DNA from: Fimbriosthenelais zetlandica
Lineage: Eukaryota
Reading direction: 5' to 3'
Assembly (NCBI GenBank): GCA_977030845.1
Contig: OZ365109.1
Coordinates: 15,004,001 to 15,068,000, forward strand
Length of the DNA: 64,000 nt
Below, one piece after another: positions 1-64,000 of this stretch; positions within the stretch are counted from its first letter, which is position 1, and every line of letters begins with the position of its first letter. The translations under genes and the position numbers were made by a program. The notes beneath the pieces are model-generated. The model was given only the letters and a program-made list of their open reading frames with translations, had not been told where the DNA came from and searched no databases.

Positions 1-104
1 TTTATGATAAAAAAAATTCACAATGAATTCAAGATTTAAATGTCATAGGATGGTATAATGCAGCTGTGATAAAGAATGTGTACTTTCATCAGAAGTATAC
101 AATA

Positions 105-269
105 TACCGTATTTGCCGGTGTATAAACCACACCTGAGTATAAACCGCACCCCCTGGCCGCTCAGGTTTAAATCCATATATAAACCGCTACATTGTATCG
201 AAATCTACATAAAAATCGCTCCGTAGTTTTAACCGCATGCCGCGAAAAAATCCACCGGCAAATACGGTA
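105..269. mobile_element. Tc1/mariner superfamily (pogo/Tc2-like) MITE
   Basis: TIRs TACCGTATTTGCCGGT / ACCGGCAAATACGGTA with TA ends; internal TATAAACCGC repeats; second copy at 7557-7732. Confidence 0.75.
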
Positions 270-287
270 AGCGATTTTGAAAAATAC

Positions 288-3200
288 CTTGGAAGCCGTC
301 CCTGTCTATGTCTCCTAGATTGGCCAGTGATATTCCAAACTGAGCGTTCTCACAGTTGAAATCCACGCATTCTTTACTAGTCATATCACGACTGTAGATG
401 ATGGTGGGCTTGGTAGAGGAGCTTATGGACTACAAAGAAAACAGAAAGAATTGTCAAATACTTGGCAAACATCTTATATTAACATATTTAGATTTTGAAA
501 GGGATAAATGGGAGTTTTTAAATGAATCACAATATTTCCTTTCACGCAATTATATCTATCAGTTATTACTGGTTGGCGGGACTGGTATGCGATCGTATTG
601 ATCTGGTACTGTACTTTTTGGGTTCGCTTTAGTTCATGAAAACATACAAGAGATATTTTAGTCATTATGAAGCATTCTAAACATCAGTGGCAGGCATGGG
701 ATCATTGTATGTGTCAATCTCAGAAAGATTATGCTTCTGAGTCAGTGTTGAAATTTCTTGAGTTTCCCTGATTTTTCCAGTTTTCCCAAATTCCGAGTTA
801 TCCCGGTCTGGAAAACGTGAAACTCATTTTCCAGGTTTTCCCTGATTTCCAGAGTCACTGGGATCCCTGACATTTAATTTAGTAACTGGGCAATCCCCAG
901 AGTGGAGGTACGTTCGACTCCCATTCCTCCCTATAAGATAATCCATGGCCATTTGGGAAGCCGCTATGTGATATAACATAACTACTTACCTCTCTTCCTC
1001 CAGCATTCAAGTAGATAAAGATGGCGCCACCGGTTTTAGGTCCGTGGTAGAATGGAGCACCCACCACCAAATCGTCATCACTAAAAACAAAAAGGCAGAA
1101 GTTTAAAACCTCCGATAATTTTTTCCCATTGTTTTTCAGTTTGGGGATACATGTATATAATATACAGGTATGCTGTTCTAAGTGTAGACAAATCGATATA
1201 ACTAAGGTCAGGGTTTGCAGCAGTTCATGAAAACATAATTCGCTGAGTTTTCCCCGATTTTTTCCCTGAGTAAGCCCTTCAATTCCATGAAATTTTAGTC
1301 ATATGAAGCACTTCAGTGGCGGGCATGGGATTGAAGGCGTCAATCACCAAAATATTATTCTTCTGAGTCAGTGTTAAAATTCTCTGAGTTTTACTTTTTT
1401 TCCTCAAATTCCTGGAAAAGGTGAAACTCATTGGCCAGGTTTTCCCTGATTTCCAGAGTCACTGGGAACCCTGTCAAAGTTCGGTTAAATACAAAAAGAC
1501 GAAAATATTAGAGGAAGTAATGTTTTAATGTTCCTCACCCATCTCCATTGAAGTCGACCACCTCCACAGTGTAGCCAAAGCCAGATCCAAACTGGTCACC
1601 GACGAGCCTGCGCCGGTCTTCTGTCTCTAGGTGTCTGAATTAATTACATTAATTTAGGAATTGTGGTTACGGTACATATAAATTTATTTACAAAACCCAT
1701 ATGTACGAGACATGAATTTAGCATACATATTTTACTTTTAAAATGTTTAACTCAAACTGGGTCAATTGGTTTAAAAATAATATTTCATGAGAAACTTACT
1801 CTTCCGAGTCAGGATCGGGGTCTTGGAATAATATGACTTCCCCATTATCTTTTGATCTTGGTGCTCCGCCGACATATGTGGGTCCTCCAGGCAGAATCTT
1901 CCCTATTTTGGATGCCGTTCCTTAGAAAGAGAAGAGAGACATTTAGTATATTTTTAACCATGATTTTATCATGCATGATTATGACTTCCCGGTCTGGGAA
2001 ATATGACTTGTAATGACACTGTAAATATATTGGTTTATACCAATTCAACATCGGTAGGTGGCCAAAGAATAGTTGGATATATATGTACACGAAAAAAAAA
2101 AAATTATTATAATGCCTACATGCCATATCTGGGTAGGAACTATAAGGTTACAGACCTTAAATTTAACTTTGTAAGTTCAGGGAGACTATATAGTAGATAT
2201 AATAGCATAGTGGCCGGGCAGGGTTCGAAATAAGAGACAATTTCCCCATGGCCACAGGGTCATTTGATCTCCAAACCAAATGGCCTTTGTCAAAGTCAAA
2301 TGGCCCGAAAAAGTGTGGTATATGATGATTGATCATTATCCGAATTTTTAAATGGCCACCGGGCCATATCATATGGTTGGAGAATCAAATAGCCAATCTG
2401 AAAATCGTCTGGCCTCGGGCCACCGCTTATTTCCAACCCTTAGTGGGTATGTCTAATGTTACATACCTAGGTAAGAGTCAATCCTACAGGTGGGCTCTGG
2501 TATAGTTTTATCCTTGGCGTTGTCTTTGATTGGGTTAGACTTGAACGAGCTCTCGTCACCCAGATCTTTGACGAGCTTCTCCTTGAAGATTCCTCCCCTT
2601 CCTTTATAGGCACGGGGCGTGCCAATGATGATCTCACCATTCTGTAACAAACATCGATTAATGAAATCAAACTCGATACATATTTCCTAATTTACTTTGT
2701 TCACGAAAGTATCAATTCTTCATTAATTGAATAGATAACGTTGTAGCAAAAAGTGCTGAAGATACCCAATTTCTTAGTAATTTGCAATTTTTATTCGCAA
2801 ATTGCGACAGTACAGTCGGGTAGAGCGAGCCCAGATAAAATATATAAAAAAAATTATTCCAAACTATTTTTGGAGTTGATAATATAGGTCATAGATCCGA
2901 ACTAGAATGGAGTACCAACCTTGTGGACGGCAACACTTGTGCCTGACATGCACAAACCAAACTGGTTTTCCGTTTTCTCGGGGTGACCATAGCATGGCTC
3001 GAGGAAGTCTCCCATATCCAGCGGGTTCTCCAGCGCTATACACAGACCATGCCCGTACACGGCCGTCTTGGGAGCCACTGTCTTAAAACGATGGGCGCAT
3101 GCCTGTGTAAAGAAAGGATAGTGAGACACTACATTGTATTATAAATATTTAAATAATATTAAATGATGAACAGAGCTGTCAACAACACAAGTCTTTCCCA

Positions 3201-6200
3201 AACGTTTTGTGAATCACGATGGACGTAAGCCTGTGTAAAGTAAATCAGCTCGTTATTAAAGATCATGTATTTTTAATGTATAATTAACTTCTAGTAAAAT
3301 AATGTAATTTTCCTATACGTACCACAGCTTTTCCCCGGGTGATGGCTTGACTAGCTACACTCACGCCCAGCCATTGGTCCTTTAGATCATTTGTACGTGG
3401 GTCATACCCTGCATTTATAAAAGACAAATGAAAAGTATTGTTCTGTGATGTAGCATATCCGTCTGCTTCCATTTGCAAAATATATTTTCATTAGGAAAAC
3501 CTCTGGCAAAAACATGCTATTAATTTTATCCCATATAAACTTGAGATGTTTATTTATTGTGTGCATATTTTGGCGCATTCACTATTATAATAGAGAATAT
3601 ATTCTCTTGATAGAATTATCCCATGTTTTCTTGAAATACCTTCTATATTCTATATTTTCAACTAAATGAATTTCAGGATAAATATTCAAGAATTTTTTTT
3701 GTTTATAAAACCATACATGATACTAATGTTTCCCCCATTAACACAGTAATGTAGAAAGCTTTATAGAGCGTTTTAAGCTAAAACCCACCATGTCCCACCA
3801 GGTCTAGAGCTTCACAATCATCTTGGAATGAGGTAACAGGACAGGACCACACCTGTCCTGGTCGGGGAATATCTCGAATTTCTTGAGTAACACTTCGTAA
3901 TGTAACATTATCACGTGGAGCTCCGACAATAACTCTGTAAAGAAAAAAGAAACAACAATGAGCTATCATCAAACCATTGTTCTCATAATCCAACCGCTGC
4001 AAACGATCATCTCTTTTTCATGCTCCCAGGTTAAATTATTGGAAAAGGGCCAATGTAACTGGGTCGATCTGGTCTAAACCGATTTTCTCCGAGCTGAACA
4101 AAAGGACATAAAAAAAATGACCTTCAGTACATGATTACGGGGCCTGGGGTATGAGGTGTAATGAGGTACAGGTAGGCCTACTGTTACAGGTCTAAAGTTT
4201 CATCCTCCATCTCGAAACGATTGTGTTAGAAAGTAAAAAGTTAATGAGAGAGGGGAGGGGAAGGGAAGAGGGAAGCGAGAAGGGAGGAACGGGTTAGGGA
4301 AGAGAGGGGAAAGGGACAGGAGGGGGCGGGATGAGGTCTGGGGGAGAGAGGGGAAAGAGACAGGAGGGTGATCCAGGGGAGAGCTAAGAGAGAGGGGATA
4401 GGGATTGCAGGATGGTCTGGAGGAGAGCTAAGAGAGGGGAAAGGGACTAGAGTTGGGGGGATGGGAATCTAGGAGAGGGGAAAGGGACTGGAGGGGATCC
4501 AGGAGACAAAGGAAATGTACTAGAGGGGAGGGGGACAGGGGTGAGGAGTCAGATGAGAGAGAACTGTGAAGAGGAGAGGGACGAGAGGAAGTGAGTAAAA
4601 GTACATACAATTACATGTAGATCTATTTATTGGGATTAAATCGGATTTATTTTCTTTAGAATATACCAGTAATATTAACACCCTCCACATAACCCTCCCC
4701 ACAAACCCCAGCCTGTTGGTAACTGGTGTGAAGGACCTGCAGTTTGACATGTAAGATAAAGGCTGGTCTATGAGATTAAGAGCACTTAACAGCTCCTCTA
4801 GCCCCAGCCGGATCAGACCTGCTGCTGCCTTCAACTCATGTGGACAAAGCACTTTCTGTTGGCCGTCACCATGGCAACTCCAGCCACTCTGGACACTGTA
4901 ATTGGGCCAGTCATTTAGGGAAACTCCCCCGTTTTCCCCGTCTTGAATTCTGCCGAATCCATTTTGATTGGAAACCCGACTCCCCCAGAAGAAAATTACC
5001 CCTCCACGACCAGATCTTAATTTAAACATCACCATTTTTATATTGGGCTATAATCAATTTTGATTGAAATTCCCAAAGACAATTTATGATCCCCACATTG
5101 CACAACCGAACCAACGACTGGTTTCCCCACATACAGAAGAAATAGAATATAGTATTATAAATATTGTTATAAATTTATATTTATAATACATCATAAAATC
5201 CAAGCTAAATATTTTAAATACGGAGTTAACTTGTTTAGAAAAAGGGAAAAAAATATTTAAACAGAAATTAATGCAAACATGTTGGCATGTCGGAAAGAGT
5301 AATAGTATTTATATCACTGTAAAAGCTGTTTAATTTGTGATACCAGATAAGAACATCGATCAGCTATCCAAACAACTATGATAAAAAATGTCCCTGGTCT
5401 TGATCATAGCAGGCGTATAATCCCGCAGCCTGGGGGCCATGTTGGATTAGACTAATCGAGCGTCAATGGCAGAATAAGCCAAGTGTGCTAATCCAAACTG
5501 AGAGCGAGAGAGAACATTCAACCACAAGTACCAGTAGAATGATTTCATCACCAATACATATCATACTCATGTGTAAAAGACACACACACAAGATGTGTAA
5601 TAGCTTGGAGGGTGTATTTTGGCACCGGGGAATCAGGCAGGCTATTATGGGTCTCTGAAGTGTGTGTGTAACAGCACAGGAGGGGCCTTTGATCGCAAAC
5701 AAGCCCAATAAATAGCTTCTATGTATACAAACGAGCTGAAGGTCTAACGGCTGGGGGAGGGCGGTGCTGGGATTAAGTGAATGGGTTATATAGCCATCGC
5801 TTGCAGGCAGGGACACCCAACCCTTTTTTCTTTCTCTCCCAAAGCTCTTTTATGGGAGCTATAGTGATGGGAGTGATAGAGTAAGGCCTGACATGCACTA
5901 TAATCAATAGAGAGCAATAGGCAGAAAAACAGTCAGACGTCTAACCATGCACACACCACTCCAGCTAGCTACCAGAGCTCCAGATCATTTATTTTTTCCA
6001 TCGACTCCTGATTCCAGCTGTAACAGTGTGGCTGGCTTGAGATTTATACCCCATGTCTCAATACTTCCAAGTGCAATCACATAGAGTTCAAGCCCTCACA
6101 TGGGGATTTTCACTGTTAAATATCACTGGATGGTGTGGAGGTTTGGTGAATTTTCTTCATGACAGGAGCTGTGGATTAGTATAAAGAATAGAGCTAAAAT

Positions 6201-9200
6201 AATTGGCATTGTCAGTTTAAACAGCCTAATATTGTCCATCGTTATCGCTATTGTATTTTAAGGGAATAACATCATGATGATCAGATGTTTCAAGGTATTA
6301 GTTTTCTCTGTGGAATAAAGAAAATATAGGCTAGGAATGAGAAAAGAAAATGGCCAAAGTCTGTGATTTCAGGGATGGGTCTATTTATGGCAGTTTGTAT
6401 AGCTAGCTTCACCCCCATTGCGTGACTAAGATGTAGATGGGAAAATAGCTTTACTCAGTACCAAAAACAGTTTGAGAATGGTGCAGCGCAGACACATAAG
6501 AAAGTAAGACTTCGACAGCAAGTTTCCGTGAAGTTATTTGTCAGCGAACATTCTGACTAGAAATAAAGTGGGATGTCTCTTGATTAATTTGCTATTTTGT
6601 TAGTTCTATGTTTTCTATTCTTGTACAAATAAATGGCAGTTTTAATACTGAAATTCGTGGGGAGAAGAATGAGAATGTTTTTGTAAACATAGTAAGATTG
6701 CACATTAAGCTTGTTTGGCTTCTCTTGTTACCAAGGTGACCAGGACGCTGGACAGGCATGCGTCATCGTGCTAAACGACCCTGATTGGATGACCCCCGGG
6801 CCAAATCCATTCAGAGATTATTTCTGGGAGGACAAGGTACATCTGATGGGTCAATACTGGACGTGTGAAAACGTGTATCTACATGATTAATGGTCACAAC
6901 CATGCAATACTATAAGTAATATCCACTGATTGAAACTGATCTTTCACTATGCTACAACCAAAGGCAAAGAAAATCAGTACCAATTCAGTCAGAGCTTTTT
7001 TCTTACAAGTTTAAATAGACAGATGACAACTTTCTCCTCATATCCCAAGTATTTTCCTCATATATCCCAAATATTTTAAATCCTATATATCACAAAGAGG
7101 TTTAGATTCTCACTGATATCAAATATATTGGAGAATTCTCCAGTATCTTTGCTCACATCTTTTGAGGGGGAAATATCTTCTATTCATTCACATATTTTTC
7201 TTTTTAAAATATTCGGATCCAATATTCTTAAAACGTGGCTATAATATTTTTAATCCAACATTAGTCTCTCCAAGAGATCTGGATTGTCACTTAGAATTCA
7301 GAGGTAAAACTAGAGCAGCCAATAAGTCTAATAGTGAGCCCCTATCTCAATTCACAGCTGAATGTGTGGAGATCCCCTATCTCAATTGACTCAAGTGCTC
7401 TTGTCTTCACCCAAATATACTTCAACATTTCGATCTGGGATTAAGATAAAGTCTGACCAGGGCAGTGAGTGCTAAACCCTTAAGTTAATTAAAGCCCGAG
7501 GTCTGATATCTTGTATCAGTCACCCAGCCCCGTGTATAGATAGATAATTAGATAATTACCGTATTTGCCGGTGTATAAGCCGCGACTTTTTAAAAATTTG
7601 CCTGCGGTTAATACAACGAAGCGATTTTATATGGCTATCTATACAAAGCAGCGGTTTATGGATTTTAACCTGAGCGGCCAGGGGGTGCGGTTTATAGTCT
7701 GGTGCGGTTTATAATCCGGCATATATACGGTAATCTAATTGACCCCCTATCCATTTGCCCTGCACCATGGGTGAGAGGGTGAAGATAAGATGGTGACGTA
7801 AGGAGACAGGACCATCTGGTGGGGGCATAACTCACTGAGGTAACATGCTGCTGGGGGTGAGGGTGGGGGTGGGGGTGAGTGGGAGGGGGTACAGGGGCAA
7901 CCCCATCACGGCCGTCTGAGAGTGGGTGGGGGTCAAGGGCAGGTCACGCCATGACCCCGAGTTTGACCTTTGTCGCAGGGTCGTCCCTTCTCTCTCAGCA
8001 CGGTGGGTATATTTGAGATGTGGGTCACATAGGAGACATGCATGTCTCCACAAAGTGTCGTCTTACTGTACAAGGTGTAGTGTCTCTGATAGACGCATTA
8101 CAGGTGGGAGGATCGAGGCCTCCATATTCTTTCTCATGTTTGGCTTTTAACTTAATGCAGGCCCTAAAATAATAGATAAGGGTGGTGGAGTTTTAATGTC
8201 CTTTTAATGTACATTCTGAGCTTCTTCAGCCCAGGACTGTAAAATGTAAATTCTGAAAGTAGGTTCATTTTTGCCTGATGTTGCATTTTAGTACATAATA
8301 TTGATCATTGTTCCTTCTTTTTATTTATTCAACTTTTTTGAGAGACTGAACAGCATCCATAGGTGTATATGACACTGTTTGCATCTCCAAATACAGTAAC
8401 ATTTAGTCATCTATCCCCCGTTGTCTCTGTATTTAGCTACATTTTCCTACGAGAGTGATAGCTAATCAAGTTACCCAGACCGCTGTACCAAACAAGGACA
8501 AGTTATGGGACGAGAATTAGGCGGAAAGTAGCGATATTTATTCTCTTTTTGTTGGACATGTTACCTCAGCAGAACAATTTATTTTCTAGTCTAACTGATC
8601 ACAGTTGACCCGGCCAGGTCTGATGTAGACCCCTTTAGTGGCGGGTGGCAAATAAAACTGCCATAAATTAAGCTGGGTCAGGGATGCCCTGGCATGATCA
8701 GAATGGCCGTGTGTGGGGGCCGCCAGTGTCAGCCCCACAAACTAGCTATTCAATTACACCAGATCACTTTCCATAGACATAGGCATACACCTAATTACAG
8801 TTTTAACCCTGAGATAAGCTAATTCCAAGGGATCAATATGAACTGTATTATCTGCAATCCTTCATATTTTTTTATAACAATGCCAGATTTTGGGAGTAAA
8901 CTAAAACCTTTTTAATATACATGTACATATTTTGCCTTGGAGAATTTAATGTCCTTGGCCGCAGTCATGGTTTCCGAATTCTCATAATTTCATTGAGTTC
9001 GGTTGAAATTTTATTAAATTTCCTTCCACATTCATTACCCATTCCCATTCCATTTCACTGCATACACGCCTTTCAGACAGAAAATAACTGGAATCAATAA
9101 TGGGATTATTCCATGGAAGATGTGTGCCAAGTTAATGGTACCATAAACGTGTTTAAAGGGCCAGACATAAAGGGACATAGAATGGCTATTGTAGGGGGCA

Positions 9201-12200
9201 TAAAACAGCCATTCTATTAGAAAGCCTCCCTAGGCTTTCTATACAGATACTTCATTTCAGTCGATCAATTTTTGGGTCGGATGGAACATATCTGTGTTCT
9301 GTCTCTATCTGAACCCATACATTATTAGACCGAGCAATTAGATTTCAATAGAATCTATTTTTCAAAGCTGAGGACTGAGTGCATTTTAGATATATATGCT
9401 TGGACCAGCATCAGTTTCCATTCTAGATGATAAAAGTGCATGTTCTCCCGTATAGATCTATCTAAACTAGAGTGTTTCAATGAATGGGAGTAGGAAATAC
9501 CGCAGACATGTTGTATATGATGAGGGCTAGTCTTTTATGGACCCTTCCAATGTGCTTTTCATGAAACCAAACCACAGGTTGTTGTGTGGGCCAAGCTGCC
9601 ATCACATGGCAGAATGATTACATGCTAACTGGGTAATCATGTATCATTATAGCATTACTCATAACAGTTGGTTACTACTGGCCTTACTCTGACACCCATT
9701 ACAAGAGTGTACAAACACACACTGTGTATATCGTGACCTGCAGAAATAGATATAGACATAGACTACTGATAGCTGCAGCTACAGCATGCCACCACATCAT
9801 CATGCCCATGGGGTTCTTAAATCACTAAAACATACACACACCCCGGCCAAATGATGCACTCTCCACACTCTGATTTCACTTCAATGGACGAGGGGATTGG
9901 CCACTAACAAGATCATTGGTGGGATATATAACTTTCACTTGATAAGGCTAGCTATAGGGACTGTGGTCAATTAACTAATTACAATGGCTTCCATCCACCA
10001 CGCTGCTGACTGGTATAGATCCTGTTGCTATGTAAATGAACAACCCGCACCCTGACTCAGACCAATTTTACCATAATAACACACCATTGAGGTTGGGATA
10101 AGGGTATTGCTCAGCACCCTATACAAGAGGGTTGGATGCATCAAATCAAGTTAGTGGGCGGGCTAATTCAATGAAGCATGGAATGTAGACTCAATCCTTG
10201 GGGAAAATCATTCATAGCCAGTTTATCAGCTGCTTCCGTATGCATGGGACCACTACTGGCTGGTGATGGCAAATGAGGCAGCAGCAAGCAAGCACAGATA
10301 ACGTCAGTATTGAAACCCCCTTGGGAAAAGATTCAAGTGTATTTGTACTATTGCAGGGTTCACAGTTGTATAAGCTTGCCAGACAAAGGCCTGGGTTTGT
10401 CACAGGGAATGGGTTCCTTTTATTATAGCGGTGGATGGAGGCTGAATGAATATGGGTGGTTCGGTTAGTCGGTCATCGATCGCTCCTTCTCGTTGACTTC
10501 CATTTCACTCAATCGTTTTGGGGGCCCGGGGGTGGGGTGGGGGTGGGGGGTTTGGGTAGTCACTACCAGCATCTTCCCAAGCAGAACCAACATGGGATGA
10601 AATGAGGAAAGGGGGTGGGGATGTTTTCTTCCTATTTGTTTCCAGCCAGACGCTGTGGGTGCTGTAGGCATCCTGACTGGCACATCTTGTCACGAATCCT
10701 TAAGAAGCCCAACCCCCTTCCTCACCCTCACCCCTTCTCCCCTTCCTCGTTCCTCCTCCACCCCTGAAGAAAGTGGGTTAAGTTGGAGAGGTAAAATATC
10801 TACCAAGGAATTCTTATCTGTCAGTCAGTCACTAGCATGTGTTAAAATAGGCAGGCGATCCAAACCTCCAGAAAGCCCTGACTTCCTTGAGTTGGGGATT
10901 GTGAGAAGAGTAGTGGGGTTCTGAGAGGCCAACAAATGGTTGGGACCAGGGAAGTGTTAAAATCGATGAACTAGATTGGGTACTGGGGTGGTGGACTCTC
11001 CTAGTATTGGATATCCATGAATAACTGTACCATGTCAGTTGTGAAAAGATGAGGGCATATGAGGACGAAGTGAGTGATAGCCAGAGGGGGAACTGGCCTT
11101 AATTCATAGCACAGAAGATAGACATACAGTCACAGTGAGCTCTACACCCCACCCCAAACTCACAGGAAACTCAAAAAATCTCAAATTTATAAAGAAAACT
11201 CCACATGCTTTGCAGCAATGCCTCATGAATTCTATCACAAAATAATAAATTCCTGTCTGACATTGCTGGATATAAATCTGTTTATAATCATCAGGATCTG
11301 AGAAAGTGTCAAAGTAGGGTATCAACATTGTATGGGATTTATGCAGCTGGGGGTTAGAGAGCTGTAATACCTGGCCTCTAATATCACTGGAATCAATTAG
11401 GCTGGCCATGAGAGGAGGCTCTACTCATCAGGTTAGCCGGCTACAGCCATGTTGGTCTTGGCCATAATGTGCTACATATGGGAAGCCAGCTCTCTTCACA
11501 TGTTCATAACTAGAGAAGGATCCGAGAGGGGAGGGGAGGGGGGACTGCCAGGGTGGAAGGGGAAGACTTAGAAATGAAAGCTCAAAGGGAACGGGAGAAG
11601 GGAGAGAGGGAGGGAGATAGATTTAGAAATGGAGACTCAAAGAGAAGGGAGAGAGAGAGGGAGACTCAGAGAAAGAGAGGGAGAGAGAGACTCAGAGAAA
11701 GAGAGGGAGAGAGAGAAACGAGTGAGAGAGGAGAGAGTGAGGAGAGAGAGGAGGGAGAGAGAGGAGGAACGAAACAGTGAGAGAGGGTAAGAACAAGAGA
11801 GAGAAGAGAGAGATCCAAATCTAACGGCTCAAACTTTGCCAAACCAGATGGCCAGTAAACACGTGCACCTCTCACGCCTAACTACACACAAGTCTCCCAG
11901 GTCAGAACAGATGATCACAACTGTGTATTAGCAGCATGAAAGAGATCCCAGATATGGGCCACGCGCTGGAATTTGGAGCCCCTATATAATTCCATTTTAA
12001 ATGTGAAATACATGTAAACTTACAAGTCTATACAAGACAAATGGATATAGGATATTCGGAAGCAATGATCTAATCCAGATCTAAATGGATGGCTTGAAAA
12101 ACAACAAAAAATGCTAAGAGAGAATAAAACATGTGTGGAAATGTTACCCTATTGAATAAGAATATGTCACGGCCCCAATCGAAATCCGGCCCAGTTTTGA

Positions 12201-15200
12201 ATTGGTCCGGCCCAGATCCAAATTGTGATCCAGGCCGGCCCAGATCACAATTTTGATCTGGGCCGGACCAATTCAAAATTGGTCCAGCCCCAATCAAAAT
12301 TGTGATCCAGGCCGGCCTGGATTAAAATCGTGAAAGGATTTCGATTGGGGCTGGACCAATTCAAAACTGGGCCGGAAGGACGGGTTGGATTTTAATCTGG
12401 TCCAGCCCAAATCCTAATCGTAATATCTTGGCCCAAATCAAAATCCTAGTTCAGATGGTATTAGTTTTAATGGTGTGGAGAGGTGAGGAATGAGGGGAGG
12501 AGTGGCGGAGGGAATGTGAGAGGGGCGTTGATTGAGAGTGTTATTATTATAATTATGACTTGATGAAATCCACAAGCTTGATACTATAATTATAACAATT
12601 GGGTGTGAATGTCGCGTCACTCTTCAATCTTTAGCTACGGCCTATTCCATAAAAAAGGTCGCGCTAAAAGTGTTATTTAAGGATAGTATAGGGAAGGGTC
12701 GCACTAAAATAAAGGCCTAATACCCAATCACTTAGTAACCTCGGGAGGTGTTAAAAAAATTAACGCCCCCCCCCCCCTAGAATAAAGTCCCATAAACAAA
12801 GAATTAAAGATTTCACATTTGGGGGGAAAAGAAAATATGAAAATTTTAAATGGCAATGTGGTTCTTTATGCTGGATAAATGGATGATCTTAAATGAGAAT
12901 TAATTTTATTTACGCCAAACTGCCTTAGCTTTTATAAGCAGGAGGTTGATGTTTCGTCTAAGAGTCTCCTTCTAAGTTATTGATTATTATAATCTTAACA
13001 ACATATTTTGTGATGCGATCAGAATATCCAAAATAATCCATGTTCCAGTTACCACTATTTCTGCACCAGTTCATCTCATTAGAAAGATACCAAACTATTT
13101 TTGTAAACTCGAGTAGGTATTAGGGGTAATAAATACAGTAGTTGTTTAGTCCGTTTGAATTTAAAAAGGCAAACATTTATTTTTTGAGTCCACACTTGGT
13201 TGATGGTGGATTCCCCTGATGTTTGTGTATTCGCGTCGCGAATTTTGAATTGGTCCAGCCCCAATCCAAATTGTGATCCAGGCCGGCCCAGATCACAATT
13301 TTGATTGGGGCTGGACCAATTCAAAATTGGTCCAGCCCCAATCAAAATACATATTTTGTGATGCGATCAGAATATCCAAAATAATCCATGTTCCAGTTAC
13401 CACTATTTCTGCACCAGTTCATGTCATTAGAAAGATACCAAACTATTTTTGTTAACTCGAGTAGGTATTAGGGATAATAAATACAGTAGTTGTTTAGTCC
13501 ATTTGAATTTAAAAAGGCAAACATTTATTTTTTGAGTCCACACTTGGTTGATGGTGGATTCCCCTGATGTTTGTGTATTCGCGTCGCGAATTTTGAATTG
13601 GTCCAGCCCCAATCCAAATTGTGATCCAGGCCGGCCCAGATCACAATTTTGATTGGGGCTGGACCAATTCAAAATTGGTCCAGCCCCAATCAAAATACAT
13701 ATTTTGTGATGCGATCAGAATATCCAAAATAATCCATGTTCCAGTTACCACTATTTCTGCACCAGTTCATGTCATTAGAAAGATACCAAACTATTTTTGT
13801 TAACTCGAGTAGGTATTAGGGATAATAAATACAGTAGTTGTTTAGTCCATTTGAATTTAAAAAGGCAAACATTTATTTTGTGAGTCCACAATAGGGTGTG
13901 AATGTCGCGTCACTCTTCAATCTTTAGCTACGGCCTATTCCATAAAAAAGGTCGCGCTAAAATTGTTATTTAAGTATAGTATAGGGAAGGGTCGCACTAA
14001 AATATAGGCCTACACCCACCCAATCACTTATTAACCTCCCCCCCGCCTGGAATAAAGTACCACAAACAAAGAATTAAGGATTTCACATTTGGGGGAAAAG
14101 GAAAATATGAAAATTTTAAATGGCAATGTGGTTCTTTATGCTGGATAAATGGATGATCTTAAATGAGAATTAATTTTATTTACGCCAAGCTTTTATAAGC
14201 AGGAGGTTGATGTTTCTTCTAAGAGTCTCCTTCTAAGTTATTGATTATTATATTCTTAACCCTTTAATGCCTAAGAGTGCCAAATGGCACTCACCCGTCT
14301 GTACGAAGAGTGCCATATGGCACAATTCGTGTTTTTAGCCAATTTAGAACATGTCATTCTCTACATTTTGGTGAAAAAATTATTGCAAAACTCCAATTAG
14401 AAGTCGAGATACAGCCTCTTGAAGTTGGCAAGGTGGAAAATTTTAAGAATCAGTGATTCTCCTGGCAGGCGATTATCACAGGAAAAATCGCCGATAAACA
14501 CATCAGTACATTATTTTGAGAAATATGTATCATGTATTAATTCTTATATTATTTTATCACTTCTCATCGGATTTTTATAATGTAAACTTTATTCAGGAGG
14601 TAACACTGAACTCTAATAAATTCCACTACTGATATTTAATTCTACAGCATTCTGTTGCCATGGAAACGGCCAATTTTGGGTAAATCCAATTTTTTCTGCA
14701 AAATACGTTACCATGGAAACCAATTTTGTTAATTTAAAAATTTCTGTCAAAAGTATCATTTCATTGAATTAAGCACCAAGAAATGTGCCAAGTGTACTTT
14801 TAACATTTTTTTAAATTAAAAAAAAGTTCTTAGCATATTTTGCCCTAAATATTGAAATAAAATGGGTTATTTTTTAGCAAAATTTTCCTATATTGTCCTA
14901 TATTCGAATCGTAACTTTTTTTATGGTTGGGCCACAGATATAGTTGTTACATGGTTGGATTTAGTATAACCTACTGCGAAATAAAAGACATAAACATTGT
15001 AAGTAATAATGAAATTAATATTCATTTTAAGTGTCAAAAAAAGGTAAAAATGGCTTTTTAAGGCCTAGCTGAGGACCTTCGTAGTACTGGAACAGTCACT
15101 TCTATAGGGTCCGGCATTAAAGGGTTAACAACATATTTTGTGATGCGATCAGAATATCCAAAATAATCCATGTTCCAGTTACCACTATTTCTACGAAATG

Positions 15201-18200
15201 CTCTACGAAGTGCCACCCTAACAGCAATGCATGCCAAAATGTGTTTTAAAATATTTGGTAATTTATTAATATTTTATGTAATTTAACAGCTGAATATTTT
15301 TGTAATCGTTTTTTATTATGAACATTTCATTAACATTTATTATGAACATTTATGTACTGTGTCTGTTAAGTGTCACTGGAATATTTGAACTAGGATTTTG
15401 ATTTGGGCCAAGATATCATGATTAGGATTTGGGCTGGACCAGATTAAAATCCAACCCGTCCTTCCGGCCCAGTTTTGAATTAGTCCAGCCCCAATCCAAA
15501 TTGGGATCCAGGCCGGCCTGGATCACAATTTCGATTGGGGCTGGACCAATTTTGAATTGGTCCGGCCCAGATCAAAATTGTGATCTGGGCCGGCCTGGAT
15601 CACAATTTGGATCTGGGCCGGACCAATTCAAAACTGGGCCGGATTTCGATTGGGGCCGTGACAAATACATTCCAGAGACTTTAGACCTTCAATTGATGGT
15701 GAAAGAATATTTGCAGGCACTCTGATAAACAGGAAAGTCAAAAACTGAGAAAAGGCAGTCGAAAGATTTGTCTTTACCTTTATGTTTATGTTCAAGCAGT
15801 ATAGTTACAGTTTGGGGTATTTATTATATAAGTGGGTATAGCTTCTGTTTGTTAGGGATCATGAGATCACTCCTCGTGCGGCCCCCTCCCAGCATCTTCC
15901 AGCCATTTCTTACATGCTCGGACGCCTCTCAGCTACAAGAAGCTATTCAGTATACACCAAGCAGGAAAGTCGCCATAAATAACATGTGAAATGCATGTTA
16001 CTTCTATGGAGAAAAATACTGAAAAGAAAGATAAGAAAGGAAAAGCTGTTCGTGAGCTCAATACCGATGGCATGTCTGAGGACCTATAGTGACTTCAGGG
16101 AGAATTTTTTTTTTTTTAGAATGTTTATAAAGCCATTATTGGTGAAGCCAGTTCACACTCTTGATGATTCAAGTATGGTTTTCAGCTGGGGGCTCTTTCT
16201 CTACGTGCATCCATGACATCCATGAACAAGATGAAAGCAGACTGGTGAATCATAAATAAAGCTGCTCAAAGAATTCTAATATATAGAGAGGCCAAAAATG
16301 AATGCTGGAGCAAGGTATAGGCCCATCCAACAAGCATAAGGCTTGTATGTGAGTGTAGTGAGTTAGATTGGCTGTGAATCAGAGTTGGCGTTATCCCACA
16401 CGAGCCTCCGGGCGTTCGTCACCTGTGGCTTATACGCCTACACAGTGCATGTTCAACTCAGCCTTGTAAATTGTACTTGTACAGTAGAAGCTCAGCGAGT
16501 ACTCCGATCCTTATCAACGAACGCCTTCTGTTTATTGCTATGGTAACTGGAGTAAAGACAGTCCCCCATTTTACAAACTCTTAAGACATAAAGAGAGCTG
16601 AGATTGTTCGGACCAAAGTTCAGATGTAATTTCCACGAAGGTAGTTTTGTTTTTCAGGGATGATGGATCTGTAGTGGTAGCCCCCAGGGCACCGGGGGGG
16701 GGGGGGAGAGAGAAGGAAATCACCAGGAAATGAACTGCAAAATGATACCCTTTGGGTAAAAAGTTTCTGTAATACAGAAATATCAAATTATGAACAAATT
16801 ATGTATTGGTGAAAAATAAATGTCGTTACAAACTCAAAACTCAAATCATAGGCCGATTTCCAGTACAAATAAACTTCATACACTGAAAAATGTGAATTCG
16901 CTGATGAGAGTTGACTCTACTTTAAAACTTATCTAATATTATACACGGGCCTAGATGTATATTGAGACCTGGATCGTAGAATATACACCAGTCAGAAATA
17001 TGACTTGACTTTTTATAACTGTCAATCCATTAGTTTGTCCCTAGAAAAATTTCAAAGCAACCATGGGACCATTTATCCAGTCTCTTCGTATCAACCCACT
17101 GACTTTATATCTTGGCTGTAAAAGATCCGATATCTTCAAGCTGGGATCATATATCTTACTGAAATGAGCAACCCACATTAGAGTAGACGGGCAAAAGACG
17201 AAGAGCATTCCCTTCCAAGGACCAGTTGAATACTTTTGAAACTTTTTCAATAAAAAACGAGGGAAACCGGAATGTACTTCGATATTATTTGCAAAGAAAC
17301 ATCCACTTTCAAAAGACTTGTGCAGCAGAGCATTTGCAAATTCATCAGAATATTTCCTAGACATTTTCCCACTTTTTTCCTCCTCTCATTCATATATTTA
17401 CAGACCGCGTCTAGTATAAAAAATAGCGCCTGGTCTAATACACATAATGACATGAGATAAATCTTTCCTCTGTACAAGTGCATGGGACTGGAGTTTGGCG
17501 GACCACAGGAGACCAAAGCATCGACATGCTAGCAATGTTTTGTATTCATCCGTGGAATGGGGCTGGAAATCAAGCGTCTGGGTGGGCGAGCTGCAGCCCT
17601 GTACTTAAATGCACTACTTGATGACGGATGTCTGGCCTTGCCTTCAAAGAAATCAATCAATGATAAAGCAATTTAACACGCGCTAGGGCTCTTTTTTTCT
17701 GGGGGGAAGTTATTTGCCTTTGTTTTTGTTCAAGGGGAAAAATAGAAATCCGTCTTGCTAGGTTTTTGTTGCTGGAGCGCTTCCCACAAAAATCATCCTT
17801 GAACGAGCCCGGCCAATATCTCATATATCCTCCATTCTTGTTGGGGGTATTTTCTATAATATAACGTGTGTAAACTGATTTAGATCTAAAATACTTATCA
17901 TTCTATAATTGAAATACTATATCTTTATATGCGCCATATAAATAACTGTCTCTATTTTGATAAGAGAAAAGGATATGACTTGGATTATTCGCAAAAAAAA
18001 GTTCAGTTAAATCACATCAATGGATGGAAGATCACGCCGCTCCTGAATCAAAGTCCCTTTTATAAAATACCCTTCATTTCATACCAGCTCATCAAGGATA
18101 TTAAAACATTCATCCCAGGCCGGAGAAAATTACCATGTGTCCCAACCACAACGCACAAAGCAACTCATCACCGCAGGAAATTGGATATCAGTCATATTAA

Positions 18201-21200
18201 TGAGAGACTGTGATGGGCGGATTTGTTCATGTGTATTAAAAGGAAAGTCCCGATGCTCAATTTTCCAGCACATAACTCACTTCAGAATATCAGGAAATGA
18301 CAGTCACTTCACATTTAGTATAGCGTTTCAATGAACACAAGACTGACTTGATATATAAGTATTATGATTGTGAAGATTGGACCTTTGAATGAGGGGAAAC
18401 CTAGTTATCAGGATATCACCATTATAGCATTAACCGACCACTCCAGGGTTAAAAACCTGCTGGGAAGTGAGTTGTCTAGCCTAAGCCACCCTGGGGAACA
18501 CACTCTAAGCTCACATGTATACATCCAGGATATATGCCCATATACCACCAGCTGTATGAGCCGGGGGTTGGGGGGGATGGGGGGTGGGGGGGTGGGGTAT
18601 GGGACGGGGGGTATGGGTGAGCAGGGTCAAACTGGTATAAACCGAGTGTAGATTGTCGATGAGAGGTGGGAGTGCAGAACTTGTGTAGATTCTTGGAGTG
18701 AACTGACACATATGTCAGTCACATGTTGGATGTTCACAGTTTTGGTGCGGAGGGCAATGAATATGGGGCTTCATAAAGCAGACGCTATGAGCTCAACCCC
18801 CAACCCCAGGGTAAATCTCTATGACCTTCTTAGCATAAGCCTCGCTTGTAGAATGCCACCTGCGTGGAGAGGGAAGAGAGATTTATGTGACCTGGAAGTT
18901 AAGCATGTTTAGGTTACAATCCCTTTGGAGAGGGGAATAAAAATGACTCGACGGCCATCCAGGGTAAATGATGGGCCAATCCTCAAGGACTCGACCCAGT
19001 TTTAAATAGGACTTATCTTATTAGCCAGGCCCTTTGACTATTCAATAGTCTGGATATATTGGTCTCCTGGTCTCGAAATGGGATCACAGGAGCTATTCAT
19101 ACTTAAAAGGCGAGAGAAAATATAAAGGAAAAAATCTTTAAAAATATAATCAAAACATCCACTTACAATTGAAGCATTGTTTTTGTTGAACCTAATCTGG
19201 CTGGGAGCCAAGCTTGGTCCTGCCCCCAGACACACCGCCTTCTACCCTGTCATGAGAAAAGGTCCCCTGTGTGCTAGTTTATAACCATCTGGCCCTTGGT
19301 ACAGGCAGTTGATGTTGAAAAACCTTCAAACCCAAGACCTTTCGACCCTGTACACCGCCTCAACATAAACTGTCCTACTTGCTTCACTGTTTTAAACGAC
19401 TTCTGATAGTAAAAGTTTGGAGGAGGCGGGTATAAGATGAAACCATTGAGGAATGAAGTGGTCAAAGTCCCATTGAGAAATGAATTGGAGAGGATTCAGA
19501 CATATCAGACATGGACAACTGATGGAGAAGTGACCACAGTCAACTAAAGAACTCTGAAGAAAATCATTTTCATTTGGATTCCACTTCCATTAAAATTCCT
19601 TTGTACAATTCTAAATGCACATGCCCACACCGAAGGGGGAAATGTTACTCGGCTCATTGAAAGCAGAGGCAGATCCTGAGAAAATAATCTCAGGGCGCAA
19701 GAACATCCAGTATTGACAGTTTCCACGAGTGTAGGGTTTACAGAAAGCAGCTGAATACTCGAGCAGCTCGGCCACAAAACTCCAAATTATGAGCACTTCA
19801 AAATGTGGTGGGCATCTGGTCTTTCAGGCAAGTTCACTCACATTCTAAGGTTCCCTCCCCATTGAAGCTGAGTATTTAGGATCGAAAAAAGAGGAGAGCA
19901 TCCAATGGCGTGTGCCAGGGGGAAAAAGAGGAGGTCACATTTCCCAGATGTTTGGATCTGTTTCCTATGTCAGTAGGGTTGATCCCTATTACACTTTCTA
20001 GTCGTGGGTAAGACACCTGGGGCTGATAGGAAGTTGGGTGATGAGGGTCATTATTTCACTGGGTCAGTGTGTGTGGATCTGCTTAGAGGGGGGTGAATTA
20101 GGGAGGGAGGTGATGACCATCAGCAGACAGATATACCCCAGTCACTAGCGGCTCACTCACTACTTCTGTATTTGTATGAGACAGAAGAATAATACTGAGT
20201 GTTCAACATTTGCTAGGTGAGTCAGGCCTGAGGATGAGAAAACTTTGATGGTAGATTAAGAATACATTCGTTCCATAGAACTAGAAAACTAGTTCTACGA
20301 TACATCACCCACAGTACATCACCCTTCTATTAGATCAAGGAAGAAAATGTATTCTACATTTCAGGACTTTTTTCCACAATAAATACGTACACAATGACTG
20401 ACAGACCCTCTAAGATAAAGGAGAAAAGCTTTAAATAGTGCATTATTAAGGCCATCCGAACTGTTATAAATACAATATGTATAGTTGGCAATATTATACA
20501 GAGGAATTCACCAGTACTTCGTGAAATTGAAATGGCAAACCAGGCATTCTCTGTTGATCATGGAACAGGCATCAATTAGTTTTATGTTTTTGAAAGAGAT
20601 CCTACTCACTGTAGCTCTGTGTTCATGTATTGTCTCTACTGGGAAATTCAACATTGGAAAGTGAAAATGTCATGTATCACTGATACAATTGTATATCTGA
20701 AGAGAATGAGGATGGGAGGGACTATTGAGAAATTTGACTATGCTCGTGCTGAGCCCATTGTGCTCATCATTGAAAGGATGCTGGTTTGATTAGTCAGGTG
20801 CCACGCTCTGGGCCGGAGATAAGGACTTGGCAGTGTACTGTTCATGTCATTTTTGGCACGTTCTAACATGTTGGTAGGCTTGTAAGCATACAACTCATGC
20901 CAGAGCAGGAACTACTGTGGTATTACTGTCCATAGTTCATCCCTCTGTCAGAGAAAACAAAACTCATCGGAATGGTATTCCTACAACCTCATTCAATCCA
21001 AACACCCGCATAAGGATTATACTAATCTAATCAGAATCCCTAAAATAACCTGGGATCTTAAAATATTGTATGTGGCCATTTAAATGACTAGAATATTATC
21101 AGAACTTTTCCATTCTGGGGCTATACTCAATACAAACGGGGGTGAAACCAATGTCCTAACAAAAAATTTGAATGGATTGAACCGAGGTTTTCCCCTCCAA

Positions 21201-24200
21201 TAATAGCACATTTGTAGAAGTTGACCCAGTAACTTGGATGTCACGGTAGTTATGTAACTGCACCCAAGCTCTGCGTTCTGCTACTGCATCGGCTATACCC
21301 AAACAAAGCTTGGGTACAGTCGTATCAATACAAAACGTGTAAATGTTAAATTTAACATCGAAATCTCCTTCTTCAAGCTTGGTGTAAACTTAAAAGTATG
21401 GTGCATCTTTGTGTGAGGGATGCAACTTTGTCATGAATTCATATGGCTTTAGCCATAAATATTGGGACGACTGAGACTAATGGCTAAATGGATGCTCCAG
21501 TTAATGGTATTAGACTGGGGTCTCTATAGCTAGAGTACAGCCTCAGATGGACGTGCAAACTATTAACTCACAAGTCCCTGGGGGATGATTCAAAGGTCAT
21601 TAGGTGCACCAGATAATTACCAGGAGTCTGATCCGGATTCGTTCAGGCCGGCCATCCATTTACAGGACAAATGGAGCAAGACGTGCATCAATATTGGCGT
21701 TAGGGAAGGCGCTGAAGCCAATCATAATTGCGCCAACTTTTATGTAATTGCTTCACTGATCATCGTTATGGGACATGGCTGTGCCCCACACAAGATAGGC
21801 GAAACAATAAAACAGGTCCATAGTGTACAGGCTTTGTGAATTAAAGTAATGCTGCAAGAGTTCTTGCACTTACTGACTTTCTATCAAATGCCCGATTCAT
21901 TTTTCTTACATTTATATTTTTGTCATATTTCCTGTTCTATTTATACGTACAATATACCAATATCAAATATGGAACTAGCCTTTAAAATATCTCTCTGGTA
22001 GTTTTCAAAACGTACACATGTAGAAAACTTCCAGGATAATTCAAATTAAAAAAAAAATAAAAAAACAAATACTGATCAATACATATGAGGTTAATAGAAC
22101 AAACGTTTAAAATGTCATTATCAAATATCCAAAATATATTGTACCCTGTCCCATGAAGAATAGGAATGCCTACCATACCTGATGGCGGTATATTCAGCTT
22201 CAATAAAGCAAATATATGGCATGGACGTGATATTTGCATGGTACTCGAGACTGGTAATATTTCTGCAATCTGTTTCGGCCGAGAATGATGACTGAAATAT
22301 TTCTGAAGGTTACTGTATCAGTTCACAAAGGGTACCAAGAGAGAACTATATTGTTCATATTGTCTAGATCAAACCAGCTGCTAAGCAACAGTTAAACTAA
22401 CTGGCTAACGAGATTACATTGTTAGGTCTTCAATTAATCAGGCCAATAAGGTAACCACATGTCCCCAATGCCATGTAACAATTTGCTTTGGGCAAACACT
22501 GGCATAATGCTGGAATAATACCCACAAGAGCAGGGGAGTCGAGTCAAAGCATCATTTAGCAAGGCATGGGATTTAAAAAAAACATCTCTAGCTAATGAAA
22601 GTTAACAGACAATTCCCTGGTTCTGTTGTCGAAAAAAAACTAGCCTGTTGTTGGCAACCCTCTGAAGCCAAGCTGACCATATGGCATCATAATTGTTCTA
22701 ACCATGAAAGGATTATTAATAATTTAAAAGTCCTTTAATGGCCATACATGTAATGTATGAATTAATTGTCAAAACCAGTCCGGTCCTAACCTTTATATTT
22801 GAAAAGAACTAAAATAGAAATTTACCAAAATTGTGCTTATTGAGTTGTTCACCGACCGATTATAAGATTAGATTTGACAGTTCTCACTGAGTTTTTTCAA
22901 TGGTTTAAAATCCCCATAGTGTCCTGAATAGAGCGGTCCAGACACTGATATATGGGACAATAAATGCCCTAAATGCCTGTCAGTCAATGTAAGAACCGCC
23001 TGTCACAAAACAATACACTGGAGTGTTGGTTCTTGTTGTAAATGGCGGATGGCAGGCAAAAGAGCAATAAGATAGAAGACTAGAGACACTGACAGAACTC
23101 CGGAGGATGGGACATACCAGATCCTAGGTCAACCATATCTATTTGCTCCACAAACATTTCTCAAAGTGATCAGTCACATTTCCTGTTCTAAATGACTGCA
23201 CCTATCGATATTTATCCCTCTTTCACCGACTTTATTTATCCTCATTAGTCCAAGCTCGCCAGTGCCATTCTGTAGAGTCAACAAGACTGGTTGGCACTCA
23301 CATACATGTACATACATTGGGGCCTGGTTCTCTGTGTCAGGCACTGGAGGGCATCGACTGATGAATAATATGTGCCTAGAACTTTTACAAACCTAGATAA
23401 TCTTGATCTATTTAGGGTACATTCTATTATGTGGTATAGAGATTATATTGCTGTATCAAAAAGTTGCAGCTGCAATTGTTATAGTCTTAGATCATCTTCT
23501 TCGAATATCATCTATAAGGTTGTAACAATATTAAGTAGAAATGTATTATATTTGGGAAGATTCGAAAAATGAGTGAGAGAGAAAGAGGGAGAGGGAGAGA
23601 TCGGGGAGAGGGGAGGAGAGTATCTTTTATGGGGCCAGTTATCCCTTTAGACTAGTCATAAATAGTAGTACCCAAACAAAAAATCACTTGTAACTTTATG
23701 AAATTCCAACTCAGGAATACAAGAATGCCGAAGAGCATTGTTTCAAACGTAGGAAAAAAGGCGGCTAGCAAAACGGGAACGACAAAGATAACCTCTGGCC
23801 TACTTTCTAAGCCATTCGGTACATCACAGATATTGAGGCCCCCCAGTGATCCAAACTGTAAGTCTTATCATCCCCTAGGGCGCTACTTTCATATTCCTAA
23901 TACTCAGTTACTTGAGTTTCACTATGTCTCCACCTAAAGATCATGGATTTGAAAGTGAAGTCTATCTAAAAATAACATGTCTCCACCCATCATGTTTGTC
24001 ATAGATCTATCAACCTGCACAAAATCCACTCTAGGCCTGTAAATTCTCTATCCCTAAAGTTCAAAAGAACGTTCCTGAGCTTGCAAATCAAAATAAAAGC
24101 TGTTTTCTATTTGCAAACAGAGGTTAACCTTGATGACATCTGAAGCTGATTGTTTTGTCATTTTTCCTCCCCCTCACAATGGTGGATCAGACGCCGTTTG

Positions 24201-27200
24201 GTCGTCCTCACCCCCGCCGGGAAGATCGGCGTGACCGAAGGGCACGACCCCCAGGGACCCACACTAACAATGGCAGATTAGAGATAGAACGTTACCATGG
24301 AAACCCAAAGCGGGGGGGTTAATATAGAGTTTGGTGAGCGGTCTGACAAGCGCTGAACACTTCCACAGATCTATAATATAGGGCTATTTTTTTCCTGTTG
24401 TCTTTTTGAATGGCTATATGCGGGTCCATATAGAAACGGTCGCACTTCAAGCCATGACAAGCTGATCTCTAAAATCCCTATGAATTAGCCTGGTTAGAAC
24501 CTGGCAAATGAAAGTGAATTATTTCATTAAGTGGGCCAGGCCACTTGGGATGCCTCCCCCGCTCACACATTGACCACTTGGTTAGCTCTCCAGTCCACCA
24601 CAACATCCCACTCCATCTGGCCAGAGGCGACCAGACGTCCAGCCTCCTCCTCCTCTAAGCTAAATTAATTCGACCCAATTGTCAAGTTTCTCTAGGTCAC
24701 ATGATCGAAGTTAACTAAGCAATGCCATTTCAGGCAACATTGGTTAGCTTAATGGTTCTCGCCCTGGGGCTATTTCTATACAAAGCAGTGGAGGCATGGG
24801 AGTTCGTGTTGGGCTGGGGAAGGGGATGGAGAGGGTGTTTGGATGTATCAGATAGGCATTTTCTAAATTAATCCCGCTTTTATTACCTTGTGGATCCCAA
24901 TCAACGTTCTTAATGCATTTCAGCCGGATAGACGGCTGGGGAACTCATCTATGGATCTGCATGGGAATCAGCGATAAGCAGCTATTTTTCTCAAGTGCCA
25001 ACATTTAGCCTCGTCAGCGCTGAGTGAGAAACGGTAGAATGGTGACTCAATAGATGATAGCAATAGCACAGCTATACATGATAGCATATCTTATAGATAC
25101 TCACCAATAACAATGACGATGTTTATAGGATGGTAAAAGGGGATGTGGCAAACCACAACATTCCTAACCGTCTCTTTCTAGATATATGAATATTGTTGTT
25201 GGAGTAGATGAAAATGGTGGTGCATTTATGATCTGAGGGAGAGCGAGAGAGAGAGGGTGGCGGGGGGGGGGGGGGGCGGGGCGGGGCGGGTGAAAGGGGG
25301 GATAGTCTTGAATGTATTCTGCAATTACAATCAGTTCGATTGAATTGATTTTCATTTTAGTCTGCCATAAATGATTGAGAATATAACGGGGGAGTTGACA
25401 CGCTTAACCATTCAAATGGTCTAGATTGCTTTAAATTGGAGGCTAATCAAGGACTGGGTACCACTCAGGTGAGTGGGTGGAGGGGGAGCGGAGGGAGGGA
25501 GAGAGAAAGAAAGAGAAAGAGAAAAAGAGAGAGAGTGGAGGAGTCAGAAATTGTAGCAGGTGTCCATGTGTGGTCAATCCTTTTGGGTGACAAATCTTTA
25601 TTTAAGACTCGGTGGTCAAGAACAAAATAACATTAGCACAGGGTTGGCTATTTAGACCGAGAAAAAGAGTTACAGTGGAAAGCTCAAAATTTCTATAACT
25701 TATTCTAAATGCAAAGCAAACCCCAACCCGAGCAAATATTGAACCATGCATTGTGAAGGCCCCAAACACACACAATGCACGGTTGGAAAGTAAATATTTC
25801 CCCACTGCCCAAGCAGTGTTTACTGTTATGGTCTATCTGCCCTGGAGGAGAAACTGAAAAGCTTGATAATATGCATGCGCCGAATGCGCCATTCCATTGT
25901 CAATACATGAAAGATAATTTATAGTTCTATATCGGGGTCACTCAGTGTCCGGCATGGATCCATATAAGATACAGAGCTTATAGGACTGACTGTCCATGGG
26001 CCGAGGAGGATTGGCCTAGAGACAAATGAACAGGATGTATGACATAGGAGTCAAGACAAGGCAAACACATCTTGACTGAGATAACAGATATATGTAAGGG
26101 ATAATGTATCCGCCGACATATCATCTGGCACAGAAAACAAACAATAAACTAATATCCCCCCAGGAAGCCATGTTTGTTTGTAATGTAATGTCATTACTAT
26201 GATTATCTACCTAGAAACTTAGACCTAGATAGATACAAGGAATTTACACTTCAAGCAACCGTTTTTTTTGCCCTGTGAAAAAAGGACAAAAACACTCATT
26301 TGGAAATGCCGGTAACATTCTGAGTCGGTGAAATATCGAAATATTCAGTCACTGAGGGAAGCATGAACTTAGTTAATTAACGCTTTAAAACTCCACTGTT
26401 CAAAGCACAGTCCGTTCCTGTAATGATGAATCATCAGTACTGAACGTTGGGAGTTCATTTTTTTTAAAACGTCTATCTTTGTAGGCAGGATGATGCTAAA
26501 GAGGCTGATGAGATATCTTGGATAAGGGCCGATCTGATTCACCTTGGAGTTGGGAAAGACAGAGGGTTTATCATCCCCCATCCTTATCACAGCTCTGAGT
26601 CTGTGTTAACTCGTGTAGAAAAGCTGTACCTTATGGACCGGCAGCAGCATCGCTATGGCAACACATTATACAACCCTTGGTAACCAGGGTAACCAGCGGG
26701 CATCGTGTTGTGGGCGTGTCTAAACTCCAAAACTTCCACACCAACGATCCCCTGCCCTAAGGTTACCAAGACCCCCTGCTCTCTCCATACAGAACTTCAA
26801 ACAGACTTCAGAAGGTAAAAATATCTGATGATTTCAATTGAAAACCAAAGGTTTATGTTGAGAAATATGCACTGGCAACAGAATTTTTAGCTATTTCTCT
26901 TATTGGGATTGTACAAGGTATCGCCAAATTTTGAATATATTCAATTTAGTTTGTTGGATACTAGCTAGCATGTTGTTTATGTTTTCTTCCGTATCCTAAA
27001 ACTAAATTTATTATCTTTAAGGGATTCTTGTAGGGTTCTATATGTACTGTCGATTAATTTTGATGGCAGTAGCGTTGTATAAAGTGACAAAAGAGATGGT
27101 TTAAATTGAAAGGTTGTATGGTACATGCATAGACAGTCAAAGCCTTGTATTCAATATTGGAAACTTGTCTCGTTTGTGCAGAAATTAAGACGTGGACTGT

Positions 27201-30139
27201 TTTTTCAATGAGAGTTTTGACAGGGGATGTTAGGCTGGTCGTTTGAGGAGGACCTTAGCGGTAGGCCTACAATAGAGCCTCATTAGTGGAGGATCATTGA
27301 GATCTCTGGTCTCCCAGGCGCCCGTCATCAATTAGCCAACAGCTGGAGGGCCTCTCACATAACCACCAGGCAATGCCCGCCCGCCGGCCACTAGGGGATC
27401 AACTGCTTAATACATTAGTCTTCAAAACACACTTATACCGGGAACAATGTCTTTTTACATTGATTGTAAATATACAGTCCTACAATGTAGCTGTAGGGTA
27501 CATGTATCTTATTTCTAAAGTTTTTCCATCAGACGGTGTAAAAATAAAATATTGAAGGGAGGATTGAAAATGAACTCGAGAAAACTCAACCTGGACTACA
27601 ATGGATTCTACTATATCTCCTTTTCTTTCGACACCATTTTTTTTAGTTATTGTTGAAAAGGAAGAATGTAACCAGTTCCAGGCTGGGCCATGTGTAGGTG
27701 AAATTTAATGCTATTTTTTGGGAGGGTTTGCCACGGTGGAATGTGGGAGATGGTGAGGTAATTCATGTTGGGGAAGGCCAGACCAACCTCCGATTTTACG
27801 AACATCAAGGTTGAGTAACGTACAGTCGACAGGGTGAAAGATGATTGATTTTCGTCAGGTCTAAATACAGGCCATGGCATTTAAACCCAGCCAAGCTTCG
27901 ATTACTGCGCCTGGGTCTGGAAGAGTTTGGGGGATATAGGGCACCAGGTATATCTGTTAACGAGACAAGATAATTCAGCCAACTAGCCATACATTTCTCT
28001 CGCGAGTAAGGAACTGTCGATAATTTCATAAATCAGACATTCGTTTATTTGACATCAATACAAATTTCAGCAGAATAATGGCTTTGAACAACCAGACTTA
28101 TAGATATCATTCTAAAGCCTCAGCCCTATTTTTGTTTTACACAAGGAATTGCATTATAAAAATACTTGGAATCAAACAAGTATATCCAAACTGAATATAC
28201 ATGTACAGATTCGATCTAAATATAAATTTAAAGGACTTTTTTGTCTGCTAACTTTGAAAGAATAGAGGATCTGCATGAAAGTAGATCAAACCACAGAGCA
28301 TGGTCTAAATGTTCCATAAACACAAAGCCTGTGTATGGGCCATGTCCTGGAGGGAGGCTGGGAAACATCATGTCTGGCAACAGTGACACAAAAGATATGG
28401 TTTGGCTGATAGAGGTCTTTATAACGGCCCATTTGTACATCCTTCTGAGCTTAGTCAACATACAGGTCTACTGCCTTTGGGAGGCTTATTTTACCTCATG
28501 ACTCTGAAAATACTACCCTGTATGGTTTGTATGAATAAAATATAGTATTAACCAATAGCGTACCGTAGATCTATTCTATGGTAAAATTCACGAGTTCATA
28601 GAGGCTTATATGCGAAAAATCATAGCAGGTGTATCAGATAGGCATAGGCCTTATCAGACAGATTGTAGATGGTAGTATTATCATGATGGTTAAAAATAAA
28701 TAAAGGTTGAAACTTCAGATTTTGTTCAATGCATCATGTCTCAAGTGTTAACCTAGGTCGAGACAATATTTATAATGCATTAGGGTAATGATTTGGTAAC
28801 AATATGACTGCCTTCAAGGACTTGATTCGCATCAGTAATTTTCAGTAGTTACCGTACCGTACTCAAGGTATGTGATCAGTGACCCAAGACATGGAAGCCA
28901 AACGGCAGGGAAAAGGCATACATGCAGGTAGGCCCCATCTAAAGGTGATATGCTGGATGAGTCGGTAAGCTTATCTCTAGGTTTACTGTACTACAAGTTA
29001 TAGACAAAGCTTGGTGTGAGGCCAGGCTTTGGCAATAAATATGAAACACATAGGTCTAAACAAACAAATTCATTCAAGGTTCAGCATACAAAAAACTGAT
29101 GTCCATTTTATAGGCCTACCTACTGTAGGAATACTACTAGTACTAGGATACCCGTACCTATTTTACACAAAGCCTAAATTTATCCTTTAAATTGAGTTTT
29201 GAGATGACTGACCCAGTGCTCCAGGACACAACAGTTTTTGAAAATCATGGATACAAGCCCTAGGCTAGGCCGGCCTAATATCTAAACCAACAAATAGGCC
29301 TATATTACAGTTATGCCTAACAGTATTACTTGCACAACCTTGTGACTTGTCCTAGGCTAGACCTAGGCTACCCGCTAGAGATCAACTTTATCTCACTGGC
29401 AGTCACTACAAAAAAAATATTTATTATGCCTTTTACTGTATTAGGCCCCCTATATTAAAAACAAGAAAAATCCACTGTAGATTATATATGACCAACATAT
29501 TGAAGAAGAGAGAATTGTAGCCCTCTTCAATCAGGCTCTTGTCGTATTGGTAGGCAACACTGACATTTTGGCCCAGAAGCAAAGGTACCCTTGTAGGCCT
29601 ACATCAAAGCCCCTACCGTGTACATAGACTAAAACATTAAAAGCCTATTTGGGCATCTGTCCTATGGCCTATGCATTCAGCAGCATTGCCAGCATTAGGC
29701 ATTACCGTACCATTGGTAGAGCCTGGTAGCCTACTGCTAGTACTGGTAGGCTATAGATTGTACTTGGAGCAGACATTAAGAGATTTACCGAAATATAAGT
29801 TCGAAACATTGACTAACTTTGAAGTTTCTGTAAAACATAGGCCTATAACTAATAGGTTCCACCTCTGGTGTCAAACAGCCCCAGTCTGCCCAGATAAATA
29901 ACAGGCCGTGTGAACTAAAGTCTAAACTGAATCGTGTCTGCTCATACTCACACAAAACTTGGAGGAGCACCATTCATGTGGTCTTTTTGGTGTTCCGCAA
30001 CGGAGAATCCAAAATAAGAATCCGGCCTTCCTTCCTTCACGATAGGAACTTTGGTATCCACATTAAAAGACGACAATGGGCAAGTATTAATAGCAATAAT
30101 CAAGAGAATCGCCGTACGGCGAAATCCACTCAGGGCCAT
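288..30139 (-). CDS. ITGA6/7: Integrin alpha subunit, laminin-binding PS1/alpha3-6-7 class (5' part; gene continues beyond the left edge)
   Basis: Exons 30139-29952, 3934-3789, 3408-3323, 3102-2920, 2641-2467, 1920-1800, 1634-1539, 1080-990, 429-288; all GT-AG and phase-compatible. Signal peptide MALSGFRRTAILLIIAINTCPLSS followed by the mature N-terminus FNVDTKVPIVKEG..DSYFGFSVA; FG-GAP repeats (VIVGAPRD, DQWLGVSVAS, ACAHRF, IIIGTPRAY, YVGGAPRS, FGSGFGYTVEVVDFNGDGDDDLVVGAPFY, FGISLANLGDIDRDGFQ). DQWLGVSV suggests the alpha3/6/7/PS1 class. Confidence 0.93.
657..869. repeat. Dispersed repeat family A, copy 1 (unclassified non-autonomous element)
   Basis: Shares TCTGAGTCAGTGTT...GTGAAACTCA...CCCTGATTTCCAGAGTCACTGGGA.CCCTG with 1243-1473 and 48610-48856. 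Confidence 0.7.
1243..1473. repeat. Dispersed repeat family A, copy 2
   Basis: GTCATATGAAGCAC..CAGTGGCGGGCATGGGATTG..GTCAAT...CCCTGATTTCCAGAGTCACTGGGAACCCTG; same orientation as the other copies. Confidence 0.7.
2219..2441. mobile_element. Putative hAT-like MITE in an integrin intron
   Basis: Imperfect 16-bp TIRs CAGGGTTCGAAATAAG / CTTATTTCCAACCCTT and internal repeated TGGCC motifs; no clean TSD seen. Confidence 0.5.
4250..4600. repeat. Purine-rich degenerate tandem repeat (AGAGGGGAAAGGGAC-like units)
   Basis: Strand-biased G/A tract with recurring AGAGGGGAAAGGGAC and GGAGAGCTAAGAGAG units. Confidence 0.7.
6727..6788 (+). promoter_or_regulatory. RFX X-box + X2/CRE (ATGCGTCATC) + Y-box (CTGATTGG) module
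   Basis: GTTACCAAGGTGAC 6727-6740, ATGCGTCATC 6758-6767, CTGATTGG 6781-6788; motif match only, function untested. Confidence 0.5.
7557..7732. mobile_element. pogo/Tc2-like MITE, inverted relative to the 105-269 copy
   Basis: TACCGTATTTGCCGG...CCGGCATATATACGGTA; internal CCTGAGCGGCCAGGGGGTGCGGTTTATA is the reverse complement of the 105-269 interior. Confidence 0.75.
11520..11812. repeat. (GA)n-rich degenerate microsatellite
   Basis: Continuous GAGAGAGAGGGAGA-type tract; explains the spurious E/R-rich and L/S-rich ORFs here. Confidence 0.85.
13000..13889. repeat. 348-bp tandem repeat (~2.5 copies) inside the Ginger-like element
   Basis: ORF-track duplicates at 13079/13427 and 13273/13621 are offset by exactly 348 nt; units nearly identical. 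Confidence 0.9.
14260..15124. mobile_element. piggyBac-type non-autonomous element (865 bp) nested in the Ginger-like element
   Basis: TIRs CCCTTTAATGCC / GGCATTAAAGGG, TTAA duplicated at 14256-14259 and 15125-15128; paralogous empty site (…ATCTTAACAACATATTTTGTGATGCG) at ~12991-13020. Confidence 0.88.
21257..21320. mobile_element. Very short inverted-repeat element (MITE-like)
   Basis: ACTGCACCCAAGCT...AGCTTGGGTACAGT; a 5' half copy (GTAACTGCACCCAAGCTTTGCGTTCTGCTACT) recurs at ~49768-49800. Confidence 0.5.
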
Positions 30140-30530
30140 TTTGAGGGACTTCTGCAAGCCTCACGGGCGATGTGAGTACCCATGAGATTTAACGAGACGC
30201 GTAGTGATATCAAATATCTGCAATGCATTAGGCGCCTTTTTGATGACAATAGTAACGTTTCAGAAATAATTCATTTCAAAAATAAGTATAGATTACATTA
30301 CATTCTAAAATCTTTAGATTTATTGTGGATGTTAAAGAGAAATAACTATAGTTCTGAAACTATTTTTCTAACCTGCGGAGGTGTACACTAAATTGGTCGA
30401 GGTGTTGCAAGGCACTTCCGGTTAAACGAAAGACTAGGGTTATCGACTTGCTTCACAGATAGAGAATGCATTGATTTCATGGGCTTATATCGTGTTAACG
30501 TTGATATTGGGTGACAGAAATTTGGTTAAG
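30140..30530. promoter_or_regulatory. Bidirectional promoter region, integrin alpha / BLOC1S1
   Basis: Divergent ATGs ~390 bp apart; ETS-type ACTTCCGGTT at 30414-30423. Confidence 0.7.
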
Positions 30531-32471
30531 ATGTTGTCACGGATGGTAAAAGAGCATCAGGGTCGGCAACAGATCAGGAAGCAAATTCAAGGTAGGAAAT
30601 TCATGTGGGCGGGGTCGCTGTCACTGGCACTGCCACTGGCTACCGTCCGTAGCACTAGCACTAGCAGGCTTACCACTGCACTGGCAGTGGGGACCAACAG
30701 GCCCACTTACTCGAAATTAATAGGCCCTAAATCATAAGCTAATTATTGATTAATGATAGGCCTACGGTCTAAGACTTATTACGGTAGGCTAACATAATAT
30801 AGGGCCTACCGGAAACGTATATAGGGAATATCGTAACTAACAATGAATCCATAACATGTCACTATTTCAGAAAAAAGAAAGAAGGAAGCAGCTGCTGCCG
30901 CTACAGCCCTCTCCCATGCACTCGTCGATCACCTCAATGCTGGGTAGGTGCACTTTTCTGTTGTCTTCTAGAGCTAAAATATTTAAGTATCAATATTTTT
31001 TCGAGGCTTATAGTTGCATGTTCCCTACCGTAGTAGGGCATATAAAACACGTACCAGGTATAGAACTAAGAATGCTATAGGGCTAATTAATGCTTCTTTT
31101 AATGACTACCGGTAATATGTAAAACTAAATTATATTAATTACAGTCATGATGGTGCCACAAATATGTAAGTATAGGCTAGTTACCGTACTGTACTTAAGA
31201 TTGGAGATTTTAAGGAGTTCTCTGGTTGGAACGGTTGAGGAATTCTCGCTCGCTTAGTGTAGGCCTAATTGTCTGGATTAATCAGTGTTAAGTTAACTTA
31301 ATGGCCAAGAGCTGGCATTCTATGAGATTGTATATACTGCAATACAATACCAGTGGCTTCGGCCTCCTAACCTCTTCTGAATTATAAATTATTGAATTAT
31401 CTTGCTATGCACTAGTAGATTTTAATACATAAGCAGGATCTCGGTCTTTGGTCTTTCCCTGGAACACTTAGTTTGACATACGGTACCATTAGTTCTAACA
31501 GAGAATAGTAAAAACTAATAGCTGGGTGGCTTGTTTTGCGGTGAGGACTTGGTACTACCGGTATATCATCTCTCTATAATTCAATCTTTATTACCCTCTA
31601 CCTATCCCGCATGGCCTTGGATTATTAATGATATGGTATTATCAGCAAACCAGCCTGTTATTTTAATGAATAATATATTTTAATAAATGCATTGCATGTT
31701 GGTTGAGGATTAATGGAAATGAATGTTGATGTCATTCTTTGAATCACATTCATTTAATCCAGGTTATCGGTAATACGTTGTCTGACTAAGGTACATTTTT
31801 GTAACTGCATTGATCAAATCATGGAGTACGGTAGGCCTTATCACGTATTCTGTGATTGTGCTTTAAATAATGTTCTGTCCATGTTCAATCTTCCAGTCCG
31901 TTCATAAAGCGATCTAGAGAAATTAATTGGGAACTGAAAACTGTTTAGTTCTTCACACCGCCCCCTCCAAAAACCCTAGTCTGACCTGTCAGATTCATTT
32001 CGTTCTTGACTTCTTACTTTTGTACTTTCATTGCCAGTGTCGCCCAGGCGTACGTGAACCAAAAGAAACTCGATACGGAGACGAAAATACTGCAGGCCAA
32101 TGCAGCACATTTCTCCAAACAAACGATGCAGTGGCTACATTTAGTTGAAGAATTTAATCAGTCACTAAAGGTAAGAAATATATCAGTATTCTGATTTTTT
32201 AACGAAATTGAATTCTCAGCTATTTTGATGCAAAACCAAATGAAACGAGCCGCTTAACTATATCGTTTTTTTCTCTCTAGGAAATAGGCGATGTTGAGAA
32301 TTGGGCGAGGAGTATTGAAACGGACATGCGAACGATATCGAGTGCATTAGAGTATGCGTATAAAGGTGAGAATATTTTTTAATTACGAGATTTTTGCACC
32401 TGAAGATTTGTATTTTTAAAATCATATCATAATATACTTATATTTCTTTTTCAGAAACTAAACATCAGTGA
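30531..32471 (+). CDS. BLOC1S1: Biogenesis of lysosome-related organelles complex 1 subunit 1 (122 aa)
   Basis: Exons 30531-30591, 30871-30943, 32038-32170, 32281-32365, 32455-32471 give [60 protein letters not shown]...[33 protein letters not shown], which aligns throughout with BLOC1S1 as I recall it. Confidence 0.96.
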
Positions 32472-33481
32472 TAAAGGTACATATATTCCACGAGAGGCAG
32501 TAAAATGACAGATGGGAGAGACTTTGCTATTCTTAATCATAATGACGCTCCTGTTAAGTGCCAGTACTGCTGCCATCTGAATGAATGTTCGTCGCCTATC
32601 TCCGTTTGTGCTTTTGTATGCCAGTATGAATCCTTAAAATTGGCCAGAAGTTGCCGATGATTATTCTGCCTATATTCGTAGATTTTGGAGGATTTGGACC
32701 GAAGCATTTCAACTTTTTGTGCATCTAATATGTTGAATTATTGTTACTGTATATTATAAAATTGATTAATTTGAGATTATTTACTTGTATTTTTCTTGTA
32801 AATAAATAAAATGAAAAGTATTCCGTTCTTCGTTTGGTATTAAAATTCATAACAGGTATAACCACTATGTGTCCTGAAATAAGGTTGATAAAATATTGAA
32901 CTTCTATTTGTTCTTCGGTTATACGATTAGTCATTTGCAGTGAACATAGCAAACACCAATATAGACCATTTAAACAGATTCACAAGCCTGCACATATGCC
33001 TATTCAGTTACCTATAGACTAAGGTATGTTATTACTAAATCAGAAAAATTAATATACTGAAAATAAATTAAGCATCTCCAAAGGAGGAAATGTTTATTTC
33101 TGAGGACTGACAAAACAGTGTTGGATCCACAGGAAAGACTTAGAAATATAATTATTATAGTGTACATTTTTCCACGTGGTATAAAACATTTTTCATGCAT
33201 CCTCTACATTCACACATGCACTCACGTTTGGCGAATTCGTATTACGTACTAAAATTCGGAAATCTAAACTCGGCACATATCAAATACTGGTGGGCCTATT
33301 GTCTAAACTTAAAGGGTCAAGATTATCTACACACTACCTTTTAATTCACACGTCTAACTTAGTCAGTAATTTTTAAATCAGTTGTAGCATTATGAAAGGG
33401 GAAATTTATAAATAGTGAATACAATTCACAATCCTATCAAAGCAACGAAAACTATTAGAAATGTCAATTTAAAAAAAAATC

Positions 33482-34849
33482 CTATTCCCCTTCTAGTGAC
33501 TTGATTTCATCTTCAATGGCCTGTTTCCGACCAATTTTTTCAAGTTGTTCCTTCGTCGGTTCTTTGAGATCGCCTGAATCAATTCTGGATTTAAGATCGT
33601 CAATTTGCCTCAGTTTCTTTCTGAGATTTTTCAAACGTTTGTCTGGTTCGGCAGCTTGCTGCTGGCTGGAAGGTTCTGCTTGGGGGGTACTGGTAGATAC
33701 CTTTTTCTCACTCGATACCTTTTTCTCAGTCGATACTTTTTTCTCACTTGATACTTTTTTCTCACTTGATACTTTTTTCTCACTCGATTGTTTGCTAATC
33801 TGAGTATTAGCTAATGCATGAGTAACTTTCTGAACGGAAGCTGCCTCTGCTTCTTTTTTCTTTTTCTCCTTTCGTTTCTGATTTTTCTTGGCAGCTTTCG
33901 AAAGTGCCGGTGCTGCGACAACATCTTTGTTGTTCTTAGCTTCTTCAACGAGACGTGGATCAAGACCAGGCGGGAGATCAGAGCGGCTCTTCATCCACTG
34001 CACACCTTTGTTTTCATACCTGGAAATTTATGAAAGAAAAGCTTAGAAAAACTAAGAAAATAACTGAGACTTGAAGCACATAAACGAAAGTCTGATCAAT
34101 GGCTTACAGTAATGGACGGTAGGCCTACCGGTACCTAGGGTACGGGTACATCAATTTTTTTTATGTGAAGTACCGGTACACTGGTACACTTACACTGGTA
34201 CTTCTTCTTGTGGGACATAACCATCTTTAACTCGACGAGCTTTTCGCCATGTTCCATCTGGACGCTGAGTCTGCGGAAGGAAATATTCACCTGAAAAGAA
34301 GGGAAAGTGACTGTTAGAAAGAAACCGCAGACGTAGGCTAAATTCTGTATGCATAGTACCGGTACTTGTATAGTTTTAAAGGGATGCCAAACACTTGACT
34401 TGGACGTCTTGGTATAAAGTTATTTTCCTAGGCTAGGCCTACTAACAAGAAATAGGAATAAGCCCTATTACTATTACTTGTATGAGCTAACCAATCCCAT
34501 GTCATGGCAATGCCCTTCTGGTACGGTATGGACTATGGTGACGGGTCAGGTCTGAGGTCAGCCACTGGATGCCAGACAGAGAGTATACACTATACAGTCA
34601 GAGTCAGTATGGTCAGTCTGACAAGTGACAATGTGACATGCAGACTCGCTCATGTGGCACAATTATGCGGCTGGCAGGATGTTCCACATCAATAACAATA
34701 TCTAATTATGATACCTGAAGATGCATATTTCTTTTATAAAGATAATAGGACTTGTTTTAATCGCTTACTAAGCAAAATTCGTAATGCTTACCCGTTTTTT
34801 CATCGAACACAATCCCTTCCCGTTGGGTGGATTGGGTGGTGGCCTCCAT
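33482..34849 (-). CDS. PYM1: Partner of Y14 and Mago (PYM1/WIBG), 230 aa
   Basis: Exons 34849-34792, 34290-34194, 34019-33482. Mago-binding motif [31 protein letters not shown]; C-terminal [17 protein letters not shown]...TKEQLEKI coiled coil. Confidence 0.95.
33696..33785 (-). repeat. Coding minisatellite, 5 x 18 bp, encoding (S[S/T]EKKV)5 in PYM1
   Basis: GATACYTTTTTCTCASTY units at 33696, 33714, 33732, 33750, 33768. Confidence 0.9.
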
Positions 34850-35460
34850 CTTGGATCGTGTTTGCGAGGCTATAAATTCCGCTTCTGATCAAAGTATAAC
34901 AATATCGTATAAAGTAAGTTTTATAAACTGGAACAATCCACATTTTTAAATTTGAAAGCATATTTATATATTTTGATTCCCCATATTGTTTCGAAAATCT
35001 AAATCTAATACTAAGTATCGAGACTATTTCTCAATGACCTTGACCTCTAATTAAACATGGCGGCCTGATGCAACTGTCACGGAAGGAACGGCATATTTAT
35101 TTTAAATCTTTTGTTTTTAAAGGTAAAGAACTACATTTTCTTACTAATACTTTTCATGTATGTGGAATTATAATTTTTGTCTTGGTTTAGTATAAATAGC
35201 ATGTTATATATTGAAGATATGTGGAGAAACGAGGTCCCCTCTGCAGGTCTGAGCCTGTCGCCAGGCCTACTTGCGGTAGTCAGAGGCGGCACAAACAAGG
35301 GAAGGGTGGGCCGCAACATGCCACTTGCTAGTATCAATAGCATTACTGCCACATTTTAGGCCACCATTTACTCAGAGGTGTGAACATCACTTAAAAATAT
35401 GATTTAAGGTACTGGAGGAGGAACGAAGATACAATAGTTACCGTCAGAAATAAGGAAACC
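34850..35460. promoter_or_regulatory. Bidirectional promoter / 5' UTR region, PYM1 / C2CD3
   Basis: Divergent ATGs ~610 bp apart; YY1-like AAACATGGCGG at ~35053; candidate C2CD3 5'-UTR intron ending CACATTTTAG at 35360. Confidence 0.6.
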
Positions 35461-38400
35461 ATGCCGGCGAAAAAGAAAGTGACAGGAGGAGGCACGCCAA
35501 AGAAGAACAAGGGAACCAAAAAATGGCGGCGGAGAGGTAGCTTCCAGTTAGAGGATGTACCAGTTAAAACAAGCCTCCCTCCAAAAGTCGATGGCCAGCT
35601 CCGATGTCATCTCCGTGTTTCAGTCACTCAGATTTTATGGAATGTGGGTAATGCTCCTGACTACACCCAGGTGCGCCTTATCTGGTGGGGCGAGGAAGGA
35701 AATGGCGCTATATTCAGGCCTGTGGATGTTAAAAGGGGTGAGAAAAAGGGTCCTATGCATAACACCATTGCTCGTTACCCAGTCAGATGTGGCATGAGAC
35801 AATTGGCTTCATATTTTACAGACATGGGAAATGTAACATTGGATATTCTCAGTGGTCGTCATAGTATAGTTGTTGGTCGGGCTCAAGTTGAGGGTTTGTC
35901 AGCCCTAAAGCCAAATCAACCCATAAACGGCTTCTTTCCAATTTTCTCTGCGGATGATGAAAAAGTTGGAGAATTGCAAGTAACGATCATTTTGGAACCC
36001 CTCATTGCGACAGACGACAGTATGTCCTCAGTGCCTACTCCTGACATGAGCCTACAAATGAGGGAAAGTTTCAGTGAAGCCCAGCCCATCAACCAGCCAC
36101 ACATCGTCCCCACCCCCGCACCCCCACCCATCTACAGTACTATAGAGGATCCTTTCAGATCACCCACTGCAAACCGGACAAGGACTACCCCTCAAGGAGT
36201 GGATAGTATGATATTTAATCGCCCTGTAAACCGGGTTAATGATAGTGGTTTCTCCTACCCCAGCACTGGCCCATCATTCCCTCAAAGTTCAGCGGAGGAG
36301 GCGAGGCCCAGTGCGATCCACAGCCTGGAAACACTGAAGGGTTCCGGAGCTGCTGCTGCTGGAGGCAGTCAATTTAATCTAAACACTGAATTGTCATCCG
36401 GGGGTTTCACTGGTGTTGATAGGGAACAGGCATATGCCACGTTGGCAGATATGACAAAGAAAGTTGAAAAAGATTTGAGGAGTACCTTCAGCAGTGGTGG
36501 CAGTAATCTAGTGTCTGAGTTGTTGGAGAGGGGTGAGAAACTGCGAAAAGCTATGATTGTCTCAACGATTCAACCCACCCCGACTAATAAAAGACCAATT
36601 ATAACTGATACAGCAACAACCCCATCACGGGTTGTAACATCACTTGACTTTTCAAAACACCTCACAGGCGATTCTGGACCAACTAGCTACATCTCTGGTT
36701 CACACATTCCGAATGATTTGCCTGATAATAATGAGCATTACAAGATTGGTGGAGGTCTAGGCAGTGTGGGTGTTGGCATCAGAGCAGGGTATAACCCACT
36801 GGGTCTATCTGTTGACACCGATATTGGACCGGACACAATAAGCATGGTGTTAGGCGATGACGGTGATATTGAACAGAGCCAGTTGATGAACACCATGGGA
36901 AGTCCTACATCTAGCGTTTCTGATCTTGAGGTTAATAGTGATATGGATGACCCAATCCATGACGATGACATTCTTGCTGAATTATTCTACAAAAATCCAG
37001 ACACAGAAGACAGCGATATTTCTCTGAGCGATTGTGAAGCTGAGAAACCTAATAAATATCAGGGTTGTTCAGACTCCAATGTTTCTCTGCATGAACCGGG
37101 CAATAAGCGGCCACCATCCCGAGGTTCCCGATGTTCCTCAAGTTCCAGCCTTCACCTCGACATGGAACCAACCCGGGACGTGGAACCCGACCATCACATC
37201 ACTCCCCAAAAGAAAAAAAATAGAAAACACAGGAGGAAGAAAGGTGCGATTTCAGCTGATTCAACTGACCAGAGCGAAAATGAACTGAACAACACATCAT
37301 TGATATCCTCCACTAGAGATGATAGCAGATTTGACTCCAGTTTGAATTCAGGCAGGTCTTGTGTTGATGGTCTCAGTGTTGAGAGGCTGACCCTCCTAGG
37401 CCGTGTACATGTGGCCAGGGTGGTTATCGACAACCTAGCTCTCTCCCTCAGCCAACAAACCATCCCCACAGAGACAAAGGGAGGTGGGAAACATGGAAAA
37501 CCACCACGCCCTGTGAAAAAGGCCGGCACCTATTTTGTTGAGTACCAGTTTCCAGTTGTGGCAACAGCCCCCAGTGCTGTGGCAACAGAAGTGATGCGGG
37601 TTGCCTCTAAGAAAGTTACAGATGGATTGGTTTCCTTCGGGCATCGGTCAGTTTTTCCCGTGGTTTTTGATGGTGAAGTTATCAATAAATGGTGGAAGTC
37701 AGCTTTAGTGTTTAAAGTGTACAATCGCTCAAGCAACCAGAAGGTACCAACCATGCTGGGCATGTGCTCTGTCCCACTTAAATCAGTTCTGAAATCTGAG
37801 GCACTCTACTTGGAGCAGCAGCTCGAGATCATGGACAGGTCAAATACAAGTACTAGTAAGACATCCAGAAGTTCCAGACATCTCCTAGTTGGTCTCATAA
37901 AGCTCACCATTGAACTGGCCTCAGACAGTAAAGATTTTGCTAAGGCCCTGGCACGAACCCGGTTAGCAGAGATGACTAATGCTAAGATAGTGGCACTTCC
38001 TCAGGCACCGCTCGCCCAAAGTTCCCATGCTCCACCTGATCCACTGAAACGTCAAAGTGAAGCTAGATCAACATCAGAAACACAAACAGAACCGCAGCAC
38101 ACCAATCTAGATGAGGTTCCTTCAGACATGCCTTTAAGTTCTATCAAAGGTATACCGCCAACGACAGGGTACCAAACTCACGGCTCAACTGCTATAACAT
38201 GTGATAAGTTTGTGGAACCATCAGAATTGCCTATTCTACACACCTATCTGAGCATACCTGAAGGGGAAAACATAACATTCCATGGTGTCAAGTACACACA
38301 ACATGGGGAAACATTAACACAGATTCCCAAGTCCTTCACTGATTGTCAGGGTCATGACATGAGGGCGAGAAATCTCTATCTTGTCTGCCGTATGTTCTGG

Positions 38401-41400
38401 CTTGATGATGCAGTTCGCTCTAACATCTGCTGGGGAACCATTGACCCAGAGTTCAAGTTTAATCAAGTCACCCCAGTGCTGCTCTCAGCACCATTGCTGG
38501 AGAGATTAAGGAATAACTTTGTCATTGTTGAAGTATGGGATAAGAAAGCATCTGAGAGTGACCAGATTGTGGGAATAGTTAAACTACCGCTCCACCAGTT
38601 CTACATGTCCTACAGACACAAGCAGATAGCCACCACTCTGCTCAACTCCCAATATCCTGTCATATCAGTGGATACAGCCATGCCTATCCTCAATCCATTC
38701 ACAGGTGCTACACATGGGAAAATCAAAGTTCTTCTGGCCATGGGTTCACACGAACAGGTCTGCCACTTACAACATCTGAAGGAAGATGGACAACCTGATG
38801 CTAAGCCCCCAGAGAGACCACTAGAATACAGGGAGAGAAAAGATCTTCTTGTGGATCCCTGTCAAAACCAAGCACCTGATTCAGGAGTTGAAAATATTGA
38901 ACACATGTTCGAAGTGTGTGTGGAAGGTGTTCGTGGTTTGAAGCTGATGGACACTATGATGTGGGGAGAAGCTGATTGTTATATACAGTATCATTTCCCT
39001 TCACAGGCACAGACTCAGACTAACCAGGGACCAGCACTCGTACATGGTTTGAGTTTGAGGGCCTTCCGTACAGCCACCACATTATGTGTACCAGATCCTG
39101 TCTTCAATAATGTAACAAAACATCAGATTATGATGCCTGAGCGCATCCCTGTCCAAAGGGAGCTACTCGCGGCATGTGCAGGAGTCGGCAGTGGACCGGG
39201 TGGTGTACCATTTGAAGTGTGGTTCAGATACTACCACCCTAACACCCGTGATCAGCTAGTGGCTAAAGGAACCTTGCCTCTTGCCAAACTTTGTGCCATG
39301 GTGACCATGAAGCAGAAAGGTGAAGTGAGCACACAGACGTTCACTCTGCCGCTCACTCATATTGGTGATGAGGATGTAGGCTCGGGAATTACAGGCCATA
39401 TTGATGTGATTATCAACTACTATACTTACCTCACCAAGTCAGAGGTACCCCAGCCGACAGAGGTGTGTGAGGAAACTGAGGAACAGCCTGCGACTAGGTC
39501 TCCCATCAAGGATCGGTCTTTATCTATAACCATTAAGTCTCCTATCAAGGAACGACCATTATCTCCCACAATTAGGTCTCCTGTCAGAGTCACCTCTCCC
39601 ATGACAATCCAAGTACTAGACACATTCAGAGTCCATATATCAGTAGAACGGGCCTATCATCTTGCTCATGTCAAAGACAGAAATACTGGTTTGGAAGTGC
39701 CACCCAATAGCTATGTCAGTTATCAAAGTGCCGATCAAGAAGGACCATTGTATACCTGTCTTGTAGAAGGAAATGACAGTCCCATGTGGTGCTATGAACA
39801 TGATACAATACTTGAGAAGAGTGTGTTGACTCAGGAGAATAAGAATCTTGTATTCAAGGCTTGGCATAAACCAATGGGTCCCAGTCGAGAGCCAGACAAG
39901 TCAACTGATAAGGTGTTGGGTTTTGTATCGGTAGATCTGGCCCCTCTCACTTCAGGATTCAGTCAGATTGCAGGCTGGTACAACATAATTGACTTCCACG
40001 GTCTGTGTCAGGGTCAGATTAAGATTTCAGTCACCCCTCTAGATGCTGTTTGTGATGAGGTACAGAGTGTGGGCCTGCCTCAGTCATCAGTACTCGGGGG
40101 ACCTGGCTTTGCTATGCCCAGCGTTTCCTCACAGCTTGGTGTCAGCAATCTGGATCCAGAATCACAAGGTGTGCTGGCTCGCTTTTCCCAGCATTACGAG
40201 AATGTTAAAAACTTCCATGAGTCTCTGGCGGCTTCCATTCATGGGCTTAGCCGACCCGTCCAGAAATCTACTGATGATGAGATACCACCACAATCGAGAT
40301 CTACACTCTTCAGGAGTCTGAGGTCGAACATAGCTGAGCTGGACACCTTAACTAATAAGCTCAAGAAGCGTCTAGAGCCAAACTCATCCATAAACCCTCC
40401 ACCCATCCCCAGCCAGCCAAACATAGCTTCAAATGACACTTTCAATGACAAGCCTCAGTCCCACTGTACAGATGCAGAGACTTCAGCTCTCACCAACTCC
40501 CAACACCTGCTTCCCCTTCCCAATGACATCCCTACCAGTAGCAATGATGAAATGTACCATAATCCCAAGGAGGACCCCAGAACTTCAACTGCAAGAGCCC
40601 AAGGCAAACAAGCCACATCTCTATTGAACTTTGTCCATACAAATGTCGGGGGTATTTGGATAGAGAAACACCATGTTCAAGACAAAGAATATCCTGAGGC
40701 AGATCCCAGAGGTGGTATACGGAGTGCGATGGCGTTGTTTGACACCTATGGCTCTGAGCAGCACATTCAGCATGGGGACAGTGATGAGGACTATGTTGGT
40801 GGTGGTTTAGGTTATGGTGATGACGAGGATAACCTTGATAATGATCAGATGTTGGTTATCCCGCGTCCTATCAATGACGTATCTAATGTTAACTTTAACA
40901 ACATGGCTCCTCTTGGTCAAGGTCAAAACACAACCCAGGATGAAGAAGCAAGTTGGTGTGTTCCTCTTTCACCGAAGGCACAACAACATCATGAAGAATT
41001 CCTCCCTTCCAGCGATGAAGCAAAAGCACATGATGAACAAGAATTTGAGATTGATCTGGGAGGAACTGCCTCCACATTTGGTGTCACGGGGACTAGCTTG
41101 GGAACGATGGAAGGGGTCAGTGCGTATGATCATATCCTAATGGGTGACAACTTCAACAACACAAGTGAACCAGATCCAAATTTTGAAGACAGCTGGGCTA
41201 CTTCTGATCCATATGTTATTCGTGAATATGGAAGTGGCATCATAAATGAAAGAAAGAATGAAGTGGGGGAAAGGGCGCAGGAATGTGATGAAGATGAAAA
41301 AATTCTAGAAGAATCTCTTCATGGAATTCCCCAACTTACCACAAATCAGGAGGAAGAGGTGGATTCAGAGAAGTCTCTCGAGGACCCATATAGTTTATTG

Positions 41401-42045
41401 ATTCACCCGCCTGTCATCAGTCTAAACAAAGAGGTGGATTCAGAATTAGAGAATTCCATAGAGGCAGACCTTACAAGTGAGGAAGAGGGCACTTACTCTC
41501 TATCTGAAGGCAGCAGAGCGTACAGACTGGGATCGAGCGGATCATACAAATCTGCTGATACAAGCCAACCCCAGTCTGACTGGGACAAGGGAGTTATGGA
41601 AGAAAACAACAATTCAAGGTTGCTCGAACACATGGACGATCTTACTTTAAATGACCATAATGATATCACAGTAGAGAGTTCAACTCTACAGGAACCGGTA
41701 ACAGACACGGGAAACGAGACGACAAAATGGGATATGAACGATACCCCTGCTCTAAGTGACCATACTCATGACCTATCTCAAGTCTCTGAATTTGGTCAAG
41801 GCGAGAGAAAAACTGATGGAGCTTCAGAGACTAAAGAAAGGAGAGAACGGATGATGAGGAGGGTGCTATATGAAGCTAATAGCTGGAGTGATTGTGAAGC
41901 TACCCATGTAGATACAGGTTTAGACCTCTTGAACTTCACAGCTCGGTTCATGGGTTCCTCCTCTGCCAGAACACGGCCTTTACCCGGCTCTCAACACACT
42001 GAGCGTATTGCCAAGATATTCTCATCCAAGTACACTAATAAATAA
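35461..42045 (+). CDS. C2CD3: C2 domain-containing protein 3 (centriole elongation/ciliogenesis), 2194 aa in a single coding exon
   Basis: One uninterrupted ORF with C2CD3 motifs from end to end: TSLPPKVDGQLRCHLRV, RYPVRCG..YFTDM, DGLSVERLTLLGR, TYFVEYQFP, LLERLRNNFVIVEVWDK, PLHQFYMSY, WGEADCYIQYHFP, RDQLVAKGTLPL, GWYNIIDFHGLCQGQIK, C-terminal ERIAKIFSS. Confidence 0.96.
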   Translation: MPAKKKVTGGGTPKKNKGTKKWRRRGSFQLEDVPVKTSLPPKVDGQLRCHLRVSVTQILWNVGNAPDYTQVRLIWWGEEGNGAIFRPVDVKRGEKKGPMHNTIARYPVRCGMRQLASYFTDMGNVTLDILSGRHSIVVGRAQVEGLSALKPNQPINGFFPIFSADDEKVGELQVTIILEPLIATDDSMSSVPTPDMSLQMRESFSEAQPINQPHIVPTPAPPPIYSTIEDPFRSPTANRTRTTPQGVDSMIFNRPVNRVNDSGFSYPSTGPSFPQSSAEEARPSAIHSLETLKGSGAAAAGGSQFNLNTELSSGGFTGVDREQAYATLADMTKKVEKDLRSTFSSGGSNLVSELLERGEKLRKAMIVSTIQPTPTNKRPIITDTATTPSRVVTSLDFSKHLTGDSGPTSYISGSHIPNDLPDNNEHYKIGGGLGSVGVGIRAGYNPLGLSVDTDIGPDTISMVLGDDGDIEQSQLMNTMGSPTSSVSDLEVNSDMDDPIHDDDILAELFYKNPDTEDSDISLSDCEAEKPNKYQGCSDSNVSLHEPGNKRPPSRGSRCSSSSSLHLDMEPTRDVEPDHHITPQKKKNRKHRRKKGAISADSTDQSENELNNTSLISSTRDDSRFDSSLNSGRSCVDGLSVERLTLLGRVHVARVVIDNLALSLSQQTIPTETKGGGKHGKPPRPVKKAGTYFVEYQFPVVATAPSAVATEVMRVASKKVTDGLVSFGHRSVFPVVFDGEVINKWWKSALVFKVYNRSSNQKVPTMLGMCSVPLKSVLKSEALYLEQQLEIMDRSNTSTSKTSRSSRHLLVGLIKLTIELASDSKDFAKALARTRLAEMTNAKIVALPQAPLAQSSHAPPDPLKRQSEARSTSETQTEPQHTNLDEVPSDMPLSSIKGIPPTTGYQTHGSTAITCDKFVEPSELPILHTYLSIPEGENITFHGVKYTQHGETLTQIPKSFTDCQGHDMRARNLYLVCRMFWLDDAVRSNICWGTIDPEFKFNQVTPVLLSAPLLERLRNNFVIVEVWDKKASESDQIVGIVKLPLHQFYMSYRHKQIATTLLNSQYPVISVDTAMPILNPFTGATHGKIKVLLAMGSHEQVCHLQHLKEDGQPDAKPPERPLEYRERKDLLVDPCQNQAPDSGVENIEHMFEVCVEGVRGLKLMDTMMWGEADCYIQYHFPSQAQTQTNQGPALVHGLSLRAFRTATTLCVPDPVFNNVTKHQIMMPERIPVQRELLAACAGVGSGPGGVPFEVWFRYYHPNTRDQLVAKGTLPLAKLCAMVTMKQKGEVSTQTFTLPLTHIGDEDVGSGITGHIDVIINYYTYLTKSEVPQPTEVCEETEEQPATRSPIKDRSLSITIKSPIKERPLSPTIRSPVRVTSPMTIQVLDTFRVHISVERAYHLAHVKDRNTGLEVPPNSYVSYQSADQEGPLYTCLVEGNDSPMWCYEHDTILEKSVLTQENKNLVFKAWHKPMGPSREPDKSTDKVLGFVSVDLAPLTSGFSQIAGWYNIIDFHGLCQGQIKISVTPLDAVCDEVQSVGLPQSSVLGGPGFAMPSVSSQLGVSNLDPESQGVLARFSQHYENVKNFHESLAASIHGLSRPVQKSTDDEIPPQSRSTLFRSLRSNIAELDTLTNKLKKRLEPNSSINPPPIPSQPNIASNDTFNDKPQSHCTDAETSALTNSQHLLPLPNDIPTSSNDEMYHNPKEDPRTSTARAQGKQATSLLNFVHTNVGGIWIEKHHVQDKEYPEADPRGGIRSAMALFDTYGSEQHIQHGDSDEDYVGGGLGYGDDEDNLDNDQMLVIPRPINDVSNVNFNNMAPLGQGQNTTQDEEASWCVPLSPKAQQHHEEFLPSSDEAKAHDEQEFEIDLGGTASTFGVTGTSLGTMEGVSAYDHILMGDNFNNTSEPDPNFEDSWATSDPYVIREYGSGIINERKNEVGERAQECDEDEKILEESLHGIPQLTTNQEEEVDSEKSLEDPYSLLIHPPVISLNKEVDSELENSIEADLTSEEEGTYSLSEGSRAYRLGSSGSYKSADTSQPQSDWDKGVMEENNNSRLLEHMDDLTLNDHNDITVESSTLQEPVTDTGNETTKWDMNDTPALSDHTHDLSQVSEFGQGERKTDGASETKERRERMMRRVLYEANSWSDCEATHVDTGLDLLNFTARFMGSSSARTRPLPGSQHTERIAKIFSSKYTNK

Positions 42046-42708
42046 CACTTCGTCCTCCTCCAACTACCTTGTATATAAATTTAGTGGCATGTGGTGATAC
42101 TCAGAAAATGTTGGGGAAATATATTTTCGACAAAAAAAGCAGTTTATTGCACGATGACTTGAATTTGAACTTGACTTTATATTGGTGTTGTATATTTATA
42201 ATTGGTGTTATATATTCAATTTCATAGTTAATTTAGTATAGCCAGAAAGAATTCCGTCCAGACCTACCCATTTGGGGTTCCATTACTCACTATAACATGT
42301 TCTATTTTTTCGGTGCTAACTATGGAAAATTACTCATATAACATGTACAGTGTAACCATTATAAAGAAAATAGAATATCTATGAAAAGATTGTAAAATAT
42401 GACGTGGTAGATGATGTTTTTGATGCAAAACTTGTGAACATTAGATATTATTGCTGTTTCCTAAACCTTTACAGTATGATTCTCATTGCTAACCAAGATA
42501 ACATTCCTACAATGAAATTATTTTTCAATTCCAGATATTGATTTCCATGTAAGAGAAACGTAGCAGAGTATATATCATTACTTGACCATACTTGGCAGTA
42601 AACTCAGTACTTGAGTGGAATTATAGATTGTTCATTACATGTGGACAAAACGTCCAATGCTTCTAGCTGCTGTTACTTTAGCCACTTAGGGAAATAAACG
42701 GATAAAAA

Positions 42709-43515
42709 ATGTCTGAAAAAGCGGATGATGTTGTCGTTGTGCCGCAGAACTTTGACGAACTGCTGGTCGAACAAGTGAAAATAAACCCAGTCATATACAA
42801 CACAACCGACAGAAATTTCAAAAGCACAGATAAAAAGGAGGAAGCGTGGCAAGCCATCGCCGTTTGTCTTTCTGTGCCGTTTGACTATTGTGCCCAAAGA
42901 TGGCGGACCATTCGAGAACGTTATGTGAAGAAAAAGAAGCACATAGCTGAGAACTCGGAAGACGTTAAACGAGTTCTCGATCAGTGGTCATTGTTCCAGA
43001 CTCTTGAATTTCTGGATCCCTACATTTCTCATAGGAAGCGGCCTGTACAATGTACATACGGTCGGGGTGCGACCAATGGTGAAGTCAAAGCTGAAGACTC
43101 AGGCTCAGACGCCGTCAGCTCACCTTCTACCTCCTATGTACTTGGTCACGCCTCTGACAAGATCAAAAAGAGAGTCCAAGACTTGGTGAGCCGCAGACAA
43201 TTTTCCTTTAATGATAAAAAGAAGAATTTAAAAAGGCTCCAAGGTCATCAGAGAGAGGATATTAATTTATCACTCCTAAAGGCTGTAGCCTCGGCTAAAA
43301 ATCCAGAGGACGATGACGAGGAGGCACACTTTGGAAAGATAGTAGCCGCCTCTCTCCGACGGTTGCACCCTCGACAAAGGGCACAAACTAAATTAGTGAT
43401 TTATCAAATTTTAGTGGACACAGAATTTCCCCCACATGCAGCCGGTGATGGATCTGAACTTCAAGTGATATATACCGACAGTATCAAACAAGAACCCGAT
43501 CCTGAAACACAATAG
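42709..43515 (+). CDS. MADF (Myb/SANT-like, Adf-1 type) DNA-binding protein with C-terminal BESS motif, 268 aa, intronless CDS
   Basis: LVEQVKINPVIYNTTDRNFK..KKEEAWQAIA...CAQRWRTIRERYVK...WSLFQTLEFLDPYI matches the MADF pattern; DDEEAHFGKIVAASLRRLHPRQRAQTKLVIYQILVDTEF matches the BESS pattern. Confidence 0.88.
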   Translation: MSEKADDVVVVPQNFDELLVEQVKINPVIYNTTDRNFKSTDKKEEAWQAIAVCLSVPFDYCAQRWRTIRERYVKKKKHIAENSEDVKRVLDQWSLFQTLEFLDPYISHRKRPVQCTYGRGATNGEVKAEDSGSDAVSSPSTSYVLGHASDKIKKRVQDLVSRRQFSFNDKKKNLKRLQGHQREDINLSLLKAVASAKNPEDDDEEAHFGKIVAASLRRLHPRQRAQTKLVIYQILVDTEFPPHAAGDGSELQVIYTDSIKQEPDPETQ

Positions 43516-44318
43516 TGTAAAGTAACTCTTGCTGGATTATATGAATTTAGTTATGTTAGTTTATATATTGGTTTAGATCTTCGGTGGAGATGGGTTTATA
43601 ATGCATGTATGGTTAGGATAAAATGACATGTACAATGAAAGAATGTTACGTTCAACTTGATTTGGATGTATATAATTATGCTTGAATGAAATGATCATCC
43701 CAGAACTTTTCTTTGTCTAAGTAACAGAAAATGGTGGTGGTATACTTAGCTTAAATCTGGATGTAAAGAAATATATTTATTGTTATGAGAAAGATTTGTT
43801 GTTATATTGATCCAGGTGCCAACATGAAATTTTATATTATCTGGTGCCATTCTCATTTAAATATATTTGAATATTGTAATTCCTTCATTAATGATGAAAT
43901 GATCAAAAAAGGGAATTTGTTATTATAAATTGGGTTGTCAAGAAATTAATACGTGAAAAGCTACAAGAATATCACATGGATCCTGAATTACTGCCAAGCT
44001 TAGATTCACCGCCATGCTCCCTGCTAATACAAAAGGAGGAGGGTCAAGATTCTCCAGGCTTCAAAGGTAGTAATCAGTTGATGTTAGACATATCCTGCTT
44101 ATTTTATTCCTATTTTGGTATCACTTGCATGTTACAACAGAATTTCATTGTATTTAAAATTTATGAAATATTCTCTGCTGCGTTTCTCAAAACTTAGCGG
44201 TGTTCACGTTTTGATGTAGGCCTAAAAGTTTTCTTATGTTTTCATTTTATTTTTCCTGTAGGTGGACGCGCCCCATTCGGCCCTCTTAATCTTTAGTGAC
44301 AAGATTCAATCAGGCGTC

Positions 44319-46571
44319 ATGGCTCGCCCTCTAAATATCAACAGGAAATCGTACCTGATTCAGCTCGTTCACCATCATCTCTATCCCCATGGGAGAATGG
44401 TTCGCAATACTATCCACACCTCAGCTCTACGATTTACCTACAAGATGTCTGACAGTCTCCGCGATTGCTACCAGCTTCTGGGCGTTGATAAGGATGCTGA
44501 TGACGAGGAACTAAAACAGGCCTACATGAAGCTCGCCAAAGAGTACCATCCAGATAGTGCTTCAGTGACTGCTGATACTAACAAATTCAACCAACTTCAG
44601 GAAGCCTACCGAACTGTCAAGGTAAACTCCTTCGTGTTTATAACCAAAAATAAGTACTTATTCAAAAACATTGTATTTATATCGTATCTGATATTGCCAT
44701 CAGCTTCTGCATATAACATTAGGCTTCCAAACCAAGTTTCATTCTCCCCTGCCATGAAAAATGAAGGCCCGTAAATGGTACTCCATAGGTAGGCCTACCG
44801 GTACTCCTTCTCTATGCTTCACTCGCTTGGTTATTTCTACACTTCCACCTTAGGGGAGAACGTTTGGCCGTATTAAAAAATATGAACCTTTGGGTATATC
44901 GCTGTATAAACATCCTAAATAAAAAAAATAAAAAATTATGAGCATATGATTACTTTCACCGGTGTCGCACAGAATAGGTAGTGAGATTGTTTTTTTTTGT
45001 TTTCCAGGCCCACCGTATAGATGCCGAAGCGAGGATGACTAAAGCACTATCTGCTATGGCGGTGGAGGAAGATGATGACCCAGGCTACAAACATAAAGCT
45101 CCTCAGCACCGTCAGTTCTTAAGCAACGAGGTATGTACCGGGTATTTTATTCCAATTAAATTAGGCTGGAATTGTCTGCAATAATAATAATGGTTCCCAC
45201 TTTCTTGGCCTCACAAAAGTCCCGGAATTTTCCCGGACGTTTTGAGTTTATTCCCGGACCAAGAGCAAAAGCTCGTCGTCCACATAGGCCATAGAACTGC
45301 AATTTCCCCGGACTTTTCCCGGTTTTACACAATTTTAAAGAAATTCCAGGATTTTCCCAGCCCGGGAGATATATTATTTTAAAAAAATCCCAGACTTCCC
45401 ACATTCGAGTTTTTGATCGACATCTAAGTCCATGTGACGGAGAAGAATCGATCATGACCATTGATGTCATAAATTATGAGAGGATAAGATTAAATAAATA
45501 GGAACTCTTCCCGTTTCAGGGTGTTGGTTATGGTTCACCATCACAAAGACAGCGTCAGTACCAGGAACACAAAGCTGCACGAGCAGCAGAGGCTGTGGCT
45601 AACAAGAGAATCTCAGTCATTCAAAGTCAGTATGAAGATGCTCTTTTGGTGCAAGACAAGAAATCCACACAGAAAAGGACCACAAGGTAGGACATTGGCT
45701 TTGTTAAATATTCTTCACAACCAATTTGATATAAGACTCTTATGAATCTTACTTCTAATCAGTACCAATTTATAAGTTCATTGACTGTTACCACTGTTTC
45801 AGGAGTGGGATGGAGCGACTGGTAGAAGACTTGATACAGGAATCGATGGCTCGAGGGGAATTTGATAACTTACCAGGTGAAGGCAAGCCATTAGAGAACC
45901 AGTCCGGCACGCCCAAACCAGTAGATGACCTCACATACCACCTCAACAAGATTGTCATCGACCAGGGCTTTGCTCCTGAATGGGTTCGATTGACCGGTGA
46001 AATTAGGTAAATGAAAATTCTTAATCTAGATTTGAGTGAAAAATTAACCGGTAAAACGTGATACAACAGTTTGAATATTTGAAGAATTGGCCTAAGCCTT
46101 AAGCGTTCATGGAATTCCCAGATTACATTGATTTCAGGGGATAAGTATCCATAATAGATTCTGGAATAATAATATAATATTCTATTATTCCTAACTAATA
46201 TATTTTTCTTTTTCAGCAAAGACTTCACCAAGACAAGAGATGAGCTTAGGGCAGCCAGAATGCGGGCCGGTCCAGAACCAGTCTCCTCGGCAAATAACAA
46301 AGCATGGGAGAAGGCAGTTGGTGAATTCAAAGATAAAATGCTTGAAGTCAATAAGAAAATAGATAGACTGAATATGTTGGCTCCGTCCATGTACCAGCAG
46401 CAGGTTCGCTTCAACATTAACAAAGAACTAGAGAAAGTTAATCAATGGTATAAGGATGATGTCAAAACTGGAGGTGAGCCGAAAGTAACCAAGGCAGAGG
46501 TCAAGGAGAAGGTGGAAAATCAAGATGCGAAGGGTAGTTTATGGCAGGGAATCAAAGGATTTTTTACATAA
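44319..46571 (+). CDS. DNAJC28: DnaJ homolog subfamily C member 28 (J domain + DUF1992), 383 aa
   Basis: Exons 44319-44621, 45008-45130, 45520-45686, 45803-46006, 46217-46571, phase-consistent. J domain CYQLLG...AKEYHPD; HKAPQHRQFLSNEGVGYGSPSQRQRQY; ERLVEDLIQESMARGEFDNLPGEGKPL; GFAPEW. Basic N-terminal extension resembles a mitochondrial presequence. Confidence 0.93.
45195..45400. repeat. Unclassified repeat fragment in DNAJC28 intron 2
   Basis: Begins GGTTCCCAC and contains multiple TTTTCCCGG/TTTTCCCAG motifs reminiscent of family A; ends not defined. Confidence 0.35.
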
Positions 46572-59400: not shown

Positions 59401-60525
59401 CAGCATAAATTATAAAAGCAACTTTAGTAGCCTTCTTGTATAGGTTTACATACACATGAACTTGATGAATTTATGAGGACAAGACCTAACAAAATATCAT
59501 TTTCCTCTTGGTATAGGATAAAGCCTATTCGAGGTGAATATATCGTGTATGATAAGGCCGCTCAATGCCAAGTTAATCATATTTTGTTCCCAGTACCAAC
59601 GGAAATAACGCGGGGAGTCCTCATAGTTCCAACAGGTAATTTTCAAATGTTGAATTCAAATTTCCTTTCTAAATATCAGGCAGGGTGACCGTATCTTTTC
59701 CCACATATAAGTATTCCAGATATATTATATTTAAGCATGAATTATATCTATTTCCTCCATACATGTGTTTCAGTTTGCAAAAATTCGATACTGTGGTCGG
59801 TCTTGCAGTTGTGCAAATTCGAAAATAAATTTTTGTAAATAGTACCGAATAGACATATTTTGATTATAAACGAATGTTATATTTCTTTCATCAGTACATG
59901 GTAATGTGATCGTGGGACCCACAGCAGTGGGTGTCAACAAACGGACCGTTGACCAGGTATCAGAATCTACAGTTTCAAGTCTAAAATCCTACGCGGAGAG
60001 AGTAATACCTACTCTGGCCTCCCATCAAATCATTGGTACTTATGCTGGTTTGAGACCTGCAACAGAGTTCTCTGATTACCAAATAAAGCATCACCCAGAA
60101 AGGTGAGCAAGATAAAATAATGTTTTATACATATTTCTGTGGTTGAGAGATGACCAAATTAGAGTTCCATTACAAATGTAAATCTTATTTAATTTCACAA
60201 TCAAAAATCTTTCCAGAAAAAAACATACAAGATGATAATTTCGGAATTTCTGCTTCCTTGCAGTAACTGGGTAACAGTCGGTGGTATACGAGCCACAGGA
60301 GCTTCTGGAAGCCTGGCTATTGCGTCTTATGTCAACTTCTTAGTAAAACAGGGACTTAAGCAACAACCGTCTGGACCTGTCCGACCATCACCGCAATTTA
60401 GTCGTCCTATTAATTGGAGGGCGACTGAAAAGGGGACAGTTCACATGGACGATGAGGTTTACCAGATAACACACCCCATAACCTACTTTGGTTTAGTGGA
60501 TAAATCGGCCAACTCTAAACTTTAG
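56451..60525 (+). CDS. FAD-dependent oxidoreductase, DAO superfamily, LhgO/GlpA-like (COG0579-type), 416 aa, C-terminal PTS1 (SKL)
   Basis: Exons 56451-56593, 56803-56956, 57107-57313, 59159-59316, 59517-59635, 59895-60102, 60264-60525, phase-consistent. DVAVIGGGVVG Rossmann motif, EKE..GASSGNSAVYASGFD, VINAAGLYGDEV, RGEYIVYDK, GVLIVPTVHGNVIVGPTA, YAGLRPA, GGIRATGASGSLAIA; ends ANSKL*. Confidence 0.88.
57420..58899. mobile_element. hAT-like non-autonomous DNA transposon (~1.48 kb) in oxidoreductase intron 3
   Basis: TIRs TAGGGACTCTA / TAGAGTCCCTA; flanking direct repeat (A)ATTATAG at 57412-57419 and 58899-58906; internal ~223-bp diverged duplication (CTGCGCCGGTCCTAATA at 58302 and 58525); no transposase ORF. 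Confidence 0.75.
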
Positions 60526-62186
60526 GATGCATAATGATATAATTATACTGTACATCTATCTGGGTTATTTGTAGAGCCACTACAATGATCAATATTTCCT
60601 CAATAGATGTGATAATTTTATAAACATTAAGGATGCTGTGACAAAATATTTTATGTATAAAAATGATTTTCCACGTATTTTAAAATGAGTGAAGAAATTG
60701 TGACACTTATTTTAATATGTATCATATTTTTCGGTATGCATTCTGAAAAAGAGAACGTCAGATTTATCTGTTGTTTTATTCACTATCAACAATACTCTTC
60801 GTATGCTGCAGGCTTTACAGATCAACGTCAAGTGGAAAGCGAATTGTATTGGAATGGACGTATTCCACTCTAAAATATATCTTGAACATTATAGATCCAT
60901 CATTTGATTCTGAATAACAACCTTGGCCCCTATAATTCTTAAGACATGAATTATAAGTAAAACAGTCAAACAACCTTACTGACCTACGAAATTTTATAAA
61001 CTAATTCTAAAAATAATACAGGATCTAAGACACCCAGGGTTTAGAACTTTTCAACTTTCTAATTAAAAGCCTGAAGAAAACTGAATAAAGTCGGAAGCTT
61101 GCAACAGAAAGCAGGTCCCGGGTTGTTCCCCTTTATTTCACTAATTTCTAAGTAAAAGCTCTATAATGTACTTATTTCTAAGGTGGGTTGTAATAATGTT
61201 TATAGATCTAGATCTATATTAAAGCAGATAATGGTGTCTATCAATATACCGGGTTCGTCTCAAATACAAGTTGTATAGAAATACTTATTTTTGTTATCAC
61301 TGTGGAATACTATAACTAATGATTATCATCTGACATAACTGTAACGATATAACGTATGTATACAAACCGCAGTGTTCTGTCTATGCATGTACTTGAGTAT
61401 GTACTGAATAAATCATTTTGATCACAAAGTAACAGTTACAAAACACAATATTCACCTGTCCTTAGACCCATAACTCAGTTCATGGACACGAAACATTTTA
61501 AGGTACAAGACCTTATTTCACAGTAAGCGTTCGATACATCAATTAACAGTAATATGTCAACTTCGGACACTTGTCATCGTAATAACGAGTCCAGGAAAAT
61601 TTGTTAAATTTTGTTAACTGAACTGTTATGAATCTACTTGAATTGTTACACGATTCATTCCTAGCCCTTAAAATGCACAAGCGGACCTGTTGAAGCGGTT
61701 AACACATCTCACATCAAGTATGAGTATTCTTAATACATATAGAACGACAGAAACCCACGACTATCAATATCAGGTGAATACGTTAGCAGATCTGTTCACA
61801 GCTTTACAATACAAAAATAAACTTCCACCCAGGTATAATACATTTCCATGCAAAACATCAAGGGACAGACATGTCAGGGTTTTAATAATTAAAACCACAA
61901 CCACAACACATGCATTTAACTTCGCTATTGACACACATCTGGAATTTTCTGTTGGATTGTAATGGCAAAAAATACGAGTTCCCAAAACCAAATTTTGGTA
62001 CTTTCTTTTCGGCATGTATTCTAAGATGAACATATGTTCATCCAACATGGCAATATAGTGTGGCCTAAATGAAGACTGTCTATAAATCTATAAAAATGAT
62101 GGGACATTGAGTTCACTACTTCTGCACCTAAGTGCTGCCCTCGTGAGATCGACCAAAGACAATGCTGACAGTAACCAATCTATAAC

Positions 62187-62609
62187 CTATGCCGGAGTTT
62201 CAGATGTGGGCTTCTGTTCTTGGTTCACGTCCACCTCGATATCCTTGGATGACACTGGAGCCTCCGACTCACGAGCTGACTCCCGGTTTCTCAGCAGGGG
62301 GGCGCTGGACTCTCTAGGTCCCTTGGCTTCCACTTCTTTCTTTGGTGATCTCCTCAGATCGTGGAGTTCTTTACCGTTCTGTTCCTCTGTAGTGAAGGCA
62401 TGGCGTTTAGCGGCTCGGTACCAGAATAGGCTGACAAGGACCTGAATGATGCTGAGAATGATGAAGATGACACCGACTATAATCCCGGTCCTGTCCTCAA
62501 ACCTCGTTCCTGCCATCCATCCGAGCAGTCCAACACCGACAAAGCCAAAGAGGCTGACGAGGAAAAAGGATGCAAAGACTTTGTTGCGTTCAATCAGAGA
62601 TTCAAACAT
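62187..62609 (-). CDS. Uncharacterised 140-aa protein with two predicted transmembrane helices and a charged tail
   Basis: ATG in CAAGATG context 26 nt after a splice acceptor (ttttcAG, exon starts 62635); hydrophobic segments FASFFLVSLFGFVGVGLLGWM and IIVGVIFIILSIIQVLVSLFWY followed by RAAKR; GC content higher than the flanks. No family recognised. Confidence 0.65.
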   Translation of the reverse strand: MFESLIERNKVFASFFLVSLFGFVGVGLLGWMAGTRFEDRTGIIVGVIFIILSIIQVLVSLFWYRAAKRHAFTTEEQNGKELHDLRRSPKKEVEAKGPRESSAPLLRNRESARESEAPVSSKDIEVDVNQEQKPTSETPA

Positions 62610-64000
62610 CTTGATGATTTGGGTGTTCTGTCAGTCTGAAAACATCAGAAATGGAACTGTAATACTTATTTAGGAATTACCGGTAGGACACTAATTTAGT
62701 GGTTTCTGTTGACTATTGCGGTATTGCCTCATATCGTGCAGGATTATTGTAACCGTAATCCAGTGGACTTTGTTACTAGCATTAACACTCTATCCACTAA
62801 ATATAAGCTTAATCAGTTTAGCATGTGTCTAGACACTGAAAATGAATCATAGATAAAACATAGGGTCACCTGTCCCAGTTAATCCTACCCAGGAGATCAA
62901 CTATAGTTCTAGATTCCTACTCACTCTCAGGGGGGTTTTCAGAGAAAATAGGTCATTTGAACCGAGATCCGGTTGTTTATAAACGAAAACACCCACAAGG
63001 GTAGGGACCTAATCAAGTGCAAACTTTTCATTGTACGTCCATGTAAAGTGTCCTGGTGAGCTACATAAAACATGACATGACAATGTGTAGCTTATCCTGA
63101 CACTTAAATGTTATCAATTACCCCGCAGCATGAACTGACATAGGGACACTATAAGAATAGTTCACTCATATATAAGTCCAAAGTTTCCTATCCTTAGTGC
63201 AAATTTGTATCTATTGGGATAAGTGCACCATTGTCTAGTATTTTGCCGGAGTAGATTTCAAAAAGATAATGGAAGACAAACGTAACAATGAAATTTTATA
63301 GGTGCAGCTCTAGGTACACATGAATCCAGTTCGTGTAGTTGGGCCAGAGAGCCCTGATGTAGCCATTGATATTGTAGGGGAAAGTAGGTTTGGTTTTTAT
63401 AAATTTAATACAGAGATGGATACCGGTACCCTAGTCTATGTATAGGGGCTTGCCATAAATACAAAGACATTATAATTTAAATTGTACAGTAGCAATTTGT
63501 TATTTATGCCGCTACGATAAATGTAAGTGGAAACTCAAATGCTATGTCTCTGTATTGTAGGCCGGGACTATAGGCCCTAAGTAAATTGATATACAGAAAA
63601 ACAATACAATTACAAAGGAGGCAAATATTTCTAATTTTGACAGGAAGGCATTCAAGCCAGTGCCCACTGCCATTAACTTAATATAGTCCAATCCCCTAAA
63701 ACCTAAATTACATACCGGTATTATTAGGCCCAATGATACTAAAATTACATTGGCTTAAATTAAGCTCTTAATCTTTTGTGAAGAAGTCAGTAGGGTACCG
63801 TACTAAACCAAGCAGGAGTAATGATATTTTTTAGGGAACGCTAAAAATGGTATTAACTCGGTCAAGCCCAAACTTGTCGTATAATTTATAAATACTATAA
63901 TCAGGGGCGGATCGAGGATTTTTTTTCCAAAGGGGGTGGTAATACATGCACTGGTATGGGGGAGCGCCGGGTTAGGGTTACTGTAACCTTACTAGGGTTA

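Follow-up and report, generated by a model that had tools for sequence, protein, structure and literature searches.

Why does Fimbriosthenelais zetlandica carry C2CD3, a gene that is essential for cilia in vertebrates, as one long exon beside PYM1, when its orthologs in other animals are rich in introns and sit beside a different gene? We examined this locus within a stretch of 64,000 nucleotides (the window), compared it with orthologs and with the rest of the genome, and weighed several ways in which it might have arisen.

An intact C2CD3 gene with a reduced set of domains

The preliminary description reported an intact, single-exon C2CD3 reading frame of 6585 bp, and the list of open reading frames confirms this (Table 1). 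By our estimate, a run of 2194 stop-free codons would arise by accident with a probability of about 1e-46. The N-terminal domain matches C2_C2CD3_N with E = 2e-48, over profile positions 2-143 of 145, and all of the named homologs of the protein are C2CD3. The top matches are the C2CD3 proteins of Lingula and molluscs, at 37-48% identity, and an exhaustive search of representatives found no closer relative above about 55-60% identity. The protein is collinear with the C2CD3 proteins of Lingula and Ptychodera, starting at residue 14 and reaching their last 23 residues. In a tree, it is the sister of Capitella C2CD3 (SH-aLRT 98), on a longish branch of about twice the median length. Of the columns that do not vary among seven other bilaterian orthologs, it retains 85%, and to have done so despite the long branch, with an intact frame, argues for long-term purifying selection. 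Judging from the alignments and the tree, this is a clear C2CD3 ortholog with a reduced domain set.

Table 1. Features of the C2CD3 locus, in window coordinates
Feature	Position	Strand	Evidence
PYM1 (partner of Y14 and mago), at least 3 exons, head-to-head with C2CD3	33482..34849	-	ORFs; PYM homologs, Pfam Mago-bind; exon 1 donor
Spacer, 611 bp, PYM1 ATG to C2CD3 ATG, putative shared promoter	34850..35460	.	Sequence
C2CD3 coding sequence, single exon, 2194 codons and stop	35461..42045	+	ORF list, Pfam, homologs, N-to-C alignment
N-terminal C2CD3N-type C2 domain, residues 37-180	35569..36000	+	PF25339
Ser/Pro/Glu-rich linker, 61 aa, residues 1327-1387	39439..39621	+	Alignments, intron maps, block fold
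C2 domain, residues 1388-1530, orthologous to the C2 after the missing block	39622..40050	+	Local alignment
AATAAA overlapping the last C2CD3 codons, possible polyadenylation signal, no A-tract after it	42037..42042	+	Sequence and motif scan
MADF-domain gene, single exon, 268 aa	42709..43515	+	Pfam MADF_DNA_bdg 1.8e-15
DNAJC28-like gene, at least 4 exons	44262..46571	+	Pfam DnaJ 1.8e-16; DJC28-type motif exon 45759-46007

The earlier statement that the protein is full length with all of its C2 domains is wrong. In the alignments, Lingula residues 1290-1764 (a conserved block of about 470 residues) are replaced by the low-complexity linker. In the orthologs, this block has a Pfam C2 match and its fold is that of two tandem C2 domains (Lingula 1307-1510 and 1548-1705). 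Of the 482 residues that are invariant across seven bilaterian orthologs, 90 lie in the missing pair. The remaining C2 blocks of C2CD3 are present. We considered whether the C2 domain after the linker might be a fusion with a skipped C2, and rejected this: in local alignment, it scores 423 with Lingula 1765-1903 and 53 with the part that was skipped. We also rejected a second, hidden copy of the block elsewhere in the genome, as neither the Pecten block nor a block profile found a match there; a blank search is not proof of absence.

How was the block lost? The 5' edge of the gap, where the linker begins, coincides with a phase-0 ancestral intron position (after Lingula K1289 or Pecten Q1297), and the next phase-0 intron, after Lingula 1712, falls where the second folded C2 ends. 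The linker resembles the disordered start (52-63 aa) of the next ortholog exon, both in its length and in its acidic beginning. A template mRNA from which nine consecutive exons (1269 nt) had been skipped in frame could account for the gap. Because the edges of the block lie in non-conserved linkers, a genomic deletion at a later time is about as good an explanation.

Loss of every common intron, in the only copy found

Exact exon maps give 46 coding exons for C2CD3 in Lingula, 43 in Pecten, 46 in Ptychodera, 34 in Owenia, and 32 in the model from Capitella, the nearest annotated relative, where the gene is far from the single-exon state. If we count an intron position as common when the alignment column and the phase are identical in two or more species, then there are 43 common positions, and the window gene has none of them. 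The wholesale intron loss that had been proposed is supported. We rejected the idea that introns are hidden in frame within the ORF: we saw no insertions specific to it at the ancestral intron positions and no 75-nt stretches with a GC content below 0.33. Among the papers that we searched, none joins C2CD3 to "intronless."

The neighbors had been described as intron rich. PYM1 and the DNAJC28-like gene do have introns, but the gene immediately downstream, which encodes a MADF domain, has a single exon. As PYM1, DNAJC28, and PPME1 (the ancestral neighbor of C2CD3, discussed below) all have introns, there was no genome-wide purge.

The window gene is also the only C2CD3 that we can find. With its own protein and the Capitella protein as queries, it was the sole match in the 447-Mb assembly (79 contigs). 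To the extent that the assembly is complete, there are no exon-sized matches elsewhere to Capitella C2CD3 or to the block profile, and no second, intron-containing C2CD3 was found.

The ancestral site and the present site

In Lingula, Pecten, Ptychodera, and Capitella, a PPME1-like abhydrolase of 396-399 amino acids lies head-to-head upstream of C2CD3. In F. zetlandica, PPME1 (C37:14694650-14697321) has kept all 11 of its conserved exon blocks, and it is on a different contig from C2CD3, which is on C1. Since the pairing seen in four species is broken here, the window C2CD3 lies off the ancestral locus, as far as gene order can tell us. In those four species, C2CD3 is multi-exonic and linked to PPME1; the window gene is neither. 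We did not find a relic of C2CD3 from 55 kb upstream to 23 kb downstream of PPME1, and when we compared nine C2CD3 proteins to C37:14640001-14720000 with tblastn, the sole match had E = 0.71. We found no match to the genes that flank C2CD3 in Capitella (CCDC22 and those upstream) in either the PPME1 region or the window. The genomes of some annelid lineages are heavily rearranged, which weakens the argument from relocation.

At the present site, C2CD3 and the MADF gene (which is single copy, with one genomic match) lie between PYM1 and the DNAJC28-like gene, which is probably the ancestral head-to-head partner of PYM1. In an animal contig from an ENA metagenome (sample ERZ26222911), BLOC1S1 and the last exon of PYM1 are followed, after 3.9 kb, by DnaJ and DJC28_CD exons on the opposite strand. 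The largest ORF in the 3.9-kb gap is 162 amino acids, which leaves no room for C2CD3. The flanks of this contig match those of the window, so the site is "empty" of C2CD3 and the MADF gene there. We read this order from the contig's gene table. In another, collinear contig (L025), neither C2CD3 nor DNAJC28 is within 4.1 kb of PYM1, so the local order differs between species. The PYM1 locus of Mercenaria has no neighbors within 10 kb and hence is uninformative.

Given the 611 bp from ATG to ATG, it is plausible that C2CD3 captured a bidirectional promoter from PYM1. A candidate non-coding exon and intron can be read in the spacer, with donors at about 34917 or 35133 and an acceptor at 35359. 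If this 5'-UTR intron is real, then it would be newly recruited in the retrogene, not "retained" as had been suggested.

Origin of the gene and comparison with known systems

We think that the window C2CD3 is probably an orphan retrogene, that is, a retrocopy at a new site whose multi-exon parent has been lost. In an ancestor of this animal, which is probably an annelid, a spliced C2CD3 mRNA would have been reverse-transcribed, and the cDNA would have landed in the short spacer that separates the head-to-head genes PYM1 and DNAJC28, on a chromosome-scale contig other than PPME1's. The copy would have become expressed, presumably via the bidirectional promoter on the PYM1 side. The parent beside PPME1, with its roughly 45 introns, would then have been lost, which would leave as the sole C2CD3 a single exon that encodes the N-terminal C2CD3N domain, most of the C2 domains, and the conserved C-terminal tail, without the tandem C2 pair.

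We compared the k-mers of the two flanks and scanned for A-runs and for repeats, direct or inverted, and saw no poly(A) remnant, target-site duplication, LTR, or TIR flanking the gene. The only repeat-like traces nearby are an A7 run at 42132 and chance AT-rich 9-11-mers. Because these hallmarks of retroposition are absent, we infer the RNA route rather than demonstrating it. In an old insertion, a poly(A) tract and a target-site duplication would be expected to decay, and their absence neither supports nor excludes a retrogene.

The preliminary description offered two routes, a retrocopy that replaced its parent or cDNA-mediated gene conversion in place. We favor the first because the PPME1 pairing is broken and because PYM1 and DNAJC28 are directly adjacent in another animal's contig; the second needs an extra step of relocation. 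In that scenario, conversion would have erased the introns at the PPME1-linked locus, and a DNA-level rearrangement would later have moved the gene beside PYM1. This too would yield an intronless ORF like the one observed, without the hallmarks that we failed to find. Recombination-type loss does occur in C2CD3: in two lophotrochozoan-like contigs (L021 and L022), the gene has lost introns partially and block-wise, and long introns are still kept. But two independent events would be required, and the gene would have to be excised precisely from beside PPME1 and dropped into a short spacer without any ancestral flank; the absence of a relic at PPME1, and of the Capitella neighbors at either locus, also speaks against this. 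We consider it improbable.

Even less likely, in our view, is a gradual process of many separate intron losses and ordinary rearrangement, without a single RNA-mediated event. Individual introns do come and go among the orthologs (the one after exon 3 is missing in Pecten, for example, and the Capitella model counts just 32 exons). However, the loss of all of about 45 introns would be extreme when the exon blocks of PPME1 and the introns of the neighbors were kept, and the ORF has no visible intermediate remnants. Finally, an assembly can miss regions and a blank search is no proof of absence, but it is very unlikely that the ORF is not a working gene (either a young processed copy, with the real gene missing from the assembly, or a frame with short spliced introns), given a 6.6-kb stop-free frame whose conservation on a long branch points to purifying selection, an assembly with no other exon-sized match, and neither AT-rich dips nor extra inserts at the ancestral intron sites.

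If an orphan retrogene is the right explanation, then a single-copy gene of great length and with many introns can give way to a processed copy that is regulated anew and encodes fewer domains. It would also be a case of gene relocation through RNA in a lophotrochozoan that is clean and can be dated, and a warning to pipelines that rely on gene models and synteny. The gap itself suggests that natural evolution can remove the tandem C2 pair (Lingula 1307-1705). A stronger version, which we hold tentatively and rather doubt, is that a retrocopy of about 7 kb, made from an exon-skipped isoform, became the sole C2CD3 of this lineage, so that one event erased about 45 introns (including an ancient U12-type site), split the PYM1-DNAJC28 pair with rewired regulation, and removed two conserved C2 domains. 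If so, this lineage would be a natural experiment in which the tandem pair is dispensable for the function of centrioles and cilia, which the window gene presumably serves.

How does this locus compare with known systems? Retrocopies that replace their parent genes are known, and most of the cases on record involve short genes of mammals and flies. In the classical model of intron loss, reverse transcriptase makes a cDNA that recombines with the gene, which stays at its original locus. The precise removal of many adjacent introns is shared with that model, for which the two contigs above provide partial examples within C2CD3. In contrast, the window gene has changed its locus and all of its introns are gone.

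In human and mouse, C2CD3 is a luminal protein of the distal centriole that is needed for distal appendages and ciliogenesis (PMC12707624, PMC8239364). The window protein has the N-terminal C2CD3N-type C2 domain, the C2 series, and the conserved C-terminal tail of the canonical metazoan protein, and groups with it in the tree. It differs in being encoded by 1 exon instead of the 43-46 coding exons of three full-length invertebrate orthologs, in not being linked to PPME1, in lacking the tandem C2 pair (Lingula 1290-1712), and in its branch of about twice the median length.

The closest parallel may be with orphan retrogenes such as CHMP1B, which are retrocopies that replaced multi-exon progenitors (Ciomborowska et al. 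2013, PMC3548309). By sequence criteria, the window C2CD3 resembles them: it is intronless and single copy, its orthologs are multi-exonic, its locus is not orthologous to theirs, no parent was found in the assembly, and the ORF appears to be under purifying selection. Unlike those cases, it has no poly(A) tract or target-site duplication left. It is also far larger, with a 6.6-kb coding sequence and about 45 introns erased, and it encodes a large centriole and cilium protein, from a lophotrochozoan, in which two conserved domains are absent. It reveals no new mechanism; it is a further case of a known phenomenon, unusual for its size.

A single-exon C2CD3 and its lost introns

The C2CD3 gene of Fimbriosthenelais zetlandica is a single unbroken open reading frame of 2194 codons. 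As about 3 of 64 codons are stops, we estimate that a stop-free run of this length has a probability of roughly 1e-46 by chance. Pfam identifies its N-terminal domain as the one diagnostic of C2CD3 (PF25339, E = 2e-48, residues 37-180) and adds weaker C2 matches. Its strong database matches are all C2CD3, and the best are proteins of about 2550-2850 amino acids from Lingula and molluscs (37-48% identity). In BLASTP its alignment with orthologs is collinear, starting at residue 14 and continuing to the end of the protein (residues 2168-2194 align with the final 23 residues of Lingula and Ptychodera C2CD3). The one exon therefore includes both ends of the gene, as the preliminary description had claimed.

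Locations of features in the window, in contig C37 of the same assembly, and in comparison loci (L002, Lingula; L013, the stretch of C37 near PPME1; L021, L023, and L025, ENA contigs)
Feature	Location	Strand	Remarks
C2CD3	window 35461-42045	+	contig C1
MADF-domain gene	window 42709-43515	+	268 aa, single-copy, between C2CD3 and DNAJC28
PPME1	C37:14694650-14697321	+	
Satellite array	C37:14693140-14693863 (L013:3140-3863)		63-bp unit, about 11 copies
U12-type intron 3 of C2CD3	L002:11080-11351		
Annotated "gene" 3' of C2CD3	L002:35756-44306		
Lophotrochozoan-like C2CD3	L021:4994-16371		ENA accessions of L021 and L022 in text
C2CD3 fragment	L023:3516-5058		window residues 636-1152
Bacterial/phage-like genes	L023:5088-14481		
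ITGA first exon, BLOC1S1, PYM1	L025:4155-9561		matches window 29987-34849

Searches of the 447-Mb, 79-contig assembly with the window protein and the Capitella protein returned only this reading frame, and no second C2CD3, with introns or otherwise. Of 392 aligned residues that seven other bilaterians all share, the window protein keeps 334 (85%); those orthologs themselves keep 90-98% when each is left out in turn, so it seems to be constrained yet somewhat faster-evolving. This would fit its long terminal branch (1.38, versus a median of 0.75) in a maximum-likelihood tree of 26 C2CD3 proteins, where it is sister to Capitella teleta inside Lophotrochozoa (SH-aLRT 98). The tree thus points to a probable annelid. 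Capitella is the nearest annotated relative, and the protein collections contain nothing closer; the best identity was about 55-60%, over short pieces.

To map exons, each annotated ortholog protein was placed exactly on the genomic locus that encodes it, using a splice-aware script. This gave 46 coding exons in Lingula, 43 in Pecten, 46 in Ptychodera, and, from gene models, 34 in Owenia and 32 in Capitella. In a joint alignment of these five species, 43 intron positions are common to at least two of them in column and phase, and many are common to all five (protostomes and one deuterostome), so the ancestral gene had roughly 45 coding introns. None of the 43 is present in the window gene, which bears out the proposed wholesale intron loss. 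Nor, as far as this can be tested, is a single-exon C2CD3 general in the lineage, as the Capitella gene is multi-exon and at the ancestral locus. No intron still lying in frame was seen within the window gene: no window-specific insertion of 8 or more amino acids lies at an ancestral intron site, and no 75-nt stretch of the reading frame is under 33% GC, as an AT-rich retained intron would be.

Intron 3 of Lingula C2CD3 is a U12-type AT-AC intron (ATATCCTT...AC). The equivalent intron 3 of Ptychodera is too, so that brachiopod and hemichordate agree in type, position, and phase; in Owenia and Capitella the intron at this place is GT-AG, and Pecten has lost it. The "gene" annotated 3' of C2CD3 in Lingula has copies of C2CD3 exons (97-100% identity) and is probably a haplotig or an assembly duplication.

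Two ENA metagenome contigs (L021 and L022; ERZ24986310, ERZ26052449; GC 0.31-0.33) encode lophotrochozoan-like C2CD3 with a few giant exons, one spanning 9 ancestral intron sites and another Lingula 1350-1900, and introns of 0.7-4 kb. This gene structure points to an independent, partial intron loss. A further contig (L023, ERZ25039479 contig_25712) has an intron-free C2CD3 fragment with one frame change, directly abutted by bacterial or phage-like genes (PDDEXK_1, a 1083-aa Prok-E2/ThiF/JAB/Patatin protein, Sipho_Gp157, and DUF2201), and near 5-6 kb its GC jumps, from about 0.40 up to 0.58. It is most likely a chimeric assembly; transfer of the fragment from a eukaryote to a bacterium is less likely.

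Old and new neighbors of C2CD3

In Lingula, Pecten, Ptychodera, and Capitella, C2CD3 has as its nearest upstream gene an alpha/beta-hydrolase of 396-399 amino acids, which is encoded on the other strand, head to head with it and within the upstream 10 kb. From conserved peptides, we take it to be PPME1-like. Given its presence in these four animals, the pair appears to predate the protostome-deuterostome split. This deeply conserved bidirectional pair is broken in F. zetlandica, where PPME1 is on a different contig, and the 80 kb around it show no detectable trace of C2CD3. The ancestral place of C2CD3 is occupied by a satellite array immediately upstream of PPME1, with an ANAPC10-like reading frame further upstream.

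F. zetlandica PPME1 keeps all 11 conserved exon blocks of Lingula PPME1, with short introns, and in the window introns interrupt both PYM1 (3 or more exons) and the DNAJC28-like gene (4 or more), so the intron loss in C2CD3 is not genome-wide. The neighbors had been described as intron-rich; these two do have introns, but the MADF-domain gene directly downstream is a single exon. AATAAA occurs 16 nt before its ATG.

The gene order in the window is BLOC1S1(+), PYM1(-), C2CD3(+), MADF(+), DNAJC28-like(+). An animal contig from a metagenome (ERZ26222911) also has BLOC1S1 tail-to-tail with PYM1, and DnaJ and DJC28_CD exons on the opposite strand 3.9 kb from the last exon of PYM1. According to its gene table (rather than its DNA), the largest reading frame in between is 162 amino acids, and the 6.6-kb C2CD3 frame cannot fit in that gap. 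The PYM1-DnaJ distance is 10.4 kb in the window, an excess of about the size of C2CD3, and the site looks like an insertion. Contig L025, also from an animal, supports microsynteny of ITGA, BLOC1S1, and PYM1: their order and orientation are as in the window, and the exons are 74-81% identical in nucleotides. C2CD3, MADF, and DnaJ are all absent from the 4.1 kb before its PYM1 start codon.

A missing pair of C2 domains

The gene was thought to retain all of its C2 domains, but between residues 1326 and 1388 a 61-aa Ser/Pro/Glu-rich linker replaces about 470 ortholog residues (Lingula 1290-1764, Pecten 1298-1770). The C2 domain at 1388-1530 is clearly the ortholog of the one after this block (score 423, against 53 for the block itself). 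Few parts of C2CD3 are as well conserved as this block, which has a mean column identity of 56% in 8 bilaterians and contains 90 of the protein's 482 columns that do not vary in 7 orthologs. It is present in Capitella and has a Pfam C2 match in three species. Its AlphaFold model has two beta-sandwich domains (the second with pLDDT of up to about 90) and then a disordered tail, and the best structural matches are tandem-C2 proteins (extended synaptotagmin C2A-C2B, ferlins, BON1) and the C2 domains of CEP120. Searches for the block with a Pecten query and with a profile from 8 species found it nowhere else in the genome.

The 5' edge of the block is exactly a phase-0 intron (after Lingula K1289 or Pecten Q1297), and the phase-0 intron that follows it comes after Lingula 1712, just beyond the second folded C2. 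The nine ortholog exons between them total 1269 nt, and the linker resembles the disordered, acidic first 52-63 residues of the following ortholog exon. The template mRNA of a retrocopy may thus have skipped nine exons. We give this about an even chance, as a later in-frame deletion would also do: both edges of the block lie in unconserved linkers.

Probable retroposition and parent loss

We think it fairly probable that C2CD3 is an orphan retrogene, a retrocopy that replaced its multi-exon parent, with a reduced domain set. A spliced mRNA would have been reverse-transcribed and retroposed to a new site, and the parent then lost. The main rival, conversion of the gene in place by cDNA and then relocation, needs two events and seems unlikely; both routes had been proposed, and the first is favored.

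Neither a poly(A) tract nor a target-site duplication, an LTR, or a TIR is left around C2CD3, as expected if the event is old. With 611 bp between the start codons of C2CD3 and PYM1, a shared promoter is plausible. The candidate 5'-UTR intron, if real, would have been recruited rather than retained by an orphan retrogene.

We infer the RNA step from four features together: total and precise removal of introns, a non-orthologous site in a bidirectional spacer, no parent copy, and introns kept in the old neighbor. This is the signature of retroposition followed by parent loss that is known from orphan retrogenes (PMC3548309), and this C2CD3 stands out by its size and by two conserved C2 domains having been lost in nature.
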